64,000 nt of DNA from Candidatus Helarchaeota ASGARD archaeon Hel_GB_B. Its GTDB lineage: Archaea; Asgardarchaeota; Lokiarchaeia; Helarchaeales; HEL-GB-B. This document shows positions 1-64,000 of this stretch, in pieces; position 1 is the first letter of the stretch; each line of letters opens with the position of its first letter. The stretch covers positions 2,453-66,452 of the forward strand of contig SUPR01000002.1 of assembly GCA_005191425.1 (NCBI GenBank), read 5' to 3'. Made by a program: the position numbers and the translations under genes. The notes beneath the pieces are model-generated. The model was not told the DNA's origin. It saw only the letters and a list, made by a program, of their open reading frames with translations, and did not search any database.

Positions 1-986
1 TGTACCACCCAATTTTACCACTCCTTCCACCAGAGGAAGTAGAGAGACAAATCCAATTAAATGAAGAATATAATAGTAGTGTTTTAGAGAATTTTGCTGG
101 TATCAAGGGTTTTTTCCCGCCAGAGATGTGCATTTCACAAAATACATTAAATGTGGTAAAGAAATTGGGGTTTAAATGGATAATTGCCGATGGAGTAGCA
201 TGTCCAGCAGAATGGCCGACTAATAAATATTATAAATACGATGATTTGGCAGTACTTTTCAGAGATTCTATTATAAGCAATGAAATTGCGTTTAAAGACA
301 TTTCTGCCATGGATTTAATAAGGAAATTGGAAGTGTTATTTGAACAAGATTATTATTTGATAATAGCATTAGACGGAGAAACATTTGGACACCATATTAA
401 GGACTATGAAACTTTATTTTTGGAGAAATTTATTAATTTAATAAATGAGAATGAAGATATTGAACTTGTATTTGTAGACGATATATTGAATTTATATCCA
501 TCAGCCAGTGTGATCCGTCCTATTGACAGTAGTTGGAGTACCACGCATGAAAATATAATTAATGAAGTCCCATATCCTTTATGGGCAAACCCTGTAAATA
601 GGTTACATATAATTCAAAACAAATTACAAGAAAAAGTCTATGAATTTATAGAGTTAATTAAAGATGAATCGAAAAAGGACAAAACAGACACAAAATTTCA
701 AGATTGCTACCAAACTGTAAGGAGATTACTGGATAAGGGAGAATTTTCTTGTAAATTGTGGTGGGCATGTCCAGAACATTTTGATTTTAATATAATTATT
801 GAAGGAAACCAGTATCTTATAAAATCAGCGATAAATGCTTTAAAGTGCATAATGAACATGAGTAACTCAAAAGAAATTAAATTTAAGGCAAGAAATCTAT
901 ATGAGAATATCTTATTGGAGTATCAACTCCTTTTAAGAGAAATTGGTACCCATTTTGAATATAAATATAAATTTGGACATTTTTAA
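1..986 (+). CDS. Glycoside hydrolase family 57-like / polysaccharide-processing enzyme, 5'-partial; the reading frame is open from the first base of the window
   Basis: ORF 126..986 extends in frame to the window edge with no stop. The ALDGETFGHH segment resembles the GH57/DUF1957 catalytic region. The family assignment is tentative. Confidence 0.35.
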   Translation, partial: YHPILPLLPPEEVERQIQLNEEYNSSVLENFAGIKGFFPPEMCISQNTLNVVKKLGFKWIIADGVACPAEWPTNKYYKYDDLAVLFRDSIISNEIAFKDISAMDLIRKLEVLFEQDYYLIIALDGETFGHHIKDYETLFLEKFINLINENEDIELVFVDDILNLYPSASVIRPIDSSWSTTHENIINEVPYPLWANPVNRLHIIQNKLQEKVYEFIELIKDESKKDKTDTKFQDCYQTVRRLLDKGEFSCKLWWACPEHFDFNIIIEGNQYLIKSAINALKCIMNMSNSKEIKFKARNLYENILLEYQLLLREIGTHFEYKYKFGHF

Positions 987-1003
987 ATCTTTGAAAATAG
1001 AAT

Positions 1004-2821
1004 GTGGTCGATATGGTAAATTTTACAGAAACTGCAATCAAAATTCTTGAAGCCAGATATTTAATTAGAGATAAAAATATGAATATCCTTGAAACTCCTG
1101 AAGATATGTTAAAAAGAGTTGCAAAAAATATTGCATCTGCCGATTTACAATATGGTTTTTCGGAAAAAGAGGTCAATAATACCGAAAAAAAATTTTTTGA
1201 AATAATGGACAATTTGGAATTTTTACCAAATTCACCAACTTTAATGAACGCAAACACGATTTTTCAGCAATTATCAGCGTGTTTTGTATTACCAATAAAT
1301 GACAATTTAGATAGTATATTTTCTACCTTGAAAAATGCCGCAATAATTCAGCAAACAGGTGGTGGAACCGGATTTAATTTTTCAAATCTTAGGCCATTTA
1401 ATGATTTGGTTAGAGGTCTGCCAGCTGCGGCTGGGCCAGTTGGTTTTATGAAAATATTCGATATTACTACAGACGTAATCAAACAAGGGGGAAGACGACG
1501 TGGTGCAAATATGGGAATATTAGACATTACGCACCCAGACATTATAAAATTTGTTAGCTCGAAGGTAGACCCCAATTTTTTAAAGAATTTTAATATTTCT
1601 GTTGCAATAACGGACGAATTTATGGAAGCAGTGCTTAATAAAAAAGAATTTAATTTGATAAATCCTAGGACAAATGAAGTAGTAAAAGTAGTAGATGCAA
1701 ATAAAATCTTAGATTTAATTAGTATGATGGCATGGATGAGTGGTGACCCAGGAGTAATATATTTAGATACAATAAATAAAAACAATCCGTTAAAAAATCT
1801 TGGTATTATAAGAAGCACTAATCCATGTGGAGAAGTCCCCTTATATCCATATGAAGCTTGTAATTTAGGTTCAATTAATTTGTCTAAATTAGTGAAAAAT
1901 AAGTCTATTAATTACCAAAGATTAAAGGATATTATACATATAGCAGTTCATTTTCTTGACAATGTCATTGATATGAGTAAATTTCCCATAAAAGAGATTT
2001 CAGAAATGGTTAAAAATACAAGAAAAATAGGTTTAGGAGTTATGGGTTTTGCGGATTTATTATTTCAATTAGAAATACCATATAATAGTCCTGAAGCACT
2101 AGAAGTAGCCGAAGAACTTATGAAATTCGTAAAAAAAGAGGCTGAATCATCTTCTAAACATCTAGCAGAAATAAAAGGTCCATTTCCATATATTGATAAA
2201 AGTATCTATTATAAAAAACAAGAGCTTAGAAATGCAACATTACTTTCCATTGCACCTACTGGAACAATTAGCTTGCTTGCTGATTGTTCAAGTGGTATAG
2301 AACCTGTTTATGGACTTGGTTATACTCGTGAAATGTTAGATGGCAAGATAATTACAATTTTGAATAAACATCTTGAAAAAAAATTGAAGGATTTAGGACT
2401 TTATTCGGAACAGGTAATTGAAAAGTTGCTGGCTACTGGCTCAATACAGGATACTGAACTACCTGACAACATTAAAAGAGTATTTATAACAGCGCTTGAG
2501 ATAGACCCTAAAGACCACTTAAAAATGCAAGCGAAATTTCAGAAATTTGTTGATAATTCGATCAGTAAAACAATCAACCTCCCTTTTGAAACCCCGCTAG
2601 AAAAAATCAAGGAAATTTATATTATGGGATGGAAGTTGGGTTGTAAAGGAGTGACAGTTTATAGGGATAAGTCTAGGAGCGAACAAGTTTTAACTTTCGG
2701 AAAAAAAGCAATTCAAGAAAAAAATAAGGAACATTGTCCAGATTGTGGGAGCATGAACATTATAAGAGAAGGAAAATGCTTAATTTGTAGAGATTGTGGA
2801 TATTCATTATGTAATTTATAA
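1004..2821 (+). CDS. nrdJ: Class II (adenosylcobalamin-dependent) ribonucleotide reductase with C-terminal zinc ribbon
   Basis: Motifs TGGGTGFNFSNLRP and NPCGEVPL (catalytic Cys-Glu) are present. The C-terminus carries CPDCGS...CLICRDCG (Cys4), typical of archaeal NrdJ. Confidence 0.85.
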   Translation: MVDMVNFTETAIKILEARYLIRDKNMNILETPEDMLKRVAKNIASADLQYGFSEKEVNNTEKKFFEIMDNLEFLPNSPTLMNANTIFQQLSACFVLPINDNLDSIFSTLKNAAIIQQTGGGTGFNFSNLRPFNDLVRGLPAAAGPVGFMKIFDITTDVIKQGGRRRGANMGILDITHPDIIKFVSSKVDPNFLKNFNISVAITDEFMEAVLNKKEFNLINPRTNEVVKVVDANKILDLISMMAWMSGDPGVIYLDTINKNNPLKNLGIIRSTNPCGEVPLYPYEACNLGSINLSKLVKNKSINYQRLKDIIHIAVHFLDNVIDMSKFPIKEISEMVKNTRKIGLGVMGFADLLFQLEIPYNSPEALEVAEELMKFVKKEAESSSKHLAEIKGPFPYIDKSIYYKKQELRNATLLSIAPTGTISLLADCSSGIEPVYGLGYTREMLDGKIITILNKHLEKKLKDLGLYSEQVIEKLLATGSIQDTELPDNIKRVFITALEIDPKDHLKMQAKFQKFVDNSISKTINLPFETPLEKIKEIYIMGWKLGCKGVTVYRDKSRSEQVLTFGKKAIQEKNKEHCPDCGSMNIIREGKCLICRDCGYSLCNL

Positions 2822-3170
2822 ATTAAAATACAAAATACGACTTGAATTAGGTATTAAAAATATGAATGCTAACAAAAAAGGAGAAAAAAAACTTTATATT
2901 TTTGGGGTATATTTTTGTTCTTGCAAAACACTAATAATTTGGTATCCAGATATAAAGAAATTCCCTGAAATGGATTATTTTCCAGATGTAATAGAATGTC
3001 CAATCTGTAAAAAATCAATTCCACCTAAAGAAAAATTGAGAATTGATCCAGAGCTTGATCTAGTTGATCAATTTTTAAGAATAAGCTCTTATTATGATTT
3101 TAAGAAGTTCTTAATAATTGATGAATCGCATGTTCATTTTTTTTGGAATAAACCAGATATAATTAATTAG
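2796..3170 (+). CDS. Hypothetical small protein with CxC...CPIC zinc-ribbon-like motif; the true start is probably the internal Met near 2862
   Basis: Supported by the ORF only. No recognisable family. Confidence 0.25.
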   Translation: MDIHYVIYKLKYKIRLELGIKNMNANKKGEKKLYIFGVYFCSCKTLIIWYPDIKKFPEMDYFPDVIECPICKKSIPPKEKLRIDPELDLVDQFLRISSYYDFKKFLIIDESHVHFFWNKPDIIN

Positions 3171-3216
3171 ATTGTAGTTAAAATGAAATTAAAAGTCAAT
3201 ATTATGATATACAATT

Positions 3217-3876
3217 TTATAAACAGATATTAATAAGTTCTCCTAATGAATCAATATGTATCTGGGAATATTCTCTTACTTTTTCGTTATGTATATTGAA
3301 ACTTATTCCAAAATATTCTTTAAAAACTTTTACATCAGTTATTCCGTCTCCAATGTGAGCAATTTCATCTTTTTTAATATTATAATTCTTTTGCATAAAT
3401 TTTATAGCTCCTATTTTGTCGACTTCGTAATTGTCAGTTTCAAATGGTAAAAATGTATCATAGAAATAACCTTTATAATCAAATAATGGGTGCATTGCAA
3501 AAATTTGTCGGATATATTCATGACCAATTTCTTTAACTTTTTGATGTATCATAATATTAGGTGCAGAAGAGTTTATAATTATAATTAACCCATTTTCATA
3601 TAATTCTTTTATTACTTCTTTAACAAGAGGTTGTAAAGTTAATAATTTTCCAGCTTCAATAAAATCTCGATAATGTAATTTTGCTTTTTTAAATAAAATA
3701 TGTTCTGTTTCTCTAAATTCTCGTGGATTTAATGAGACTTTATAATCATCAATTCTACCTTTTGGGATATTCATATAATCCCTTAAAAAGCCCCAAGAAT
3801 TGACTTGAACAGTAATTACTCCATCAAAATCGAAACTAATCAGTTTGAATTTATTATTCAAATTAATACACATCAC
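3217..3876 (-). CDS. HAD-superfamily phosphatase/hydrolase
   Basis: N-terminal FDFDGVIT matches HAD motif I (DxDGT/V). C-terminal GDGITDV matches HAD motif IV. Confidence 0.7.
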   Translation of the reverse strand: MMCINLNNKFKLISFDFDGVITVQVNSWGFLRDYMNIPKGRIDDYKVSLNPREFRETEHILFKKAKLHYRDFIEAGKLLTLQPLVKEVIKELYENGLIIIINSSAPNIMIHQKVKEIGHEYIRQIFAMHPLFDYKGYFYDTFLPFETDNYEVDKIGAIKFMQKNYNIKKDEIAHIGDGITDVKVFKEYFGISFNIHNEKVREYSQIHIDSLGELINICL

Positions 3877-3893
3877 TATTTACTTAAAATTAT

Positions 3894-5129
3894 TTAGACA
3901 GATTTTTCAAACTTGCGTATTACATTTTCATATGCATTTTTCTTTCGTAAATCAATAAATCTTTTTCCCTTTCTTCCAATAATAGGGATTAAATCTTTTT
4001 CAATAACTTTAACAGTAGTATTAATTGAAGTTGAAGCTGAAATTACACTTTTTATTTTTGTCATTAACTTTCGATCCATTTCACTGTACAGCTCAACATA
4101 AAGTCTTGTTTCGTCAAGCCCTCTATTTGAATCCACAACAAACAGATAATTTCTAATTTCATTTATTTTAAAAAGTTCGGATTCTATTGTAAAAGGTGAA
4201 ATAAGAGTTCCTTTAATTTTTGTTAAATCGTCTAACCGCTCTTCAATATAATCGATAAGTATAGAATCGCGTCCACAAGCACATTTTCCAATAATTCGGG
4301 AGTGGTCTCCAGATGCAAACCTGATGGCAAGGGTCCCCGTTTTAGAAATAGTTGTATAACAAAGTTCACCTTTACCAGAACTGTCTTCATTTATTATTTC
4401 AACTAAAATATGGTCTGTAGGCCAATGAATGCCCATTTTTTCTTCACATTCTGCTCCAGCTCCTACTTCACTTAGTCCATATCCAATTCGTACATCAATA
4501 TCCCACATTTCTTCTATTTTCTTCCGTTTTGATTCTGGTAATGGCTCACCTAATACATAGGCTTTTTTTAATGAATATTCTCTTGGGTCTTTATCGTTAT
4601 CTTGAAGATAATATCCAAGCTTCAATAAATATTGTGGTATCCCTATAAATACTGTGGCATTAAATAATTTCATCAAGTCTAGATGTTGTTTACCTGTAGA
4701 TAGCCTACCTGCCGGTATAATTTTTGCTCCTAATGCCTTAGCAGCATCATGGACAACAAAACCTGCAAAAAACATGCCGTATGGAGTAGAGTTATAAACA
4801 ATATCGTTTTTATCAATTCCAGCTAATTTTAAACACCTAACATTCTGTTCAACATAAACATCCCAGTCATTATAAGTAAAACCCACAACTGTTGGAGTCC
4901 CTGAAGTACCTGAAGTGGTATGAAATTTATACACATTTTTAGGGTCTCCAATAACAGCCCAAAAATCCTTAACAATGTCCTTTTTTGAAATAATTGGCAT
5001 TTTTTTTAAGTCATCGATCGATTTGAAGTCTTCTGGTTTTAAGTTTCGTTTCCTCATTTCAGCTCCGTAAAATTTGGTTTTATAAGCGAGTTTTATGGTG
5101 TTTTTAAATCGAGTTAATCTCTGTTCCAT
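3894..5129 (-). CDS. Phenylacetate-CoA ligase family (PaaK / coenzyme F390 synthetase-like adenylate-forming enzyme)
   Basis: AMP-binding motif TSGTSGTPT is present. The ~410 aa length and overall pattern are typical of the PaaK/F390 synthetase family. Confidence 0.7.
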   Translation of the reverse strand: MEQRLTRFKNTIKLAYKTKFYGAEMRKRNLKPEDFKSIDDLKKMPIISKKDIVKDFWAVIGDPKNVYKFHTTSGTSGTPTVVGFTYNDWDVYVEQNVRCLKLAGIDKNDIVYNSTPYGMFFAGFVVHDAAKALGAKIIPAGRLSTGKQHLDLMKLFNATVFIGIPQYLLKLGYYLQDNDKDPREYSLKKAYVLGEPLPESKRKKIEEMWDIDVRIGYGLSEVGAGAECEEKMGIHWPTDHILVEIINEDSSGKGELCYTTISKTGTLAIRFASGDHSRIIGKCACGRDSILIDYIEERLDDLTKIKGTLISPFTIESELFKINEIRNYLFVVDSNRGLDETRLYVELYSEMDRKLMTKIKSVISASTSINTTVKVIEKDLIPIIGRKGKRFIDLRKKNAYENVIRKFEKSV

Positions 5130-5410
5130 ATTTAATTTTGAATTGTTAATTGATTTAAAGATTTATCCTATTAATTTCTTTTAAAATATTAAAAGTAGAA
5201 AATCAAGGTATATGTAAAAATATACATTAAATACCAAATAAAGTTTAGAAAAACAAAATAAAAGCAAAAGTAATAATATGTTTACTAAACTTTTGAGAAT
5301 TTTAAAATGTTATTTGAAAATTTTTTACCCAATGTTTTTATTATTTAATGTTCATAATTTGATTAATATCGAGTAGATCACAAGTTTAAAAATTAAAAAA
5401 ATGAATTAAA

Positions 5411-7042
5411 ATGAAAGAAAATCCAATAATTTTAGATACTCAAATAAGTAAAGTTGTTTTGTATAGGGATGGCGCAAAAATAGAAAGGAATGGAAATGTA
5501 GCGTTAGAAGTGGGGACTAATGAAATAAAGTTACCTAAAATTTCAAGATTTTGCGATCCAAATAGTATAAGGGTTAGTGGACTAGGTAGCGGTACTCTTG
5601 TAGATATTAAAGTAAATAAAAAATTTCAAGAACAAACAGGATTTCAAAAGTTAGACGAATTAATCAAAAAAAGAAAGGATTTAGAGAAAGAAATTTTTTC
5701 AAACAAAGAAGAATTAGGGTTTATTACCCAACGAAAAAATGATCTTAATCAAATTTTTAAAAATTTTGTAGTAGAGTTTCCAAAATGGTTTTCCAGTGGA
5801 GAAAGCGAGATTAAACGTTTAGAAGATTTAAATTCGCTGACTATAAGTCAGAATAATGAGTTATCATCAAAAATCGGTGAATTAAAACTTAAAATAGAAG
5901 ATTTAGAAAAAAAGTTATCTGTAATTAATGCCGAAATAGATAAAATTAATCGATTACATGATAGAAAAGTCGATGAATATTATGAAATTATAGTGACAAT
6001 TGAATCCGAAAAAAATGAAGAATTTGACCTGAAAGTATCTTATCAAGTAATGAATGCCTTCTGGGAACCGATATATGATGTAAATTTAAGTGAATCCCAA
6101 TGTGAAATAAAATATATGGCATCAATTGTAAATAACACTTTTGAAGATTGGAAAGATGTTGGTTTAGAAGTTTCTACCGCTGTTTTTCAATCAGTAGAAC
6201 TAATTGAACCTGAACCATGGTATATTGATGTATATTATCCTCCACCACCATCACCGCCGCCTAGACGTAAATATGCAATGAAAAAAATGTTGACCAGCGC
6301 CGCAAAGCCTTTAAAAATGGAAGAAAAAGCGGTAGACGAAAGTATGGAAGACGATTTTGTTGAGGAACAACTTGATTATAGACCAGAAATTAAAGAAGAA
6401 ACAGCATCATTTTCAGAAAATGCTACAGGTATCCAAATATTTTCATTACCAAACAAAGTTAATATACCATCAGATGGTAATCCACATCCTATACTTTTAA
6501 CGAAATTTGAATTAGATTCAAGGACTGAATATTATTGGTCTTCAATGAACCCAATTGGAGTAATTGCTCAAAGCATTATAAAAAATGGTGAAACTGTCCT
6601 ATTACCGAGTGAAAAAGTCAAAGTTTTTCATGAAAAAGATTTTGTAGGAGAAACTGCAATTAAGACAATATCGCCATTTGAAGAATTTAAACTGGGTACA
6701 CGATTAAGTTATGATTTAAAAGTAGAAAAGAAACTCTTAAAACGAAAGGCAGAAAAAGCCGGGATTATTAAGGGAAAATTAGGAAAAGATTATACATATT
6801 CCATTATTATCAACAATTTTAAAAAAGATGAAAAGAAAATTACAGTTATTGATAGGATCCCAATGTCGCGCTCAGAACAAATTAAAGTTGCAATTAAAGA
6901 AATTAGTCTTGAACCGAAAAAAGATAATCTAAATATTTTAGTATGGGAATTAACACTAAAACCAGAGGAAACAATTAAAATAAATTATAGTTTTAGTGTA
7001 GAATATGGAAAAGATGTTACTATAGTCCCTCCATTACCATAA
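5411..7042 (+). CDS. DUF4139/MuiA-like protein with central coiled coil and a proline-rich PPPPSPPP linker
   Basis: The N-terminal beta-rich segment (VVLYRDGAKIERNGNVALEVGTNEIKLP) resembles the DUF4140/DUF4139 family. Long heptad-like K/E-rich stretches follow. The assignment is tentative. Confidence 0.35.
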   Translation: MKENPIILDTQISKVVLYRDGAKIERNGNVALEVGTNEIKLPKISRFCDPNSIRVSGLGSGTLVDIKVNKKFQEQTGFQKLDELIKKRKDLEKEIFSNKEELGFITQRKNDLNQIFKNFVVEFPKWFSSGESEIKRLEDLNSLTISQNNELSSKIGELKLKIEDLEKKLSVINAEIDKINRLHDRKVDEYYEIIVTIESEKNEEFDLKVSYQVMNAFWEPIYDVNLSESQCEIKYMASIVNNTFEDWKDVGLEVSTAVFQSVELIEPEPWYIDVYYPPPPSPPPRRKYAMKKMLTSAAKPLKMEEKAVDESMEDDFVEEQLDYRPEIKEETASFSENATGIQIFSLPNKVNIPSDGNPHPILLTKFELDSRTEYYWSSMNPIGVIAQSIIKNGETVLLPSEKVKVFHEKDFVGETAIKTISPFEEFKLGTRLSYDLKVEKKLLKRKAEKAGIIKGKLGKDYTYSIIINNFKKDEKKITVIDRIPMSRSEQIKVAIKEISLEPKKDNLNILVWELTLKPEETIKINYSFSVEYGKDVTIVPPLP

Positions 7043-7303
7043 ATTCTAACAAATACAAAATTCTATTTTTTAACTTTCAACCGACAATTTATATTATTTT
7101 TAATTGAATGTTTTTATTAGAAAATTAAAAGATTTATTTGCAATTTGTAGTAAAATTAACAAGTTATCCATAATTTAAAATGAGTATGTTTTCGGTATTA
7201 ACTAATTAAACTTTTTATAATGCATTTAGATATTTTGTGAAATAATGATTAAAGAAAGATTTAAGACAAATTTTATAAAGTATTTTCATATAATTCTTAA
7301 CAA

Positions 7304-7313
7304 TTTATAAATA
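7304..7313 (+). promoter_or_regulatory. Candidate archaeal TATA box (TTTATAAATA), about 26 nt upstream of the psmA ATG; this suggests a leaderless transcript
   Basis: The sequence matches the archaeal TATA consensus. The spacing fits TSS-at-ATG architecture. Confidence 0.3.
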
Positions 7314-7323
7314 AAGTAAAACG

Positions 7324-8064
7324 GTGTATATGATGTTTGGAACAGGCGGTGAAAGAGGTTACGATCTAGCAAGTACTACTTTTAGTCCCGAAGGTAGAAT
7401 TTTTCAAGTAGAATATGCCATTGAGGCGGTAAGACATGGTACAGGTGCAATAGGTATTAAGTCAAAAGAGGGTGTAGTATTAACTGTTGAAAAAAGGGTA
7501 GGAGTCCTCCAAAAGCCCGAGACAATAGAAAAAATTTTTGATATAGATACACATATTGGTGCAGCTATTGCGGGACTTACTGCTGATGCCCGTGTATTAA
7601 TAGATTATGCCCGAATTCAAACCCAAAATAACCAGATAATATACAATGAACCAATCTCGACTATTGGACTTGTCAGAAAAATATGCGATGTCAAACAATT
7701 ATATACTTCTAGAGGCGGAGCAAGACCTTTTGGTGTTTCATTCTTAATTGCAGGTGTAGATTCGGATGGAACTCCAAGATTATACATGACAGACCCATCT
7801 GGTGCATATTGGAGTTTTAAAGCGACGTCAATAGGACAAAATTCTGATAAAGTTAAGGATTTTTTAACCCAAAAATATAAGAGCGACTTGACTCTTGACG
7901 AAGCAATAATCCTTTCAATTCAAGCTCTGAAAGAATCTATGGTAGATGAAAGCGAATTAACCGCTAAAAATGTCGAGATTGCTGTAATTAAAACTGAAGA
8001 CCACAAATTTTACCGGTTAACTCATGAAGAAATAGATAACTATATTAAAAAAGGAATAAATTAA
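7324..8064 (+). CDS. psmA: Proteasome subunit alpha
   Basis: Contains the YDLASTTFSPEGRIFQVEYA signature. The track ORF starts on GTG; the true start is probably ATG at 7330 or 7333. Confidence 0.9.
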   Translation: MYMMFGTGGERGYDLASTTFSPEGRIFQVEYAIEAVRHGTGAIGIKSKEGVVLTVEKRVGVLQKPETIEKIFDIDTHIGAAIAGLTADARVLIDYARIQTQNNQIIYNEPISTIGLVRKICDVKQLYTSRGGARPFGVSFLIAGVDSDGTPRLYMTDPSGAYWSFKATSIGQNSDKVKDFLTQKYKSDLTLDEAIILSIQALKESMVDESELTAKNVEIAVIKTEDHKFYRLTHEEIDNYIKKGIN

Positions 8065-8104
8065 TAAAAATAATATTTTATTGAAAATTATTTCTCAATA
8101 TTTT

Positions 8105-8656
8105 TTATTTTAAATATTCAGATTGTATTTCAATAATTTCTTTACTAGTTTTAGCATTAGAATATCTATCCAATAATTCTTGATTTAATAACAAAAATTG
8201 AATACCCCAATTAAATTTATTTAAAATCTTTTTTGAATGTTCTTTATAGCCTAAAATAAATAATGATGCAGCAAATGCCTCAACACTACTTAACTTAAAC
8301 GGTTTTCCATAATTTACTGGATTCGCAGCAATTAAATATGGTAAACTGCGATTGACTGCTCTAATTTTTTTACCATTAAATAACTGTTCTAAAAGAGCCC
8401 ACGAACAGTCCATAACAACGATTCCATTTTTTTCAGCATAGATTCGGTCCTCGGCTGAGAGTGCTTTTATTGCCAATGGATTGAGTAATAAATGGCCCTT
8501 AGAAATTTTAGAAAAAGGAATAATTTTGACAAAACCAAACCGTTTTAATTTTAATAATGTACATTTCTTGGGATCACATTGATTAGCATTATATCCATAA
8601 AGTTTTACAGGAAAAATCTTCCAATTTATATCTATCGCGGACTTAATTTGCTTCAT
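8105..8656 (-). CDS. tsr3: Tsr3-like 18S/16S rRNA aminocarboxypropyltransferase (DUF367)
   Basis: ~180 aa with QCDPKKCT near the N-terminus and a DCSW motif, as in archaeal Tsr3. Confidence 0.55.
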   Translation of the reverse strand: MKQIKSAIDINWKIFPVKLYGYNANQCDPKKCTLLKLKRFGFVKIIPFSKISKGHLLLNPLAIKALSAEDRIYAEKNGIVVMDCSWALLEQLFNGKKIRAVNRSLPYLIAANPVNYGKPFKLSSVEAFAASLFILGYKEHSKKILNKFNWGIQFLLLNQELLDRYSNAKTSKEIIEIQSEYLK

Positions 8657-8746
8657 TCTAATGTCGAAACGATTTATTTGGTTTAAAATAGAATTAAAAT
8701 TAAAATTTAATAATTTTATTAATTATTTTACTATATTTTGTAATAT

Positions 8747-10555
8747 TTATTTTGGGATTATTTCGTTAAAAGGTTTTACAATGAACTCGCAAATAGGATC
8801 ACCTTTATTTATACATTTTACCTCTTTACAAATTACTTTTTCATTAGTTATACATTCAAATATCCCTGCAATAAGACCAGCAGTTAAGTGGTCAACTATT
8901 TCACCGGATTTGTTTTTAACCGAGCCTATGATTGTATTTTCTACAAATAGATGAGCTCTTTTTCTCTCAGGAGAAAAGTATTCCAGATGGAACGAGCCCC
9001 AGCCTTTAGAATTTGCTATTTTTGCCCAAAAATTAAAAATTGCCTCTCCTTCTAATTTTAACTTTTTAGACACATAATTTCCGAATTGAATTGCCATTTG
9101 TCTTCCTAAATTATATTGAATTTCACTGGACTGCTTTTTATCAGTTAATTTTTCTATACTATCAATTATTAGCCTTAAATTTTCATCAGAAATCAAAAAT
9201 GAACGGGACATTTCAATATTTATTATACCGTTTTTATCTATTCTTAAATTATTTTTTAATAAATTGGATTCATAAATTAATGGCTTTAATTTTTCTGCTG
9301 GAGTTGCTATAAAATCACAATATTTACTATAACCTATTGCATTACACTTGATTTCAATACAATCCCATTGATCTTTAGTAAACAGCTCGAGACATGATGT
9401 AATAAGTCCTGCCACTACGCTATGAATTGGTTTATTGGTTTCCCAACGCGCCAAATTATGGACTCTTACCTGTAATATGCCCCGTCGGAGCTCCATTTTC
9501 AATACTTCGACCTTTCCAATTCCAAATGAATTTAATATGTTAATCAGGTCAGCAGGAGTAAATTGAGTGCGAGTTCGTATTATATTTGAAAAAAATGGAT
9601 ATAATTGTTTTCCTGCAAGTTTACCAGCTTTATATAGAGTTTCATTATAAGTTAAATAATCTGTACTTTCAAATAATTTCTTTAATATTTTTGTATACAT
9701 TATTTTTGGAAGTACTAAAAACTCAGAACCAAACAATTTGATAATACCATCTTTAGAGATCGACATGTACTTTTTTATTGTTTCGAAATCTTCTAAAACT
9801 TCAGTTTTTAGTGATATACCTTTGTGAGTTAGGATATACGGGACTTCGGCAGAAATAATATCTGATCCGAACCCTCGGTTTTTAATTACCCTAAGATGAG
9901 GTATTAACGAATCGCCTATTTCTTTAACATTCAGGCTAATTATTGCGCCTGCCAAGTCTTCTAACGCAGTCATCAATTGTACAGAGTGGGCCCGGCGCTC
10001 GATATAAAATAATCCTAAATCACCTGTTTTTCTAAGAAAGTGGAAGATATCCCGAACAAATTTAAGTACCTTATTCTCATCTCCAACTGTAACGATCATA
10101 CTGGTGATGTCATCAAAAATCCATCTGGCATTAACACCTTCTGGAATATGTTCTCTTCGCAATCGTTCTATTTCATAACGCACTTTTGATAGGTCATGCG
10201 GACTACTCATCGTCTGAATTGATTCTTTGAACTTAAATTCTGGTGGAAATTCTACTTTACCATAACAATTTAAAATAATATACCTCTTTTTCTTTGTTAT
10301 CTCTTGGAAAAACGAAGGTGATGTCAAAAAGTCAGGTAATTGATAGAACTGATGAGGTGGATATAAATATTCAATAACAAAAACCTTTCCTCTATCTTTT
10401 AATAATTGTTCTAGAGCAAAATAACCCATAAATGCCGTTTTTCGCGTGCTAGGATGTTCCGAAATTATTAAAATTGCACAACCCGGAGATAACCCACCAC
10501 CTAAAAGTTTATCTAAACTCGCTAGCCCAAAAGGAATTACTGATCGTTTAATCAT
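8747..10555 (-). CDS. KaiC/RecA-superfamily ATPase-like domain (degenerate P-loop) fused to two C-terminal V4R (4-vinyl reductase/TRAPP-like) domains
   Basis: The N-terminus has RecA-like GLASLDKLLGGGL...AILIISEHPSTRKT with a degenerate Walker A. Two C-terminal modules each end in Cys-containing V4R-like motifs (CIEIKCNAIGYSKYCDF; KEVKCINKGDPICEF). Confidence 0.5.
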   Translation of the reverse strand: MIKRSVIPFGLASLDKLLGGGLSPGCAILIISEHPSTRKTAFMGYFALEQLLKDRGKVFVIEYLYPPHQFYQLPDFLTSPSFFQEITKKKRYIILNCYGKVEFPPEFKFKESIQTMSSPHDLSKVRYEIERLRREHIPEGVNARWIFDDITSMIVTVGDENKVLKFVRDIFHFLRKTGDLGLFYIERRAHSVQLMTALEDLAGAIISLNVKEIGDSLIPHLRVIKNRGFGSDIISAEVPYILTHKGISLKTEVLEDFETIKKYMSISKDGIIKLFGSEFLVLPKIMYTKILKKLFESTDYLTYNETLYKAGKLAGKQLYPFFSNIIRTRTQFTPADLINILNSFGIGKVEVLKMELRRGILQVRVHNLARWETNKPIHSVVAGLITSCLELFTKDQWDCIEIKCNAIGYSKYCDFIATPAEKLKPLIYESNLLKNNLRIDKNGIINIEMSRSFLISDENLRLIIDSIEKLTDKKQSSEIQYNLGRQMAIQFGNYVSKKLKLEGEAIFNFWAKIANSKGWGSFHLEYFSPERKRAHLFVENTIIGSVKNKSGEIVDHLTAGLIAGIFECITNEKVICKEVKCINKGDPICEFIVKPFNEIIPK

Positions 10556-10767
10556 TTTTAATACGTCATTGGAGAGTTGTTATAAAATAAAATAATATTT
10601 TATATTATTACAATTATAATATTGACCTTAATTTTTAATCATTATGAGAAAAAGGGAGAAATTTGAATTTTTAATTTGAGTAAAATTATTAAGTAAATAA
10701 GAGTTGGACTTATGATTTTTTGAAAGAATTTATTTGTTAATATTTGAAATTAACAAATTAAGTAATA

Positions 10768-10907
10768 TGGGCTCGCTGGGACTTGAACCCAGGAGCTCCC
10801 GCGTTCCGTACATTTAACCGATATAAAATACCCCGGGCGGGAATCATAATCCATTCTAGCTTATATAGAATTAATCTATATTATGAAAGGTGCTAGACCA
10901 CGAGCCC
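10768..10907 (-). tRNA. Intron-containing tRNA (~140 nt); it has a canonical acceptor stem and T-arm, and apparently two introns (D-loop and anticodon region); the isotype is unresolved
   Basis: On the minus strand the 5' end GGGCTCG pairs with the 3' CGAGCCC plus discriminator A. The T-arm is CTGGG-TTCAAGT-CCCAG. About 66 nt are extra relative to a 74-nt tRNA. The anticodon stem CCCGC/GCGGG encloses 33 nt. Confidence 0.55.
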
Positions 10908-11066
10908 AAGTTTAGATTTTATCGTAGACTAATTTATTTAATCTGGTGATAAAAATTAAATTACCAGTTTTTAAAAATTTAATGTTTATAAAATCATCAT
11001 AGAGATAAAAGATATATTTAAACTTGGTTTTTTTAACCGATTTAAAATATTTCCGGATGGTATAAA

Positions 11067-11750
11067 ATGAAAAAAAATCTCGTAATTTCAATGGGCGGGT
11101 CCCTAATTTTTGGCGCTAAAAAAGATACCAATTTCATTATGGGAGTTAGGGATATTTTGATTAAATATAAAGAGGACTATAATTTTGCAATTGTCTGTGG
11201 TGGAGGTAAAACAGCCAGAGAATATTCTTCTTTTGCAAAAGAGTTAGGACTCTCAGAGAAAGCCCAAGATTTGTTGGGCATTGATGCGACTAGGCTTAAC
11301 GCTAAATTATTGTTGTTTGTATTAAATAATTTGACAACAGGAAAAATATATACAAGTATTAGTGAATTGGTAAGAGATTTTGGAAGTAAAATAACTTTAT
11401 GTGGGGGAATGGTGCCTGGACAGAGGACAGATAAAGTAGCTGCTTTAATAGCCAAAGAATTGAAAATAAAGACCTTGATCAATTTAACAAATGTAGACGG
11501 CGTTTATGATAAAGATCCTAATAAATATCCAGATGCTAAATTAATTCCTATTTTAGATTATAAAAAGTTTTATCAAATTGCAAATTTAAAAAAACACGTC
11601 CCATCATATCATTTTGTATTTGACTTTGACGCAAGTGAAATTTGTCATAAAGAAAGTATTAAAGTCGTAATAATAAATGGACAGAATTTGATGAATTTAG
11701 ACAAATTTTTGAATAATGCAGAGTTTATTGGGTCAATAATAGAGTTTTAA
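11067..11750 (+). CDS. pyrH: Archaeal UMP kinase
   Basis: Amino-acid-kinase fold. ISMGGS, VCGGGKTAREY and TNVDGVYDKDPNKYPDAKLI parallel archaeal PyrH. Length ~227 aa. Confidence 0.75.
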   Translation: MKKNLVISMGGSLIFGAKKDTNFIMGVRDILIKYKEDYNFAIVCGGGKTAREYSSFAKELGLSEKAQDLLGIDATRLNAKLLLFVLNNLTTGKIYTSISELVRDFGSKITLCGGMVPGQRTDKVAALIAKELKIKTLINLTNVDGVYDKDPNKYPDAKLIPILDYKKFYQIANLKKHVPSYHFVFDFDASEICHKESIKVVIINGQNLMNLDKFLNNAEFIGSIIEF

Positions 11751-11829
11751 TTTTTATATAAATGGAAATTTTATTCTAATTTTTAATAATTGTATAAAAA
11801 TAAAAAATTAATAAAAGAAAATAAATATT

Positions 11830-12255
11830 TTATTCTATTTCCTTTAATTCTGACTCGCCCCATTCTTTTATTTTATCGCCTGAAATCAATTGGTCGAGTT
11901 CAGCCTTCAAGTCGCCAGTTGGCTTTAAAATGGCGACCCAGCCTTTTCCATATGGGTCTTCATTTAGAAATGCAGTATTTCTTTTATCAACATCGGGGTT
12001 TAATTCTATAATTTCACCAGTAATTGGAGCAGTGATTGGAATTACACCTTTTCCTGCTTCAGCAGTGCCCAAACTTTTACCAGCAGGAATTTCTCGACCT
12101 AATTTTTTTAGTTTTACAAAAACAATTTTTCCAGCTATCGCAAGTCCTATTTGATCAATTCCGACTTTTACATTATCACCTTCTAATTTAGCCCAAACAT
12201 GTTTTTTATGATAATATAAATCGTCAGGTAGTTCATAGTCTCCAACTTTTACCAT
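11830..12255 (-). CDS. gcvH: Glycine cleavage system H protein (lipoyl carrier)
   Basis: ~140 aa. The lipoyl-lysine context (AEAGKGV...PITGEI) aligns with GcvH ESVKA...PVSGEV. Confidence 0.65.
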   Translation of the reverse strand: MVKVGDYELPDDLYYHKKHVWAKLEGDNVKVGIDQIGLAIAGKIVFVKLKKLGREIPAGKSLGTAEAGKGVIPITAPITGEIIELNPDVDKRNTAFLNEDPYGKGWVAILKPTGDLKAELDQLISGDKIKEWGESELKEIE

Positions 12256-12410
12256 AATTATGCCTCATTGAACAATTAATATTAAATTAAGACAAACTAT
12301 AAGTAATAATTTTTAAATCAGTAATTAAATCTTTTTATTTTTAATACTCAAATGCTCTATAAATATAAATTAGAAAATCTTGAAGGAATTGTCTTGAAAA
12401 TTTATTGTAT

Positions 12411-13688
12411 TTACCTATATTTTCCATATTTTTTTACGGCTTTAAGCATTGCAAAAAGATTTTCAATTTTAACGCCGTCATGGATCATATTATCAGAGCC
12501 GGCAATATATCCACCATTAACTTTGCCAATAGAAACTTTGTATTTGGTCTCACTATAAATCTTATTTGCATTTGCTTGTTCAAGTCTTTTTGAAGATATT
12601 CCACCAATAAGACAAATTTTGTCGCCGAATTTTTCTTTAATTTCCTTGAAATTATTCACATCTGCTTGAATTGATTGAAGCCCATCAAATCCGAGAGAAA
12701 TGAGGTCATGGATAATTGAGTCTAATTTGCCGTCAGTGTGTAAAAATATTCGCATACCGCGTCTATGGGCATGGTCTATAACTTTTTTATAGTGCGGAAA
12801 CAAGAATTTTCTGTAATATTTTGGATTAACAAATGGCCCTTCATCGTATACTAAGTCATCTAACAGCCCAATTATTTTAGCTCCAATTTCTGAAAATCTA
12901 TCAATTACTTCAATGAAAAATTTCTCTAATTTGTTCCATAAATCTAGTATAGGCCCGGATTTTTTTCTAAATTCGGATGATATCTGGTAATAGAATTTTG
13001 AAAGGTAAGGCACTCCATACAAACTATCCCAAATTTCCCAAAATCCAAGGCATGTCAATGGTTTACATATATTTATCCATTTAATTTTTTGATATGATTT
13101 AATACTGAACTCCCAATCGAAATTATTGACATCGATTATATTTAAAATATTTTTTAATTGCTTATAACTAATACTTTCGTCTTTATTTGGGGGAAATGCA
13201 ATTGAACGCCATCTTATATTTGCCGTTTTTGGGTCAATATCTACAGACATTCCGGACTCTAAGACCATTAGTCCATCTTTTTTTCCAATTATTTTCGTAG
13301 AAGGAAACACAGGGAATCCAATACCATCATACTGAGTTAATAATTTAATTGGAAGATAATACATCAGCAATTTTTGATAATTTTGCTTCCAATTGACGGG
13401 AATAGAAAATAGGAACCTTGCAGCTGGTTTCATCATAAGTGGTTTTCTAAATAAAGACCTATAATTACTACCCATACCCAGGTTCTCGCGGACTACATCA
13501 ATGTATTCATAATAATAACCAGAATTCTTGATTATTTTTTTCAATTTTCTTGGAATATTTTTCCAAAAAATGAGTAATTTTAAAAGAGGGTGAGGATTAA
13601 TTCCTAACTCAAAAAGCGGGACTCTATCAGGTTCTTCCAAATCAAATGCCCTTAGCAAACGCTCTTCTGAGTCCATTTTTATTCTCAT
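12411..13688 (-). CDS. Uroporphyrinogen decarboxylase (URO-D)-like / MtaA-CmuA family methyltransferase-like protein
   Basis: ~425 aa with a DRVP N-terminal motif and a URO-D fold-like pattern. The function is not resolvable from sequence alone. Confidence 0.45.
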   Translation of the reverse strand: MRIKMDSEERLLRAFDLEEPDRVPLFELGINPHPLLKLLIFWKNIPRKLKKIIKNSGYYYEYIDVVRENLGMGSNYRSLFRKPLMMKPAARFLFSIPVNWKQNYQKLLMYYLPIKLLTQYDGIGFPVFPSTKIIGKKDGLMVLESGMSVDIDPKTANIRWRSIAFPPNKDESISYKQLKNILNIIDVNNFDWEFSIKSYQKIKWINICKPLTCLGFWEIWDSLYGVPYLSKFYYQISSEFRKKSGPILDLWNKLEKFFIEVIDRFSEIGAKIIGLLDDLVYDEGPFVNPKYYRKFLFPHYKKVIDHAHRRGMRIFLHTDGKLDSIIHDLISLGFDGLQSIQADVNNFKEIKEKFGDKICLIGGISSKRLEQANANKIYSETKYKVSIGKVNGGYIAGSDNMIHDGVKIENLFAMLKAVKKYGKYR

Positions 13689-13770
13689 TTTAGGTTTTTA
13701 AATGGTTTAGATGAATTTTAAATATTTTGTTTGTGAATCCTTTAATTAGTTAGTATAATGTGAATTTAAA

Positions 13771-14211
13771 TTGGTCGATTATTTATTAATAAATTGGCGG
13801 AAATATTTGAATTTGTGTAAAAAATTGAGTAATAAAATTACCGACAAATTTGATAACTTGTTAATAATAGGGACGGGAGGTTGGATAGTAGGAAAAATTA
13901 TAAATAAAAACTCGAATTTACCTATTTTTACAATGATTTGTAAATCTTATAGAAATAAAAAACAGGGAAAAATCGTAATAAGTAAGGTTATACCCGACCA
14001 AAAATTGTCAGGGATAATATTAATAGTCGACGACCTGATAGATTCGGGAAGTACATTGATAACGATAAAAAAACATTTAATAGAAAATTTTAGGGACATT
14101 ACTGATATAAAAATTGCGGTATTAATTAAAAAATCAAAAAGTAAAATTATCCCAGACTATTACGTATTAGAAACAGACAAATGGGTAGTTTTTCCTTATG
14201 AATCTAATTAA
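13771..14211 (+). CDS. Phosphoribosyltransferase-domain protein (purine PRTase-like)
   Basis: Contains the PRPP-binding motif IILIVDDLIDSGSTL. Confidence 0.55.
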   Translation: MVDYLLINWRKYLNLCKKLSNKITDKFDNLLIIGTGGWIVGKIINKNSNLPIFTMICKSYRNKKQGKIVISKVIPDQKLSGIILIVDDLIDSGSTLITIKKHLIENFRDITDIKIAVLIKKSKSKIIPDYYVLETDKWVVFPYESN

Positions 14212-14230
14212 TTTGGAATAAAGACCTTAG

Positions 14231-15184
14231 ATGATTGAATGTATAATAGATTGTGACCCGGGAATAGACGATGCACTAGCATTAATTTTTGCGTCAAAAT
14301 TACGTACTCTTAAAATTAAGGCTATAACAACCGTTTTTGGAAATTCAACGGTTGAAAATACCTCGTTAAATGCATTAAAAATTTTGGACTTGATACAACG
14401 CACGGATATAAGGGTATATAGGGGGTCAGCCAGTCCAATTATAAAGAATTATAGGTTTCCGGCTTATAACTATTTAGATGACGAGATTAATCCCCATGGT
14501 GCCAACGGACTTGCTAATATTGTTTTACCTCAGCCAACGCAAAAGCTATCTGAATCGAACGCAATAGATTTGATAATCAACACAATTTTAGAAAATCCAA
14601 AAAGAATTTCGATTATTGCAATAGGTCCGCTTACAAACATAGCAATTGCCCTTTTAAAAAGTCCAGAAATTGCTCAATCTATAAAAGAAATTATAATAAT
14701 GGGAGGCGCAATTAAAGTCCAAGGAAATATAAATAAATTTAGTGAATTTAATATATGGTCGGACGCTGAAGCTGCAAAAATAGTATTTAACATGATGAGT
14801 GATAAAATAATTCTAGTACCATTAGATGTTACGCGTCAAATAATATTTAAGAACGTAGAAATATTCAATAAAAATAACCTATATAACAAATTCTTATATA
14901 ATATTTTAAATTTCTATAGCACCTTTCATTTAAACAATTGTGGATTTTTTGGCTCCATTTTACACGACCCATTTGCCGTAGGAGTTGCAGAAAACCGTGA
15001 TTATTGTGATATAAGAGAAATACCATTAGATGTAGAAATAGAAGATCGGAACAAATATGGAAAAGTTTTTATTAATCTTGAAAAAGATAAAGAAAACAAA
15101 AAAATAAAGACTTGTCTAAACATTAGTTTAAAAAATATTGAAAAATTTTTGAATTATTTTGAAAAAAAACTATTAAATTTTTGA
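14231..15184 (+). CDS. Inosine-uridine preferring nucleoside hydrolase family
   Basis: N-terminal DCDPGIDDA aspartate-cluster signature. Length ~317 aa. Confidence 0.8.
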   Translation: MIECIIDCDPGIDDALALIFASKLRTLKIKAITTVFGNSTVENTSLNALKILDLIQRTDIRVYRGSASPIIKNYRFPAYNYLDDEINPHGANGLANIVLPQPTQKLSESNAIDLIINTILENPKRISIIAIGPLTNIAIALLKSPEIAQSIKEIIIMGGAIKVQGNINKFSEFNIWSDAEAAKIVFNMMSDKIILVPLDVTRQIIFKNVEIFNKNNLYNKFLYNILNFYSTFHLNNCGFFGSILHDPFAVGVAENRDYCDIREIPLDVEIEDRNKYGKVFINLEKDKENKKIKTCLNISLKNIEKFLNYFEKKLLNF

Positions 15185-15207
15185 ATCAATTAGAAAGTTA
15201 TTTGTTA

Positions 15208-16491
15208 TTATTTATCTATTAATTTGTTTATTTTATTAATGATATCTGAACCAGTTAAAACACCTTTAGGAGGTTCTAAAACCTTATCAATAATAGTTAT
15301 TACACCATCTAATCGTATAAATGTCCTTGAACACTCAACACCAGGCATACTCATTGGTAGAATAACTTGGGCTAAATCGGATGTAAGTGTCTTATGGTGG
15401 TCAATAACGACCATAGGGATTTTTGCCATCTTTTTTACTAATCTAAAGGGTAATCTAGACATTGGGTCAGCATTTACAATTAATGCAGCGTCGATACTAT
15501 TTTCTTTTAATAACTTAGCCAGACTGAATTCATTATCATTGAAACTGGTTTTGTTGTCCTTAAAACTTACTGCAAATGGATAACGGGTCATAGATCGCAT
15601 TATAAAATCGCAACCAAAAGTATTTGCATCACTTGTTGTGGGCATAAGTATTATTCCCATTTTTTTGGCTAATTGAGCTATTAAATCAAGTGATTCAAAT
15701 TCATCGCCACCTGCTGTGAATCCGGGGCCAATAAAGATTATTTTATGTTTGGAACCATTTAATAGTTCGTAAAAATCTTTAACACTTTTTAAAGGAAGGC
15801 CTGCAATTTTTTCATCTGTAAGACGCTCTCCGTCATGTAATTTTATTAGTGCTTTTAATAGTTCCTTGTCTTTTTGTGGCTCAACATAATACGAAATGTC
15901 AGAAATTTTTTCAGTAGGAGTTGGTCTTATGTCTATACAAACTACAGTTCGGGATTCTTTTCCACTTTGTATAATTCCAGACCTAGGGAAAACAACATAT
16001 TTACTTGCTAACCTTAAGTGTAAATCAGATACATTACTTCCCCAAAATACAATTAAATCGACATAATCCTTGACTTTTTCCAACTTCATCATTTTTAATT
16101 TGTATTCCTTCCGCTTTTTATTGAATATACCTAAACACACAGATTGTTGGGTGTCAATGTATGCATTCAGTTTTTTGGCTAAGATGACCCCTTCGAACAT
16201 TTCTTCACAACCACTATTGGTAAAACCGTAAATTATGGGGTTTTTCGCGTTTAAAAGAATTTCTGCAGATTTTTTTAGAGCATCATCTAAATTTGCTGGT
16301 TCTAAACTGCCATTTTTCTTAATAAATGGGGTTTTTATTCTATTTGGAGTGTCAGTATTTTTATAGTTAATATCAGCCCGTCCGCAGCAATTAAAGGTAT
16401 CAGTTATTTTATTGTTTTCGATATTGAATTCAACATCATTACAAAGTAAAGAACAACCACCACAAATAAACCTAACTTTTTTATCAACCAT
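15208..16491 (-). CDS. fwdB: Formylmethanofuran dehydrogenase subunit B (molybdopterin oxidoreductase fold)
   Basis: N-terminal CxxCxxxC (ICGGCSLLCND). Segments IVFWGSNV, VVCIDIRPT and IPMVVIDHHKT parallel FwdB/FmdB. Adjacent to fwdD. Confidence 0.65.
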   Translation of the reverse strand: MVDKKVRFICGGCSLLCNDVEFNIENNKITDTFNCCGRADINYKNTDTPNRIKTPFIKKNGSLEPANLDDALKKSAEILLNAKNPIIYGFTNSGCEEMFEGVILAKKLNAYIDTQQSVCLGIFNKKRKEYKLKMMKLEKVKDYVDLIVFWGSNVSDLHLRLASKYVVFPRSGIIQSGKESRTVVCIDIRPTPTEKISDISYYVEPQKDKELLKALIKLHDGERLTDEKIAGLPLKSVKDFYELLNGSKHKIIFIGPGFTAGGDEFESLDLIAQLAKKMGIILMPTTSDANTFGCDFIMRSMTRYPFAVSFKDNKTSFNDNEFSLAKLLKENSIDAALIVNADPMSRLPFRLVKKMAKIPMVVIDHHKTLTSDLAQVILPMSMPGVECSRTFIRLDGVITIIDKVLEPPKGVLTGSDIINKINKLIDK

Positions 16492-16505
16492 TTTTTTAAC
16501 TTCCC

Positions 16506-16997
16506 TTATTCACCTTTAACAAAACCAACAATTCTAATAGCATCTCCAAAACAATAAGTTTCACAGACCCTACATGCTAAGATAGGGGGTTCAAACCGCC
16601 TGCATTTTTGTTGATTTATTACTTCAGCTTTTCCATTCTTAATTTTGAAAACAAGGTCTGTAAATTCCTTGTGAGGACCATCGCCCACTTTACATTCATC
16701 ACACAAACGAGCATTAGGTGGACAAGCAACAAGGCAATTTCCACATCCTGTACATTTGTCTGGGTCAAGTAGAATACCACCTTCACCTTCAACTTCCTCA
16801 TCTGGAAAGAGCTCTTGTAATTTTTTTAAATTTGCAGCATATTTTGGTTCTTCAAATAAAGGCGTGCATTTATCAAGCTTGACTTTTGCTCCGACCAGTT
16901 TTATTGCAAAACCCATACAATTTGGCTCACCACATTTTTTACAATTAGTTTTTGGTAATAACTTATAAGCTTCCATAACCGAGGGTTTCTTGGACAT
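16506..16997 (-). CDS. Iron-sulfur protein: N-terminal CFeSP(AcsC)-type [4Fe-4S] domain plus a ferredoxin-type cluster; encoded between fwdD and fwdB
   Basis: LPKTNCKKCGEPNCMGFA resembles the AcsC/CdhE N-terminal cluster motif. CTGCGNCLVACP is a classic 4Fe-4S ferredoxin motif. Confidence 0.5.
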   Translation of the reverse strand: MSKKPSVMEAYKLLPKTNCKKCGEPNCMGFAIKLVGAKVKLDKCTPLFEEPKYAANLKKLQELFPDEEVEGEGGILLDPDKCTGCGNCLVACPPNARLCDECKVGDGPHKEFTDLVFKIKNGKAEVINQQKCRRFEPPILACRVCETYCFGDAIRIVGFVKGE

Positions 16998-17019
16998 TTT
17001 TAATCATAACCTCATTTTA

Positions 17020-17427
17020 TCATTTTAAAAAAAGTTCTTTTATTTCTTCATATGATTTTATTTTTTCGTCCGTACTTTCAATAAATCCTTTAAAATTTTT
17101 GAATTTAATATGGTCGTCGTTTTTAAACTCATCGGATAATATTTGAGATGCCCATATACCTATTGGGACGAATACTATTCCTTTTAAAGCATATGGTGTC
17201 TTTAAAGCCTTTAGGACTACACTCCCCCACTTGGTAGAGATTTTTACATTTGTTCCTTCTTTTATACCTAATTCATTGATGTCGTCCTCTGATAATAAAC
17301 ATATCGCAGCATTGTTGAAATATTCCTCTGAATTTTTTCCTATAAAGTCTGAGATTTCTTCCTCAAATGTCCGCACTACAGATACTATAATTTCTATCTT
17401 GGGGACTAAAAATTTGTAAAAACTCAT
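17020..17427 (-). CDS. fwdD: Formylmethanofuran dehydrogenase subunit D (molybdopterin dinucleotide-binding domain)
   Basis: ~135 aa MopB C-terminal-like domain. Operon context with fwdB. Confidence 0.55.
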   Translation of the reverse strand: MSFYKFLVPKIEIIVSVVRTFEEEISDFIGKNSEEYFNNAAICLLSEDDINELGIKEGTNVKISTKWGSVVLKALKTPYALKGIVFVPIGIWASQILSDEFKNDDHIKFKNFKGFIESTDEKIKSYEEIKELFLK

Positions 17428-17589
17428 ATTAAAAAAAAATTGAAGATATCAATAAGAATTTTTAGGCGAGAATATTACATTTTTTTTAAGTAATAATCAT
17501 AATTCTAATGTAAAAAAAATTATTGAAAATTATTATTCAAAACAATTTTAATTATTATCCAAAAAATAAAAAGGTAAATTATTACTAAA

Positions 17590-18201
17590 TTATTCTTTAA
17601 TAAATCGAAAACCGTTTTTATCGACAATAGCAATTTGCATGGCACCACCTGAAGCAGAATCACGTCTTCTTGCACTTTCTATTGCATTTTTAGCGAGTTT
17701 TATACCTTCTTCAGGGGTCAAGTCTTTTCTCCAATCGTTCTCTAATACACCAATTGCCATAACGCTACCCGAACCAACACTGATAAAATCCTTTTCTTTA
17801 ATTATAGAGCCAAAAAAGTCCATACTATAAATTTGAGGACCTTTTTCATCAAAACCACCAATAATTAACATTGAATAATAGGGGGAAGACCTATTTTGAA
17901 ACATTAATGTGGACAATAAAGAAACCGCACTATTCACGGAAACTCTTTTGTCAAACTCAAGTTCTTGCAACCTTAAGTGAGCTTGTAATAACCTGACTAG
18001 CGCTTGACAATCTGCAACTCCGCCAGAAATGGTGATGCCTATGTTGTCCATAAGTTTAAATAATTTATCAGCTTTCTTTGTTGCAACATAATATTCAGCA
18101 GTTGCTTGGGATTCAGTTGCTAATATTACTCCATCTTTAATAATGAAACCAATTGTTGTAGTTCCAGTCCGTAATGTTGGGATATTTAAATTATTGTTCA
18201 T
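17590..18201 (-). CDS. psmB: Proteasome subunit beta
   Basis: Propeptide followed by TTTIGFIIKDGVILATE (Thr1 N-terminal nucleophile hydrolase). Confidence 0.9.
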   Translation of the reverse strand: MNNNLNIPTLRTGTTTIGFIIKDGVILATESQATAEYYVATKKADKLFKLMDNIGITISGGVADCQALVRLLQAHLRLQELEFDKRVSVNSAVSLLSTLMFQNRSSPYYSMLIIGGFDEKGPQIYSMDFFGSIIKEKDFISVGSGSVMAIGVLENDWRKDLTPEEGIKLAKNAIESARRRDSASGGAMQIAIVDKNGFRFIKE

Positions 18202-18336
18202 TAGACCACCAAATTGTTTAAAGGGGCTGTTATAAAGTTAGTTAGAAAATACTATTTTTAAAGTTTGTTGAACTACTTTTATTAATATAAATTATCAAAT
18301 TAATTAAAGTCGACCTTATTAAAATTGGTGAAATAA

Positions 18337-18774
18337 ATGCTGAACAGAAGAAAATACCCAAGATATCCTATTTTAGGTGTTGGGACTATAATCTTAAGAA
18401 ATAATTCAGAAGTCTTAATAATTCAAAGGGCATCTGAACCTGATAAGGGAAAATGGTCAATTCCAGGAGGCTTGGTAGAATACAATGAAAAGCCTGAATA
18501 TGCAGCAAAACGTGAAGCACTTGAAGAAACTAATTTGGATGTTGAAATTGGATCCTTGATAGATGTTGTCAATAAGATCATCTTAGACGAAAATAAAAAG
18601 ATCAAATACCACTTTATAATTTTAGATTATTTAGCCAATTCATATAAAGGTACAGCACGAGCTTCAGATGATGCTAAACAACTTATATGGTGTAAATTTG
18701 AAGATTTACCGTCATATTCCTACCCAGATACAATAGTAGAATTATTTAAAAAGGTTAAAATTTGGCCGCTATAG
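18337..18774 (+). CDS. NUDIX hydrolase
   Basis: Contains the Nudix box GGLVEYNEKPEYAAKREALEETNL. Confidence 0.8.
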   Translation: MLNRRKYPRYPILGVGTIILRNNSEVLIIQRASEPDKGKWSIPGGLVEYNEKPEYAAKREALEETNLDVEIGSLIDVVNKIILDENKKIKYHFIILDYLANSYKGTARASDDAKQLIWCKFEDLPSYSYPDTIVELFKKVKIWPL

Positions 18775-18850
18775 GCATATAAAAATAAAAAAATTAACAA
18801 ATATGACAAAAAATTAAAACTATAATAGCTTAGCACCCTCGATAGAAATT

Positions 18851-18991
18851 CTATCGGGCTTTTATTTTCTTGACTACAGGCGGCCTTATTTTATAAAGAA
18901 TTCTATAACCACATTGGGGACATTTTATTCCTGGGAGTGAATTCATGTCCATTGCATTAATTTCTTTCTTACATTCACCGCACTCATACAT
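18851..18991 (-). CDS. rpoP: DNA-directed RNA polymerase subunit P (Rpb12/RpoP); not in the supplied ORF track because it is only 46 aa
   Basis: Minus-strand translation gives MYECGECKKEINAMDMNSLPGIKCPQCGYRILYKIRPPVVKKIKAR. The CxxC...CxxCGYRI zinc ribbon is typical of RpoP. Confidence 0.75.
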   Translation of the reverse strand: MYECGECKKEINAMDMNSLPGIKCPQCGYRILYKIRPPVVKKIKAR

Positions 18992-19091
18992 TTTAGTCTA
19001 ACCTCAAATAAGAAAGGTATAGCTTATGAAAATACTCCTTTCTTTTAAACTTTTAGGAATTATTAACAAGATTAACAAGATTTGTTGAAAT

Positions 19092-19388
19092 TTATTGAAC
19101 AATAATATTTTTTCTATCATAACCTATTTTCAAAAGAACAGACTTAGCTTTTGACCTTTGGTCACCCTGTAATTCAATTGCATCACCTTTAACGGTGCCA
19201 CCACATGCGCATTTAGATTTTAATTTATTTGTTAAATTATTTAAATCGGTATCTTGATCCAACCCTTCAATGATTGTGACTTTTTTACCATAACGCCGTT
19301 TTACCATCCGAATTTTGATTACAGAGTCTTCTTTGTATAATGTTTGACATATACAGATTTCTTTTGGTAATGAACACTTCGGACAAAT
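19092..19388 (-). CDS. sui1: Translation initiation factor aSUI1 (eIF1 homolog); the conserved N-terminal Zn-ribbon is encoded upstream of the track ORF but has no canonical start codon
   Basis: Residues RRYGKKVTIIEGLD...CACGGTVKGDAIELQGDQR are typical of SUI1. In frame upstream: DLEKSGICPKCSLPKEICICQ, matching archaeal SUI1 (M.EICP.CGLPKELC.CE). The only in-frame candidates are ATA (19407-19409) or ATT (19386-19388). Confidence 0.75.
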   Translation of the reverse strand: MCPKCSLPKEICICQTLYKEDSVIKIRMVKRRYGKKVTIIEGLDQDTDLNNLTNKLKSKCACGGTVKGDAIELQGDQRSKAKSVLLKIGYDRKNIIVQ

Positions 19389-19712
19389 TCCACTTTTTTC
19401 TAAATCTATACAATCACCATTTTAAATTAAGATTATTAAATTAAAAATTGTTTTGAGATTATTTTTTAATTACATATTAATTTATATTATTAATAATTTT
19501 AAATCTTTTTACTATTTTTATACATTCAGCTTCAATGTAAATATTGGAAATTTAGAACTTTATCGGTATAAAAGGGATTAATTATTAAAAAAAATATGTT
19601 TAACCCAACATATAGTAGAATTTGTTTTTTATTTTATTCAATTATTTTAATCTCAGTCAATTTAAGACTGTAAAATGATTAAAAGATATTATAAAGGATT
19701 AAACTATTAAAA

Positions 19713-20879
19713 TCATTTGAAAAATTTAGTCTTATGGCCCATTCCACTTGCAATTTTATGATCAGGGGTGATTTTAACGTCTAATGGTGTTTCATGGTCA
19801 ATATCTAATATATATCCTTCAAATGCCTCTTCTTCAGAGATGCCTAAATTCTCTAATGTACATTTTGACCCATTAGGCTCTTCTCTTATAATATTATCAT
19901 CCTTGTCGAGCAATTTTTTATAATGATCAGGAATTTTAGTATTTAAAGAAATTGCAGGTATTGGTATCCCTTCTTTCCACTGAGATAGATATATTAAATC
20001 ATAAATTTCAGGTAGGTCACTTTTTACCCATTCCAATGCCCTGTCTTCAATTGTAGATGTAATTAGTTTGTGAGAAGAAGTTAACCCTGCTAAGACCGTC
20101 TGAAATTTTGGTCGTGGCATATATACGATGCTACTAAATAATGGAGGAATAGGATAATATAGAAAATAATAGTCAGGTAATTTGTACTTGAACTTTGTGT
20201 TCAGACCATCATAGATATTTCCAAGCATTTCATAATTTGAAAGTTCTGAAAACATATTATACATTGCTGAAGACCAACAAACACAAACCCAATACCTTGA
20301 GTTTTTCCATTCAGGGCGCCTTTCATTACGGATGTCCATTAAGATGTCCATAAGGACATGAGCTGATTTTGATAAATCCTTGACTTTGGCTGGTATTTCT
20401 CTTATTTTCCATCCATATTTCATGTGTCTTCTGTCTAAAAGTTCATCGTCTAAACCAGCAAGATACCAATCAGAAGGGACTCCAGATTCCATATGACCAT
20501 TAAATACAAATAAAATTTCTGAACTAAAATCATCAATTATTGTGAAACTTACGTCTGTCGAGTCTCCATACATTAATTTATTCGTCCCAACTTGTAGGTC
20601 AGACCTAACTGAAATTATATGAGGAACGGTATATAAGACGCTTTTCTCAGCCTCTTCTTGGCTCATCTCTCCGGATAAGATCTTTTTTCCAGTAAATATC
20701 ATATTATTCCAACGATCTGCAGTAATATCATATTGTACTTGCCTAAATTTCCCCTGAAAACTCTTCATATATTCAAGCCCGAATTTTCTAAAGATTTTAT
20801 ATACATTTCTTGACAATGGCAAATAATATTTAGTCCGAGAATCATCAGGTATTTCTCCAAATGAATGTAAACCAGACAT
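19713..20879 (-). CDS. Hypothetical protein (388 aa), no recognisable family; it sits immediately beside an IS element
   Basis: Long intact ORF with host-like composition. No diagnostic motifs. Confidence 0.3.
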   Translation of the reverse strand: MSGLHSFGEIPDDSRTKYYLPLSRNVYKIFRKFGLEYMKSFQGKFRQVQYDITADRWNNMIFTGKKILSGEMSQEEAEKSVLYTVPHIISVRSDLQVGTNKLMYGDSTDVSFTIIDDFSSEILFVFNGHMESGVPSDWYLAGLDDELLDRRHMKYGWKIREIPAKVKDLSKSAHVLMDILMDIRNERRPEWKNSRYWVCVCWSSAMYNMFSELSNYEMLGNIYDGLNTKFKYKLPDYYFLYYPIPPLFSSIVYMPRPKFQTVLAGLTSSHKLITSTIEDRALEWVKSDLPEIYDLIYLSQWKEGIPIPAISLNTKIPDHYKKLLDKDDNIIREEPNGSKCTLENLGISEEEAFEGYILDIDHETPLDVKITPDHKIASGMGHKTKFFK

Positions 20880-21078
20880 GTTTTAATTACTCCTTGAATA
20901 TTTTAAACTAATTTATTTCAATTATCATCTCTAGGAGGTTCCTTAAATCACTAATACTTTTTATAAATAAAAAAATTTTTGATTAATTATATCATTATAA
21001 AATAATGTTATAACTGATTTAAAAAATTTATAGTCAATGATAATATTATTTTTAAGAACTTAATTTTAACTTAATTAA

Positions 21079-22520
21079 CTAAAGTTCGACACCTTAATAT
21101 TAAAAAAATAAGTTATAAAAATTGATAGGGGTCCCAGTGGAAATAGACCTCTATTTTAAACCTTATAAACTAATTATTTCTTTATAATTAAATGATGAAC
21201 GTCATAAGTGAAAACATGATAGTTAGAGACTTTAGTCAGCTCTTGGAAGGCGATTTAGGAGCAGACCAAATAAAAGTCTTAATGATATATCTTAATGGAC
21301 TTATAACAGAAGATGAAGCTTCTATTAACAAGTTAGCAAAAAATACAGTAGATTCTTTTAATGAGCGGACTATGAACAGAAAATTAAAAAAATTGGCTTC
21401 AAATTCAAAAGATATACTGAAAAAATGTTTAAAATCTTATCAGCAGATACCGGAGCTGTCCATTGATGAAAATGGACTTTATATATTAGACGAACACATA
21501 ATAAGAAAATGGGGCAAAAAAATAGAGGGCTTGGGCTATTTCTACAGTTCATCAGAGAATAAAAAGGTTAAAGGGTTATCAGAGATAAGTGTTCATTATT
21601 ATAGTAAGAAAATAGAGTATCCTGTAACATATGACATTTTTAGAAAGAAAGATGAATTAGAAAAATATAATAAAGAAGGGCAGTTTAGGAGTAAAAATGA
21701 AATAGCGAGGTCTTTGATAAAGGAAACTATAGAGATAAATAGTAAATGTAAAAACTGGTCATTTGACCCGTATTTTTTTACCAAGGATACCGCTAAATAT
21801 TTGATAGAGCTGGGACAGTACTACGTATCGAGGATCAAACGTAATTGGAAGTGTACATTTAAGAAAAAACATTATTCAATATCAGAATTGTACGATACTC
21901 TAAAAAAGGACGATTTTCAATTAGTAAAAGTGAGACATTATAGTACCAAAAAAGTAAGATATTTTATGGTCGCGGAAAGAAATGTGTTCATAGAAAGGTT
22001 GGGAAATCAGCTGGTATTATATGTAAAGGAATTAAAAAAGGACGAAAAAGGAAATTTAATAGAGAAATATGAAGGTAAATATATGACCCTGGTATCAAAT
22101 ATGCTGGACAAAAGTCATGGTGAAATTATCAAAATATATATGATGCGGTGGCGAATAGAGACTGGATATAGAGACCAAAATCAAAATTTAAGCCTGGACA
22201 AGTGCAGATGGCGGGATATTGAAGGGCAGTACTGCTTTATTGCACTTGTATTCTTAGCATATTTGCTACTGTGCTGGGCACGTTATAAAGGGTATTTAAA
22301 GCCATACTCAGATAATTTAAATACTATTGGGTCTATAAAAGAATCATATAAAAAATATAATAATGAGCTATTTGCTGATTGGATAACTGACCTAAAAAAA
22401 CAATGTAATAACTGTAGGTTATTAAAACTTGTGTACCATTTGATTTATAACAAAAAAATTAATATATACCAGTCTGATTTATATATAAATTCTCAGATAA
22501 CTTGATGTGTCGAACTTTAG
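21079..22520 (+). mobile_element. Complete insertion sequence (~1.44 kb) with 14-bp perfect terminal inverted repeats CTAAAGTTCGACAC / GTGTCGAACTTTAG; encodes one DDE transposase
   Basis: IRL lies at 21079-21092 and IRR at 22507-22520, directly after the transposase stop. The transposase ORF fills the interval. Confidence 0.6.
21192..22505 (+). CDS. DDE-type transposase (IS4/IS701-superfamily-like)
   Basis: The C-terminus has YMMRWRIETGYRDQNQNL...K, the W-x-IE..(K/R) catalytic E-region typical of DDE transposases. Flanked by inverted repeats. Confidence 0.7.
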   Translation: MMNVISENMIVRDFSQLLEGDLGADQIKVLMIYLNGLITEDEASINKLAKNTVDSFNERTMNRKLKKLASNSKDILKKCLKSYQQIPELSIDENGLYILDEHIIRKWGKKIEGLGYFYSSSENKKVKGLSEISVHYYSKKIEYPVTYDIFRKKDELEKYNKEGQFRSKNEIARSLIKETIEINSKCKNWSFDPYFFTKDTAKYLIELGQYYVSRIKRNWKCTFKKKHYSISELYDTLKKDDFQLVKVRHYSTKKVRYFMVAERNVFIERLGNQLVLYVKELKKDEKGNLIEKYEGKYMTLVSNMLDKSHGEIIKIYMMRWRIETGYRDQNQNLSLDKCRWRDIEGQYCFIALVFLAYLLLCWARYKGYLKPYSDNLNTIGSIKESYKKYNNELFADWITDLKKQCNNCRLLKLVYHLIYNKKINIYQSDLYINSQIT

Positions 22521-22629
22521 ATTATAAATATTTTTGAACTTATAGTGGGATATACAAAATTATTTAGACAATTCACCAGAAATTTATACCATTACAAGAG
22601 ATGTAATAATATTATCCAATACATGTGAT

Positions 22630-23025
22630 ATGGTATTAAATAATCAAAAATTAAGAAATGTTTTAATTTCTCCATTAATTACAATCTCTGAATTTGAGCA
22701 AAAGAATCAAATTCATCGCAGTTCTGATTTTAAAGAAGCGATAAGGAGGGGCTATATTAGAAATTTTTTTATGCTAGCCAGAATCGATTTTGATAATATT
22801 AAAAAAGAAACTTGTTTGATAAATTTTCGAGAAATTTTCTTTACACCAAGTGAGATAATTAGAAATCATGCTAAACAATTAGGCAAAAGAATTAGACTTA
22901 AAAGTCCTTATAGAGAGAGTTTATCTCAAGCATTTGGAAAATTTATTATGTATGTAGGTTATCCAGAAGAAATATCTTATTTTACCAAAAAATTGAAAAT
23001 TTCAAAATTTGAAAATAATTTTTAA
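22630..23025 (+). CDS. Hypothetical protein (131 aa)
   Basis: Supported by the ORF only. Confidence 0.2.
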   Translation: MVLNNQKLRNVLISPLITISEFEQKNQIHRSSDFKEAIRRGYIRNFFMLARIDFDNIKKETCLINFREIFFTPSEIIRNHAKQLGKRIRLKSPYRESLSQAFGKFIMYVGYPEEISYFTKKLKISKFENNF

Positions 23026-23220
23026 TTATTTGAATTGTAGCGATCAATTCAAAAGCACTAAGTCTTCTTTTATTATAAATATTTAAAATTAAATTATATA
23101 GATAAGAAATTATATTTAAATTTATTAAAAAGTGATCTAATCAATTAAAAATGAATAAATATCGGAATAATTTTAAGGTTATGATAAGTTATAAAGAAAA
23201 AAATAAAAAGAGGTCCGATT

Positions 23221-24732
23221 TTGATAGAAAATGACGTATATGATGTAATCGTAATTGGGTCTGGAGTTGGCGGGTCTGCATGTGCGGCTATTTTAAGTCA
23301 AGCTGGATTTAAAACTTTAATTTTGGAAAAAAATAACGAAATTGGAGGCGCATGTAGTTCTTATTTCAAGGAAGGCTTTATAATTGATAGGGCATGTCAT
23401 ATTATTCCAATTGGAATAAAAGGGGTCATTGGAAAAATTTTAAAGAAATGTGGTCTGAAAAATCTAGTTTTTTCAAAAAAAATAGGTACTGATTCAGCTG
23501 TTAGACTATTAAATAGTGATTATATACCATTGTCTTTTGCACCAAATGATTTAATTTCTCTTGATCAATTTAAAGGACTTTTTGATGCATTTGGCTTTAG
23601 TCCAGAGGAACAGACTGAATTGATAAATGTAGTATTTAAAATATTACAATATCCAAGGTCTAAAATTCGTCAAATGTTTGAAACAAAAATTATATTATCC
23701 GAATTTCTTGATAAGTTGACAAATTCTGAAAGAGTTAAATTCTTTTTAAGTTGGTTTAATGGACTTATGTTTGTTATACCACCCACTCAAACTAGTGCAG
23801 CTGAATTCTTACATTCATTCCAAGAAATGGTTTTTAAAAATGATGTTTCTTATCCAATGGGCGGTTGTATTGCAATCCCTCAAGCATTTATTGAAGGTGT
23901 TAAAAAATTTGGCGGAATTTATAAACCAAATATTGAAGTAAAAAAAATTCTAATCGAGGATAATAAAGTAATAGGAGTAGAATTGAATAATGGTAATATA
24001 ATCAATTCTAAAATTGTGATAAGTAACTTAAATATCAAACAAACAGTTAATAAATTAGTTGGTCCAAAATATTTTGATAAACAATATTTAGAGAAAGTTA
24101 ACTCTTTGAAAGGTTCTGGGAGCACAATTGTATTAAAAATAGCTGTAGATAAGGTTATAATTCCAAATTATTCATCTGTGCATTTAATACATACTGATAA
24201 TTTTTCTAAAATAATAGAAAGCTATAAAGATTGGGAAAAAATGGAAGCTGAAGAACGAATTCCAGATAACCCTGTATTTATGGTACCAATTCCAAGCAAT
24301 ATAGATAAAAGTCTAGCTCCTCCTGGTAAACAACTCCTAATTTTCGGAAGTGGCGGAATAGCTACAAGTGAAAAACGGAATTGGGATCCATGGATAGAAA
24401 GATATTATGAAGCTATTCTAGATTTCCACCCTGAAATTGATGACCATTTAATTTTCATGGATATTACTACTCCATCTCCTAATACCGGTAAAATTAAAGC
24501 GTCAACAGACCTTACATCATATAGAGGAAATTTTATGGTCGAAGGCACTTCATTAACACCAGACCAAGCAGGAAAATATAGAATAAGTTCACAACTACCA
24601 ATTGAAGGATTATTTGTTGTTGGAGACAGTGCAGGTACTGATACACATGGAGTAGGCACTCAAATAGCAGCAGACAGCGGCTTAAAATGTGCTCAATATA
24701 TCACTTCAAAATATAAAATGAAGACACATTAA
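23221..24732 (+). CDS. FAD-dependent oxidoreductase, phytoene desaturase (CrtI/CrtD)-like family
   Basis: N-terminal Rossmann dinucleotide motif DVIVIGSGVGGSACAAIL. ~500 aa amine-oxidase/CrtI-like length. Confidence 0.55.
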   Translation: MIENDVYDVIVIGSGVGGSACAAILSQAGFKTLILEKNNEIGGACSSYFKEGFIIDRACHIIPIGIKGVIGKILKKCGLKNLVFSKKIGTDSAVRLLNSDYIPLSFAPNDLISLDQFKGLFDAFGFSPEEQTELINVVFKILQYPRSKIRQMFETKIILSEFLDKLTNSERVKFFLSWFNGLMFVIPPTQTSAAEFLHSFQEMVFKNDVSYPMGGCIAIPQAFIEGVKKFGGIYKPNIEVKKILIEDNKVIGVELNNGNIINSKIVISNLNIKQTVNKLVGPKYFDKQYLEKVNSLKGSGSTIVLKIAVDKVIIPNYSSVHLIHTDNFSKIIESYKDWEKMEAEERIPDNPVFMVPIPSNIDKSLAPPGKQLLIFGSGGIATSEKRNWDPWIERYYEAILDFHPEIDDHLIFMDITTPSPNTGKIKASTDLTSYRGNFMVEGTSLTPDQAGKYRISSQLPIEGLFVVGDSAGTDTHGVGTQIAADSGLKCAQYITSKYKMKTH

Positions 24733-25282
24733 CTTTATATATATTAGAAGATATGAATTTTTTTCATTTATTCATCTGGGACATGATTCAATATAAAATA
24801 ATTTCTGTTTTTTTTTTTCAGTACATATAACGTATAAAAAATTAACATGATTATTTACTATATTGACCGTTTTTCATTTTTTTTAATTTTTCTTGTATTT
24901 TTTTATTGTGTCGTTAGAGTAAATTAATCTTGAAATATTATATTGTTAGATTCTCAACCATACCCCAGTCCTTATTACTCTTACTTTTCTATTTTAAATT
25001 AATATCTTGTTAATAATAAGTATTAATTACATTCGACCAAAAATTTCTTCTAAAGATTTAAAATCAATGAAATTTTATTATTATTTTTAAAATAGACAAA
25101 TAAAATTGTAAAATAAAAACAGAAAATGATTATGAAATAACTTAATAAATAATAAAAGAAATTAACTTCTAAAAATAACCATTATTATTCTTATAAATTT
25201 AATTAAATTTCCAATTCTTTATTATTTACCTCCAAAAAATTCTAATAGACAAACATAATTAATATTCTTGTGAAAATTTGAG

Positions 25283-26716
25283 ATGAACGAACGAATTCTA
25301 GAAAAAAAAAGAAGGACTTATGGCGAGCATTTAACACCTATAAAAATATTTAAACAATTTATTTTAGGCGAAATTAAAGATATATTATATGATTATAAAT
25401 GGGTTGACCTATACGCAGGAGAGGGAAATTTAATATTGCCCATTTTGGACATAATACCTAAAGAATCAAGAAATAAATTTTTTAAAAACCATATATTTCT
25501 ATTTGATGTTCAAAAAGAATTAGTAGAAAAAGCAATAATAAATGCTACTAATTATGGAATTTCAATAAATATTGCCCAAAAAAATATAATTGTCAAAGAT
25601 ACATTAAGTTCATTCCCCAAATTCATCCTTAACTCTACAATTCCTGTATACCATATCACGAACCCACCATATTTGTACATTGGATATATTATGAAGCATA
25701 AAGAAACTAATAAATATCTCAAATTATTCGAAGGAAAAAATGAAGGATATCAAGATTTATATCAGATAGCGATGATTAATGACTTAAGAAATAATGTTAA
25801 AAAAATGATATATATAATTCCATCAAATTTTTTATTTGGAGCCTCCGGGACTAATAAAATTCGTGATAATTTCTTGAAATATTATAAAATTAATAAAGCA
25901 TATATTCTTGAACAAGAAATATTTAAACATACTGGAGTAAATGTCGTTATTTTATTTTTTGAAAAAAAGTTAAATCCAAAAGATGAAATCTTATCATTTC
26001 AAGGAATAAAAATTAATAATTCAAATAAAGAAAAAACTTACCAACTTGACCCAAGATTTCATTACCGAGCTGGAAATTTATTTGAAGAATTTGTCATTAA
26101 AAATAAAGCTAAAAATCCATTGAAAATTTCTTATTATTTAACTAATGAAGAAGTTAAAAAAAATCCCGGTGATTATTCAATAGAAGTAATTGATTCTAAC
26201 TCCTATAATGGAAATCAATATGCAAAAAAAGTAATTAATGTAAATAAAACCTTATATAATAAGATTAAATCAAATATTTTGTTTGTTAGAACAGTAGATA
26301 CCGGTTCTATGAACGGAAGAGCCGGTCTATATCTAGTAAGAGAATGGTTTGGTGTAGATGGTATTTTAGTTACAAAAGCAAAATATCGGACTCATCCTAT
26401 CCAAATATTTCTTACTCCTCAAATCTCTTTACATGACCAAATTTTATTAAAAAAATATTTTAATTTATTACTTGAATATTTCAGGAAAAATACAGACAGT
26501 GAATTTATGACTACATATAAATATTCTGATAGCATATATACCCGAAAATATTTAGGACTTTCTCAAGCAAGAAAATTAATCGAAACATTTCCGATAAATC
26601 TATCTCAATCTAAGAAAAAATTAATGAGTGACCTCATTAAAAATAATAAAAATGAAAATTTAAAAAGTTTTATTGAACATTTATTTAATACCAATGATTT
26701 AACTGCTTATTTTTAA
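25283..26716 (+). CDS. N6-adenine DNA methyltransferase (NPPY-type), apparently an orphan
   Basis: GEHLTP (motif X/I-like), DLYAGEGNL (AdoMet-binding motif I) and HITNPPYLY (motif IV NPPY). No adjacent restriction endonuclease is recognisable. Confidence 0.65.
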   Translation: MNERILEKKRRTYGEHLTPIKIFKQFILGEIKDILYDYKWVDLYAGEGNLILPILDIIPKESRNKFFKNHIFLFDVQKELVEKAIINATNYGISINIAQKNIIVKDTLSSFPKFILNSTIPVYHITNPPYLYIGYIMKHKETNKYLKLFEGKNEGYQDLYQIAMINDLRNNVKKMIYIIPSNFLFGASGTNKIRDNFLKYYKINKAYILEQEIFKHTGVNVVILFFEKKLNPKDEILSFQGIKINNSNKEKTYQLDPRFHYRAGNLFEEFVIKNKAKNPLKISYYLTNEEVKKNPGDYSIEVIDSNSYNGNQYAKKVINVNKTLYNKIKSNILFVRTVDTGSMNGRAGLYLVREWFGVDGILVTKAKYRTHPIQIFLTPQISLHDQILLKKYFNLLLEYFRKNTDSEFMTTYKYSDSIYTRKYLGLSQARKLIETFPINLSQSKKKLMSDLIKNNKNENLKSFIEHLFNTNDLTAYF

Positions 26717-26961
26717 AAAAGTGTAATATTTAATAATAGATACATTAATTTTCCAGAAGAGTTTATAGATAATATAAAACAAGATGAAAATTAACGACTT
26801 ATAGTTTATTTGTTTCTTCCATTAGAAGATGATTAAATGACTTCTAATTTTTTTTGTATATAAAGTTAATTCAATCCTTCATAACTTAAAAAAATGTTTT
26901 TAATATTATAATCTTTAATTAATATCATTTTTCGCAATGACAAATAAACAAGGAATTTAAA

Positions 26962-27645
26962 ATGAAGCAGATAAAATTACAATATAAAATTTCAATTATT
27001 TTGATTAGTACCGGATTAATTATATCAATTATTTTATTTAATACTTTTTGGTCGTTGCTTGGCTTAATGTTTATTGGGGGCGGATTAATTTTAGCGATAA
27101 TTTATTATGAGCAGAAATGGATTAAGCGGAAATATTTAAAATGGGGGTTGACTGGGACATTAATTTTTTCGATAGTATATGGTATTTTGGAGTATACTCT
27201 TTTCGATTCTCCATGGAATAACTACTTTAAAATCTCAGATTGGTTTCCTGATATGTATTATTATTGGGCTTTTATGACCATACTAAATTTCTCAATAACA
27301 ATAATAGCCTCACGAGGCTCAATTGCGATGTCTTTAAGTTCTATCCCATTATTTGCAACAAATGAAGATTTATGGTATTGGTTATCGCAAAGTATCCATG
27401 AATTAAATTATGTATTTCCAGTAAGTAATTGGTTTGATAAAAGATTCCCATTTTTAAGAGGCTTAGGTGAGCCACTACCATTTTTCCCTTATTTCCCACG
27501 CTTCTATCTTGTAGGTTGGATATTAATTTCCATATTATTAATTATCCAATTCAAGAATTTACAAGGTAAAAAATTTATAATTTCTATACTTTGCTTTATT
27601 ACTGCTTGTTTTGGGTGTTTATTATTAATACCAGTTTTTTTTTAA
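26962..27645 (+). CDS. Hypothetical integral membrane protein
   Basis: Multiple hydrophobic helices. No family recognised. Confidence 0.3.
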   Translation: MKQIKLQYKISIILISTGLIISIILFNTFWSLLGLMFIGGGLILAIIYYEQKWIKRKYLKWGLTGTLIFSIVYGILEYTLFDSPWNNYFKISDWFPDMYYYWAFMTILNFSITIIASRGSIAMSLSSIPLFATNEDLWYWLSQSIHELNYVFPVSNWFDKRFPFLRGLGEPLPFFPYFPRFYLVGWILISILLIIQFKNLQGKKFIISILCFITACFGCLLLIPVFF

Positions 27646-27938
27646 AAATTAAATTAAATTTCTTATCAAAATTAATTTTTCTAGATATAATTCTCAATAA
27701 ATGTATTTTTTAAATAAAATACAATAAATATTGGTCTAATAAAAAATATCCAAGTAATAAATCCAAAACATAATAAAACTAAATCCTAAAACATACTTTT
27801 TATGTTGAAAATCTTTATATCTTGGTCTCAAAAATTTATATATTTTTATAACAAATAATAATCTCAATAATAAATAATAATCTTAATAACTCTATAATTT
27901 TATAGGAAATTTGATTTCCGCATTTAGAAGATGGTTTT

Positions 27939-28598
27939 ATGGTAGATGATAAAGAGCAGAGAACAAAAACCGAAAATAAAAATCCATATGACATCTGTAC
28001 ATGGCGTGATAGTTCAAATTGCAAAGGTTGTAATTTAAATGAGAATTTGAATTGTAGATTTAATGGATTAAATAAGTCTAGTTTGATTTTTGGTCTGTCA
28101 TTTTTTTTGTATTTAGTACCTGTTTTAATAGGGATGATATGGTCCAATTTGGTTATATATATTATTTTCTGGGTAATATATACAATATTCTTTTTTCAAT
28201 TCTGGGAAATCCGCGTTTTATGTAGACATTGCCCTTTTTGGTCTGAAGGTGGAAAAATACTTCATTGTTTTGCTAATTATGGTTTTTACAAAGTTTGGAA
28301 ATATAATCCAGGTCCAATGACTAAATGGGAGAAGGCCCAATTTTTAGTTGGAATAGCTATATTAATGGGTTATTTTATTCCATTTCTGGTTGTATATAAT
28401 CAACTTTTAATGTTAATAATAACGATAATTGGAATTATCTTTTTCTTTGTGAATGTTTTTATTAACCATTGTCCTAAATGTGTAAATTTTTCATGTCCAT
28501 TCAACAGAGTTCCAAAGAAAATAGTAGATGGATATTTGAAATTAAATCCAGTTATAAAAGACGCTTGGGAAAAAAAAGGATATAAAATAGGGAATTAA
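27939..28598 (+). CDS. Hypothetical Cys-rich integral membrane protein
   Basis: Cys clusters (CKGCNLNENLNC; CRHCPFW; CPKCVNFSCPF) flank three to four TM helices. Confidence 0.35.
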   Translation: MVDDKEQRTKTENKNPYDICTWRDSSNCKGCNLNENLNCRFNGLNKSSLIFGLSFFLYLVPVLIGMIWSNLVIYIIFWVIYTIFFFQFWEIRVLCRHCPFWSEGGKILHCFANYGFYKVWKYNPGPMTKWEKAQFLVGIAILMGYFIPFLVVYNQLLMLIITIIGIIFFFVNVFINHCPKCVNFSCPFNRVPKKIVDGYLKLNPVIKDAWEKKGYKIGN

Positions 28599-28699
28599 TA
28601 GGTTCTCTTAAGAACTTTTTAAAAATAATTCCAATATAATCCACCAATTATTATTGAACGATATAGATAATCTAAATTACTAATTCAATGAATTGAAAA

Positions 28700-29611
28700 A
28701 TGGGCTCAATTAGTTCTAAATCCGAAATAAAGCAACGTGCAACCTCTTATTTCGAAAAAAATTTAGATTTTAATCAAATTGATAAATTTCAAGTGAAGTC
28801 AATAAATGAACTATTAAAAGAAGAATATGAATTAATTCCTGACAAGGAACGGATCGGAAAAGGAAGGGTATATCTAATTAAAATTATAGCTAAAACATTA
28901 TACCAATTAATTAAAAGCAAATTTCCGAAAATGAATTCAGATGAAACTCAGGGGCATGAATTTTTAATAAATATTTTAAAACTTATTAAAAACTGTAATA
29001 ATATTAATGATAAGAATATTTCGATATTTGCAATTCATTTAACTTCAAATTTAGTTTTAGATTATTTTGACGATGCTATTTCTTTGGTCGAAAATTGGAT
29101 AGATAACGAAGATTGGGAAATTAGAGAAAATAGTGTTTATCCAATATTATCTGGATTGAAAACTAACCGAGAAAAGACAATAGAATTTTTAAGAAAATGG
29201 ATAAAAAGTGAGAACCCAAATTTTCGAAGATTTGTTGCAGAATCATTACGACCTAGAGCAGAAATAAAATGGTTGAGAGACCCGACCCAAAATGATGAAA
29301 TTTTAAAAATATTAACCGAATTAAACCATGATAATTCAATCTATGTGAGAAAATCTGTAGGTAATAATTTAAAAGACCTTTCCAAATATATGCCCGAAAA
29401 AATTCTAACTCTGATAGAAGAATGGTTAAACGAAAAAGAAAAATTGAACGAAAAAGAACAAAAAAATTTAATATGGACTATTTATCAAGCTTTAAGATGG
29501 CTTAAAGATAAAAATCCAAAATATCACAAATGGATCGAAAAATTAGTGGGAAAAAATTATCTGCTATATTTTGATGAAAAAAGAAATAGAAATGCTATTC
29601 CAAGAAAATAA
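28700..29611 (+). CDS. HEAT/ARM-repeat protein, DNA alkylation repair enzyme (AlkC/AlkD)-like
   Basis: Helical-repeat composition. The segment YVRKSVGNNLKDLSKYMPEKI resembles the conserved W/Y-V-R-R...L-R-D region of the DNA_alkylation family. Confidence 0.4.
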   Translation: MGSISSKSEIKQRATSYFEKNLDFNQIDKFQVKSINELLKEEYELIPDKERIGKGRVYLIKIIAKTLYQLIKSKFPKMNSDETQGHEFLINILKLIKNCNNINDKNISIFAIHLTSNLVLDYFDDAISLVENWIDNEDWEIRENSVYPILSGLKTNREKTIEFLRKWIKSENPNFRRFVAESLRPRAEIKWLRDPTQNDEILKILTELNHDNSIYVRKSVGNNLKDLSKYMPEKILTLIEEWLNEKEKLNEKEQKNLIWTIYQALRWLKDKNPKYHKWIEKLVGKNYLLYFDEKRNRNAIPRK

Positions 29612-30085
29612 ATTTAGCCTTCTATTATTTTAGTCATTAAAATTTCAGCCATTTTTTTCTCTAAAATTTTAATTTGGATAATATTTTTATTTTAATTTTT
29701 TAATTCACATCTTTATTATTCTAAATAATTGGAAAATATTGTAAACTTAAGCCAATTAATTAATAAATCGGATATTATTAACCCAAATGATGATTGGAAA
29801 TCCAATAAATCAACTTAAAATGAAATTCTAAATTCTTGTTTCAACGACTGGATTTGCGCATTTTTTAATTTATAAATAAAAATTTCTATTAATAAATAAT
29901 TTTTATAAATGATGTAATAAAATGGAAGTTTGACATAAAACATACTTTATTATTAATTAATTTTTCACATATTATCATTTAATATTACTGTATTTTCATC
30001 TTAAATCTTATCTTATAATTTGCGACTAACCAAGTAGGGTAGTTTAAAAGGAATTTTGAAATAATAGTAGTATAAATTTTTTAGG

Positions 30086-30397
30086 ATGAAAAAAATGAAT
30101 GTCAAGAACGTTCTAGGAATTTATAAAATAGATAATAGAGGATTATGTGAAGAATATAGAAAATTTAAAAAAGCAAAAAAACAATTTGACCCTCAATTGA
30201 TTGCAGGATTTTTTTATGCGATAAATAATTTCACGAATGATTATTTTGGAGAAAAATTGATGACGTTAAATACTAGAAACTATAAAATAATTTTTAAAAA
30301 AGACGGACATTCTTTGATTGTTTATATTGTAGATAATAAACTCGACAATTATGAGTTGTTAGAATCCGAACTTTCTTGTGAATGCCAAATTTTTTAA
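30086..30397 (+). CDS. Hypothetical small protein (103 aa), possibly roadblock/longin-like fold
   Basis: Alternating hydrophobic pattern LIAGFFYAINNF...YKIIFKKDGHSLIVYIVD. The fold assignment is weak. Confidence 0.2.
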   Translation: MKKMNVKNVLGIYKIDNRGLCEEYRKFKKAKKQFDPQLIAGFFYAINNFTNDYFGEKLMTLNTRNYKIIFKKDGHSLIVYIVDNKLDNYELLESELSCECQIF

Positions 30398-30620
30398 TAT
30401 TTATTTAAATATAAATCAAAAAATTACTTTTTAGCCGTTTTTTTTAGTATTTTAATACTTTAAGATGATTTCTTTTAAATTTGAATTTTTATTAATCACA
30501 TTTATTAAAAGAAAATACAAATTAAAAATTGCTAAATAATAATCTCTTTAACAAATTTAAGCGGAACATTGTGAAATCAGTCAAAAAATCTAGAAAATAA
30601 ATATTATAAAGTGAATAACT

Positions 30621-30863
30621 TTGAATATTGATAATAAATTATTAATTATTCATGAAAATAACTGTACAAATTGTAGGACATGCCAATTAAGATGTTCTTT
30701 TTTACATTTTCAAGAATTCAATCCTTCTAAAGCATATATATTAATCGATAGTACTGGATTATTTCCTAAAATTTCGTTTCACAAGGATTGTAAAAAATGT
30801 GGAATTTGTATTGACTATTGTTTATATGATGTATTTGAATTAGTTGAGGTGGACAATCAATGA
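30621..30863 (+). CDS. Small ferredoxin-like Cys-rich protein; its stop overlaps the AOR start by 4 nt
   Basis: CTNCRTCQLRC and CKKCGICIDYC motifs. Overlapping stop/start indicates translational coupling to AOR. Confidence 0.45.
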   Translation: MNIDNKLLIIHENNCTNCRTCQLRCSFLHFQEFNPSKAYILIDSTGLFPKISFHKDCKKCGICIDYCLYDVFELVEVDNQ

Positions 30864-32761
30864 AATTCTTTGGATATACTGGCAAAATACTTAAAATAGA
30901 CTTGACAGATAATGAGTTTCAAATAATATCTTTAGACGAAAATGATGTTAACGAATATATTGGTGGTATTGGGATAAATACGAAACTATTAGCAGATAAT
31001 TTAAATCCAAACATAGACCCACTTTCTCTTGATAATGTTATAATAATTGGTACAGGCCCATTAGTAGGTACCATAGTACCGGGCGCATCAAGGACAGTAG
31101 GTACTACAAAATTTCCTGCATCAAATGCTATTACATCTGTTTGTGGAAGTTCTGCTTTTGGGATGAATTTAAAATTAGCTGGCTATGACCATATAATAAT
31201 TACAGGGGGTTCCGAGAACCTTATATATATTGAAATTTCTGATAAAAAAATCAAATTACATGATGCATCTAAATTACAAGGTAAGGACATTGTTGAAACA
31301 ACAGACTATTTAAAATCAAAAAATGGAGATTGTAGCGTAATTACTAATGGAACTGCCGGTGAAAACTTAGTAAAATTTGCAATGGCTTCAATTGATAAAG
31401 TTTCTACATTTGGGCGGGCCGGATTAGGTGCTATTATGGGCTCAAAAAAATTAAAAGCAATTGTTGCAAAAGGGAAATCTGGGGTTAAAATTGCCAAGCC
31501 AAAACAATTTTGGGAATTATATAATAAGTTAATAAACCGGATCAAAAATTATTCGCATTTAAAGGAGTGGCAAAAATTAGGACAACTTAAAACTGCACCA
31601 TTAGGAATGCTTTTTGCTGCTGTAGGCTGGAAACAGAAAATAAAGCAAAGTTCAAATAGAACTTATTTAAAAAAATTAAAAAAACGGAGAATAGCTTGTC
31701 CATCTTGTCCAATTGGTGACAAAGATGTTTTGGAAATAAAAGAAGGTAAATTTAAAGGATTAATAAATTATACATCATCAGCCTTAAACGATTTTTTATT
31801 GTTTTTCCTAGAAGACATATCTTCTTATGAAGAAGCTGTAAAGGCATTTGATGTTATTGATAGGACTGGCCTCGATGCATTAACAATGACTCAATATCTG
31901 GAATTTTGTACTGATTTATATAGAAAAGGCGTTATTTCAGAAAAAGAAACAGGAATTCAATGGAAAAAAGATTTCGAAACTCTTATGAAAGTTTGTAAAA
32001 TGGTTATAAAAAGAGAAGGGTTTGGTAAAATCTTGGCAGATGGTTGGAAAAAATTATCTGAGGTTTATAATGATTATGAGAAAGACATGTTAATAGTAAA
32101 AGGAGTCGAACAAGTTTTTGATCCTAGGATAATGCGCCTTGGGACAATGGAATTTGAGCAAGTAGTGAACCCAAAAGGAGCTCATGTCGCAAGTGGTGGT
32201 TCTCCTACTTACTTTTCTCCAGGAAGACCTTTAGAATCTTTTAAAACGCATTTTTATCGTATGGGCATACCTGAAAATGCAATGTCGAGACTTTTTTCTC
32301 CTCCACTCCCAAATATGGGAATTAATATTGGTAGACTGACCCGGTATTCCGAAGATTGGTATACAGTCTTGACTTCTCTTGGTATATGCGCTAGGGCTCA
32401 AATTAACCGCTTTTACAGTTTAAAATTAGCGACTGAATTTTATCAAACAGTAACTGGCTTAGAAAAAAATGAAGAGGACCTAAGAAAATCCGCTGAAAGA
32501 ACTTGGAATCTTATGAAATTATTAAATGTCAAAGTAGGTTTTGATCGGTCTCAAGATAAATTTCCTCCCGCGTGGTTTAAACCACTTTTAATGGGTAACG
32601 CAGAATTAAAATTAATGGATTTCTATGCAGGAATTGAGATTACTCCAGAAATTGCAGAAAAACTAATTGATGATTATTATGATGAAAGAGGATGGGATAT
32701 TAAAAGAGGAATTCCTAGGAAAGAAAAAATCGAAGAATTAAACTTATCAAAATATATTTAA
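30860..32761 (+). CDS. aor: Tungsten-containing aldehyde:ferredoxin oxidoreductase (AOR family)
   Basis: N-terminal GKILKIDLTDNEF...YIGGIGINTKLL is typical of the AOR N-terminal domain. ~630 aa. Confidence 0.85.
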   Translation: MKFFGYTGKILKIDLTDNEFQIISLDENDVNEYIGGIGINTKLLADNLNPNIDPLSLDNVIIIGTGPLVGTIVPGASRTVGTTKFPASNAITSVCGSSAFGMNLKLAGYDHIIITGGSENLIYIEISDKKIKLHDASKLQGKDIVETTDYLKSKNGDCSVITNGTAGENLVKFAMASIDKVSTFGRAGLGAIMGSKKLKAIVAKGKSGVKIAKPKQFWELYNKLINRIKNYSHLKEWQKLGQLKTAPLGMLFAAVGWKQKIKQSSNRTYLKKLKKRRIACPSCPIGDKDVLEIKEGKFKGLINYTSSALNDFLLFFLEDISSYEEAVKAFDVIDRTGLDALTMTQYLEFCTDLYRKGVISEKETGIQWKKDFETLMKVCKMVIKREGFGKILADGWKKLSEVYNDYEKDMLIVKGVEQVFDPRIMRLGTMEFEQVVNPKGAHVASGGSPTYFSPGRPLESFKTHFYRMGIPENAMSRLFSPPLPNMGINIGRLTRYSEDWYTVLTSLGICARAQINRFYSLKLATEFYQTVTGLEKNEEDLRKSAERTWNLMKLLNVKVGFDRSQDKFPPAWFKPLLMGNAELKLMDFYAGIEITPEIAEKLIDDYYDERGWDIKRGIPRKEKIEELNLSKYI

Positions 32762-32986
32762 TTACTTTTTTAATTAAATTTGAAAGAATTAATGCTTATT
32801 GAACTTTTTTAATATAATTTATCAAACAATAAAATAAAATTTATTTGAAAATAATAGATAGGAATTCCAACTTTATAAATAAGCGTCCACTTTACCAATT
32901 TATTCTGATACTATACCTATTCGACATTCTATTGGTTTAAAATTCGAGTTAAATTTTTAATTTTTAATCTTTAACCTTTTTTGTGT

Positions 32987-33823
32987 TTAATAGATTAGAA
33001 TTTGTTGCACAATTAATACAAGTGTAAAAACAATCAGAATAATCCCTACTAATAAATTCAATATTCGTTCAGACACTTTATGAACAATAAAAGAGCTAAT
33101 TAATGTTCCACAAATAGCCGCAATCCCAAATATAAAAATGCCAAAATAAACTACATCTACAGGTGAATAGGAAATATATGGGATATTTGCCATTAAAGAA
33201 ACGATAAACATATAAAAAACCCCAGTCCCAGTAGCTCTTCTTGTCTTCATTTGATATATAATTATTAATCCAGTTGTAATGACCATTCCACCACCTACAC
33301 CAAGCAACCCTGCGAGAAATCCATATATTATAGACAGGCCAAAAATAATCGCAATCTTTAATTTTCCAGAAGAAAAGAACTCTGATAATGATTTAAATTG
33401 ATTAATGTAGATGTCTTCCTTTAAATCTTTCTTCGTTTTAAATCCTTTATTAATAAAAAAGATTGCAATTCCTATTAAAATTAATATATATATAATTTTC
33501 ATTGTCCCCCCAAGTGTGACTAAATAATTAAATGTGATAAATGACCCCAAGTATGAAGCTAATCCTCCTGTTATACCCAAAACAATTGACAATTTATATT
33601 CTATAATTTTTCGTTTTCCATAAATAATTGACAAAATCATTGTATCGATAAAATCAATTAATAAAGAGGAACCAATTGCAATTAAAAGATTTACTCCAAA
33701 CATGATAAATAATAAAGGTACAATTATCGCATTTGCTGTCTGACCGACTACTCCAGTGGATATTCCTATTAATATTCCAATTGGAATAGCTATTCCTATC
33801 AATATTAAACTATTTATTTCCAT
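32987..33823 (-). CDS. TauE/SafE (DUF81) family membrane transporter
   Basis: Two repeated four-TM halves with Gly-rich helices (GISTGVVGQ..., GLLGVGGGMV). Confidence 0.6.
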   Translation of the reverse strand: MEINSLILIGIAIPIGILIGISTGVVGQTANAIIVPLLFIMFGVNLLIAIGSSLLIDFIDTMILSIIYGKRKIIEYKLSIVLGITGGLASYLGSFITFNYLVTLGGTMKIIYILILIGIAIFFINKGFKTKKDLKEDIYINQFKSLSEFFSSGKLKIAIIFGLSIIYGFLAGLLGVGGGMVITTGLIIIYQMKTRRATGTGVFYMFIVSLMANIPYISYSPVDVVYFGIFIFGIAAICGTLISSFIVHKVSERILNLLVGIILIVFTLVLIVQQILIY

Positions 33824-34199
33824 AATAATCTATCGAAAAAATAATTATATTCAAAACCGATCTTATTATTAATTAATTTTCTGGTTTTGAAACCATTTTT
33901 TAAAAAAGGGTATTTTACTCTAAAATTTAATTTTTATTTTAATATTAGAGATTTAATGTTAATCTCATAATTTGATAAATTTTTTCAAGTAAAAAACATA
34001 TTGCTAGAATATATCATTTATCTTGTATATCTAATAGTAAAGTATTTTTATAATAATAAATAAATTAAAGAATTATTATGGAAATTAATCACATTTTAAA
34101 CTAATACTTATTTATAAACTGGATTTTAAAGATATTGTTAAGAAAATATTTTAATTATTATAATAATAAAGGAAATAAATGGAAAAAAATAAGATAATA

Positions 34200-34330
34200 T
34201 GGACCGGCCGGGAATTTCGTCTAAGTCCACAAAGAAATCCAAACGAATTTCATTTTTTTAGAGGACTAAATTTCGAACCCGGGGCCTCCAGATTGCAAGT
34301 CTGACGATCTACCAACTGATCTACCGGCCC
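34200..34330 (-). tRNA. tRNA-Ala (anticodon UGC) interrupted by a ~58-nt intron inside the T-loop (between positions 59/60)
   Basis: Minus strand reads GGGCCGG-TA-GATC-AGTTGGTA-GATC-G-TCAGA-CTTGCAA-TCTGG-AGGCC-CCGGG-TTCGAA[58 nt]T-CCCGG-CCGGTCC-A. The G3:U70 pair is the alanine identity element. The intron contains a 5-bp internal helix (AGTCC/GGACT). Confidence 0.75.
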
Positions 34331-34570
34331 TTTTTCTATTTTTCAATTAAAATGTTAAAACATTAATCTAATTCATTTATATTACTAAAAGTTTTTAAGT
34401 TTTTACATTATAAAAATTTTTTGTTATTATTTTAGATGATAATTACTATAATTTACAAAAAATGAAATTAAATAAATAAAAAAAGATTTTGATATATTGA
34501 AAACCAAATCTGAAATAATTTCCACAAAAATTTTTAGATATAGCTCATTATTAAAATTGGTGCCTATCAA

Positions 34571-36913
34571 ATGAAAATCGGTGTTTTTATTTGTCATTGC
34601 GGTACTAATATCGCTGGAGTAGTTGATATAGATAGAGTTAAAGAAGAATTAATGGGTTATCCCGATATAGTTATTTTTGATAATCCATATATTTGTTCCA
34701 AAACAGGTCTTTTAGATTTAAAAGAGAAAATTAAACAACATCAATTAGACCGTATTGTAATAGCTGCATGTTCTCCTAAAATGCATGGTAATTTATTTCA
34801 AGACTTATTAAATGAAATTGGAATTAATCGGTTTCTTCTAGAAATAGCAAATATCCGCGAACAAGATTCGTGGGTTCATCATAGTCATCCTGAAGCTGCT
34901 ACAATTAAAGCAATTGATATTATTAAAATGGCTGTTGAAAAAGTTAAAAAATTAGAGCCATTAAAAAGAATCAAAATACAAACAGAGAACCAAGCTCTTG
35001 TAATTGGTGGAGGAATAGCTGGGATAACTGCATCCTTAAAATTAGCAAATTTGGGAATTAAAGTATATTTAGTTGAGAAGAGTCCAAGTATCGGCGGACA
35101 TATGGCAGAATATGATAAAACTTTCCCAACAATGGACTGCGCCATTTGTATATTAGCTCCCCTTATGAGTGAAGTCTCTACAAACCCAAGAATTGAAGTC
35201 CTCGATTATTCTGAAGTTGTCGAGGTAAAAGGTCAAGTGGGTAATTTTGAAGTTACTGTTGAAAAAAAGCCTAGATTTATCGACCCGACCAAATGTATAT
35301 CTGGTTGTATAGAAGACTGTAGTTCTAATTGTCCTATAGAAATTCCTAATGTCTTTAATAGATTTGGTACAAACAAGGCTATTTATATTTCATTTCCGCA
35401 AGCAGTACCATTAATGGCAGCTATTGATAACAATTATTGTATTGGTTGTAGGAGCTGTCAGACATTTTGTAAAAGAGAAGCTATTAATTTTTATCAAGAA
35501 CCCGAGCAAATTAAAATAAAAGTGGGAGTAATTATTGCTGCCATTGGGTTTGAGCCATACGACCCAACTCCACTCGAAGAATATGGATATTCAAGGTACA
35601 AAAATGTTATCACTTCTATTGAATTAGAGCGAATCCTATCACCTTTTGGCCCAACTAAAGGTAAATTATTGAGGCCTTCGGATGGGAAACCTATTAAGAG
35701 AGTTGCATTTATACAGTGTGTAGGAAGCAGAAATGAACAAATTGGACGATTACATTGTTCTGGCGTGTGTTGTATGTCTACTATTAAAGAATCTATTCAA
35801 ATAAAAACAAGAATTCCTGATGCAAATATATCTGTTTTTTATATTGATATCCGGACATATGGAAAAGGTTTTGAAGAATTTTACGAAAATTCACAAGTCA
35901 AATATAATATAAATTATATAAGAGGTAGAGTTGCTGAAATTTACGAAGACCCAACCACTCAAAATTTAATCCTTAGAGCAGAAGACACAAATTTATGCTC
36001 TTTAGTTGAGCTTGAATTTGACTTGGTCGTCCTAGCTATTGGAATAGACCCTCCAAAAGATATTGATAAATTGACTAACATACTAAATATTTCAAAATCA
36101 TCAGATGGTTTTTTTCAAGCAAGACACCCAAAACTAAGGCCGGAAGAGTCGACTCTTCAAGGTGTATATTTAGCAGGATGTGCACATGGACCTAAAAATA
36201 TTCATGAAACTGTTATTCATGCAAAAGCAGCGGCGGTTGAATCTGCGTCCATTATTCAAAAAGGAGAAATAATGATCGATCCAATTGCCTCTAAAATTGA
36301 CTATGAAAAATGTATTAATTGTAAATTATGCATGAAAGTCTGTGATTCTAAAGCTATTCGGGAAATAGATAAGAAAATTGTTATTAATGAAGCCAATTGC
36401 CTTGGTTGTGGTGCATGTGCAGCTGCATGTCCAACTGGTGCATTAAACATCCCCAATTTTACTAATGAACAAATAATATCCCAAATTTCTGCATTAAAAA
36501 AGAGTGATTATCCCTATATTGTAGGTTTTTTCTGCAACTGGTGTGCCTATAATGCAGCCGATTTAGCAGGGGTTATGAGAGTAGAATATCCACCAAACCT
36601 TAGAATTGTTCGCGTGATGTGCGCCAGTATGGTAAGTCCTAAATATATAATTGAAGCATTTCAGAATGGTGCAGACGGTGTTTTGGTCGTTGGTTGTTAT
36701 GAAAATGATTGTCATTATCGTACTGGATTTACAAAAGCATTACATCGAATAAAAATTATGAAAGAAATGTTGAACCAATTTGGTATTAATAATAAAAGAC
36801 TAAAGATCGACAGTGCCAGCGCAAGTGAAGGAATAAAAATTAAGGAGATAGTAGAGAATTTTATTAATGAAATAAAAGATTTAGGGCCGATAGGCACTGA
36901 AATTATAAAATGA
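34571..36913 (+). CDS. hdrA: Heterodisulfide reductase subunit A fused to a C-terminal MvhD domain (HdrA2-type)
   Basis: N-terminal IGVFICHCGTNI, plus RIVIAACSPKMHG, EIANIREQDSWVHH and KSPSIGGHMAEYDKTFPTMDCAICILAP, all typical of HdrA. C-terminal FFCNWCAYNAADLAGV...VVGCYENDCHY is the MvhD/FlpD domain. Confidence 0.85.
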   Translation: MKIGVFICHCGTNIAGVVDIDRVKEELMGYPDIVIFDNPYICSKTGLLDLKEKIKQHQLDRIVIAACSPKMHGNLFQDLLNEIGINRFLLEIANIREQDSWVHHSHPEAATIKAIDIIKMAVEKVKKLEPLKRIKIQTENQALVIGGGIAGITASLKLANLGIKVYLVEKSPSIGGHMAEYDKTFPTMDCAICILAPLMSEVSTNPRIEVLDYSEVVEVKGQVGNFEVTVEKKPRFIDPTKCISGCIEDCSSNCPIEIPNVFNRFGTNKAIYISFPQAVPLMAAIDNNYCIGCRSCQTFCKREAINFYQEPEQIKIKVGVIIAAIGFEPYDPTPLEEYGYSRYKNVITSIELERILSPFGPTKGKLLRPSDGKPIKRVAFIQCVGSRNEQIGRLHCSGVCCMSTIKESIQIKTRIPDANISVFYIDIRTYGKGFEEFYENSQVKYNINYIRGRVAEIYEDPTTQNLILRAEDTNLCSLVELEFDLVVLAIGIDPPKDIDKLTNILNISKSSDGFFQARHPKLRPEESTLQGVYLAGCAHGPKNIHETVIHAKAAAVESASIIQKGEIMIDPIASKIDYEKCINCKLCMKVCDSKAIREIDKKIVINEANCLGCGACAAACPTGALNIPNFTNEQIISQISALKKSDYPYIVGFFCNWCAYNAADLAGVMRVEYPPNLRIVRVMCASMVSPKYIIEAFQNGADGVLVVGCYENDCHYRTGFTKALHRIKIMKEMLNQFGINNKRLKIDSASASEGIKIKEIVENFINEIKDLGPIGTEIIK

Positions 36914-36923
36914 GGTATTAAAA

Positions 36924-38264
36924 ATGGCTGAACCAGAAATAACTGAAGAAACAATTTCCAAAAGTATGGAAGTTACAGATAAAATGGAATTCATCTATAA
37001 ATATAAAACTGAAGGACTTGAAAAAACATTAAAATATATACCAAATTTATGTACTGGATGCGGAATTTGTGTGGATATATGTCCTGTTGAAGCAATTGAA
37101 TTAGGGCCTATAACTGAAATAGCGACTGGTGAAATTGATGCTCCTTATATTCTAATTGACCAAAATAAATGTGAATATTGTGGAATTTGTACTCTCTGCC
37201 CATTAAATGCAATAGAATTTTCTTTTGACGAATTAAATATTAAAGACAGTGACGATTACCCAAAATTTGCGAGGTCTCACTTTCTTGATGAAGATAAATG
37301 TGTTAAATGTTTTTTATGCGAAGAAACTTGTCCACGAGAGGCAATCGAAGCGCAAATTACTGTAAAGAAAAAAGATGAACTTGTAATATATCCAGAAGGT
37401 GTATCTTTTAAAGATTTGAAAATAGAAGGGGATATTAAAATTGACTATGAAAAATGTACATATTGCAAATTGTGTGATAAATTATGTGATGCTTTAGAAA
37501 TTGTTCCTGGAAACCAATCACCATTAAATATCTACGCTGGAAAACGAATTGAAATTTATTTAAGTGAATGCGACTATTGCGGATTATGTGAAAAAATTTG
37601 TCCGGTAGATGCAATAAAAGTAAATTGCAATACACAAGTTGAACGAGAAATAAAAGATATTTCAGTTGAAGGTAAAATTATAGTCGATGAAGAAAAATGT
37701 ATTTATTGTAATTGGTGTGGAAATGTCTGTTTTGTAGATGCAATAAAAGTCGAAAAAGAATTTGAGGGAGAAATTACTTTACAGCGACTAGAATTTTGTG
37801 ACCCATTAGGGTGTCAGGCATGTATCAAAATTTGCCCAACAAAATCTTGGTATATACCTCAAGAAAAATCCGAAAAGATAGCGGTAGATGAAAAATTCTG
37901 TATTTATTGTGGTTCATGTGAATTGGCATGCCCTGAAAATTGTATAATCGTGGACAGAAATGTTGTAAAATACAAAGAATTTAATCAGAATACACCTTGG
38001 GCTAATTCTTGGCTTAAAGCATTAAAAATAATCGAAGAATCAAAAAAAGTTGAGATGGAATTAAAGTCAATCCCTATTGAACAAAAAGAAGAGGTTAAAA
38101 AGACCACAAAAAAGATTGAAAAAATACCTCAAGTAGCACCAGAAATCTGGGAAAAATTCCAGGCGAAATTAAATAATTTAAATGAAATTTTAGGTAAAGC
38201 CCCTGTGAGATATTATATGGAAGGTAAAAAAGAAAAAAAGCCCAAAATTTTGACCCAGAATTAA
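36924..38264 (+). CDS. Polyferredoxin (about eight CxxCxxCxxxCP [4Fe-4S] motifs), MvhB-like
   Basis: Repeated CTGCGICVDICP, CEYCGICTLCP, CVKCFLCEETCP, CIYCNWCGNVC and further CxxC motifs. Lies immediately downstream of hdrA. Confidence 0.75.
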   Translation: MAEPEITEETISKSMEVTDKMEFIYKYKTEGLEKTLKYIPNLCTGCGICVDICPVEAIELGPITEIATGEIDAPYILIDQNKCEYCGICTLCPLNAIEFSFDELNIKDSDDYPKFARSHFLDEDKCVKCFLCEETCPREAIEAQITVKKKDELVIYPEGVSFKDLKIEGDIKIDYEKCTYCKLCDKLCDALEIVPGNQSPLNIYAGKRIEIYLSECDYCGLCEKICPVDAIKVNCNTQVEREIKDISVEGKIIVDEEKCIYCNWCGNVCFVDAIKVEKEFEGEITLQRLEFCDPLGCQACIKICPTKSWYIPQEKSEKIAVDEKFCIYCGSCELACPENCIIVDRNVVKYKEFNQNTPWANSWLKALKIIEESKKVEMELKSIPIEQKEEVKKTTKKIEKIPQVAPEIWEKFQAKLNNLNEILGKAPVRYYMEGKKEKKPKILTQN

Positions 38265-38278
38265 TTTGTTGATCTCTT

Positions 38279-38797
38279 ATGGCAAATGATGGTGAATATT
38301 GTTTTAACCACTGCAATGGATATTGTTGTACAAAATACACCGTATTAATCACTACTGAAGATATTAAAAGAATATTGGAAAATACACCCTTAAAACCCAC
38401 ACAATTTTTAACATTATATTATGTAAACGAAGAAATTTTAAAGTTATTCCCTAAAATTACCTTGGCATCTGAAGATATTGTATTGGGCTTACGGCAAAGA
38501 CCAGATGGGTCTTGTATTTTTTATTTAAAAGAGCTGGGTTTATGTGGAATTCACCTCTATAAACCAATGGTCTGTCGAACATATCCATTTACATTGAATG
38601 ATAAGGGTCAATTAATAAGACTTGAAAATATTTGCCCTGGAGAATGGTACCCAAAAAATATTGAGGACTTAAAAGACCAAATTCGGCAAGCATGGTATGA
38701 AATGGAAATAAATAAAAAGAAAATAGAAATGTGGAATAAAAAAAATTCTGACCTAGGTTTTAATGATCTAATTAAATTTATTTTAAAAGATATCTGA
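38279..38797 (+). CDS. Putative Fe-S/zinc-binding protein with N-terminal Cx3Cx3CC cluster (YkgJ/UPF0153-like)
   Basis: CFNHCNGYCC near the N-terminus and additional Cys (CGIHLYKPMVC). Confidence 0.35.
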   Translation: MANDGEYCFNHCNGYCCTKYTVLITTEDIKRILENTPLKPTQFLTLYYVNEEILKLFPKITLASEDIVLGLRQRPDGSCIFYLKELGLCGIHLYKPMVCRTYPFTLNDKGQLIRLENICPGEWYPKNIEDLKDQIRQAWYEMEINKKKIEMWNKKNSDLGFNDLIKFILKDI

Positions 38798-38846
38798 AAA
38801 AAATTAGTATACACAATTGTATAAATATTTTAATCTTTAAGATTTG

Positions 38847-39101
38847 TTATACTAATAATTCTCGTTTATATTTTTCAGTTAATTCAATTCTGTTTTTATT
38901 TTTTACAATTCTACTTACATAAATTATTCCTAGAATTTCTAATTTAAAAAGAATTTGTTGTAGATCTTTCATTGTCATAAATTTATATTCATTTTTTAGT
39001 AAATTCAATAATTCTTGGTCTGTTATAACTCCTTTATTTTTTAATAAAGCAAAAATTATCGAATCTTTGATTGGTGTTGGGTTCCATAATCCATTATTCA
39101 T
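38847..39101 (-). CDS. Hypothetical small protein (84 aa), possibly winged-helix-like
   Basis: Supported by the ORF only. Confidence 0.2.
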   Translation of the reverse strand: MNNGLWNPTPIKDSIIFALLKNKGVITDQELLNLLKNEYKFMTMKDLQQILFKLEILGIIYVSRIVKNKNRIELTEKYKRELLV

Positions 39102-39137
39102 AATTGGGCCTCCTTTTAATGTTTATATTTGAATAAA

Positions 39138-41336
39138 TTATGTATATGGCATGTGTTTTTGAGGTCCGACTATCTGTCTAAACTGACTTTCCATATTGTC
39201 ATAAAACCTCTTCATTTCTGGAGTAATAGTCGGGTGTATTTTTTTCATTGCCTTTTTAAAATGTTTTAATGAAACTTTTTTAGCTTTTATGTCCTCTCTT
39301 AATGCAATTAGCCCAGCCTCATCACAGCAACCTTCGATATCACTTCCTGCAAACCCTTCCATTTCATGGGCTAAATCTTCAAGATTTACATCGTCATCAA
39401 GTGGCATTTCTTTTGTATATATTTTTAGTATTTCTAATCTTGCTTTTTCATCAGGTGCATCGACTTTAATTAATCTATCAATTCTTCCAGGTCTAATTAA
39501 TGCTGGATCTATAATGTCCAATCTATTAGTTGCTGCAACAATAACTACATCTCTTGATAAAGTTTCTAATCCATCTAATTCAGTTAAAAGTTGAGAAATT
39601 ACTCTGGTCGTGACATTTGAATCTCCAAACATCATTCCGCGTTTAGGCGTAATTGCATCAATTTCATCAAAAAATATTATTGCAGGTGATGCCATTCTAG
39701 CTTTTCTAAAAATTTCTCGAATAGCTTTTTCTGACTCTCCTACCCATTTACTTAATACTTCTGGGCCTTTAACACTAATAAAATTAGCTTCACTTTCGCT
39801 TGCTATTGCGCGGGCAAGTAACGTTTTTCCACACCCTGGTGGGCCAAATAGAAGTATTCCGCGAGGCGGTTTAATACCCATTCTCCCAAATACTTCAGGT
39901 TGTTGTAAGGGCCATTGGACTGCTTCGATTAATTCTTGTTTAACCTCTTCAAGTCCTCCTATATCTCTCCAATGAACATTTGGGACTTCAATTAAAACTT
40001 CTCGAATTGCGGATGGTGCAATTTCTTTTAGAGCACTTCTAAAATCTTCCATATTTACAAAAATTTTTTCTAAAATATCTGGAGGTATTTCCTCCTCATC
40101 AAGGTCTATTTCAGGTAAAAACCGTCGGAGCGCTTTCATAGCTGCTTCTCTACATAATGACATTAAATCTGCGCCAACAAAACCATGAGTCAGGTCAGCC
40201 ATTTCGTTTAAATCGACATCTTCTCTTAAAGGCATACCTCTAGTATGAATTTGTAATATTTCTAATCTACCATTTCTGTCTGGAACTCCAATTTCTATTT
40301 CTCTATCAAACCGTCCGGGCCGTCTTAAAGCTGGGTCAAGAGCATTTGGTCTATTTGTAGCTCCAATAACGACAACTTTACCTCTGGTACGTAGCCCGTC
40401 CATTAGCGCCAACAACTGAGCGACGACTCGTCTCTCGACTTCTCCTGTCACTTCTTCACGCTTAGGGGCTATAGCATCAAGTTCGTCAACAAAAATTATA
40501 CTAGGCGCATTTTTTTCAGCCTCATCAAATATACTTCTCAATCGTTTTTCAGACTCACCATAAAATTTACTCATTATTTCGGGCCCATTAATGGGAATAA
40601 AATGAGCTTCTGATTCATTTGCAACAGCTCTTACGAGTAAGGTTTTACCACAGCCTGGCGGGCCACGGAGTAAAACTCCTTTTGGTGGATCTATACCTAA
40701 TCTCTTAAATAATTCTGGATGTTTGAGCGGCAATTCGACCATTTCACGAATTCTCTGAATTTTATCGTCTAACCCGCCAATATCCTCATATGTAATAATT
40801 GGTATTCCTGTAGTCATTTCATCCATAGGTCGATCACTTACATGTAAGATAGTTGTGTTTTTTACAACTACAATTCCTCTAGGCCTAGTTGATACAATCT
40901 GAAATGGTACTTCACGGCTAATACCAATTGAAATTAAAATAGTATCTCCTTTTGTAAGTGGATAATTAAGTAATTTACGTTTAACAAAGCTTTCGACATA
41001 AGGATCAGCTCTAATTCTCACAGAAGTTGGGGCAAGGATCACGGATCTAGCAGTTTTTTCATTGGCTTTTTCTATTATTATTTTTTCCCCCAAACTGACA
41101 CCTGCATTTTTTCTCAATCGCCCGTCCATCCTTATTATTCCTCTTCCTTTATCTTCAGGAAATGCTGGCCATGATATCGCAGCTGTTGTTCTTTTACCTG
41201 TTATTGCTACAATATCACCTGTCCTTATATTTAATTGCTTCATTGTATCTCCATCAATCCTAACAATTGATCTTCCAACATCTCTCTGTTTAGCTTCTGC
41301 TACTCGAAGTTCAAATTTCTCCATTTTTATTCCCAA
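39138..41336 (-). CDS. cdc48: CDC48/VCP-like AAA+ ATPase (two AAA domains)
   Basis: Two Walker A motifs (GPPGCGKT twice) and two SRH regions. The N-terminal double-psi barrel is typical of CDC48. Confidence 0.9.
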
Positions 41337-41409
41337 TATTGTTATTAATATTTAAATTTTTAATTAATTTAAAAAATTGGCTCTTTTTTATTGAAATTAA
41401 GGAGTTCAT

Positions 41410-41730
41410 TTAAATTTTATTAGTCCTAAACCTAATATTATTATCTTTTTCAATTTCATGTATAATTGGTTCTAACTCATCAGATGGAAAATTTTTATCA
41501 CATCTCACTAAATCTTCTTTAATTAATTCAATTAAATTTCTTATATTTACCACATCAAATTTTACATCTGTAATAATAAGACTAACTATATGCCCATTTT
41601 TATCAAGGTGGACTTCCACGTTATGTTCGTTTCTGTCCTCAATTTTTGAAAATAACATTTTAGTTATAGGATTATCATTTAAAATTATATGCAAAATTTC
41701 TCCGCGGATGATAATATTCATTTTTTTCAT
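41410..41730 (-). CDS. Hypothetical protein (106 aa)
   Basis: Supported by the ORF only. Confidence 0.2.
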   Translation of the reverse strand: MKKMNIIIRGEILHIILNDNPITKMLFSKIEDRNEHNVEVHLDKNGHIVSLIITDVKFDVVNIRNLIELIKEDLVRCDKNFPSDELEPIIHEIEKDNNIRFRTNKI

Positions 41731-41886
41731 TGGACTCCTTAACCATCATTTGTCTTAAATAAATTCAAGTATAATTATGTTTTATATTATAAAAATCTAA
41801 ACATTTTATAAATATTATATTTGTTTAGATTATTGGTAATAATTCGTATATAAAAAGTTTATAGAAAAAGTGAGAAAGACATAAAA

Positions 41887-43113
41887 TTGAATAAAAATTC
41901 ATGTGATATTATTATAATTGGAGCTGGACCTTCAGGTTGTATAGCTGCTAGAGAAATTAAAAAGTATAACAAAAAAATAAGTGTCCTAATATTAGAGGAA
42001 CATTCTAATATAGGAGAGCCAATGCAGTGTGCCGGTCTAATAAGTATTGATGGCTTCAAAAAATTAGGTATTAACCCCCCAAAAGAATGTATTTTAAATA
42101 TTATTTATGGTGCACGGTTCTATTCTCCAAGTAATAAGTCTTTTAGTATTAAAGTAGATAAACCAATGGCTTATGTTATCGATAGAAGAATTTTTGACAA
42201 ATATTTAGCAGAACAGGCTATTAAAAGTGGTGTTAAGCTAAAATTGGGCCATAAGGTGTCAAAAATAATTGTCCCGCATGAAAATGAATATGTAAAAATT
42301 CATGGAACAAAAAACAACGAAAAATTTGAAATATCGTCAAAAATTGTCCTCGATGCCGAAGGAATAAAAGGTAATATTCTTCGTCAATGTGGGTTTCAAC
42401 CACCTTCTAAAATAATTCCAGCCATTCAAATTGAGATGGAAAATATCAAAATTAATGATAAGGAAATAGTAGAATTGTATTTTGGCCGAAACATTTCTCC
42501 AGGGTTCTTTGCTTATCTTATACCTACATCTAAAAATTCTGCTCGTATTGAAGCGGCATCAAATAATGGAAATCCATATAATTATCTTGTAAAATTTTTA
42601 AAAACACACCGCGGGATAAATGAGCGCATTAAAAACGCAAATATAGTCGAAGTAATTGGCGGTGGAATAATAACTAGTGGACCAGTTAAAAAAACACATT
42701 CTAATAACATGATGTTAATTGGTGATTCTGCTGGTCATGTAAAAGCAACTACCGGTGGCGGAGTTATAATGGGTGGATTATGCTCAAAAATAGCAGCTAA
42801 AATTGCAGCCCAGTCCATATTGCAAGACAATTTTTCTTCTAAAATGATGCATCAATATGAAAAATTATGGCGGAAAAAATATGGAAACGAATTTTTTACT
42901 ATGAACATGGTCAGAACGTTAATTGATTCAATACCTGACCCAATTATTGATGAACTTTTTGATACTATTGATAAATATAAAATAACCAAAATCATCGAAT
43001 CCTATGGTGATATGGATTTCCAATCAGAGGTAATTAAAAGAGTAATATTTTCAAAAAAAATGCCTCTTCTTCTTGTTTCATTAATTTTTGGTCTGTTTAA
43101 ACACATTTTTTAG
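41887..43113 (+). CDS. Geranylgeranyl reductase family FAD-dependent oxidoreductase (digeranylgeranylglycerophospholipid reductase-like)
   Basis: N-terminal DIIIIGAGPSGCIAAREI dinucleotide motif. ~400 aa GGR-like architecture with the GD motif (LIGDSAG). Confidence 0.75.
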   Translation: MNKNSCDIIIIGAGPSGCIAAREIKKYNKKISVLILEEHSNIGEPMQCAGLISIDGFKKLGINPPKECILNIIYGARFYSPSNKSFSIKVDKPMAYVIDRRIFDKYLAEQAIKSGVKLKLGHKVSKIIVPHENEYVKIHGTKNNEKFEISSKIVLDAEGIKGNILRQCGFQPPSKIIPAIQIEMENIKINDKEIVELYFGRNISPGFFAYLIPTSKNSARIEAASNNGNPYNYLVKFLKTHRGINERIKNANIVEVIGGGIITSGPVKKTHSNNMMLIGDSAGHVKATTGGGVIMGGLCSKIAAKIAAQSILQDNFSSKMMHQYEKLWRKKYGNEFFTMNMVRTLIDSIPDPIIDELFDTIDKYKITKIIESYGDMDFQSEVIKRVIFSKKMPLLLVSLIFGLFKHIF

Positions 43114-43184
43114 CATCTATAAAAACATTAAAATTTATAAATTATAATGTGATTTATCAAAACAAAAATTGAGGTATTAATGTA

Positions 43185-43370
43185 ATGGCTGAATCAGAAC
43201 TAATCAAAACACCTATTTGCACTTGTTGTAATAGAATAATAAGCCCTAATGAAGATGCTATTAAATTTGTGTGCCCAGAATGTGGCGATATAATAATCTG
43301 GCGTTGTGAAATGTGTAGAAAATTTTCCAGACCATATAGATGCGCAAAATGTGATTTTATAGGGCCTTAA
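43185..43370 (+). CDS. Zn-ribbon protein (COG2888-type predicted translation-associated Zn-ribbon RNA-binding protein) upstream of aEF-1beta
   Basis: Four CxxC pairs (CTCC...CPEC...CEMC...CAKC). The conserved gene order with EF-1beta in archaea supports the call. Confidence 0.5.
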   Translation: MAESELIKTPICTCCNRIISPNEDAIKFVCPECGDIIIWRCEMCRKFSRPYRCAKCDFIGP

Positions 43371-43414
43371 ATCTTGTTTTAAAATTAAATACAAATTTGT
43401 AGGTGGATCTTTAG

Positions 43415-43687
43415 ATGAGTAAAAAAGTAATGGTACAATTAAAAGTCCTTCCCGAAGATATAGACACTGATTTAGAGGAATTATTGAAAAAGATTGGGAC
43501 AATCCTTCCCGAAGATATTGGTATCTACAAATATGATATTCAACCAGTTGCATTTGGGCTAAAAGTCCTAAAACTTACTGTATTTATGCCAGAGAATAAA
43601 GAGGGTGGACCTGACTCTGCAGTAGAATTAATTGAAAAATTAGAGGACGTCCAGAGAGTAGAAATAGGACTTGTAAGCTTAATTTAA
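43415..43687 (+). CDS. ef1b: Elongation factor 1-beta (aEF-1B)
   Basis: ~90 aa. The pattern MSKKVMVQLKVLPEDIDTDLEEL...VAFGLKVLKLTVFMPE is typical of aEF-1beta. Confidence 0.8.
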   Translation: MSKKVMVQLKVLPEDIDTDLEELLKKIGTILPEDIGIYKYDIQPVAFGLKVLKLTVFMPENKEGGPDSAVELIEKLEDVQRVEIGLVSLI

Positions 43688-43716
43688 CCTATGTATTTAT
43701 TTTAATAATTTGAAAA

Positions 43717-44973
43717 TTAAATTATATTTTTAATAAAAGTTATCTCTCTTCTATCTAATTCATAAAATTTTTTTAAATATTCGCTTTGGGGAGATCTCTT
43801 CTTAAGAATTAAGGCAATAAATGGAAGATGTTTTGTGATAATTTCCTCAGGACTACTCTTTAACTTCTTTCTAATTTTATTTACAATGTTCATTAATTCC
43901 CCTGATCTTGATGCATACATTTTATTTAAGAAATTACTGGGCGAATACCTAAAATATTGAACAAAATGGGACTTATTCTCGTTTTTAATTGGTAGTGAAA
44001 CGCCTGAAGAAATTATATCTATAAAATATGGTAGCATTGACCATGATATTTTCTCTGGATTGCTTGCAATTGCGTTATAAATTAAATCAGCTTTTGATAA
44101 TGCTTTATATGACTTAAATAGCGTTCGCGAGGAAACTTTATGATATGGGAGAATTTCATTTACCCAATGTAAAAGTAGTCCCCAATCAATGTCTAGCATT
44201 GAAACTGCTCTATTACATGTTTGAATATCTTTATTTTTAAATATTATATTTAAAACTTCAAATATATTTTTCTCAGTATCTCTTACTTGCTGAATCTTTC
44301 TTACATCTGACAATGTTAATTTTTTCTTACCTTCACAAACTGCTTGGAGGTCATTTATTGCAGACCGCAAATCATTATTTACATTAATTGCAATTTCAGT
44401 AAGCGCTTTTGGATCGGCTTGTATTTTTTCGGCAATGCAAATTTTCTGAAGTACCTTTACTATAGTTGGATTTTTTATTTTTTGAAATTTTACGATTTTT
44501 ATCCCGCTTCTTTTATCTCTTAATGACCTGAACTTTTTGTCATGTACATTGTTAGCTGTAAAAATAATTGGAAATTTCGATAATTTAACCATCTTTAACA
44601 TGGCTGATAATCCCCCCCTATCTTGATTCCCACTTAATCCATCAACCTCATCTATTAAATATAATTTATTTACTCCCTTTTTAATAGTCCGTGTAGCCAG
44701 ACTTGGAATAAGTTTTTCTTCAATGCTTTTTTTATTTCTAACATCACTAGCATTTATTTCAATAACATCAAACCTATTAAGCTTAGCTAATACATTAGTA
44801 GATGAGGTCTTTCCACATCCCGGAGGTCCTAATAATAATAGTGCTTTAATTTCGTTTTTACTTGACCATTTTGTTAAAAATTCTTTTATAACCTTAACAG
44901 CATTAGGATTTCCTACTATATCTGATTCTTTTTTGGGTGCATATTTTATTGTCCATAATTCCTTTTCAAGCAT
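43717..44973 (-). CDS. rfcL: Replication factor C large subunit
   Basis: AAA+ Walker [13 protein letters not shown], Walker B YLIDEVDG. ~418 aa. Immediately downstream of the RFC small subunit gene. Confidence 0.85.
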   Translation of the reverse strand: MLEKELWTIKYAPKKESDIVGNPNAVKVIKEFLTKWSSKNEIKALLLLGPPGCGKTSSTNVLAKLNRFDVIEINASDVRNKKSIEEKLIPSLATRTIKKGVNKLYLIDEVDGLSGNQDRGGLSAMLKMVKLSKFPIIFTANNVHDKKFRSLRDKRSGIKIVKFQKIKNPTIVKVLQKICIAEKIQADPKALTEIAINVNNDLRSAINDLQAVCEGKKKLTLSDVRKIQQVRDTEKNIFEVLNIIFKNKDIQTCNRAVSMLDIDWGLLLHWVNEILPYHKVSSRTLFKSYKALSKADLIYNAIASNPEKISWSMLPYFIDIISSGVSLPIKNENKSHFVQYFRYSPSNFLNKMYASRSGELMNIVNKIRKKLKSSPEEIITKHLPFIALILKKRSPQSEYLKKFYELDRREITFIKNII

Positions 44974-44988
44974 TATAATTATCGCCTT

Positions 44989-46050
44989 TTAATCTTTAAT
45001 TCCAAGAGTAGCAAGATATGTTAAGAAAAATGAAAGTTGTAATTCATTATTAGATGGAACGCTAATATATGAATCGAATTTTGATATTTCTATAGAAATT
45101 TTCTTCTTTAATTCTTCTGTAATAGTTGATTCCATTAAAAATTTATTAAAAGCTTTTAATATCATTTTTCCTGATAAACTTTTTTTAATAAATAGATTTC
45201 TTAAAAAATTCCGCGCATCAACTATATTACCACTTATAGCTAATTTTAGACATTCCCCAATTTCTTTAATTTCTAGTTTCTTTATCATTTCATATATAAA
45301 ATTTTCTGTAATTTTTTTCTTATAACAACTTGCTGCTTCTAATATATTAATTGCAATATTCATATCATTATTAGAATAATAATAAATCAATTTTAAAGCA
45401 TTTTCAGTGATATTAATTTCCTCTGATTCGCATATATATTTAATTTTACTTAAAAATTGTTTTTGACTTAATGGAAATAATTTTAAATTTACACATCTCG
45501 ACCTAATTGGGTCTATTATATTTGAAACTGAATTTGCCACCAATATAAATCTACATATCCTACTATATTTTTCCATAGTCCTCCTTAATGCCTGCTGTAT
45601 TATTCTTTCTAATTTATCCGCTTCATAGATGATCAAGATTTTGTGGTCAGCAGAATCTAACGTTTTAGTTTTTGGATAGTTTCTGATAATTGTAAATAAT
45701 ATATCTATTCTACTTGGACTTTTAGACTTGCCGTGTCTTTTTAGACTTATTTTGCTAGCCTCTACCCAATATGGCATGTATTCATAGTAGAAATTCTTAC
45801 TATCTGAAGCAAAAATCTCTTCAATATTCGCTTTATATGTTGTTCCATATAAGTCATGCACCAAACTTGATACTATTGAGGTCTTTCCTTTAGGATGAAA
45901 ATAACCTACATTTCAAATTCCCGGAGGACCATATAACAACAAGTTCGGTAAATTTCCGCTTTTTACATATTTTTTAATCTGATTTATTATATGTTCTTGT
46001 CCTATAATATTTTCTAATGTATCTGGACGGTATTTTTCTATCCATGACAT
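44989..46050 (-). CDS. rfcS: Replication factor C small subunit; the reading frame is interrupted by an in-frame TGA within a 27-nt insertion in the Walker-A codons
   Basis: Minus-strand translation from ATG at 46048-46050 gives [68 protein letters not shown]... and continues into the 291-aa track ORF (DEAD-like IIYEAD Walker B, SRC motif). Confidence 0.8.
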
Positions 46051-46457
46051 TTTTTTTACCAAATATATTTATACCTATTTCATTATAAAAAATTATTAAA
46101 TTATAAAATTTAAATTATCTCCAGTTAAAATAATTTATTTTAAGATTCCTTTACTTACTAAATTTGATTTGATTATTTATTCGTATAAAAATATTTTTTC
46201 TTGGTTAAATATGTCCTTTAAATAAATTTTTTCTTGAATTATCAATCTTAAATTTTAGCGATCATTATAATTTATGTGTTTAAAAGTTCTTTTTCTTTTA
46301 CTCCATTAAATTTGTAGTTATAATTAAATTTAAAAATGATAAAAAGAGAAATTTATAAATATTTTATTGTCAATTATGATACGAAATAATAAGGACATTT
46401 TTCACATCATTTTAATTTATAATGATTTAATTAGTAATCTGAGAGGCGAAAAAAAAT

Positions 46458-47504
46458 ATGAGCGAAGCCTTGAAAAATTTTAGAGAATTTCGCGGAGTAT
46501 GGATTGCGAGAATAGCTTCAATTCCGACTTTATGCTTTTCATTTTTAGTTTTAATTTTAGGTCCCGCAGGAATAGCAAATGGCTATGTTGGTGGGATCGA
46601 ATGGGCTACCCAGTACTCTCACAACTTTGTTCTTGGTGATAATATTGTCCATAATTTATCTTTTGCATATTTAATTTCAGTTGGTATTATAATCTGTGGT
46701 CTGATTGCATTTATTGTTCCATGGTTCAGAGGAAAAACTGGTCTAAGAATTAGCGGATTTATTACTGGATTTATTTCTATCATATTAATTATTTTATACA
46801 TTTTATATTTATCTTTTATAAATCAAGTAAATTTTGCGGTTCGAAATGACCCTGACGCAGGGGCTACAATTATTAATGCATATAGCATTAGTGGTTTGAT
46901 ATGGAATATTGTTTATGGATTATGGATTACTGGCTTAACTTTTTCGTTTTTATTTTTTATTAGCGCAGGATATTTAATAAATGCCAGTCCTATTCCATTT
47001 GCAAAATTTAGAGCCAAAAGAATGAAAATATTGACAAGAGCAGATGCAGCGGAACGAGCTGGAAAACCAAAAGAAGCTATTACTCTTTATAAAATTGCAG
47101 GGGATTTATCTATGAAACTCAGGGAAGAAGATAAAGCGACAGAATATTATCAGAAATCTAGGGAGATCGAAGAAACTGAAATTATCGCAGTTTTAGAACG
47201 TGAAGAAGAGATAAAAAGAAAAGAACTTGCAGAACGAAGAGCAAAATTAGAAGAAGAAAGAAAAGAAATTCTGGTTAGAGCAGATCAAGCAGAAGAAAAA
47301 AAGCAGTATTTGCGAGCGTCCACACTTTATCGTGATGCTGCCGAAAAAAGTGTTGATTTAGGTGAAAAAAAGTTAGCAGCTCAATTTACAGCTAAAGCAA
47401 AAGAACTAAAAAGAAAAGCAATGAAAATTAAGAAAGAAAAAGAAAAAGCAGAAAAGGAAGAAAAAGCAGAAAAAGAAGAAAAAGCAGAAAAAGAATCAGA
47501 ATAA
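46458..47504 (+). CDS. Hypothetical membrane protein with a C-terminal highly charged coiled-coil tail ending in EKAEKEEK repeats
   Basis: The N-terminal half has ~4 TM helices. The C-terminal half is K/E/R-rich helical with an 18-bp x3 tandem repeat. Confidence 0.3.
   Translation: MSEALKNFREFRGVWIARIASIPTLCFSFLVLILGPAGIANGYVGGIEWATQYSHNFVLGDNIVHNLSFAYLISVGIIICGLIAFIVPWFRGKTGLRISGFITGFISIILIILYILYLSFINQVNFAVRNDPDAGATIINAYSISGLIWNIVYGLWITGLTFSFLFFISAGYLINASPIPFAKFRAKRMKILTRADAAERAGKPKEAITLYKIAGDLSMKLREEDKATEYYQKSREIEETEIIAVLEREEEIKRKELAERRAKLEEERKEILVRADQAEEKKQYLRASTLYRDAAEKSVDLGEKKLAAQFTAKAKELKRKAMKIKKEKEKAEKEEKAEKEEKAEKESE
47448..47501 (+). repeat. 18-bp tandem repeat x3 (GCAGAAAAAGAAGAAAAA-like) encoding EKAEKEEK units at the end of the CDS
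   Basis: Direct visual repeat in the sequence. Confidence 0.6.
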
Positions 47505-47582
47505 AAAGTAAATTGGTAATTCAATTTTCTTTAATTCACATCTTTTATTTTATTTGGATTTTATGTAAAATTTCTATTTTTG

Positions 47583-48944
47583 TTAATAATTTAGTGGATC
47601 TGTTTTCATAAATTCTCGTAATAAAATAGTTGCATATGTTCCTTTTTGAATTGAAAAACTTGTTAAGATATTAATCAGATCATTTTTGTTATCTGAATTA
47701 TTTAACAATTTAAATTTCAATGCTTTTGGAAATACCAAAAATGGCCTATATACCCCCTTAATTATTATTTCATAGTTACTCCATGATAAAAGCTCATCAA
47801 TCTTAACTTTCTCTCTTAGTATAATTTTTTTAACATATTTATTATTCATTATTATATTGAGAAATGGTAAGTTCTTTCCCAGTAATGGAATTCCTAATAC
47901 GGCTTTTTTCTTTTTAATTAAATTATTCAATATGTCAAGATTTCTATTATCAACTATTACGATTTTATTGCTTGGAAGTTTTAAGTTATCCAATATGATA
48001 ACACTATCTCCAATTTCTATTTTTTTACCAATATCCTTAACCCTAGAACTTAACATTTTATTAAATAAATATCCTTGATAAGCATGGACAAACAATTCAA
48101 TTAAATTTCTGCCAAATACGGACAACATTATATTTTCATAATCAAGGTTTGTCTCTATTATTTTTTTAATAATTTCTTTTTCATAATCAAATTTTTGAGG
48201 CAAATAATTTAATATTTTTATATCTATATTCGGCCAGTCTTTATTAATCGATTTTCTAATTTTCTCTGTCTGAATATCTTCATATTTTGATCTTATTGTC
48301 AAATATTTTTTTAAGGCTGTTTCATAATTGTTCATGATTATTTCTTTACCAATTAAATGTGAAATTTGTCTTATTGTGCCAAAACGTTGATATCCAAAAT
48401 AATTTAATAGACCATCTTTATTGACCTGCCCTTGAATTGAGAAAATCACTTTTTTGCATTTATTCCATGGTAAATGAACATTTCTTATAATTATTTCAAA
48501 ATGATTCCCCCAGTGTTCATTCTCCCAAAAATCTTTTTCTTTTTTAAAATTAAATAAAATTAAATTATCGTCTTGAAAATCTGTCAATAAATGTAAAGAA
48601 TTGCATTTAACACAAATTTTTTGGACTGAAATTCCCCGTTTATCTTTCAACCCATTATAATAAAAATTATTTATATCTATACCCGTTTTTAACGAAATTC
48701 TTTTAATGGCTTCAAATGTTGACAACCCACATTTTTGTAAATTAAAGCTAATAAATTCTAATTTCTTATCGAATAAATATGAATAATCCTTATGACCTCT
48801 AAAAAATTCTAACCTTTTATTATTAATTTCGATTTCAGAAACCTTGAAATCAGAATTTTTTATTCTTAAATTTCCACCAATTCCTTTTCCCTTTGTAGAA
48901 TATACTTCTAATCCAATCTGTTTGTCAATTTTGAAAATTTTCAT
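47583..48944 (-). CDS. truD: tRNA pseudouridine synthase TruD/Pus7 family
   Basis: NGLKDKRGISVQKI matches the TruD G-x-KDK-x-A/G-x-T/S-x-Q catalytic motif region. Archaeal Pus7-like length. Confidence 0.7.
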   Translation of the reverse strand: MKIFKIDKQIGLEVYSTKGKGIGGNLRIKNSDFKVSEIEINNKRLEFFRGHKDYSYLFDKKLEFISFNLQKCGLSTFEAIKRISLKTGIDINNFYYNGLKDKRGISVQKICVKCNSLHLLTDFQDDNLILFNFKKEKDFWENEHWGNHFEIIIRNVHLPWNKCKKVIFSIQGQVNKDGLLNYFGYQRFGTIRQISHLIGKEIIMNNYETALKKYLTIRSKYEDIQTEKIRKSINKDWPNIDIKILNYLPQKFDYEKEIIKKIIETNLDYENIMLSVFGRNLIELFVHAYQGYLFNKMLSSRVKDIGKKIEIGDSVIILDNLKLPSNKIVIVDNRNLDILNNLIKKKKAVLGIPLLGKNLPFLNIIMNNKYVKKIILREKVKIDELLSWSNYEIIIKGVYRPFLVFPKALKFKLLNNSDNKNDLINILTSFSIQKGTYATILLREFMKTDPLNY

Positions 48945-49002
48945 TGATATCCGTTATACCTTTCTTATTTTTTAGTGTTCAAAAAAATTAATAACATACA
49001 AT

Positions 49003-49431
49003 TTGAATTTTATATTCCTTATTAATGATTATACTCATATAAAAAAAGTCATAATGAACAAAATGGTTAATGAAATTTTTAAATTTAAACAAGTAATAAT
49101 CGTTAGGACTGACTTGCCAATGAAAAAGGGAAAAATTGCAGCTCAAGTCGCACATGCTGCAGTTTCTGCTATGCTACAAACTAAAAAAATCAAAAATAAA
49201 TGGGTAAAGCGATGGCTAGATGAGGGGCAAAAAAAAGTAATTTTAAAAGTCAAATCTGAAGAGGAAATTCTTGAAATAAAAAATTTGATTAATGACAAAA
49301 ATTTACCTTTTGCATTAATTCGCGATAAAGGTCTTACACAAATCCCTCCAGGAAGTATTACGGCTTTAGGAATTGGTCCTTGTCCAAATGAATTAATTGA
49401 CCCAATAACTAGAAAATTGCCATTATTATAG
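49003..49431 (+). CDS. pth2: Peptidyl-tRNA hydrolase, archaeal type (Pth2); the true start is probably an internal Met (~49066)
   Basis: QVIIVRTDLPMKKGKIAAQVAHAAV is the Pth2 signature. Confidence 0.8.
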   Translation: MNFIFLINDYTHIKKVIMNKMVNEIFKFKQVIIVRTDLPMKKGKIAAQVAHAAVSAMLQTKKIKNKWVKRWLDEGQKKVILKVKSEEEILEIKNLINDKNLPFALIRDKGLTQIPPGSITALGIGPCPNELIDPITRKLPLL

Positions 49432-49446
49432 TGAAGTGAAACAAAA

Positions 49447-49929
49447 TTGAGCAATAAAAAGATATTAATAATGGGAGTTGGAAATCACATCCTTACTGAT
49501 GATGGATTTGGAGTTCATGTAGCTAATCAACTACTAAAACTACAAGATAACGGCAAAATTGATAGTTCAATTGAAATTATTGATGGTGGTGCAGCGGGTA
49601 TTGACATCTTATATTACCTGGAAAATCAAGATATTGCTATCTTCATTGATTCAATAATTGGTGGAAAAGAACCAGGATATGTTTATAACATAACATTAGA
49701 TGATTTGAAAATTTTCAAGGAAGTAAAAGTAACCAGTTTGCATGATTTAGAATTAACTTCTGTTCTAAAAATAGCAAAAGAAGTTAATAAATTACCAAAA
49801 AAAATCTATTTAATTGGCATTGAACCATTAGACTATACAAAAATTTCAATGGAATTAACTCCAAAAATTAAAGAGAAAATACCTAAAGTAATTGAAATTA
49901 TATTGGATATTATTCAGAAACAATCCTAA
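49447..49929 (+). CDS. Hydrogenase maturation protease (HycI/HyaD family)
   Basis: ILIMGVGNHILTDDGFGVHV and IIDGGAAG motifs. ~160 aa. Confidence 0.75.
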   Translation: MSNKKILIMGVGNHILTDDGFGVHVANQLLKLQDNGKIDSSIEIIDGGAAGIDILYYLENQDIAIFIDSIIGGKEPGYVYNITLDDLKIFKEVKVTSLHDLELTSVLKIAKEVNKLPKKIYLIGIEPLDYTKISMELTPKIKEKIPKVIEIILDIIQKQS

Positions 49930-50419
49930 TATGTGTTCCAGTTAATGAATATATAATGTCCTCTAAGATATTAATATCAATAGGGATTCTATTAATATCT
50001 TTTTCCGATACTCTTGCTTTATTTTCAATTTCTCCGGTAGGTAAATATATTTGATTAATTCCTAAAACAGGGATCGGGGCTATTAAATCTTCAAGAATCT
50101 TTTTAGGACTTTTTGATTTTTCTATTACTCTAAAATTTTTATTAAATTTCTCTTGTAAAATTTTTTTTGTCTTTCCATAATTACCTATAATGTGATTTAT
50201 TTCTCCTTTTCCTACTATCAAGATTACGAGGTCTTCCTTTTCAATAGCTTTATAAAAGCTGACCCTCTTCAAAGCAGGAAATTGCTTTTCAAGGTCTAGT
50301 AATGTCCGGGATAAATCAATTTCTAATTGTGTTACTTCTCCATTTCTTAATTTAGTTTCACACGATGAACATAGTACGCCTGTCTTAGCACATACCTTAC
50401 AAATCGGTATTTTTCGCAT
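49910..50419 (-). CDS. Predicted RNA-binding protein: N-terminal Zn-ribbon plus KH-like domain(s)
   Basis: CKVC...CSSC zinc ribbon. GKGEINHIIGNYGKTKKI resembles a KH GxxG loop. Confidence 0.35.
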   Translation of the reverse strand: MRKIPICKVCAKTGVLCSSCETKLRNGEVTQLEIDLSRTLLDLEKQFPALKRVSFYKAIEKEDLVILIVGKGEINHIIGNYGKTKKILQEKFNKNFRVIEKSKSPKKILEDLIAPIPVLGINQIYLPTGEIENKARVSEKDINRIPIDINILEDIIYSLTGTHIRIVSE

Positions 50420-50957
50420 TATTTATTTTCTCCATATTACTTGAAGCTATTTTTAATTTCATTATTAATTAAATTAAATTTGAATTATAATAACTATTTA
50501 TTAAAATTAAATTCTTATTATTATTTCAAAATAAAGTATTTCAATTTTTTTCATTATAATATCTTTTAATAATTTTAATGTCAATTAAATTTTCAGATTA
50601 ATTAAAATAAAAGGTACCAAATTATAACTAAATTGAAATAATTAAAGGGAAATTACCAAACATTCTAAAGAAATTTAAGATTATTTTTATTATTAAATAG
50701 ATATATTTTTTAAATTATAAAGTATTCCATTTAATAAATATTTTAAATAATTATTTCATTATGAAATTTCGAGATTAATTATAAAAAATAAAAAATTTCA
50801 TTTAATTTCTTTATGTTTTTCCTTAATTTCAACTTAAATTAAAATATCTATTGATATCTTTACAAATTTTCATTTTTTCGATAAACTTTATTAATTTATT
50901 TAATCTTATTCCGAATTGAATGAAAAAAATTTCATTAAATAAAAATGGTATTTTATA

Positions 50958-51482
50958 ATGCGCTCAAGAAAAAGTATTAAATTGGAAAGAGATATTTCAA
51001 ATTGGCTTAAGGATATTCAAGAGATAAAAGAAATTTTTCAAAAAAAATCAAAAACGATCATTGAATATATTGAGCGAATAGTTGATTTAAATAAAAATAA
51101 AGATGAAAAGATTTTTCTAATGACTGGTCTAGAAGATGCGATCTACGTTCTCGAAAATAAAACATTTGAAAAGTTAAATAACATTTTAGAAGATATACTT
51201 GGAAATGAACTTGATGAAAATAAAGAAATTATAAAAATGTTCAATTATTTAAAAAATTTCAAGAATGAATTAGCATCTATTCAGATATCGACAAAAAACT
51301 TCCTAAAAATCTATAATTTAAACAATGATAATACTGAAATCTTATCCAATTTCATTTCAAGTATTAAAAAATCAAAGGATAGTTATGAAACAATTTTATC
51401 ACAAATGAATGAATCATTTTCTAATGTAATAAATTATCTAAACAAACAATATCAATTTTCTCGTCAAGTTGACATAATTTAA
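50958..51482 (+). CDS. Hypothetical protein (174 aa), helical
   Basis: Supported by the ORF only. Confidence 0.2.
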   Translation: MRSRKSIKLERDISNWLKDIQEIKEIFQKKSKTIIEYIERIVDLNKNKDEKIFLMTGLEDAIYVLENKTFEKLNNILEDILGNELDENKEIIKMFNYLKNFKNELASIQISTKNFLKIYNLNNDNTEILSNFISSIKKSKDSYETILSQMNESFSNVINYLNKQYQFSRQVDII

Positions 51483-51570
51483 TCTTTTAATTTTTTATTT
51501 CATTTAGTAATTAAATTCAATTTTTAATTATAAAATTATTTTAAATATTTACTATTATAAATAATAGATA

Positions 51571-53871
51571 ATGGAAAATAGAACAAAAAAATATTTTAAT
51601 CATAAATTACTTAAGAAGGACAAAATAGAATATAGAGCATATCAAGAAGCTATAATGGGGGCATGTGCAAACAAAAATAGTCTTGTAGTCCTACCTACTG
51701 GACTGGGAAAAACTATTATTGCAATTTTAATATGTATTGTTAGGTTACATAAATATCCTGGTTCTCAAATAATTTTTCTTGCCCCTACTAAACCATTGAT
51801 TCAACAACATTATCAAACTTTTAAAGAGTTATCAAATTTTAATGAAGACCAAATGGTATTGATAACTGGAGCAATTTCACCTGAAAAAAGAGTTAATTTA
51901 TATAAAACAGGTCAGTTTTTTTTTATTACACCTCAAACTTTACAAAATGATATTATTAATTCGAGAATTGACCTTTCCAATGTTTCTCTTATTGTTTTCG
52001 ATGAAGCGCACCGAGCTATTGGTAATTATGCTTATGTTTTAATAGCCGAAAAATACATAACAAATGCTAAATTTCCCCAAATTTTAGCAATAACCGCATC
52101 TCCTGGCTCAATTAAAGAAAAAATACTTGAAATAATTGAAAATTTACATATTAAAAAAATTGAAGTTAGAACTGAAGATAGTCCTGATGTTAAACCTTTT
52201 ATTCAACCAATTGAATTAAAATGGCTAAGAATTGATCTGCCTAAGGAATTTAACGAAATTAAGAACATTCTAGAAACTAAATTAAAAGAATGTTTATTAA
52301 TTCTAAAGAAAAATGCATTGATAAATAGTATAAATATTTCCTCTATAAATAGAACTGATTTAATTAAATTACAAAAATCATTACCTCGTAAAATTCAAGA
52401 GGCTAATGAAAATAAACAAGAACTTTTTGAAAGTTTAAGAACAGTAGCAATAGCTATTAGATTTTCATATATGCTTGAATTACTTGAAACCCAAGGAATT
52501 TCATCTCTCTCCAGATATTTAGATAAACTTTATGAAGACTCTTCAAAAAAAGATTCATCAAGAACAATTAGGGATTTAATGTCACAACCATTTATGAATA
52601 AAATTAATCAAATTTCTAAAAATCTAATAAAAAAAGGAGTTGAACATCCTAAAATCCCTATACTTCAAGATTTACTTGAAAAACAATTTAGAAAAAAGCC
52701 TGAATCCCGCGTGATTATCTTTTGCCATTTCAGAGTTACCACTAAAACATTAGAAAAAATATTTCAAGATAATCCTATAATTAAAGCTGCGAGATTTGTA
52801 GGCCAACAAACTAAAACTGGTGATAAAGGGCTCTCTCAAAAAGACCAAATTATAATCTTGGACAACTTTAAATCTGGAATATATAATACCTTAATAGCTA
52901 CATCTGTAGCTGAGGAAGGATTAGATATTGCTGAATGTGATATGATCATATTTTATGACACCGTTCCTAGCGCTATTAGAGATATTCAGCGCCGCGGTAG
53001 AACAGGAAGAAAAAAACCAGGTAAAGTAATCATTTTAACTGCAAAAAATACTCGTGATGAAAGTTATTATTGGGTCTCTTATAGTAAAAAGAAAAAAATG
53101 AAATCATTACTTGATGATTTGATCGAAATTTCTCAAAAATTAGATGCACAAGCAAAAAGTCATACTCAAACCTCAATCTCTGATTTTATTATAAAAAATA
53201 AGAAAAAAAATAATGAAAAACAAGATATTAAAATTCAGATAATTGTTGATTCACGCGAATCTTCTTCCTCTATCTTGAAGCATCTTTCAAAAATGGGCGC
53301 TGATATAAAAATTGAAAAATTAGATATTGGCGATTATATTCTATCTGACAAAGTTGCTATTGAAAGAAAAACGGTAAATGACCTCATCAATTCAATCATA
53401 GATTCACGATTATTCAAAGAATTAAAATCTTTAAAAAGCGTATATTTAAAGACATTCCTAGTTATTGAAGGCGAAATTATTTATGAATTTTCTAGAATCC
53501 GAAAAGAAGCGTTACAAGGCGCTATTGTTTCTGTTATGCTTGATTTCTATGTACCAGTTATTTTTACAAAATCTCCCGAAGAAACAGCTGAATGGTTATA
53601 TAAATTAGCTAAAAAAGAACAGATTAAAGGTAAAAAACCGCTCATTAGACCTGATAAAACCCCTCTCTCATATAATATAAAAAGAATACAAGAATTTATT
53701 CTCGCAGGATTCCCCGATATTGACAGTAAACGCGCCCAAGATTTATTAAATTATTTTGGTAGTCTAGAAGAAATTTTTAATGCTCCTATTGAAGCATTAA
53801 TGAATGTAAAAGGAATTGGTAAAAAAATTGCCAAACAAATAAAGGAAATCTTAAAAGCCAAATATTTTTAA
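51571..53871 (+). CDS. hef: Hef: SF2 helicase fused to ERCC4/XPF-type nuclease and HhH2 domains
   Basis: Helicase motif I LPTGLGKT and DEAH-like FDEAH. The C-terminus has the ERCC4 nuclease motif (VAIERKTVNDL, GD...) and a terminal HhH pair (NVKGIGKKIAKQI). Confidence 0.85.
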   Translation: MENRTKKYFNHKLLKKDKIEYRAYQEAIMGACANKNSLVVLPTGLGKTIIAILICIVRLHKYPGSQIIFLAPTKPLIQQHYQTFKELSNFNEDQMVLITGAISPEKRVNLYKTGQFFFITPQTLQNDIINSRIDLSNVSLIVFDEAHRAIGNYAYVLIAEKYITNAKFPQILAITASPGSIKEKILEIIENLHIKKIEVRTEDSPDVKPFIQPIELKWLRIDLPKEFNEIKNILETKLKECLLILKKNALINSINISSINRTDLIKLQKSLPRKIQEANENKQELFESLRTVAIAIRFSYMLELLETQGISSLSRYLDKLYEDSSKKDSSRTIRDLMSQPFMNKINQISKNLIKKGVEHPKIPILQDLLEKQFRKKPESRVIIFCHFRVTTKTLEKIFQDNPIIKAARFVGQQTKTGDKGLSQKDQIIILDNFKSGIYNTLIATSVAEEGLDIAECDMIIFYDTVPSAIRDIQRRGRTGRKKPGKVIILTAKNTRDESYYWVSYSKKKKMKSLLDDLIEISQKLDAQAKSHTQTSISDFIIKNKKKNNEKQDIKIQIIVDSRESSSSILKHLSKMGADIKIEKLDIGDYILSDKVAIERKTVNDLINSIIDSRLFKELKSLKSVYLKTFLVIEGEIIYEFSRIRKEALQGAIVSVMLDFYVPVIFTKSPEETAEWLYKLAKKEQIKGKKPLIRPDKTPLSYNIKRIQEFILAGFPDIDSKRAQDLLNYFGSLEEIFNAPIEALMNVKGIGKKIAKQIKEILKAKYF

Positions 53872-54025
53872 TCTATAATTAAAATGTTTAGAATTGATAC
53901 ATTTTCAAATTATATTAAAAATTATTAATTGGTTTAAAGTAATAAAATTTAAATAACTTTATTTAATAGATTCAACCTCAATAATTAATTTTAATTTAAT
54001 AAAAACTTAAATCGTGTGGACAATT

Positions 54026-54187
54026 ATGCCAATTTCAGATCCTATTAAAAAGCAAATAGCAGTTAAAAGCCTTCTATTTGTAAAAATTTGTCGAAAATGC
54101 TATGCAAGAAATCCAGTTAGTGCTAAAAAATGTAGAAGATGTAAATCTAAACAACTAAGATACAAAAAGAGGGAAAAATCGAAATAA
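54026..54187 (+). CDS. rpl40e: 50S ribosomal protein L40e; below the ORF-track length cut-off
   Basis: Translation MPISDPIKKQIAVKSLLFVKICRKCYARNPVSAKKCRRCKSKQLRYKKREKSK. The C..C...C..C zinc ribbon and basic tail are typical of L40e. Confidence 0.75.
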   Translation: MPISDPIKKQIAVKSLLFVKICRKCYARNPVSAKKCRRCKSKQLRYKKREKSK

Positions 54188-54256
54188 TTTTTTAGTCAAG
54201 GACTTTTTATTATTAATTTTAAAAGAGTTATTATCTGCTTCTTAAATCTTAAAAAA

Positions 54257-56002
54257 TTATAAAATTGAGCCACATTCCGGACAAATTCGTGCAAATAAGG
54301 TTATAGGCGCCTTACAATGTGGACAAACTTTTAAAGGCTTTTTACATTCAGGACAAATTTTCTCCATCATAAAAACCACACTTTTACAATGTGGACAAAT
54401 AGCCTTAGCACCAATTATAGTTGGTTTAGTTGGCTTTTCTTCCAATTCAGTTTTTTCAATTTCTTTAATTTTTAAATAATCATCTAGGCTAGATTCTTCA
54501 ATTGTTTTTTGCTCGTCAATAGATTTTAACTCTTCTTGCTCTTTTTGCGAATCTGTTGACACAGCTTGTTGTTTTTCTTCAGTTTTAGCTAGAACATCTG
54601 TTAATTTTGATAGTGTTTCATCTAATGGCTTTATTGTTTCATTTACTTGTTCTTGTACTTCTGCTTTTGGAATTTCTTTTTCTTCAGTAATTGGCATGGC
54701 TATTGGCATTTCTGGCGATTTTGTAACAATTGGCTCGGCTTTTTCTTGTGTTTCAATACCCATTAAATCACTTGCTTTTGCAGCTTCAAATTTCTCCGGC
54801 TGCTCTACTACTTCTGATTGTTCAATCGGTTCAGTCTCATTCATAATATTCATTAAATCATTAAATAATTCTTCATTTACTTCTTCAGCTACCATCACTT
54901 CAACATCTGATCCACTCGCTGGTTTCATCGGTATATCCAAGACTTCTTGCTTAGAAATTTCTTCGGGGATAGGGGCTGCTTTTGGTGCGCTTGGAATTTC
55001 TTCGGGGATAGGGGCTGCTTTTGGTGCGCTTGGAATTTCTTCAAGAATTGATGTAATATTTGATTTATGTGATTGTTCTGTTTCTGGTGTAATTGATGTG
55101 GTAGGTTGCACTAAAGGTGGGGGATTAGACAAAGGAACTTGATTTGTAGCAGATGGCGGAATAAAAGGCGAAATTGGATCTGTATTTTTTAATAAATTGT
55201 TTATATCATCATATATTTCATCCATTGTAGGCTGTTTTATAGTTATTGGTGGTACAACAGGGCTTGGGGCTTCAGGTGTCTTTGGTATCTCTTTTTCTGA
55301 AACTTTTAATTCAGCATGAGTAATTTTAGGAGCTTCTTTTTTAACAACCTCCTCTTTTTTTGGTTCTTTTTTAGCTTGTTCTCCCTCCATTACAATAATT
55401 CTTTTTAATTTTATCCAACCTTTTTTCTGATATTTTTTAATTATTTCATCGACTTTTAATCTTGGAAGATTTGTTTTTTCACAAATATCTTCTATTGTAT
55501 TTTTACCATCAATTAAATGAATTACTTTTGCTTCAATCATAGAAAATTTCTTTCTTTCAATTCCATCCAATTTAATAGGTACTCTATATGCTGTCTTCTC
55601 AACTTGTTTAGATTTTCCTTTTTCTAATTTCATATCAATAAATTTGTCAATATAATCTGAATATTTGTGCATGCGGCCTTTAAATGCCAGTAATTGACCT
55701 ACTGGGCCACTTTCTGAATAAAGGACTATCATAGCTTTTTCTGAAAGTTTAAAAAATCCGATATTTACACCTGAAAGAGGTAAGCTATGTTCTCCAACAT
55801 CTAGGACGCTAAAATTTCCTGCGGCAAATGATTTTATAAAATCAGCATATTTTTCTTCAAGAACTGGATCAATATACTTCAAATTATTATTATTATCAAT
55901 AATCCCGATTTGTATTGGGTTTGATAATAATTTTCTCATATCATTTGCGATTTTTTTTACAATATCTTCGAGTGAATTAATATTTTCGATTTCCTCGCTC
56001 AT
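54257..56002 (-). CDS. Multidomain protein: N-terminal Roadblock/LC7-like domain, winged-helix segment, long Pro/Glu-rich low-complexity linker with tandem repeats, C-terminal double Zn-ribbon
   Basis: N-terminal IQIGIIDNNNNLKYID...NIGFFKLSEKAMIVLYSESGPVGQLL fits the Roadblock/LC7 alternating pattern. The C-terminus has CPHCKS...CPECKKPLKVCPHCKAP...CPECGS. Confidence 0.45.
   Translation of the reverse strand: MSEEIENINSLEDIVKKIANDMRKLLSNPIQIGIIDNNNNLKYIDPVLEEKYADFIKSFAAGNFSVLDVGEHSLPLSGVNIGFFKLSEKAMIVLYSESGPVGQLLAFKGRMHKYSDYIDKFIDMKLEKGKSKQVEKTAYRVPIKLDGIERKKFSMIEAKVIHLIDGKNTIEDICEKTNLPRLKVDEIIKKYQKKGWIKLKRIIVMEGEQAKKEPKKEEVVKKEAPKITHAELKVSEKEIPKTPEAPSPVVPPITIKQPTMDEIYDDINNLLKNTDPISPFIPPSATNQVPLSNPPPLVQPTTSITPETEQSHKSNITSILEEIPSAPKAAPIPEEIPSAPKAAPIPEEISKQEVLDIPMKPASGSDVEVMVAEEVNEELFNDLMNIMNETEPIEQSEVVEQPEKFEAAKASDLMGIETQEKAEPIVTKSPEMPIAMPITEEKEIPKAEVQEQVNETIKPLDETLSKLTDVLAKTEEKQQAVSTDSQKEQEELKSIDEQKTIEESSLDDYLKIKEIEKTELEEKPTKPTIIGAKAICPHCKSVVFMMEKICPECKKPLKVCPHCKAPITLFARICPECGSIL
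54953..55043 (-). repeat. 39-bp tandem repeat (about 2.3 copies) inside the CDS, encoding EEIPSAPKAAPIP units
   Basis: Direct repeat CTTCGGGGATAGGGGCTGCTTTTGGTGCGCTTGGAATTT visible on the plus strand. Confidence 0.6.
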
Positions 56003-56783
56003 GTGATCACTGCCACCCTTTATTTTAATTTTTTTTGATCTATAATATGTTTAAAATTTTAATAATTTTAATATTTACTTTTTTATACATTTAAAACTTT
56101 TTTAAAGACATAATGTTGTCTAAATAATTTAAATTAAATTTATTTCACGATTTTTCAAATTTTTATAAATAAAAATTCATTAAGTCCATTCAAAATAAAA
56201 CCAAAAAAACTCCTTTTTAATATTATTTTAGAATAGATTACTATTTGTTATATTTTAATATTGGAATTGATTTTTTAAATTCATTTTGAGATTTTCAATC
56301 AATAATAGCTATACTCATTCTCATTTTTAAAGTTTTTTTCCATTTATGTTTTTCATTGTTATTTCAAAACCAATTAATTTTAATAAATACAATTAGAAAT
56401 ATAATCAATTTGGTCAATAATAACATATAAAATAATCTATTACAAATCAAAAAAGTTCTTTTTTAGATAATCTTGGAATTAAAATGATATATTGTAAAAA
56501 AGTTTGTTCTAAAATATGATATTTTTTGAAAAATAAATTTTAAAATATAAAAATCTATTAAATATATTAAAACTATTATGTATCTGCTACATTTTTAAGG
56601 ATCTATGATCAAATGTTTTTAATTTTAATTGAATAAATTATAAAATCTATAAAAATAGGTAATTTTTAGTAATGATTTTCTAGAATTTAATAGTTTGAAA
56701 TAAAAAAATTTAAGAATTTGTTTTTTAAAATAAAATATACTATTAAAATTGATTGATACGTCAAAATTATAAAAAGTTTTATA

Positions 56784-56885
56784 GGGCCGGTGATCTAGAA
56801 GCAATATATCGGCAATATTATTGGAAATCGGTATGATATCGCCCTCACGCGGCGAAAATCGTGGGTTCAATTCCCACCCGGCCCA
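56784..56885 (+). tRNA. tRNA-Val (anticodon CAC) interrupted by a ~29-nt intron in the D-loop
   Basis: GGGCCGG-TG-ATCT-AG[~29 nt]TC-GGTA-TGAT-A-TCGCC-CTCACGC-GGCGA-AAATC-GTGGG-TTCAATT-CCCAC-CCGGCCC-A. All stems pair. 102 nt total against a 73-nt mature length. Confidence 0.75.
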
Positions 56886-56909
56886 TAATACTCCAAGAGG
56901 TGAATAACA

Positions 56910-57104
56910 ATTCCAGTAGAAATAAAAGATGAAAATAAATTATTAAAAATTGCAAAAGATTCGACAGAATGCAAAGTTATTAGAGTTGGCGATAAGGTAA
57001 AAATAAAAGTTAGAGGTACAAAATATTTATATACTTATATTACGAATCCTAAATCTTCTGAAGAACTTTTAAAAAAGATCCCTTGTAAAATTATCGAATT
57101 ATAA
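56910..57104 (+). CDS. rpl38e: Ribosomal protein L38e; not in the ORF track because it has no ATG, and the probable start is AUU
   Basis: Translation (I/M)PVEIKDENKLLKIAKDSTECKVIRVGDKVKIKVRGTKYLYTYITNPKSSEELLKKIPCKIIEL matches L38e (MPKQIEEIKDF...VKFKVRCSRYLYTL...). AGGTGA Shine-Dalgarno at 56898-56903 lies 6 nt before ATT. An in-frame TGA sits directly upstream. Confidence 0.65.
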   Translation: MPVEIKDENKLLKIAKDSTECKVIRVGDKVKIKVRGTKYLYTYITNPKSSEELLKKIPCKIIEL

Positions 57105-58016
57105 TAACCAAAATATTAGAAATACTATACCAAAAAAGCCTATGCCAATCCCAATTGAAAGTGGTAGTCCTGGTAATATCTCTCTTTTTTCTAATAATTT
57201 GAATGTAATGATTGCTCCTATTAAAATTCCTATTACGCTTGCAATACATGGTAAAAAAATTGCTATAATTCCATATTGACTAATAAAGGGTGTTTCAAAC
57301 CCAATTTTTAGTGCAGAACAAGTTAACATAGAATAAAAAGTTAAATCACCAAGTCCTATTTCATAATCTTGCATAGAATAACTCATTTCAAATGCAAAAC
57401 TATTCTTTTTTTCATTAAGCTCAATAATTTTCTTGATAGGACCTTTAAAAACAGCAATAATATCGTAAATTGCAAGTCCTATTAATAGTAAAAAACTGGT
57501 CCAGTTTGGTAAAATGAGGCCTAAAAAAGAACCTATTAACCCCCCATAAATTAATAGACTTGCATTTTTAATTTTAACATTTTTAGAAAATTTATCATGA
57601 AAAATCGCTAAAGTCAAGGCAACTCCTGATAAAAAACTTACAATAATGACTATAAAAAATGATAATAAATCTGAAATTGAAAAGATATACAATATACTTA
57701 ATCCAAAAAGAAATAATATCAGTCCACTAATGAAAACAAAACTTATGAAGAAAAAATGTTTTAAAAATTTCTCCTTTTTATATTTCAAAAGTAAATAAAT
57801 TATAAACCCACCAAAACTAGCAATTATTATCAAAATCATTGCATTAATCACCCCTATTAAAGGGTTCAAGTTTCCTTGGTTCTCAGGGATGAACGCTGCA
57901 TTAAAATCGAAAAAACCTGAAATTAAGCCAACAATAGAAAAACCAATTGCTATAAACATTGTTATAATTAACGGAACTAACCTTTTTCGAGTTTTTACTA
58001 CGATTTCAGAAATCAA
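57099..58016 (-). CDS. Presenilin/signal-peptide-peptidase-like intramembrane aspartyl protease (A22 family homolog)
   Basis: Polytopic membrane protein with YD (LAIYDIIAVF) and GxGD (EIGLGDLTFYS) motifs, plus a PAL-like PGLP motif near the C-terminus. Confidence 0.5.
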   Translation of the reverse strand: MISEIVVKTRKRLVPLIITMFIAIGFSIVGLISGFFDFNAAFIPENQGNLNPLIGVINAMILIIIASFGGFIIYLLLKYKKEKFLKHFFFISFVFISGLILFLFGLSILYIFSISDLLSFFIVIIVSFLSGVALTLAIFHDKFSKNVKIKNASLLIYGGLIGSFLGLILPNWTSFLLLIGLAIYDIIAVFKGPIKKIIELNEKKNSFAFEMSYSMQDYEIGLGDLTFYSMLTCSALKIGFETPFISQYGIIAIFLPCIASVIGILIGAIITFKLLEKREILPGLPLSIGIGIGFFGIVFLIFWLL

Positions 58017-58205
58017 AAGTGGTCTCCTTATTATATTTATTGATAAATATGCTAATTTTTATCTTTTTTAAATTTAATGTTGAATTGAATTAATTTCTAT
58101 TTGATAAAAAAATTTCCTTTTATCATTATTTAGTATAATTTAATAAATATGATTTTTTATTTTGATATAAAAATGGTGAAATATTTTTAAATTACAATAA
58201 ATTAT

Positions 58206-59495
58206 TCACAAAATTTGAAATTCTTCGCCTAAATTAGGTACAAAAGTCGATATACCTTTCTCTTCCATAGCTGAATAAAGACCATCTGTATTATCTTCAT
58301 CGCCATGCACTATAAAAAACGTAGTATTTCCATTGGATTTATTATGTATATAATCTACAAATGAGAGTAATTCCGATTTTCCACTATGGGACGAAAGCGG
58401 AAAATGTTTTATTTCTGCTTTAATTTTGGTTTTTCCGTCCTTCCAAATTTGTGTTTCTAAAATCTGTCGCCCAAGAGTATCTGGTAATTGAAATGAAACC
58501 AAATAGATTGCATTATCTGGATTGTTTATAAGCTCTTCAGAATAAAAAATTGCGGTCCCGCCTTTTAACATTCCCGAAGGTGCTATTATAACCCCTGGAT
58601 TTGAAACTGCATTTTGGCGCTCTAAATGCTTGTTTTTTCCAACAGAAATAAAATATGAATTTTCAACAGCATTTCTATATAATTCTTCGTCTCTCAATAT
58701 TTCTAGATGATTTAATAATGCTCTACTTACACTCCGAGCCATCCCATCTACATATACTGGAAATTTCACATTATAATGGTGCAAAATACACATTATTTCC
58801 TGCGACCTACCTACTCCAAAAGCGGGTACAAGAACAGTGCCGTTTTTTGATACAACTATATTCTCAATTGCGCTAACAAAATCCTTTTCTACTTCTACTC
58901 TAGGTGGATGGTCTGAATTTCCATATGTCGACTCCATAATTACATAATCTATTTTAGGAAAATTGTTGCTCATCCCATTTAGTAATCGAGTGGTCCTATG
59001 ATTAACATCGCCTGTATATAATATTCTTTTACCATTTATTTTACATATAAATGATGCACTCCCTGGAATATGACCTGCATCTATAATTAAAAATTCAATT
59101 CCCTTCAAATGGTGCCATAAAGTTTGATTATAGGAAAATAAAGATGTTTTATTTATCATGTCCATTAATTCATTGCGCATAAATGGTAGATAATATTCTG
59201 ATAATCTTAACATATCATCAATTAAGATTTTCGATAGAACTCTTGTCGTAGGTGTCATTATTAGAATTGGGCTTTTTGACCCACTAAAAAATAATGGCAA
59301 TCCTCCAGAATGATCTAAATGAGCATGACTCAAAAATATTATGTCTAAATTTTTTACATCAAAATCTAATGGCGGTAAAGTTGGCTTTTTGTCCATTAAT
59401 ATCCCATAATCGAACAAATATACCCTATTTTTACTTTCTAATTCTATTGCTTGTCCGCCTATTTGTTTACATCCACCTATAAATTTCAGTTTCAA
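58206..59495 (-). CDS. Metallo-beta-lactamase / beta-CASP family ribonuclease (aCPSF2-like)
   Basis: LSHAHLDHSGGLP (HxHxDH motif 2), further Asp/His motifs, and a beta-CASP-length C-terminal half. Confidence 0.7.
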   Translation of the reverse strand: MKLKFIGGCKQIGGQAIELESKNRVYLFDYGILMDKKPTLPPLDFDVKNLDIIFLSHAHLDHSGGLPLFFSGSKSPILIMTPTTRVLSKILIDDMLRLSEYYLPFMRNELMDMINKTSLFSYNQTLWHHLKGIEFLIIDAGHIPGSASFICKINGKRILYTGDVNHRTTRLLNGMSNNFPKIDYVIMESTYGNSDHPPRVEVEKDFVSAIENIVVSKNGTVLVPAFGVGRSQEIMCILHHYNVKFPVYVDGMARSVSRALLNHLEILRDEELYRNAVENSYFISVGKNKHLERQNAVSNPGVIIAPSGMLKGGTAIFYSEELINNPDNAIYLVSFQLPDTLGRQILETQIWKDGKTKIKAEIKHFPLSSHSGKSELLSFVDYIHNKSNGNTTFFIVHGDEDNTDGLYSAMEEKGISTFVPNLGEEFQIL

Positions 59496-59694
59496 ATAAT
59501 CTCATTCCATCTATTTTATTTTTTGATTTAAAATTTGAATTTTTATGAATTAATAAATCATAAAACTTAGTCATTAAATTTTAAAATTATTTAAATTTTT
59601 ATATCTATAACAAAACTATTTAATGATAAAATTTATGGTTAATGAATATTGATTGTTTATTACATAATCAAATAAATTAAATGAAGGAACAACG

Positions 59695-60441
59695 ATGGAT
59701 GAACCAGTAGATTTAGAACTAAATATAATTTTAAAAAGAGAATATGATTTTTCTGGTTTTAATTTAATTACAGGGTTCCATGGAATAGGTGCATGTGGAT
59801 TTATAACGGTCAGACACATAGTAGAGTCATTAAAATGCGAAAGAATCGGATTTATAGAAACTGAAATGCTCCCTGCGTTAGTTTCGCTTGAAAATAATCG
59901 CTTAATACTACCATTTGAATTATATATGTACGAAAAAAACGTAATTTTTTTACCACGATTTCAACCCTATCGAGCTGAACAACGAATTATCGCCAGAAAT
60001 ATTTCCAATTGGGCAATTGAAAATAATTTTAAACAAGCATTTTTAATTGGAGGACTTGACTCTAAATTTAAAAAAGATGGCGATAATAATTGCAGGATCG
60101 TGCCAACTTCAGCTGCTACTGATTTAATAAAAGACCATGATAATATTACCTTGCTAGAAAAAGGTCTGTTTGTTACTGGACCTCTTGCGTTATTTCTGTC
60201 ATATTTTGAAATTCAGAACTTTGCTGCAATTGCTATACTTCCATATTCAAATCGTGAGCGTCCAGATCCAAGAGCAAGTGCTGAAGCTATAAAAACATTG
60301 GGAAGTTTTATTGATGGACTACAGATAGATATTGAGTCATTGTTAAAAGATGCAGAAAGAATTGAAGCAGAAATCGAGGAAATATTCTTACAAGGAGAAA
60401 ATGATGAAGGTTCAAGTGAAAAACATAGAATGTATATTTAA
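59695..60441 (+). CDS. PAC2-family proteasome assembly chaperone
   Basis: The N-terminal NLITGFHGIGACGFITVRHIVESL pattern is typical of archaeal PAC2 (PF09754). ~250 aa. Confidence 0.6.
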   Translation: MDEPVDLELNIILKREYDFSGFNLITGFHGIGACGFITVRHIVESLKCERIGFIETEMLPALVSLENNRLILPFELYMYEKNVIFLPRFQPYRAEQRIIARNISNWAIENNFKQAFLIGGLDSKFKKDGDNNCRIVPTSAATDLIKDHDNITLLEKGLFVTGPLALFLSYFEIQNFAAIAILPYSNRERPDPRASAEAIKTLGSFIDGLQIDIESLLKDAERIEAEIEEIFLQGENDEGSSEKHRMYI

Positions 60442-60819
60442 ATTAAAATAAATCAATTATACCTTCATTTATCTCAAACATAAATTAAATAATCTAAACT
60501 TATTGTTTTAGCGTTTATATTATTTTCAATCTTTTAATTTCTTGGTTCCATTGAATTAAAAAAATAGATTAATAACTTTTATTAAAAATAGAATTTGAAT
60601 TCGAAATTATTAAACAAAAAGTTAATTTCTAATAGCTGATTCCAAATATTTTTATTCTCAAAGTTTAAAAATACAAATAGTAATTATTTAATATCATTTA
60701 AAAAAATATAAATATTTAAATATATAAAATCAAAGTTAGATATTAATTTTAACTCATCATATTGAGTTAAATTAGAATTCTAAATTTATATGATACCTAA
60801 AATAATAGTTTAATGTTTT

Positions 60820-61425
60820 ATGGAGAATGTGAACGATATGGGATTTCTTAGAGGTTTTCTGGCTATTCTGTTCGGAATTTTAATAATTCCCATTCTAGGG
60901 GTTCTTATGTTGATAATTAGTGGTGGACTTCCCTATATAACAGCTTGGGAATCCGCGATCTTTACCTATGATTTTAACCAAATATTTCAATTGATTGGCC
61001 AAGTTATTAATTTCGATATGACTGGAACACTTTTACTTTCAAATGAAGGGCTTGGTATACCACTTATGTCTGCATGGGCTGTCAATCCACCCGGATTGAT
61101 TGAAGCATTAACACCTGGAGTAGGTATAGCATCGTTTATCCTTATCAATACGTGGAAAGCAGTTGTTTGGATGTGTGCTGGGTTTTTCGTTGGCGCTATT
61201 ATGTCTAAAGCTACAAAAGGTTTACTCATAGCATTGGGCTTATGGATTGCATGGTTTGTTTATAATCTTTTATTTGCTTGGATTATTATACCAATAATTG
61301 GCGGCGCAACGATTTTAATAAGTATAAATCTTGTTCCATTTTTGATGAATGCAATCCTTCCATTAGTTATTGTAATTGTAGCTGGCGCAATTGGCGGTGC
61401 TGTGGTTCGACACGAAGAATTTTAA
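60820..61425 (+). CDS. Hypothetical integral membrane protein
   Basis: Five to six hydrophobic helices. No family recognised. Confidence 0.3.
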   Translation: MENVNDMGFLRGFLAILFGILIIPILGVLMLIISGGLPYITAWESAIFTYDFNQIFQLIGQVINFDMTGTLLLSNEGLGIPLMSAWAVNPPGLIEALTPGVGIASFILINTWKAVVWMCAGFFVGAIMSKATKGLLIALGLWIAWFVYNLLFAWIIIPIIGGATILISINLVPFLMNAILPLVIVIVAGAIGGAVVRHEEF

Positions 61426-61680
61426 AAGTAGTTTTTTTAATTAATACTATTTTTTTTTAATTTTAAAAAATTAAAATAAATTATTTGTTTTCAAGTCAAA
61501 TTTTTATAGCTTTAGTGAAATAACCTTCTAAATTCTAAGGGAACAAGTTAATGTATTATAAAAAAGACTATAATTTTAAATTCTGTTTAATTTTCTTTTT
61601 GTAATTAATTACATGTTTTATTTTAAATTAATATCCCTTTCTCTGAATTGTTTTTAAAAAACAGTTTTTTAGCGCAATCA

Positions 61681-62031
61681 TCATCTAATTTTAGCACCAA
61701 TTTCGATATCATCCTCAGGTACTAAAATCTTTACATTATCTTTGTATTGAGCTGCCAAAATCATTCCTTCTGATACCACACCCCGTAATTTAGCCGGTTT
61801 CAAATTTACCACTACTGGTACTAAACGACCTTTTAATTGTTCCATTGTATAATAATCTTTTAGACCAGCAACGCATTGAATTTTTTTATCTTTAATATCT
61901 ATAATTAATTTATACAATTTATCTGAATTTTGTATTTGCTCAACTTCAATAATTTTACCTATTCTCATTTTAATCTTTGCAAAATCTTCAATAGTAATTA
62001 GTTCATCCTTATTTTTTGACATTTGTATCAC
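61681..62031 (-). CDS. tRNA-binding domain protein (Trbp111/CsaA/EMAP-like OB fold)
   Basis: IRIGKIIEVE...KLYKLIIDIGD...IQCVAG...LKGRLVPVVVNLKPAKLRGVVSEGMIL is the canonical tRNA_bind domain. Confidence 0.7.
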   Translation of the reverse strand: MIQMSKNKDELITIEDFAKIKMRIGKIIEVEQIQNSDKLYKLIIDIKDKKIQCVAGLKDYYTMEQLKGRLVPVVVNLKPAKLRGVVSEGMILAAQYKDNVKILVPEDDIEIGAKIR

Positions 62032-62585
62032 TTCTTGTTTTTAATAATTTAAGCAATAATTTTGAATTAACCGATAAAATTTCAGCCAATTAAATCTTTT
62101 TATTTTTTATGGTTTTTCTCCTATTTTACTATTTATATAATTTTTCGAGTCCATTGATTCTATGGGCCTTAAACTTTACTTATTATAATTTAATTGATTA
62201 TTTTTTGATAATAAAAATAAAATTCAATATAAAAAAATCTATTTTACTATCAAAAAATCCAAAATCTATAAATATTACTTCAAAAAGTATTTAATAATTC
62301 AATGAAGTTAAAAAATAAATAAATAAATTACTCCACATCTTAATTTTATAATTTAACAATATGTCGTTATAGATTACAGATTAACTCAATTAAATTTTAA
62401 TAAAAAGAACATCCATTTATAACATCCATTTATAATAGTCATTCAAGAAATTAATGTTCTATTTCCCAAAATCGGATTTAATTAATGAATAAAATAAAAA
62501 TTATAAATGCACATCATTAAATTTAATTCAAGAACATTTAAGAAATAATCTCTACAAATATCCAATAAAAATTTAGTGTATTAAA

Positions 62586-63842
62586 ATGGTAAAATTTAAA
62601 ATAAAAGATGAAAGTTTGGCAGAAGAAGGGTTCGATGCATTATATATTGCCGAAAGGAAGATGCCTGTTACAGGTAAAATTATTCGAGAGCGGTTTGAGA
62701 AAGAAAAGCCATTGAAAAATATTCTAATAGCCGGGTGTTTACATATTACGAAAGAAACCGGGGTATTAGCTAGAACTTTAAAAGCGGCGGGCGCCGAAGT
62801 AGCATTATGTGGTTCAAACCCCTTATCAACTCAAGATGATGTGGCTGCTGCATTAGTAAAAGAAGGAATAAATGTCTTTGCATGGCATGGAAATACTAAT
62901 GAAGAGTTCTATGAAAATATTAGGAGTTGTTTAGATCTAAAACCCAATATATTAATCGATGATGGTGCTGACTTAATAGTAACTGCCCATAAAGAATATC
63001 CTGACTTAATTCAATCAATTTATGGTGCCCAAGAAGAAACAACAACTGGAGTTAAACGTTTTATTGCTATGGAGGAACGTGGGCTTTTAAAAGTTCCATT
63101 AATTCCAGTAAATAATGCTAAATGTAAAAATCAATTTGATAATGAATTAGGGACTGGACAAGGAATTATATCTGCAATTTATGGGATGCATGTTTTATTT
63201 GCAGGTAAAAATGTCGTAGTTGCGGGGTATGGGCATTGTTCAAGCGGAATGGCTTTAAGAGCAAGAGGTTTAGGGTCTAATGTAACAATAACAGAAGTCG
63301 ACCCGATAAAAGCTTTAAAGGCTAAATTTGCTGGCTATAATGTAGCTCCTATTTCTGAAGCAATTAAAAACGCTGATATGATATTCACAGCAACTGGATG
63401 TAAAAATGTCATTAAAAAATCGGATTTTGAGAATTTAAAAGATGGAGTAATTTTAGCAAATTTAGGTCATTTTGATGTCGAAATTCCGACAAATGAATTA
63501 AAAGAATATGCTGTGAGTATAAAAACTGTCAGAAAAGATGTCGAAGAATTGACATTTCCCTCTGGAAAAAAGATATACTTATTAGCACAAGGTCGTTTAG
63601 CAAATTTAGTTCTGGCTGAGGGGCATCCCAGTGAAATTATGGACATGTCATTCGCTTTACAATCATTGATATCTGAATACATCATAAAAAATAAAGGGCA
63701 ATTAAAACCAGGGATAATCCCCGTTCCTGAAGAGATAGACAACGAAGTTGGTTTTTTAAAATTAAAATCAATGAATATTGAGATCGATAAATTAACTGAC
63801 GAACAATATAATTATATACATGGTTTTGAAGAGGGTACTTGA
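62586..63842 (+). CDS. ahcY: Adenosylhomocysteinase
   Basis: NAD-binding GYGHCSSG, plus ETTTG and DDGADL segments. ~418 aa archaeal-type AhcY. Confidence 0.9.
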   Translation: MVKFKIKDESLAEEGFDALYIAERKMPVTGKIIRERFEKEKPLKNILIAGCLHITKETGVLARTLKAAGAEVALCGSNPLSTQDDVAAALVKEGINVFAWHGNTNEEFYENIRSCLDLKPNILIDDGADLIVTAHKEYPDLIQSIYGAQEETTTGVKRFIAMEERGLLKVPLIPVNNAKCKNQFDNELGTGQGIISAIYGMHVLFAGKNVVVAGYGHCSSGMALRARGLGSNVTITEVDPIKALKAKFAGYNVAPISEAIKNADMIFTATGCKNVIKKSDFENLKDGVILANLGHFDVEIPTNELKEYAVSIKTVRKDVEELTFPSGKKIYLLAQGRLANLVLAEGHPSEIMDMSFALQSLISEYIIKNKGQLKPGIIPVPEEIDNEVGFLKLKSMNIEIDKLTDEQYNYIHGFEEGT

Positions 63843-63887
63843 ATTTAAATTTACTATAGACCAAGATTTTTATCAATAAATCTAATT

Positions 63888-64000
63888 TTAATGTGCAACT
63901 GCCATATTTTCCAAAATCTTTTTACCTTCTAGCGGTCCTATAGCAATTAGAATATCATTTTTCTCAATTTTTAAATTCTTATTCGGTGAATAAATCCAAT
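63888..64000 (-). CDS. 3' end of a gene running off the window (C-terminus ...NDILIAIGPLEGKKILENMAVAH)
   Basis: The minus-strand frame is open from the window edge to TAA at 63888-63890. Confidence 0.2.
   Translation of the reverse strand, partial: WIYSPNKNLKIEKNDILIAIGPLEGKKILENMAVAH

What the first reader, a model, noticed from the sequence alone, without database searches (positions are those of the whole stretch)
45898..45930. 27-nt in-frame insertion beginning with TGA exactly inside the Walker-A (P-loop) codons of the RFC small subunit gene
The minus-strand rfcS frame reads [29 protein letters not shown]. Removing the 27 nt (TGAAATGTAGGTTATTTTCATCCTAAA) restores a canonical GPPGIGKTS P-loop. 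The rest of the gene and the downstream rfcL are intact. The RFC small-subunit P-loop is a classic intein insertion hotspot in archaea, yet this insert is far too small to be an intein and it carries a stop codon. Possible explanations are a tiny spliceable (BHB-type) intron in a protein-coding gene, programmed TGA read-through, recent pseudogenisation with a paralogue elsewhere, or an assembly artefact. No other long gene in the window shows an internal TGA, so genome-wide TGA reassignment is unlikely.
Basis: partly seen in the sequence, partly recalled or inferred. Interest (0 to 1): 0.7.

Follow-up and report, generated by a model that had tools for sequence, protein, structure and literature searches.

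The report
Tiny tRNA-type intron inside rfcS
The 27 bases with a stop codon that interrupt the ATP-binding loop of this Asgard archaeon's clamp-loader gene are almost certainly a miniature bulge-helix-bulge intron cut out of the mRNA by the tRNA-splicing enzymes, as far as I could find only the second protein-coding gene family in Archaea shown to carry one.

Summary
The minus-strand rfcS gene (44989-46050) reads GPPGI-TGA-...-GKTS. The transcript folds into a textbook bulge-helix-bulge (hBHBh') motif, the substrate of the archaeal tRNA-splicing endonuclease.

The organism is a Helarchaeota (Asgard) archaeon. Six further lineages (58-62% protein identity over full-length orthologs, synonymous sites near saturation) carry an insert at exactly this site. 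Lengths are 24, 25, 26, 26, 27, 28 and 33 nt, with one to three stops. Four lengths shift the frame, yet the canonical BHB cut restores the Walker A motif in all seven.

Each of the three helices shows a compensatory double substitution, and RNAalifold predicts the same structure independently. Both exons are under purifying selection (dN/dS 0.05-0.23). An independent assembly has the identical 27 nt. A tRNA-Ala gene in the same window has a 58-nt BHB intron in its T-loop.

Read-through, ribosomal bypass, pseudogene and assembly artefact are rejected. No RNA data were available, so splicing is inferred. In the literature I could search, the only earlier coding-sequence BHB intron is crenarchaeal cbf5. 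GenBank annotates this gene as two hypothetical proteins.

The parts
45917..46050 (-). rfcS exon 1: ATG at 46050, 44 codons plus the first two bases (AU) of codon 45. It ends ...GGU CCU CCG GGA AU.
   Evidence: Exon 1 has dN/dS 0.05-0.23 across six lineages. GenBank annotates it as the separate 45-aa hypothetical protein ACTSQO_06225.
45890..45916 (-). 27-nt BHB intron UUGAAAUGUAGGUUAUUUUCAUCCUAA, phase 2. It runs from the third base of the 5' bulge to the second base of the 3' bulge.
   Evidence: MFE fold, coordinates, strict BHB scanner, structure table, single copy in the window.
44989..45889 (-). rfcS exon 2: A + GGA AAG ACC UCA ... through the stop codon. It supplies the third base of codon 45 and residues 46-344.
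   Evidence: dN/dS 0.07-0.19. GenBank annotates it as the truncated hypothetical protein ACTSQO_06230 (P0001).
45880..45930 (-). The complete hBHBh' motif. Outer helix GGUC (45927-45930) with GACC (45880-45883). h is UCC (45923-45925) with GGA (45886-45888). Central 4-bp helix H is GGGA (45919-45922) with UCCU (45892-45895). h' is UGAAA (45911-45915) with UUUCA (45896-45900). The loop is 45901-45910.
   Evidence: RNAfold MFE. RNAalifold predicts the identical consensus on seven lineages. 95.5% of cells pair and three pairs show compensatory changes. Covariance model self-hit 80.2 bits, E 4e-18.
45916..45918 (-). 5' three-base bulge AUU. The predicted endonuclease cut is between 45917 and 45916.
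   Evidence: The rule of cutting after the second bulge base was calibrated on the tRNA-Ala intron in the same window.
45889..45891 (-). 3' three-base bulge AAA, invariant in all seven lineages. The predicted cut is between 45890 and 45889.
45913..45915 (-). In-frame UGA, occupying intron bases 2-4 and forming part of the 5' arm of h'. It ends translation of unspliced mRNA after 45 residues counted from the ATG.
   Evidence: A stop sits at this position in six of seven lineages (TGA five times, TAA in L207). In L209 the first stop comes three codons later. TGA ends 7 of 42 long ORFs in the window.
43717..44973 (-). rfcL (RFC large subunit), intact, 15 nt downstream of rfcS. It defines the canonical rfcS-rfcL operon in which the interrupted gene sits.
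   Evidence: The gene order TruD-hyp-rfcS-rfcL-EF1beta is the same in the longer orthologous contigs L001-L005; the short flank of L208 is consistent with it.

Best explanation
This is a 27-nt bulge-helix-bulge intron in the coding sequence of the RFC small-subunit (clamp-loader) gene of a Helarchaeota (Asgard) archaeon. The pre-mRNA folds so that the Gly-Pro-Pro-Gly codons of exon 1 pair with the 3' end of the intron (4-bp helix GGGA:UCCU) and with the Gly-Lys-Thr codons of exon 2 (UCC:GGA, GGUC:GACC). The intron also forms its own hairpin (UGAAA:UUUCA). This places a 3-nt bulge on each strand, separated by exactly 4 bp. The tRNA-splicing endonuclease (EndA) cuts after the second base of each bulge, and the RNA ligase RtcB joins the exons to give GGA-AU^A-GGA-AAG. 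That restores the Walker A motif GPPGIGKTS and a 344-aa RfcS. Unspliced mRNA yields only a 45-aa peptide, because a stop codon sits at intron bases 2-4. Shown here: the motif geometry, exact frame restoration at the canonical cut sites in seven lineages, structural covariation, purifying selection on both exons, and a BHB-spliced tRNA gene in the same window. Inferred: that cleavage and ligation actually occur, and that EndA and RtcB are the enzymes responsible.
For: (1) The MFE fold of window:45880-45950:- is a canonical hBHBh' motif. RNAalifold on seven lineages returns the same structure independently. (2) All close relatives in a database of 5.8 billion proteins lack the N-terminus (P0001-P0006). 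Their DNA shows an insert at the same codon phase: 28 nt (L001), 24 nt (L002-L004), 33 nt (L005), 26 nt (L206), 25 nt (L207) and 26 nt (L209). Cutting after the second base of each bulge gives GPPG[I/T]G[K/R]TS in frame in all seven lineages, including the four whose length is not a multiple of three. (3) Covariation: 95.5% of cells pair, one double compensatory change occurs in each helix (U:A<->A:U in h, A:U<->U:A in H, G:C<->A:U in h'), 4 of 500 shuffles reach the score, and slid controls give no double-sided (compensatory) changes and near-baseline covariation scores. Loop length and sequence vary freely. (4) Exon dN/dS is 0.05-0.23 with pS 0.4-0.8, so the gene is functional and the lineages are old, yet the BHB-forming bases are retained. 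(5) Specificity: of 330 strict BHB-shaped motifs in the window, only this one genuinely needs excision to join two long open frames. That is about 4.5e-5 per specified pair of cut sites. The blind scanner finds the same site in L001, L206, L207 and L208. (6) The same window holds a tRNA-Ala(UGC) gene with a 58-nt BHB intron at position 59/60. The same cut rule yields a 73-nt tRNA that ARAGORN recognises. (7) Asgard archaea are reported to have the broad-specificity (alpha-beta)2 EndA with the L1 loop (PMC5829648). (8) An independent assembly carries the identical intron.
Against: There is no transcript, circular-intron or peptide evidence, so splicing is inferred from sequence alone. The fold is not thermodynamically exceptional: -11.6 kcal/mol against -13.07 +/- 2.75 for shuffles, z = 0.53. 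Loosely defined BHB shapes are common in this AT-rich DNA, about 780 per strand against about 660 in shuffles, so the argument rests on exact placement and conservation, not on shape. Three lineages have one relaxed feature each: an A.G mismatch in H (L002), a U.C mismatch (L005) and a U.U mismatch (L209) in h'. There are only seven related sequences, so covariation rests on three pairs. EndA and RtcB genes were not found in the parts of the window scanned with Pfam and the rest of the genome could not be searched. No spliced full-length protein at 58% identity or more is on record in the protein database.
Confidence: 0.88

Rival explanations
1. Programmed translational bypass. The ribosome hops over the insert, as in phage T4 gene 60 or the byp elements of yeast mitochondria, with a stop codon and a hairpin at the take-off site.
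For: There is a stop codon right after the interruption in six of seven lineages, a hairpin that includes the stop, variable lengths that are not multiples of three, and GGN codons on both sides.
Against: A hop that restores the full Walker A must take off from AUU, ACU, AUA or ACA and land on the triplet just before GGA. That triplet is AAA in all seven lineages, so the codons never match. A GGA-to-GGA hop would give GPPGKT, which lacks two residues of GxxxxGK[ST]. Bypass does not explain the conserved 4-bp helix with two 3-nt bulges or its compensatory changes.
Confidence: 0.03
2. Conserved split gene. The N-terminal 45-aa peptide and the C-terminal fragment of about 290 aa are made separately and either assemble or act independently.
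For: Gene callers find two ORFs in every lineage. Both parts are under purifying selection.
Against: The break falls inside the Walker A loop. The GK[TS] codons lie upstream of any start codon of the second ORF (in the window it starts at a TTG eight codons after GKTS), so they would not be translated although they are conserved. Nothing in this model explains the conserved BHB geometry.
Confidence: 0.03
3. Stop-codon read-through or recoding (selenocysteine, pyrrolysine or TGA reassignment) that inserts extra residues into the P-loop.
For: In the window alone, the insert is in frame and contains a single TGA.
Against: The orthologous inserts of 25, 26, 26 and 28 nt shift the frame. L002 has two stops and L005 has three, including TAA. 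L207 begins with TAA. TGA ends 7 of 42 long ORFs in the window. An insertion of 8-11 residues in the Walker A loop would destroy it.
Confidence: 0.005
4. Recent pseudogene or assembly or sequencing artefact.
For: The ORF is interrupted, and all sources are metagenome-assembled.
Against: An independent assembly has the identical 27 nt. Six other lineages, from several NCBI, JGI, ENA and Logan samples, are interrupted at the same site. There are no other stops or frameshifts in about 1 kb of very AT-rich coding sequence. dN/dS is 0.05-0.23.
Confidence: 0.01

Closest known systems
BHB intron in the cbf5 (aCBF5 pseudouridine synthase) pre-mRNA of Crenarchaeota (Desulfurococcales, Sulfolobales): Watanabe 2002, Yoshinari 2006, Yokobori 2009 (PMC2738675)
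   Same: A short BHB intron inside an archaeal coding sequence, in a conserved housekeeping gene, inherited vertically within a clade, and found in a lineage with the hetero-oligomeric (alpha-beta)2 EndA. Removal is needed to restore the reading frame.
   Different: The host gene differs (clamp-loader ATPase rather than pseudouridine synthase) and so does the phylum (Asgard rather than Crenarchaeota). The intron sits inside the Walker A loop. At 24-33 nt it is close to the minimum a BHB allows. A stop codon at intron bases 2-4 is nearly universal. Splicing of cbf5 was shown experimentally; this case is inferred.
Non-canonical BHB introns of archaeal tRNA genes, abundant in Asgard and TACK lineages (PMC11291895, PMC5829648), including the tRNA-Ala 59/60 intron at window 34214-34271
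   Same: The same motif, the same cut rule, and presumably the same enzymes (EndA and RtcB).
   Different: The substrate is an mRNA, so splicing has to compete with translation, and the exon arms of the helices are constrained by codons (GPPG and GKT).
BHB intron in the 5' UTR of HVO_1309 mRNA in Haloferax volcanii (PMC7714728)
   Same: An mRNA processed by the tRNA-splicing endonuclease.
   Different: That intron is in the untranslated leader, so it does not interrupt a protein. It is in a euryarchaeon, which by the classification reported in PMC5829648 would carry the alpha'2-type EndA.
Unconventional splicing of HAC1/XBP1 mRNA in eukaryotes (IRE1 endonuclease plus RtcB or Trl1 ligase; the XBP1 intron is 26 nt). 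Cited from my own knowledge and the review PMC13149111.
   Same: A very short intron is removed from a coding sequence by a protein endonuclease and a tRNA ligase, independently of the spliceosome. Removal changes what is translated.
   Different: IRE1 recognises twin stem-loops, not a BHB. HAC1/XBP1 splicing is a regulated stress switch, and no regulation is shown here. This is an analogy of mechanism, not evidence of homology of the intron.
Inteins in the P-loop of euryarchaeal RFC small subunits (from my own knowledge; not tested here)
   Same: A selfish or neutral insertion in the most conserved, least deletable part of the same gene, removed after transcription.
   Different: Inteins are in-frame protein elements of at least about 130 residues, removed after translation. 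This element is 27 nt, contains a stop codon and must be removed at the RNA level.
Translational bypass elements (T4 gene 60; byp elements of Magnusiomyces mitochondria). From my own knowledge.
   Same: Short non-coding gaps in ORFs, of variable length, that begin at or near a stop codon and contain a hairpin.
   Different: Bypass needs matching take-off and landing codons, which are absent here. Bypass elements have no conserved bulge-helix-bulge geometry.

Membership tests
Archaeal BHB (hBHBh') intron, substrate of the EndA splicing endonuclease | Two 3-nt bulges on opposite strands, separated by a 4-bp helix | tested here: met
   GGGA:UCCU flanked by bulges AUU and AAA. The same holds in all seven lineages; L002 has one A.G mismatch in the 4-bp helix. 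RNAalifold gives the same consensus.
Archaeal BHB (hBHBh') intron, substrate of the EndA splicing endonuclease | Flanking helices: h (exon with exon) and h' (intron with intron) | tested here: met
   h is UCC:GGA plus GGUC:GACC. h' is UGAAA:UUUCA in the window and 4-8 bp in the orthologs, with a single mismatch in L005 and in L209.
Archaeal BHB (hBHBh') intron, substrate of the EndA splicing endonuclease | Cutting at the canonical positions (after the second base of each bulge) gives a functional mature RNA | tested here: met
   GPPG[I/T]G[K/R]TS is restored in frame in 7 of 7 lineages, four of which have frame-shifting lengths. The cut rule was calibrated on the tRNA-Ala intron in the same window.
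Archaeal BHB (hBHBh') intron, substrate of the EndA splicing endonuclease | The structure, rather than the sequence, is conserved (compensatory changes; variable loop) | tested here: met
   Three pairs with double changes, one per helix; 95.5% paired; 4 of 500 shuffles reach the score; slid controls show no double-sided changes. Loops range from about 3 to about 13 nt, with little sequence conservation. The sample is small (seven lineages).
Archaeal BHB (hBHBh') intron, substrate of the EndA splicing endonuclease | Excision and exon ligation observed in RNA, or cleavage by EndA in vitro | not testable with these tools
   No transcriptome or biochemical data are accessible. No spliced full-length product is present in the protein database.
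Archaeal BHB (hBHBh') intron, substrate of the EndA splicing endonuclease | The host genome encodes EndA and RtcB and uses BHB splicing elsewhere | tested here: inconclusive
   Use elsewhere is shown by the tRNA-Ala 59/60 intron in the window. The enzyme genes were not seen in the ORFs scanned and the rest of the genome is not available. The literature assigns (alpha-beta)2 EndA with the L1 loop to Asgard archaea (PMC5829648).
Intein | An in-frame protein-coding insert of at least about 130 residues with splicing nucleophiles and no stop codon | tested here: not met
   The inserts are 24-33 nt, contain one to three stops, and shift the frame in four lineages.
Programmed translational bypass (T4 gene 60 or byp type) | Matching take-off and landing codons that give a functional product | tested here: not met
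   The take-off codon is AUU, ACU, AUA or ACA, while the required landing triplet is AAA in all lineages. A GGA-to-GGA hop would delete two Walker A residues.
Stop-codon recoding or read-through | A single in-frame recoded stop, with the frame maintained across orthologs | tested here: not met
   Insert lengths of 25, 26, 26 and 28 nt shift the frame, and several inserts have multiple TGA and TAA stops. TGA is a normal terminator in the window.
Self-splicing group I or group II intron | A catalytic RNA core of hundreds of nucleotides | tested here: not met
   The element is 24-33 nt. Rfam has no match near threshold at 45800-46000.

The most novel reading that the evidence does not exclude
The intron is more than a tolerated passenger. 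It may be a regulated switch analogous to HAC1/XBP1 that ties clamp-loader synthesis, and so DNA replication, to the activity of the tRNA-splicing machinery or to translation status. The nearly universal stop codon at intron bases 2-4 would then be selected so that unspliced mRNA cannot produce a dominant-negative RfcS with a disrupted P-loop. More broadly, Asgard archaea may carry a hidden set of such mini-introns in protein-coding genes that gene callers currently report as pairs of hypothetical ORFs.
Probability: 0.15. Interest if true: 0.85.

Novelty: new member of a known kind. Interest (0 to 1): 0.66.

Why it matters
For more than twenty years, papers on archaeal RNA splicing have cited one coding-sequence BHB intron, in crenarchaeal cbf5 (PMC7714728 in 2020; the reference list of PMC12397907 in 2025). 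This would be a second host gene and the first such intron in Asgard archaea, the closest known relatives of eukaryotes. It sits in an essential replication gene and is fixed across a deeply diverged clade.

It indicates that the tRNA-splicing enzymes also act on mRNA in the lineage that gave rise to eukaryotes. Eukaryotes use the same ligase, RtcB, for XBP1 mRNA splicing.

It also exposes an annotation blind spot. GenBank lists this rfcS as two hypothetical proteins, and every close homolog in a database of 5.8 billion proteins is truncated.

Finally, it offers a compact, canonical 51-nt substrate for biochemistry, and a simple search recipe: find BHB motifs whose excision joins two ORFs.

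Tried and rejected

None of them is an rfcS (tblastn).

(3) Loose BHB scans of the window gave hundreds of hits, barely above shuffled sequence, and fused neighbouring genes. Only the strict version that requires excision was informative.

(4) Fold energy does not discriminate (z = 0.53).

(5) The second strict candidate at 38801-38853 (minus strand) is false. Its supposed downstream exon is low-complexity sequence antisense to another gene.

(6) The oversized RFC matches in L020 and L022 were checked for inteins at the P-loop and both are ordinary uninterrupted genes.

(7) The mobile-element idea was tested and rejected. The 27-mer has no near-copy in the window, and the covariance model finds only itself (80.2 bits; next best 12.9 bits, E 0.73).

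(8) The next-best model hit lies in the tRNA-Ala intron and shares a UGAAAU...GAUUUC hairpin. That pattern occurs 4 times in the window against about 1 expected, and the window's own rfcS intron lacks it, so common origin is not supported.

(9) Literature searches for Asgard or Helarchaeota mRNA BHB introns found nothing.

Full report
OBSERVATION. On the minus strand, the RFC small-subunit gene reads ...LLLYGPPGI, then TGA, then NVGYFHPK, then GKTSIV.... The TGA is at 45915-45913. The gene calls as two ORFs, of 49 aa (45913-46062) and 291 aa (44989-45864). Removing 27 nt gives a 344-aa protein with AAA, Rep_fac_C and DNA_pol3_delta2 domains. rfcL follows intact at 43717-44973. Its coordinates (45898-45930) cover only part of the insert.

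STRUCTURE. The minimum-free-energy fold of window:45880-45950:- is, base for base, a bulge-helix-bulge (hBHBh') motif.
- Outer helix: GGUC:GACC.
- Exon-exon helix h: UCC:GGA.
- Central 4-bp helix H: GGGA:UCCU.
- 5' bulge: AUU.
- Intron hairpin h': UGAAA:UUUCA, with a 10-nt loop.
- 3' bulge: AAA.

From established knowledge of archaeal tRNA splicing (the canonical 37/38 intron geometry; Marck and Grosjean 2003), the endonuclease cuts after the second base of each 3-nt bulge. Applied here, that rule removes window 45890-45916 (27 nt, UUGAAAUGUAGGUUAUUUUCAUCCUAA). It joins GGA-AU to A-GGA-AAG, giving GPPGIGKTS. The protein is the same either way, because AUU and AUA both encode Ile.

The fold energy is unremarkable: -11.6 kcal/mol against -13.07 +/- 2.75 for shuffles. 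Loosely defined BHB shapes are also common in this 28% G+C DNA. Shape and stability alone therefore prove nothing. The case rests on the evidence that follows.

ORGANISM AND RELATIVES. The spliced protein's closest matches are Helarchaeota and Lokiarchaeota-labelled proteins, which are Asgard archaea. There are six clusters at 58-99% identity (P0001-P0006). The next hits drop to 37% or less. All six clusters lack the N-terminal 14-19% of the query.

Their contigs share the gene order TruD - hypothetical - rfcS - rfcL - EF1beta - aS21 - GGR. In nearly every assembly a 45-50-aa ORF sits in front of a truncated rfcS. A search with the exon-1 peptide added a seventh lineage (L209). It also showed that GenBank lists exon 1 and exon 2 as two adjacent hypothetical proteins, ACTSQO_06225 and ACTSQO_06230.

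THE DECISIVE COMPARISON. Every lineage is interrupted at the same codon phase.

| Lineage | Insert length | Stops and notes |
|---|---|---|
| Window | 27 nt | one TGA |
| L001 | 28 nt | shifts the frame |
| L002-L004 | 24 nt | two stops |
| L005 | 33 nt | three stops, including TAA |
| L206 | 26 nt | shifts the frame |
| L207 | 25 nt | starts with TAA; shifts the frame |
| L209 | 26 nt | first stop four codons in; shifts the frame |

In all seven lineages the same helix / 4-bp helix / 3-nt-bulge arrangement is present. Cutting after the second bulge base restores GPPG[I/T]G[K/R]TS in frame.

COVARIATION. On a structure-anchored alignment, 95.5% of cells form standard pairs. Each of the three helices contains one pair with a double compensatory change: U:A<->A:U, A:U<->U:A and G:C<->A:U. 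Only 4 of 500 shuffles reach the observed score. Sliding the partners drops pairing to 18-56% with no double changes. RNAalifold, run without my structure, returns the identical consensus. Three lineages each have one relaxed feature: an A.G mismatch in H (L002), and a U.C (L005) or U.U (L209) mismatch in h'.

NOT A PSEUDOGENE AND NOT AN ARTEFACT.
- Pairwise dN/dS is 0.05-0.23 for exon 1 and 0.07-0.19 for exon 2, while synonymous differences are near saturation (pS 0.4-0.8).
- None of these AT-rich genes has any other stop or frameshift.
- TGA ends 7 of 42 long ORFs in the window, so it is a normal stop.
- An independent assembly (GCA_054387555.1) is 99.6% identical over 2.8 kb, with 11 mismatches and no gaps, and carries the identical 27 nt.

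SPECIFICITY. With strict criteria (perfect 4-bp H, h of at least 3 bp, h' of at least 4 bp, length 14-70 nt), the window has 330 BHB-shaped motifs on both strands. That is about 4.5e-5 per specified pair of cut sites. Only two of them need excision to join long open frames. One is the rfcS site. The other, at 38801-38853, is false. The same blind scanner finds the rfcS site in L001, L206, L207 and L208. The 27-mer is single-copy. A covariance model built from the seven junctions hits only itself in the window (80.2 bits, E 4e-18; next best 12.9 bits, E 0.73). Rfam has nothing near threshold.

THE MACHINERY IS IN USE IN THIS GENOME. Rfam reported a 57-nt tRNA at 34274-34330, while ARAGORN found none. 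Inspection shows a tRNA-Ala(UGC) gene at 34200-34330 (minus strand). Its T-loop is interrupted at position 59/60 by a 58-nt insert with its own BHB (H is UUCG:CGAA; bulges AAA and AUU). Applying the same cut rule gives a 73-nt tRNA-Ala with G3:U70 that ARAGORN recognises. The literature assigns Asgard archaea the broad-specificity (alpha-beta)2 EndA with the L1 loop (PMC5829648) and reports very intron-rich Asgard tRNA genes (PMC11291895). I did not find EndA or RtcB in the parts of the window I scanned.

MECHANISM (inferred). The pre-mRNA folds into the BHB. EndA cuts both bulges, and RtcB ligates the exons. The mature mRNA then encodes RfcS with an intact Walker A. Unspliced mRNA terminates at the UGA at intron bases 2-4 and yields a 45-aa peptide. 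A stop occupies that position in six of seven lineages. A plausible reason is to prevent synthesis of an RfcS with a disrupted P-loop, which could poison the pentameric clamp loader. This last point is speculation.

RIVALS.
- Ribosomal bypass is rejected. The take-off codon (AUU, ACU, AUA or ACA) never matches the required landing triplet (AAA). A GGA-to-GGA hop would delete two Walker A residues. Bypass also does not explain the BHB geometry.
- A split gene made as two polypeptides is unlikely. The conserved GK[TS] codons lie upstream of any start codon of the second ORF.
- Read-through, pseudogene and artefact are excluded by the evidence above.

COMPARISON WITH WHAT IS KNOWN. BHB introns are standard in archaeal tRNA and rRNA. 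For coding sequences, the papers I could search cite one case: cbf5 in Desulfurococcales and Sulfolobales (Watanabe 2002; Yoshinari 2006; Yokobori 2009, PMC2738675). One further case lies in a 5' UTR in Haloferax. PMC7714728 (2020) states that "only one example" had been reported. Five searches aimed at Asgard or Helarchaeota mRNA introns found nothing. The library omits most subscription journals, so a prior report cannot be excluded. Mechanistically, the closest eukaryotic analogue is HAC1/XBP1 splicing, in which a protein endonuclease and RtcB remove a 26-nt intron. That is an analogy, not evidence of homology of the intron.

VERDICT. This is a new member of a known but very rare kind. It is a minimal BHB intron in the Walker A codons of rfcS, fixed in a Helarchaeota-type Asgard clade and unrecognised in public annotation. 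Confidence that it is spliced by the BHB pathway is about 0.88. The missing piece is RNA-level or biochemical proof.

FAILED OR UNINFORMATIVE ATTEMPTS. The genome contigs and metagenome scans returned only distant RFCs or chance matches. The L207 scaffold is chimeric downstream of rfcS. L020 and L022 carry no inteins.

Noticed in passing
window 34200-34330 (minus strand); intron 34214-34271: A tRNA-Ala(UGC) gene with G3:U70 is interrupted in the T-loop at position 59/60 by a 58-nt BHB intron (central helix UUCG:CGAA; bulges AAA and AUU). ARAGORN misses it and Rfam reports only a 57-nt partial tRNA. After in-silico excision, ARAGORN calls a clean 73-nt tRNA-Ala.
   Followed up: yes
window 34221-34270 (minus strand), compared with the rfcS introns: The best non-self hit of the rfcS-intron covariance model (12.9 bits, E 0.73, not significant) lies inside the tRNA-Ala intron. 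That intron shares a UGAAAU...GAUUUC hairpin with several orthologous rfcS introns. The pattern occurs 4 times in the window against about 1 expected, and the window's own rfcS intron lacks it. This is a weak hint of intron transposition at most.
   Followed up: partly
window 44989-46050; GenBank loci ACTSQO_06225 and ACTSQO_06230: Public annotation splits this rfcS into two adjacent hypothetical proteins. Every close homolog in the database of 5.8 billion proteins is likewise truncated (281-314 aa). No full-length product at 58% identity or more exists there, whether spliced or intron-less.
   Followed up: yes
window 44989-46050 (spliced product): The RfcS of this clade is unusually divergent. 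Identity drops from 58% or more within the clade straight to 37% or less for all other archaeal RFC small subunits. The protein is 344 aa, against about 311-333 aa for most of the next-best full-length hits.
   Followed up: no
window 46458-47504 (plus strand): A 348-aa ORF lies between TruD and rfcS. It has an N-terminal membrane-like region and a Lys/Glu-rich repetitive tail (EKAEKEEKAEKEEKAEKE), and no Pfam match. An ORF of similar size (337-346 aa) sits in the same position in all the orthologous contigs, so it appears to be a conserved clade-specific gene of unknown function.
   Followed up: no
window 38801-38853 (minus strand): This is the only other strict BHB-shaped motif whose excision would join two open frames. 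It is a false positive: the fused downstream frame is low-complexity sequence antisense to the gene at 38279-38797.
   Followed up: yes
L207 positions about 1085-1952: The ENA scaffold carrying the 25-nt-intron ortholog diverges after rfcS codon 327 into unrelated, GC-richer sequence that encodes a lipoprotein-like signal peptide instead of rfcL. This is probably a chimeric metagenome scaffold. The intron region is unaffected.
   Followed up: partly
window 43717-44973 and 39138-41336 (minus strand): Other P-loop ATPase genes in the window have uninterrupted P-loop sequences (rfc[11 protein letters not shown]; a second GPPGCGKT in the large ATPase-like ORF at 39138-41336, which I did not annotate). 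The intron is therefore specific to rfcS and is not a general feature of GPPGxGKT codons.
   Followed up: partly

What the first reader, a model, noticed from the sequence alone, without database searches (positions are those of the whole stretch)
56784..56885. tRNA-Val(CAC) with a ~29-nt intron in the D-loop
A perfect acceptor, anticodon (CTCACGC loop) and T-arm are present, but the D-arm is split: ATCTAG ... [29 nt] ... TCGGTATGAT. This is the same architecture as the D-loop interruption in the tRNA at 10768-10907. Recurrent D-loop introns imply a lineage-specific pattern of intron gain or transposition.
Basis: seen in the sequence. Interest (0 to 1): 0.5.

Follow-up and report, generated by a model that had tools for sequence, protein, structure and literature searches.

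The report
Intron in an archaeal tRNA-Val D-loop
This is a real tRNA-Val gene from an Asgard (Helarchaeota) archaeon, interrupted in its D-loop by a ~30-base intron of the known enzyme-spliced archaeal type; it is an ordinary though nicely documented example in a lineage whose tRNA genes carry many introns.

Summary
Window 56784-56885 (+) is a tRNA-Val(CAC) gene whose D-loop carries an AT-rich insert. Default tRNA finders miss it. Cutting the insert out gives a normal 72-nt tRNA.

The genome is a Candidatus Helarchaeota (Asgard archaeon). Five diverged relatives keep an insert at the same place, with unrelated sequence but conserved pairing between the exon and the 3' end of the intron. An intron-less orthologue (L013) is sister to an intron-bearing one (L012). 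It fixes the most likely junction at position 15/16, giving a 30-nt intron at window 56799-56828.

The motif is a relaxed bulge-helix-bulge (hBH/BHL-like) with no outer helix. It is the kind cut by broad-specificity (αβ)2 splicing endonucleases, which have been reported in Asgard archaea.

The second D-loop intron, in tRNA-Pro(GGG) at 10768-10907 (-), is also real. It sits two nucleotides further 3' (17/17a) and shows no sequence similarity to the Val intron, so transposition is not supported. The third tRNA in the window, Ala(UGC), has a 59/60 intron.

Verdict: a new member of a known kind, of modest interest.

The parts
56784..56885 (+). tRNA-Val(CAC) gene: pre-tRNA body of 102 nt, discriminator A73, no encoded CCA
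   Evidence: Sequence. ARAGORN with introns allowed. The spliced form is called tRNA-Val by default ARAGORN. The intron-less orthologue L013 scores 63.1 bits over the full Rfam tRNA model.
56784..56798 (+). 5' exon, tRNA positions 1-15: acceptor 5' strand, U8, G9, D-stem 5' strand AUCU, A14, G15
   Evidence: Invariant or compensatory across 6 sequences. The junction is set by comparison with intron-less L013.
56799..56828 (+). D-loop intron, 30 nt (AAGCAATATATCGGCAATATTATTGGAAAT), between positions 15 and 16. The alternative register is 56800-56827 (28 nt, 16/17).
   Evidence: Removing it gives the D loop AGCGGTA, identical to L013. Intron-bearing L012 and intron-less L013 are sisters, 88% identical over 3.8 kb. 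The registers are compared. The intron is 27% G+C and the exons about 61% (counted from the sequence).
56793..56796 (+). Exon strand of the central helix H (tRNA nt 10-13, AUCU), which pairs with intron 56823-56826
   Evidence: Pairs 11:-4, 12:-5 and 13:-6 are standard pairs in 6 of 6 sequences. Pair 10:-3 forms only in L003 and is A×A elsewhere.
56823..56826 (+). Intron strand H' of the central helix (GGAA). It is followed by the 3' splice-site trinucleotide AU|C at 56827-56829.
56800..56822 (+). Intron hairpin (inner helix h). A17:U39 and G18·U38 are followed by a C×A mismatch and 5 A-U pairs, with a 7-nt loop.
   Evidence: The two pairs next to the 5' bulge are kept in all lineages with changing identities: AU4/GC1/GU1 and GU3/GC2/AU1. 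A hairpin is present in every orthologue with unrelated sequence.
56829..56885 (+). 3' exon, tRNA positions 16-73. The anticodon CAC lies at 56846-56848.
10768..10907 (-). tRNA-Pro(GGG) gene with two introns: a 37-nt D-loop intron at 17/17a (window 10854-10890) and a 27-nt intron at 37/38 (window 10804-10830)
   Evidence: The intron-less D arm of orthologue L017 (AGCATGGATTA) equals the product predicted by the BHB cutting rule.
34200..34330 (-). tRNA-Ala(UGC) gene (G3·U70) with a 58-nt intron at 59/60 in the T loop (window 34214-34271); strict hBHBh' motif
   Evidence: Rfam tRNA hit of 31.7 bits that skips the T arm. Sequence. The spliced form is called tRNA-Ala by ARAGORN. BHB pairs.

Best explanation
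The region is the functional tRNA-Val(CAC) gene of a Helarchaeota (Asgard) archaeon. It is transcribed as a 102-nt precursor body carrying a 30-nt intron between D-loop positions 15 and 16.

In the precursor, the D-stem 5' strand (nt 10/11-13) does not form the D stem. It pairs with the 3' end of the intron (GGAA) to make the short central helix of a bulge-helix-bulge-like motif. The intron's own hairpin stacks on the other side, so A14-G15-N16 forms a 3-nt bulge that holds the 5' splice site. The 3' splice site lies two nucleotides past the helix on the other strand, in an unpaired stretch with no outer helix. This is a relaxed hBH / bulge-helix-loop type.

The archaeal tRNA splicing endonuclease, which in Asgard archaea is reported as the broad-specificity (αβ)2 type with the L1/CSL loop, would cut both sites. 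An RtcB-type ligase would join the exons, and the D arm would then refold into a normal 72-nt tRNA with D loop AGCGGUA; CCA is added afterwards.

Shown here: the gene, the insert, conservation of its position, the conserved pairings, and its precise absence in a sister lineage. Inferred: the cleavage and ligation themselves, the enzyme, and the exact junction.
For: 1. The exons reconstitute a full cloverleaf. Default ARAGORN calls the spliced sequence tRNA-Val(CAC). It differs from intron-less orthologue L013 at 10 positions, and the stem differences fall as three pairs that preserve base-pairing plus one G:C to G·U change. L013 scores 63.1 bits over model positions 1-71 of Rfam's tRNA family.
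2. Six sequences from five lineages carry a 30-32-nt insert at the same place. In these sequences the acceptor, anticodon and T stems are 100% paired and four stem pairs show double (compensatory) changes. The structure beats all 500 shuffles and every slid control.
3. The intron sequence is free to drift: most orthologous intron pairs are no more alike than shuffles. Even so, exon nt 11-13 always pair with intron -4..-6, and the two inner-helix pairs next to the bulge are kept through A:U, G:C and G·U changes.
4. L012 (with intron) and L013 (without) are 88% identical over 3.8 kb, while all other pairs are 66-72%. Deleting exactly 30 nt reproduces the L013 D arm: identical for the window and one transition for L012.
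5. The same cutting rule (a cut after the second nucleotide 3' of a 4-position helix) exactly predicts the intron-less Pro orthologue L017. It also gives strict hBHBh' motifs for the 37/38 and 59/60 introns of the same genome and its relatives.
6. The context is archaeal and Asgard: Hef, presenilin, aCPSF-like β-CASP, PAC2 and L38e, with closest homologues named Candidatus Helarchaeota.
7. Literature. Asgard archaea carry an (αβ)2 EndA with the L1 loop (PMC5829648). 92-95% of tRNA genes in other Asgard genomes have introns, often non-canonical and multiple (PMC11291895). D-loop introns are spliced in vivo and in vitro in A. pernix tRNA-Thr (PMC3241643), and a D-loop intron is known in M. kandleri tRNA-Glu at 20b/21 (PMC5829648).
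Against: - No RNA data, so splicing and the junction are inferred.
- The motif is weak in the window's own sequence. The central helix is 3 bp plus an A×A mismatch, the outer helix is absent, and the isolated fragment has no stable fold at 37 °C (-1.3 kcal/mol, z=+1.4).
- A strict BHB scan found no canonical motif that gives a normal D loop.
- A competing pairing (A14:U39, G15·U38) gives a 4-bp helix in a register shifted by one (16/17), broken only in L004/L006.
- The endonuclease of this genome was not seen. Twenty window ORFs scanned against Pfam contained no EndA or RtcB.
- Whether the genome has another tRNA-Val(CAC) copy is unknown.
Confidence: 0.85

Rival explanations
1. It is the same enzyme-spliced intron, but the register is shifted by one. 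The central helix would be nt 11-14 with intron UGGA, the cuts would fall after nt 16 and before U45, the intron would be 28 nt (56800-56827, position 16/17), and the mature tRNA would be 74 nt with D loop AGAUCGGUA.
For: This register gives a full 4-bp central helix in 5 of 6 sequences (95.8% of cells paired), against 79% for the 15/16 register. The more distant intron-less or D-loop-intact Val orthologues have 9-nt D loops: L005 AGTCTGGTA and L015 AGCTGGCTA. The MFE fold of the L009 fragment uses nt 11-14.
Against: A14 faces C in L004/L006, where G17:C restores the pairing required by the 15/16 register. It would also make intron-less sister L013 (AGCGGTA) differ from spliced L012 (AGAATGGTA) by a 2-nt deletion plus a substitution, rather than by one transition. 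The Pro case shows that intron absence in that lineage is exact.
Confidence: 0.25
2. The two D-loop introns, in Val and Pro, are copies of one mobile or transposed intron, as described for Thermoproteales.
For: Both sit in the D loop just after the shared exon sequence UCUAG. Both end with a YURG-AA motif that pairs with that exon sequence. Intron transposition between tRNA genes has been proposed in Thermoproteales (Fujishima 2010, as cited in PMC4090602 and PMC4033280).
Against: There is no sequence similarity beyond chance (score 4.0 against 4.5±1.6 for shuffles, p=0.72). The lengths differ (30 vs 37 nt) and so do the junctions (15/16 vs 17/17a). The shared 3' motif is explained by the need to pair with the same conserved exon sequence. 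Because orthologous introns also drift beyond recognition, an old common origin cannot be excluded.
Confidence: 0.1
3. It is a decaying pseudogene: a tRNA-Val copy disrupted by a random insertion, with the function provided by another copy.
For: Standard tRNA finders reject it. The rest of the genome was not available to look for a second copy.
Against: The interrupted gene is kept at the same locus in five lineages that are only about 70% identical in flanking DNA. The anticodon arm is unchanged, the stems are 100% paired and show compensatory changes. The insert keeps its pairing to the exon while its sequence drifts. The other two tRNA genes in the window are also interrupted.
Confidence: 0.04
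4. The insert is not removed, and the mature tRNA keeps an expanded D-loop hairpin.
For: None directly; only the weakness of the BHB motif in the window sequence.
Against: A 37-nt D loop would break the G18-G19/T-loop core interactions. The sister lineage L013 dispenses with the insert precisely. The insert always pairs with the D-stem strand in the way splice motifs do.
Confidence: 0.03

Closest known systems
Non-canonical archaeal tRNA introns with relaxed BHB motifs (hBH / HBh' / BHL), known from Crenarchaeota, Thermoproteales and Nanoarchaeota (Marck & Grosjean 2003 and Sugahara 2008, as reviewed in PMC4090602)
   Same: A short protein-spliced intron outside position 37/38. The exon pairs with the 3' end of the intron to form the central helix. 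There is a 3-nt bulge at the 5' site, and the predicted cuts fall two nucleotides 3' of the helix on each strand. The intron sequence is free apart from the pairing. One gene can hold several introns.
   Different: The host is an Asgard (Helarchaeota) archaeon. The central helix is only 3 bp plus an A×A mismatch in four of five lineages, and no outer helix closes the 3' site. Position 15/16 is not among the examples listed in the review text I read (20/21, 22/23, 25/26 ...); I could not check the full published position tables.
D-loop introns of Aeropyrum pernix pre-tRNA-Thr(UGU) and Methanopyrus kandleri pre-tRNA-Glu(UUC) at 20b/21 (PMC3241643, PMC5829648)
   Same: The intron lies inside the D loop and so disrupts the tRNA core in the precursor. 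Removal was demonstrated for those cases with (αβ)2 EndA carrying the CSL/L1 loop.
   Different: The A. pernix intron has a full BHB and the M. kandleri one an HBh' motif. Here the closed bulge is the 5' one (hBH-like). No biochemical or RNA evidence exists for the present case.
Intron-rich tRNA gene sets of Asgard archaea (Atabeyarchaeia, Freyarchaeia; PMC11291895)
   Same: An Asgard lineage in which introns are frequent, non-canonical and multiple, and are missed by standard predictors. All three tRNA genes in this 64-kb window are interrupted, with four introns in total.
   Different: That report concerns other Asgard classes. The text I read gives no D-loop junctions or comparative presence/absence analysis.
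Intron transposition in Thermoproteales (Fujishima et al. 2010, cited in PMC4090602 and PMC4033280)
   Same: Lineage-specific spread of introns to many tRNA positions.
   Different: Its defining signature is near-identical intron sequences in different tRNA genes. That signature was tested here for the Val/Pro pair and not found.

Membership tests
Archaeal endonuclease-spliced (BHB-type) tRNA intron | The exons alone reconstitute a complete, conserved tRNA cloverleaf | tested here: met
   The spliced 72-nt sequence is called tRNA-Val(CAC) by default ARAGORN. Intron-less orthologue L013 scores 63.1 bits in Rfam. Stems are 100% paired with compensatory changes.
Archaeal endonuclease-spliced (BHB-type) tRNA intron | A central 4-bp helix formed by the 5' exon and the 3' end of the intron | tested here: inconclusive
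   In the 15/16 register, three pairs are conserved in 6 of 6 sequences and the fourth position is A×A in 5 of 6. In the 16/17 register, four pairs form in 5 of 6 sequences.
Archaeal endonuclease-spliced (BHB-type) tRNA intron | The 5' splice site lies in a 3-nt bulge flanked by the central helix and an intron helix | tested here: met
   A14-G15-N16 lies between helix 11-13 and inner pairs 17:-7 and 18:-8, which are kept in all lineages with covariation. The MFE fold of the L003 fragment shows exactly this arrangement.
Archaeal endonuclease-spliced (BHB-type) tRNA intron | The 3' splice site lies in a 3-nt bulge closed by an outer helix h' (strict hBHBh') | tested here: not met
   The outer positions are G×G, U·G and G·U, so no helix forms. 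The motif is therefore a relaxed hBH/BHL type, not strict BHB. The Pro 17/17a and L005 Val 51/52 introns also lack h', whereas the 37/38 and 59/60 introns have it.
Archaeal endonuclease-spliced (BHB-type) tRNA intron | Position conserved among relatives, sequence drifting, and precise absence in some orthologues | tested here: met
   Five lineages carry the insert at the same place. The intron sequences are mostly unalignable. L013 lacks exactly the 30 nt.
Archaeal endonuclease-spliced (BHB-type) tRNA intron | The genome encodes a splicing endonuclease able to cut relaxed motifs, i.e. (αβ)2 with the L1/CSL loop, or ε2 | not tested
   Only 64 kb of the genome was available. Twenty ORFs scanned against Pfam contained no EndA. 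The literature reports an (αβ)2 enzyme with L1 in four Asgard genomes (PMC5829648).
Archaeal endonuclease-spliced (BHB-type) tRNA intron | Spliced RNA is observed, or the precursor is cleaved in vitro | not testable with these tools
   No transcript data were accessible.
Transposed tRNA introns (Thermoproteales type) | Highly similar intron sequences in different tRNA genes of one genome | tested here: not met
   The Val and Pro D-loop introns score 4.0 against a shuffle mean of 4.5 (p=0.72). Only one pair could be tested.
Group I / group II self-splicing introns | A conserved ribozyme core of hundreds of nucleotides | tested here: not met
   The insert is 30 nt. Rfam finds no intron family in the window at gathering score or at E≤5.
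Split or permuted tRNA genes | The tRNA parts are encoded at separate loci or in permuted order | tested here: not met
   Both exons are collinear and 30 nt apart on one strand.

The most novel reading that the evidence does not exclude
Helarchaeota D-loop introns of this type have only one closed bulge, a 3-bp central helix and no outer helix. They may lie outside the substrate range shown so far for archaeal EndA (BHB, HBh', BHL). If so, the Asgard enzyme would recognise them in a broader or different way, for example by partly using the tRNA body as eukaryotic TSEN does. The L012/L013 and window/L017 pairs would then be natural snapshots of exact, probably cDNA-mediated, loss of tRNA introns.
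Probability: 0.12. Interest if true: 0.55.

Novelty: new member of a known kind. Interest (0 to 1): 0.3.

Why it matters
The result shows that a Helarchaeota genome, like other recently described Asgard lineages, hides its tRNA genes behind non-canonical introns that default tools miss. ARAGORN finds none of the three tRNA genes in this window. That affects genome completeness and tRNA-set estimates for Asgard MAGs.

The comparative set assembled here is five intron-bearing lineages plus an intron-less sister, for two different tRNAs. It gives exact junctions without RNA data. It also supplies concrete relaxed-motif substrates for testing the specificity of the Asgard splicing endonuclease, the closest archaeal relative of the eukaryotic TSEN complex. 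It does not reveal a new kind of element.

Tried and rejected
- **Strict BHB scan of the pre-tRNA.** The best-scoring motif (p=30, q=52) leaves a 17-nt D loop and was rejected. No canonical hBHBh' motif is compatible with a normal tRNA.
- **ARAGORN on all deletions.** Almost any 23-37-nt deletion in the D region is called tRNA-Val, so this cannot place the junction.
- **Register 17/17a-like for Val (H = nt 12-15, 26-nt intron).** It gives an 11-nt D loop with six nucleotides between A14 and G18, and A14×C in L004. Rejected.
It does not satisfy the symmetric cutting rule and differs from L013 by an indel.
- **Single-sequence thermodynamic folding.** It is informative for L003, L004 and L009, but gives nothing stable for the AT-rich window and L012 fragments.
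- **MAFFT alignment of full precursors.** It put the junction nucleotides out of register. I replaced it with equal-length constructs anchored at both junctions.
- **Pattern scans of genome and metagenome collections.** They gave 3 false positives (L007, L008, L010: an upstream TCTAG followed by an intron-less tRNA-Val) and 3 true hits (L006, L009, L011).
- **Pfam scan of 20 window ORFs for EndA, RtcB or archease.** None was found.
- **Supplement of PMC11291895.** It lists intron coordinates for other Asgard genomes, but gave no D-loop positions that could be compared directly.

Full report
**What is there**

Window 56784-56885 (+) reads GGGCCGG-UG-AUCU-AG[30 nt]CGGUA-UGAU-A-UCGCC-CUCACGC-GGCGA-AAAUC-GUGGG-UUCAAUU-CCCAC-CCGGCCC-A. 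The acceptor, anticodon and T arms are perfect, and the D arm is split by an AT-rich insert.

The window is 28.5% G+C. The exons are about 61% G+C and the insert 27%, counted from the sequence. Default ARAGORN finds no tRNA in the whole window. Rfam at gathering score finds only a different tRNA, at 34274-34330. In E-value mode Rfam gives a partial, just sub-threshold hit at 56823-56879 (28.7 bits against 29). ARAGORN with introns allowed and a lowered threshold calls tRNA-Val(cac) at exactly 56784-56885.

**Whose genome**

The neighbouring genes are archaeal and Asgard-like:
- a Hef helicase/nuclease (51571-53871);
- a presenilin-type protease (57099-58016, minus strand);
- a β-CASP RNase (58206-59495, minus strand);
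- PAC2 (59695-60441);
- ribosomal protein L38e directly downstream of the tRNA.

The same DNA is on record in NCBI assembly GCA_054387055.1 and in an ENA metagenome assembly. The closest presenilin homologues are named Candidatus Helarchaeota.

**Comparative evidence**

The presenilin / rpl38e / tRNA-Val arrangement is conserved, which let me collect orthologous tRNA genes.
- Six sequences from five lineages carry a 30-32-nt insert at the same D-loop place: window and L011, L003, L004 and L006, L009, L012. Their flanking DNA is only about 68-72% identical.
- The insert sequences are mostly no more alike than shuffled controls. Window against L003, L004 and L009 is not significant, while window-L012 and L004-L009 still are.
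- The exons are nearly invariant. On an alignment anchored at both junctions, the acceptor, anticodon and T stems are 100% paired and four pairs show changes on both sides. The structure exceeds all 500 shuffles and all slid controls on the paired-cell and covariation measures.

This is a functional gene under tRNA constraints, not a decaying copy.

**Distribution**

A more distant Helarchaeota relative (L005, presenilin 47% identical) has an intact D loop. It carries a strict 16-nt 37/38 intron and a 32-nt 51/52 intron instead. L015 has an intron-less tRNA-Val(CAC) with encoded CCA in the opposite orientation.

Within the intron-bearing clade, L013 lacks the insert entirely. It scores 63.1 bits over the full Rfam tRNA model, with a 7-nt D loop AGCGGUA. 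L013 is the sister of intron-bearing L012, at 88% identity over 3.8 kb. The intron was therefore present in the clade's ancestor and was lost recently, and apparently exactly, in L013.

**Anatomy and junction**

In every lineage the exon sequence U11-C12-U13 pairs with the intron 3' end (6 of 6 sequences). Adjacent alternative pairings allow three registers. I calibrated the cutting rule on clear cases from the same genomes. In those cases a 4-position helix is cut after the second nucleotide 3' of it on each strand:
- L005 Val 37/38, window Ala 59/60 and the Pro 37/38 introns are strict hBHBh' motifs;
- the Pro D-loop intron is h-B-H with a perfect CUAG:CUAG helix;
- for Pro, the predicted product (D loop AGCAUGGAUUA) is exactly the sequence of intron-less orthologue L017.

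Applied to Val, the 15/16 register has H = nt 10-13, a 5' bulge A14-G15|N and a 3' trinucleotide NN|Y16. It removes 30 nt (56799-56828) and yields a D arm identical to L013. It is also the only register in which both pairs next to the 5' bulge are kept in all lineages through changes: 17:-7 is AU4/GC1/GU1 and 18:-8 is GU3/GC2/AU1.

Its weaknesses are real. The fourth helix position is A×A in all lineages but L003, and there is no outer helix. The 16/17 register (28 nt) has a better 4-bp helix, but it is broken in L004/L006 and fits L013 poorly. I put 15/16 at roughly 60-70% and 16/17 at about 25%.

**Mechanism**

The motif is a relaxed hBH / bulge-helix-loop type. Such motifs are cut by (αβ)2 or ε2 splicing endonucleases carrying an extra loop (PMC3241643, PMC4090602). 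Asgard archaea are reported to have the (αβ)2 enzyme with the L1 loop (PMC5829648).

The inferred pathway has four steps:
1. In the precursor, the D-stem 5' strand is sequestered by the intron.
2. The endonuclease cuts at 15/16 and after intron nt 30.
3. An RtcB-type ligase joins the exons.
4. The D arm refolds and CCA is added, since none is encoded.

None of these steps is shown here. I found no EndA or RtcB among 20 window ORFs, and no RNA data were available.

**The second D-loop intron and the transposition idea**

Window 10768-10907 (-) is tRNA-Pro(GGG). It has a 37-nt D-loop intron at 17/17a (10854-10890) and a 27-nt 37/38 intron (10804-10830). Orthologues L018 and L019 keep a D-loop intron at the same site, with different sequence and length (21 and 35 nt), and L017 lacks it.

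The Val and Pro D-loop introns thus differ in site (by two nucleotides) and in length. They show no sequence similarity (p=0.72). Their common 3' motif follows from pairing with the shared exon sequence UCUAG. Recurrent D-loop introns are real and lineage-specific, but transposition has no positive support. It also cannot be excluded, because these introns drift fast.

**Comparison with what is known, and verdict**

Non-canonical, multiple and D-loop tRNA introns are well known in Crenarchaeota, Nanoarchaeota and M. kandleri. Very high intron loads were reported for other Asgard classes in 2024 (PMC11291895). This case is a new member of that kind in Helarchaeota.

All three tRNA genes in the 64-kb window are interrupted, with four introns in total. 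The third gene is tRNA-Ala(UGC) at 34200-34330 (-), with a 58-nt 59/60 intron.

Interest is modest. The useful by-products are the exact presence/absence pairs (L012 against L013 for Val, window against L017 for Pro) and a set of weak-motif substrates for testing Asgard EndA specificity.

Noticed in passing
window 56897-57104 (+): The rpl38e gene starts 12 nt after the tRNA and has no ATG, GTG or TTG start. After the in-frame TGA at 56901-56903 come ATA ACA ATT CCA GTA GAA, preceded by a perfect Shine-Dalgarno GAGGTGA (56897-56903). The ATT at 56910 aligns with the ATG-Pro start of orthologues L003, L005, L014 and L015. L009, L012 and L013 also have ATT there behind an in-frame stop, while L004 has an ATG two codons upstream. 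This points to a conserved non-canonical ATT (or ATA) start.
   Followed up: partly
window 10768-10907 (-); L017, L018, L019: tRNA-Pro(GGG) has C rather than the near-universal U at position 33 (anticodon loop CCGGGGC after splicing) in the window, L017 and L019. L018 has U33. The partner in the 37/38 intron's central helix changes with it: C33:G against U33:A.
   Followed up: partly
window 34200-34330 (-): tRNA-Ala(UGC) with the G3·U70 identity pair carries a 58-nt intron at 59/60 in the T loop (34214-34271), in a strict hBHBh' motif. It is the only tRNA that Rfam detects at gathering score, and only by skipping the T arm.
   Followed up: yes
L013 and L017 (both JGI metagenome 3300034152): Contigs from the same metagenome lack both D-loop introns (Val and Pro) exactly but keep the Pro 37/38 intron. 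If they come from one organism, that lineage has selectively and precisely lost its D-loop introns.
   Followed up: partly
window 56784-57104 and loci L003, L004, L009, L012, L013: tRNA-Val(CAC) and rpl38e are tightly linked on the same strand in the whole clade, with no T-rich stretch between them (roughly 10-35 nt between the tRNA 3' end and the rpl38e ribosome-binding site). This suggests co-transcription, with the tRNA processed off the 5' end of the rpl38e mRNA.
   Followed up: no
L005 ~7180-7300 (-), L015 4333-4406 (+): More distant Helarchaeota have the syntenic tRNA-Val(CAC) in other states. L005 has a 16-nt strict 37/38 intron plus a 32-nt 51/52 intron in the T stem. L015 is intron-less, inverted, and has an encoded CCA.
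   Followed up: partly
window 35929-36040 (-), 6157-6251 (-), 43139-43175 (+): Weak sub-threshold Rfam matches to C/D-box snoRNA families (26.7 bits, E=0.23; and 26.1 bits, E=2.8) and to a CRISPR repeat family (27 bits, E=2.1). They are probably chance, although archaeal C/D sRNAs would be plausible here.
   Followed up: no
window 54257-56002 (-): The 581-aa protein upstream of the tRNA has a proline- and glutamate-rich low-complexity middle containing a direct repeat (…IPSAPKAAPIPEE… twice) and C-terminal CxxC zinc-ribbon motifs. Its orthologues are annotated with the DZR domain and vary from 509 to 694 aa.
   Followed up: no

Follow-up and report, generated by a model that had tools for sequence, protein, structure and literature searches.

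A probable AUU start codon in the ribosomal protein eL38 gene of a Helarchaeales archaeon, conserved behind a tRNA-Val gene

The stretch of DNA analyzed here (hereafter, the window; 64,000 nucleotides of contig SUPR01000002.1 from the Candidatus Helarchaeota archaeon Hel_GB_B) carries an intact reading frame for ribosomal protein eL38 that lacks a canonical start codon, and sequence comparison points to the ATT codon at position 56910 as the best reading of its start, which we consider probable. Archaeal start codons are usually described as AUG, GUG, or UUG. Related lineages conserve the arrangement, which, judged from these sequences, most likely reflects a genuine non-standard start, rare in nature, and no error. 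The features of the locus are listed below.

56784–56885, forward strand: tRNA-Val(CAC) gene with a D-loop insertion (putative intron) of approximately 27–30 nt; Rfam match, exons conserved in six lineages
56886–56909, forward strand: leader from the tRNA 3' end to ATT; 24 nt, too short for a promoter of its own and predicted to be unstructured
56897–56903, forward strand: Shine–Dalgarno (SD) motif GAGGTGA; seven contiguous matches to GGAGGTGA, the longest SD match of the window
56904–56906, forward strand: ATA, alternative near-cognate start, chosen by NCBI PGAP for this species; 1 nt past GGTG
56910–56912, forward strand: ATT, most likely initiation codon; aligned with eL38 Met1, 7 nt past GGTG and 6 nt past AGGTGA
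56910–57104, forward strand: predicted eL38 (Ribosomal_L38e) coding sequence; 64 codons plus TAA, supported by Pfam, phmmer, AlphaFold2, Foldseek, and dN/dS
57099–58016, reverse strand: convergent presenilin-family gene with a TTG start; 6-nt overlap with the eL38 stop, conserved context

The intact frame spans 56904–57104 on the forward strand and is closed upstream by the in-frame TGA at 56901–56903, which doubles as the last three bases of the SD motif. Read in frame, the region consists of TAA (56886–56888), TAC TCC AAG AGG, the TGA, ATA (56904), ACA (56907), ATT (56910), and CCA (56913), after which the frame continues with GTA GAA and ends with TTA, TAA (57102–57104), and a second TAA (57105–57107). 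The first-pass annotation of this DNA had described a TGA-bounded frame free of ATG, GTG, and TTG and had proposed an AUU start 6 nt past AGGTGA. The first description was confirmed and the second supported: none of the 66 sense codons downstream of the TGA is ATG, GTG, or TTG, and ATT lies exactly 6 nt (ATAACA) past the AGGTGA at 56898–56903 (GAGGTGA from 56897), with the alignment to Met1, the length of the product, and the recurrence of GAGGTG-N6/7-ATT-CC in three other lineages supporting its use as the start. Written as RNA, the putative initiation region is GAGGUGAAUAACA-AUU, and a start at ATT gives a 64-aa product beginning with MPVEIKDENKLL. The probability that a 66-codon frame contains no internal ATG, GTG, or TTG was approximately 0.08 under the codon usage of the long ORFs of the window, and the internal lack of these codons is therefore unremarkable; the notable feature is a conserved gene whose N-terminus has no canonical codon. 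All other plausible coding frames of the 64-kb window had a canonical start, and lineage-wide relaxation of start-codon usage was rejected on this basis, one window being a small sample. The minimum free energy of the region 56888–56960 was −0.9 kcal/mol, with shuffled sequences being more stable. A scan of the window with a sigma-70 promoter model and for terminators returned nothing usable, the model not being applicable to archaea.

The position of ATT relative to the SD motif was compared with that of other SD-led genes in the window, defined as those with at least five contiguous matches to GGAGGTGA (n = 6, a small number). In these genes, the start codon followed the end of GGTG by 5–11 nt, a range that includes ATT at 56910 (7 nt), in line with the ideal spacing previously claimed for it, whereas ATA at 56904 lies at 1 nt. 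The natural strong initiation site of Pyrococcus abyssi aEF1A, GGAGGUGAUUUAA-AUG, has a spacing of 6 nt (PMC6237735), which matches the 6–7 nt observed among the eL38 genes of the clade.

On the evidence of sequence matches and a predicted structure, the product of 56910–57104 belongs to the eL38 family. The HMM search that had been proposed as a check on the L38e assignment matched Pfam PF01781 (Ribosomal_L38e) with 34.9 bits against a gathering threshold of 27 (E = 1.5e-8; profile positions 1–59 of 68), and a phmmer search of the PDB matched eL38 chains, with Pro4 of the frame placed opposite eL38 Pro2. The AlphaFold2 model, built with 33 sequences, had a pLDDT of 89.8 and a pTM of 0.72; all 47 Foldseek matches in the PDB at E ≤ 1e-3 were eL38 chains (TM 0.71–0.89), including Pyrobaculum calidifontis L38E (9e6q_Ae; TM 0.87) and eukaryotic eL38 (TM 0.87–0.89). 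The window protein consists of a single small domain with the CRV...KLKLR...YLYT core. Its 64-column alignment with 32 archaeal homologues was free of gaps, with P2, C21, K31, K33, L40, and Y41 invariant and Met1 as the only conserved position that is replaced in the window (by Ile, encoded by ATT).

An exhaustive HMMER search together with two profile searches yielded 4527 archaeal eL38 proteins at E ≤ 1e-5, originating from Promethearchaeota/Lokiarchaeota, Helarchaeota, Baldr-, Hod-, and Hermodarchaeota, and Thermoprotei. These proteins typically comprise 64 aa, the modal length, and begin with MP.E(I/V), in which Met1 is nearly invariant; ATT at 56910 stands opposite this Met1, and initiation there gives the modal length. 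The suggestion that L38e is patchily distributed in archaea, so that its presence would be phylogenetically informative, fared poorly, given the 4527 homologues and the occurrence of eL38 in most Asgard groups and Thermoprotei (PMC9932298, Table 1). Since eL38 is common in Asgard and TACK archaea, its presence argues only against a euryarchaeal origin. The top match of the exhaustive protein search (P0004; 3353 aa, E = 1.6e-20) was given with no matched stretch and is probably a compositional artefact of the Lys-rich, low-complexity query.

Two neighboring genes showed features of their own. The presenilin-family gene is conserved context and no part of the start mechanism; a Leu codon was read as its start in all five orthologues compared (window [TTG], L004, L009, L010, and L012), so that this gene also has a conserved non-ATG start. 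At 54257–56002 on the reverse strand, the window encodes a protein of 581 aa that carries a double zinc ribbon at its C-terminus (Pfam DZR in relatives) and has an extended low-complexity middle region rich in Pro, Glu, and Lys, which contains near-repeats, with EEIPSAPKAAPIP occurring twice. The orthologue in L001 comprises 637 aa, and the length of this protein thus varies within the species.

In protein searches, the close matches formed a single cluster, from NCBI metagenome-assembled genomes named Candidatus Helarchaeota archaeon. From the tRNA gene through the start region, the window was identical to six further assemblies of its species (five NCBI metagenome-assembled genomes and one JGI metagenome); three sites varied in the 324 nt that were compared. 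The agreement among these seven same-species sequences excluded errors of sequencing, which had been named as a possible source of the missing ATG, and of assembly. Annotations of the gene were inconsistent. The first-pass statement that gene callers miss it entirely applies only to callers limited to ATG, GTG, and TTG; NCBI PGAP does annotate the gene, as a "hypothetical protein", in L001–L003, L016, L017, and L010. On identical DNA, PGAP chose the ATA corresponding to 56904 in four assemblies (MTIPVEIK, as in P0001 and P0003) and the ATA corresponding to 56922 in L016 (MKDENELLK), and in L010 it chose ATT (MPQEIK, 64 aa), so that one public annotation already uses ATT, without comment. Thus, PGAP starts the eL38 orthologues at three different non-canonical codons, and other callers extend the genes of L004 and L008 to a GTG inside the SD motif. 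The database lengths of 60–67 aa for eL38 in this clade are annotation artefacts. A 47-aa call (P0166), considered as a further lineage with a non-canonical start, was rejected because its true start is TTG directly after the upstream stop; in this sequence (L018), the TTG follows the TAA of the upstream gene, and the caller had shortened the gene to 47 aa. The L018 sequence, ENA contig NODE_3687 (ERZ1669417; sites 1–33 and 200–391), opens with the Nextera adapter TCGTCGGCAGCGTCAGATGTGTATAAGAGACAG, indicating that the assembly carries adapter contamination.

To compare the start region across relatives, we used a clade sample of six lineages, namely the window and L004, L005, L008, L009, and L010; genome and metagenome scans based on the clade alignment contributed no lineages besides L005, L006, and L007. 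Relative to the window, the five further lineages showed identities of 63–73% in eL38 and 64–70% in the presenilin-family protein, with a star-like tree. Their start regions are given below as SD motif, spacer, and Met-aligned codon with the codon after it.

Window: GAGGTG, AATAACA, ATT CCA
L004: GAGGTG, CCTACA, ATT CCA
L008: GAGGTG, TATAAA, ATT CCG
L010: GAGGTG, AAGAGAG, ATT CCC
L005: GGAGGTG, TATGACA, ATA CCA
L009: GAGGTG, ATTAAT, ATG CCC

GAGGTG and AT-CC were invariant in all six lineages, with GAGGTG located 6–7 nt upstream of the Met-aligned codon in each, whereas the leader, the spacer, and the flanks had diverged. The comparison with orthologues called for by the first-pass annotation thus placed ATT at the Met position in four of six lineages (window, L004, L008, and L010), with ATA in L005 and ATG in L009. 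The geometry of L009 is the same as that of the ATT lineages and serves an ordinary ATG (GAGGTG-N6-ATG-CC). Because the spacer is either 6 or 7 nt and keeps no frame, a coding role for it in every lineage is impossible. The L010 frame reads TGA AGA GAG ATT, and ATT is the only near-cognate codon past the in-frame stop. For L004 and L008, the called GTG starts were rejected, since this GTG lies inside the SD motif and a 6-nt spacer is required to bring it into frame; we regard it as the GTG of the SD motif itself. The exception is L005, nearest to the window in the eL38 tree, which has ATG two codons upstream of its Met-aligned ATA, at the position of the window ATA 56904 and 1 nt past the SD motif. 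A canonical in-frame codon is present upstream in three of the five non-ATG lineages, and the use of AUU is therefore not forced there. L010 also carries a leader element, ATG AGG TGA (1487–1495), a two-codon start–stop that overlaps the SD motif in frame upstream of ATT; it is absent from the other lineages and may be coincidental.

The outgroups L011, L012, L013, and L007 have eL38 genes without tRNA linkage and without an SD motif, starting with ATG or GTG, and one of them (L012) shares the flanking genes with the window. The view that the window copy is a simple mutant of an ATG-bearing close relative was supported only in part: L005 and L009 have ATG, and L004, L008, and L010 share ATT. 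In the presenilin tree, the ATG lineage L009 was placed among ATT lineages, suggesting that ATT arose more than once or that ATG was regained. Star-like topologies in both trees, that of eL38 (63 aa) and that of presenilin, gave no polarity for ATG and ATT.

Upstream of eL38 in all six lineages, at a distance of 22–41 nt (24 nt in the window), lies a tRNA-Val(CAC) gene with a putative intron in the D-loop, a non-canonical position for an intron. It has the acceptor stem GGGCCGG/CCGGCCC, discriminator A56885, the anticodon loop CUCACGC, and a normal T arm. The Rfam tRNA model matched with 28.7 bits over 56823–56879 only (E-value mode; below the Rfam gathering score), and ARAGORN did not detect the tRNA at 56784–56885. 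Across the six lineages, the exons are conserved and the AT-rich insert varies in length and sequence, each insert having its own hairpin. D-stem pair 10–25 covaries, being A-U in five lineages and G-C in L008, and a helix between the end of exon 1 and the 3' end of the insert (UCUAG/YUGGA) recurs across lineages. The six-lineage comparison established no strict 3-4-3 bulge–helix–bulge motif or exact splice sites for this insert. A second split-looking tRNA is located at approximately 34200–34330 on the reverse strand, with GGGCCGG, the anticodon loop CUUGCAA (GCA, Cys), and an apparent T-loop intron (CCGGG TTCGAAA, an insert of approximately 58 nt, CCCGG CCGGTCC A); Rfam matched only 34274–34330 (31.7 bits), and ARAGORN reported none. 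That split tRNAs are missed by standard finders explains why almost no tRNAs were reported in the 64-kb window.

The eL38 genes of the clade all comprise 64 codons without gaps. Synonymous divergence between lineages was saturated (dS > 1), and dN/dS ranged from 0.06 to 0.19 overall and from 0.08 to 0.19 among the ATT-bearing lineages (dS > 1), indicating that the gene is under purifying selection. That this selection has acted while the gene carried ATT disfavors its reading as a pseudogene.

The main rival to AUU is initiation at the AUA codon at 56904, directly after the in-frame TGA, which would give the 66-aa product MTIPVEIK... annotated by PGAP; we consider this unlikely. The PGAP calls P0001 and P0003 begin there, and the residues TIP are common to the window, L005, and L004. 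The ATG of L005 at the equivalent position, accompanied by ATA at the Met-aligned position, suggests that initiation 1 nt past the SD motif may work and that ATA at 56904 is thus a possible start. This distance nevertheless contrasts with the 5–11 nt of the other SD-led genes in the window, and the codon is not conserved, being CCT in L004, TAT in L008, AGA in L010, and TTA/AAT in L009, in a stretch that also contains a 1-nt indel. The annotation offered in its favor is itself inconsistent, given the different ATA selected in L016 on identical DNA, and the product would exceed the 64-aa norm by 2 aa.

Two further explanations dispense with a working near-cognate start. The gene might be silent or decaying, a start-codon mutation having inactivated a dispensable eL38. 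Yeast without eL38 grows like the wild type and several archaeal phyla are without the protein (PMC9932298, Table 1), and the three variable sites within the species are too few to measure selection. Against this stand the frame, intact in seven same-species sequences, the perfectly preserved SD motif, the confident and complete predicted fold, and the ATT shared by lineages at saturated synonymous divergence with dN/dS of 0.08–0.19, which together make loss of function improbable. Least probable, to a degree that we regard as negligible, are explanations by an artefact (an error in sequencing or assembly) or by an unusual way of reaching a canonical start (TGA reassignment, frameshifting from the GTG at 56900, or an AUG provided by splicing). 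No support for any of these was found; the GTG at 56900–56902 exists but is out of frame, and its frame stops after 10 codons. Read-through of the TGA would reach the TAA at 56886 with no ATG on the way, and there is agreement among the seven sequences of the species and four additional lineages, which come from different samples. Moreover, the ordinary ATG of L009 within the same architecture renders special processing unnecessary. We therefore retain AUU at 56910 as the start.

Based on these observations, we propose that a functional eL38 gene is probably translated from AUU at 56910. The gene would be transcribed from the tRNA promoter as a tRNA–mRNA co-transcript, as suggested by the conserved linkage and by a spacer with no room for an archaeal promoter; alternatively, the AT-rich tRNA insert might contain a promoter that gives rise to the transcript. 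A tRNA co-transcribed within an mRNA 5' untranslated region has been reported in the archaeon Thermococcus kodakarensis (PMC4247193). RNase Z cleavage after A56885 would then release an mRNA with a short, unstructured leader, on which pairing between the SD and anti-SD sequences could set AUU in the P site. The initiator Met-tRNA would pair with two of the three positions of AUU, the third being mismatched, so that the protein would start with Met (MPVEIK...). In vitro, aIF1 of Sulfolobus discriminates against AUU on SD-led mRNA and destabilizes the complexes formed on this codon (PMC4705826, PMC6237735), and output per mRNA should therefore be reduced in a stringency-dependent manner. Accordingly, AUU initiation at eL38 is expected to be less efficient than AUG initiation and sensitive to aIF1 proofreading, with the strong SD motif and open leader partly compensating.

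How the canonical codon was lost may be related to the change from a separate, SD-less unit to an SD-led unit behind a tRNA, which may have allowed loss of the ATG. The contrast between outgroup genes that are separate, canonical, and SD-less and clade genes that are tRNA-linked, SD-led, and equipped with ATT is consistent with a lesser need for AUG when initiation is SD-led. We further consider, as a rather doubtful proposal, that AUU is selected and not merely tolerated, tying eL38 synthesis to aIF1 stringency or throttling excess mRNA from a strong tRNA promoter. If true, this AUU would provide archaea with an equivalent of infC-type control and would be the first substrate of aIF1 proofreading in vivo that is known from nature; such control may have originated, or persisted, independently in several lineages of the Helarchaeales. 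Equally, AUU could reflect a slightly deleterious change that is tolerated, in a protein whose loss leaves yeast growth unimpaired (PMC9932298).

A long-kept AUU on an SD-led gene shared with eukaryotes offers a natural sequence for tests of near-cognate initiation and aIF1 stringency. Because callers limited to ATG, GTG, and TTG drop or mis-extend the gene, eL38 may appear absent or mis-sized in inventories; this concerns marker-gene and ribosomal-protein lists, eL38 being a universal Asgard ribosomal protein. The probable AUU start adds a case to a phenomenon that is already known, and the protein itself is an ordinary eL38. A literature search returned no archaeal gene with a conserved AUU start, a result that, given its incomplete coverage, constitutes absence of evidence only.

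Compared with known systems, the window gene resembles archaeal and eukaryotic eL38 (PF01781) in sequence, in its 64-aa length, in the K-Y-L-Y-T core, and in its predicted fold, and differs in having ATT at the nearly invariant Met1 and in its location behind a tRNA and an SD motif; the nearest outgroup eL38 genes, in contrast, form separate units without an SD motif. In T. kodakarensis, the tRNA-Lys in the 5' untranslated region of TK0306 likewise places a protein gene directly 3' of a tRNA without room for a promoter (PMC4247193). Unlike in that case, co-transcription in the window is deduced from the 22–41-nt spacer and the linkage, and the tRNA has a putative D-loop intron. The lack of room for a promoter behind the tRNA would imply that the mRNA is released by tRNA 3' processing. 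Another tRNA–mRNA co-transcript is that of the tRNA-tufB operon of Escherichia coli. The poor-context AUG of eukaryotic eIF1, together with eukaryotic near-cognate starts, provides a parallel in that use of a weak site is set by stringency of the eIF1/aIF1 type (PMC4705826); however, eukaryotic sites are reached by scanning and are not placed by an SD motif, and the regulation is demonstrated there and speculative here. In the codon itself, the window gene resembles bacterial infC (IF3), which likewise belongs to the translation apparatus and has an SD motif and an AUU start conserved in evolution; the start is policed in vitro by a fidelity factor, IF3 there versus aIF1 in archaea (PMC4705826). 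The two differ in the domain of life and in the factor concerned, and the autoregulatory loop of infC has no obvious counterpart here because eL38 is not a fidelity factor.
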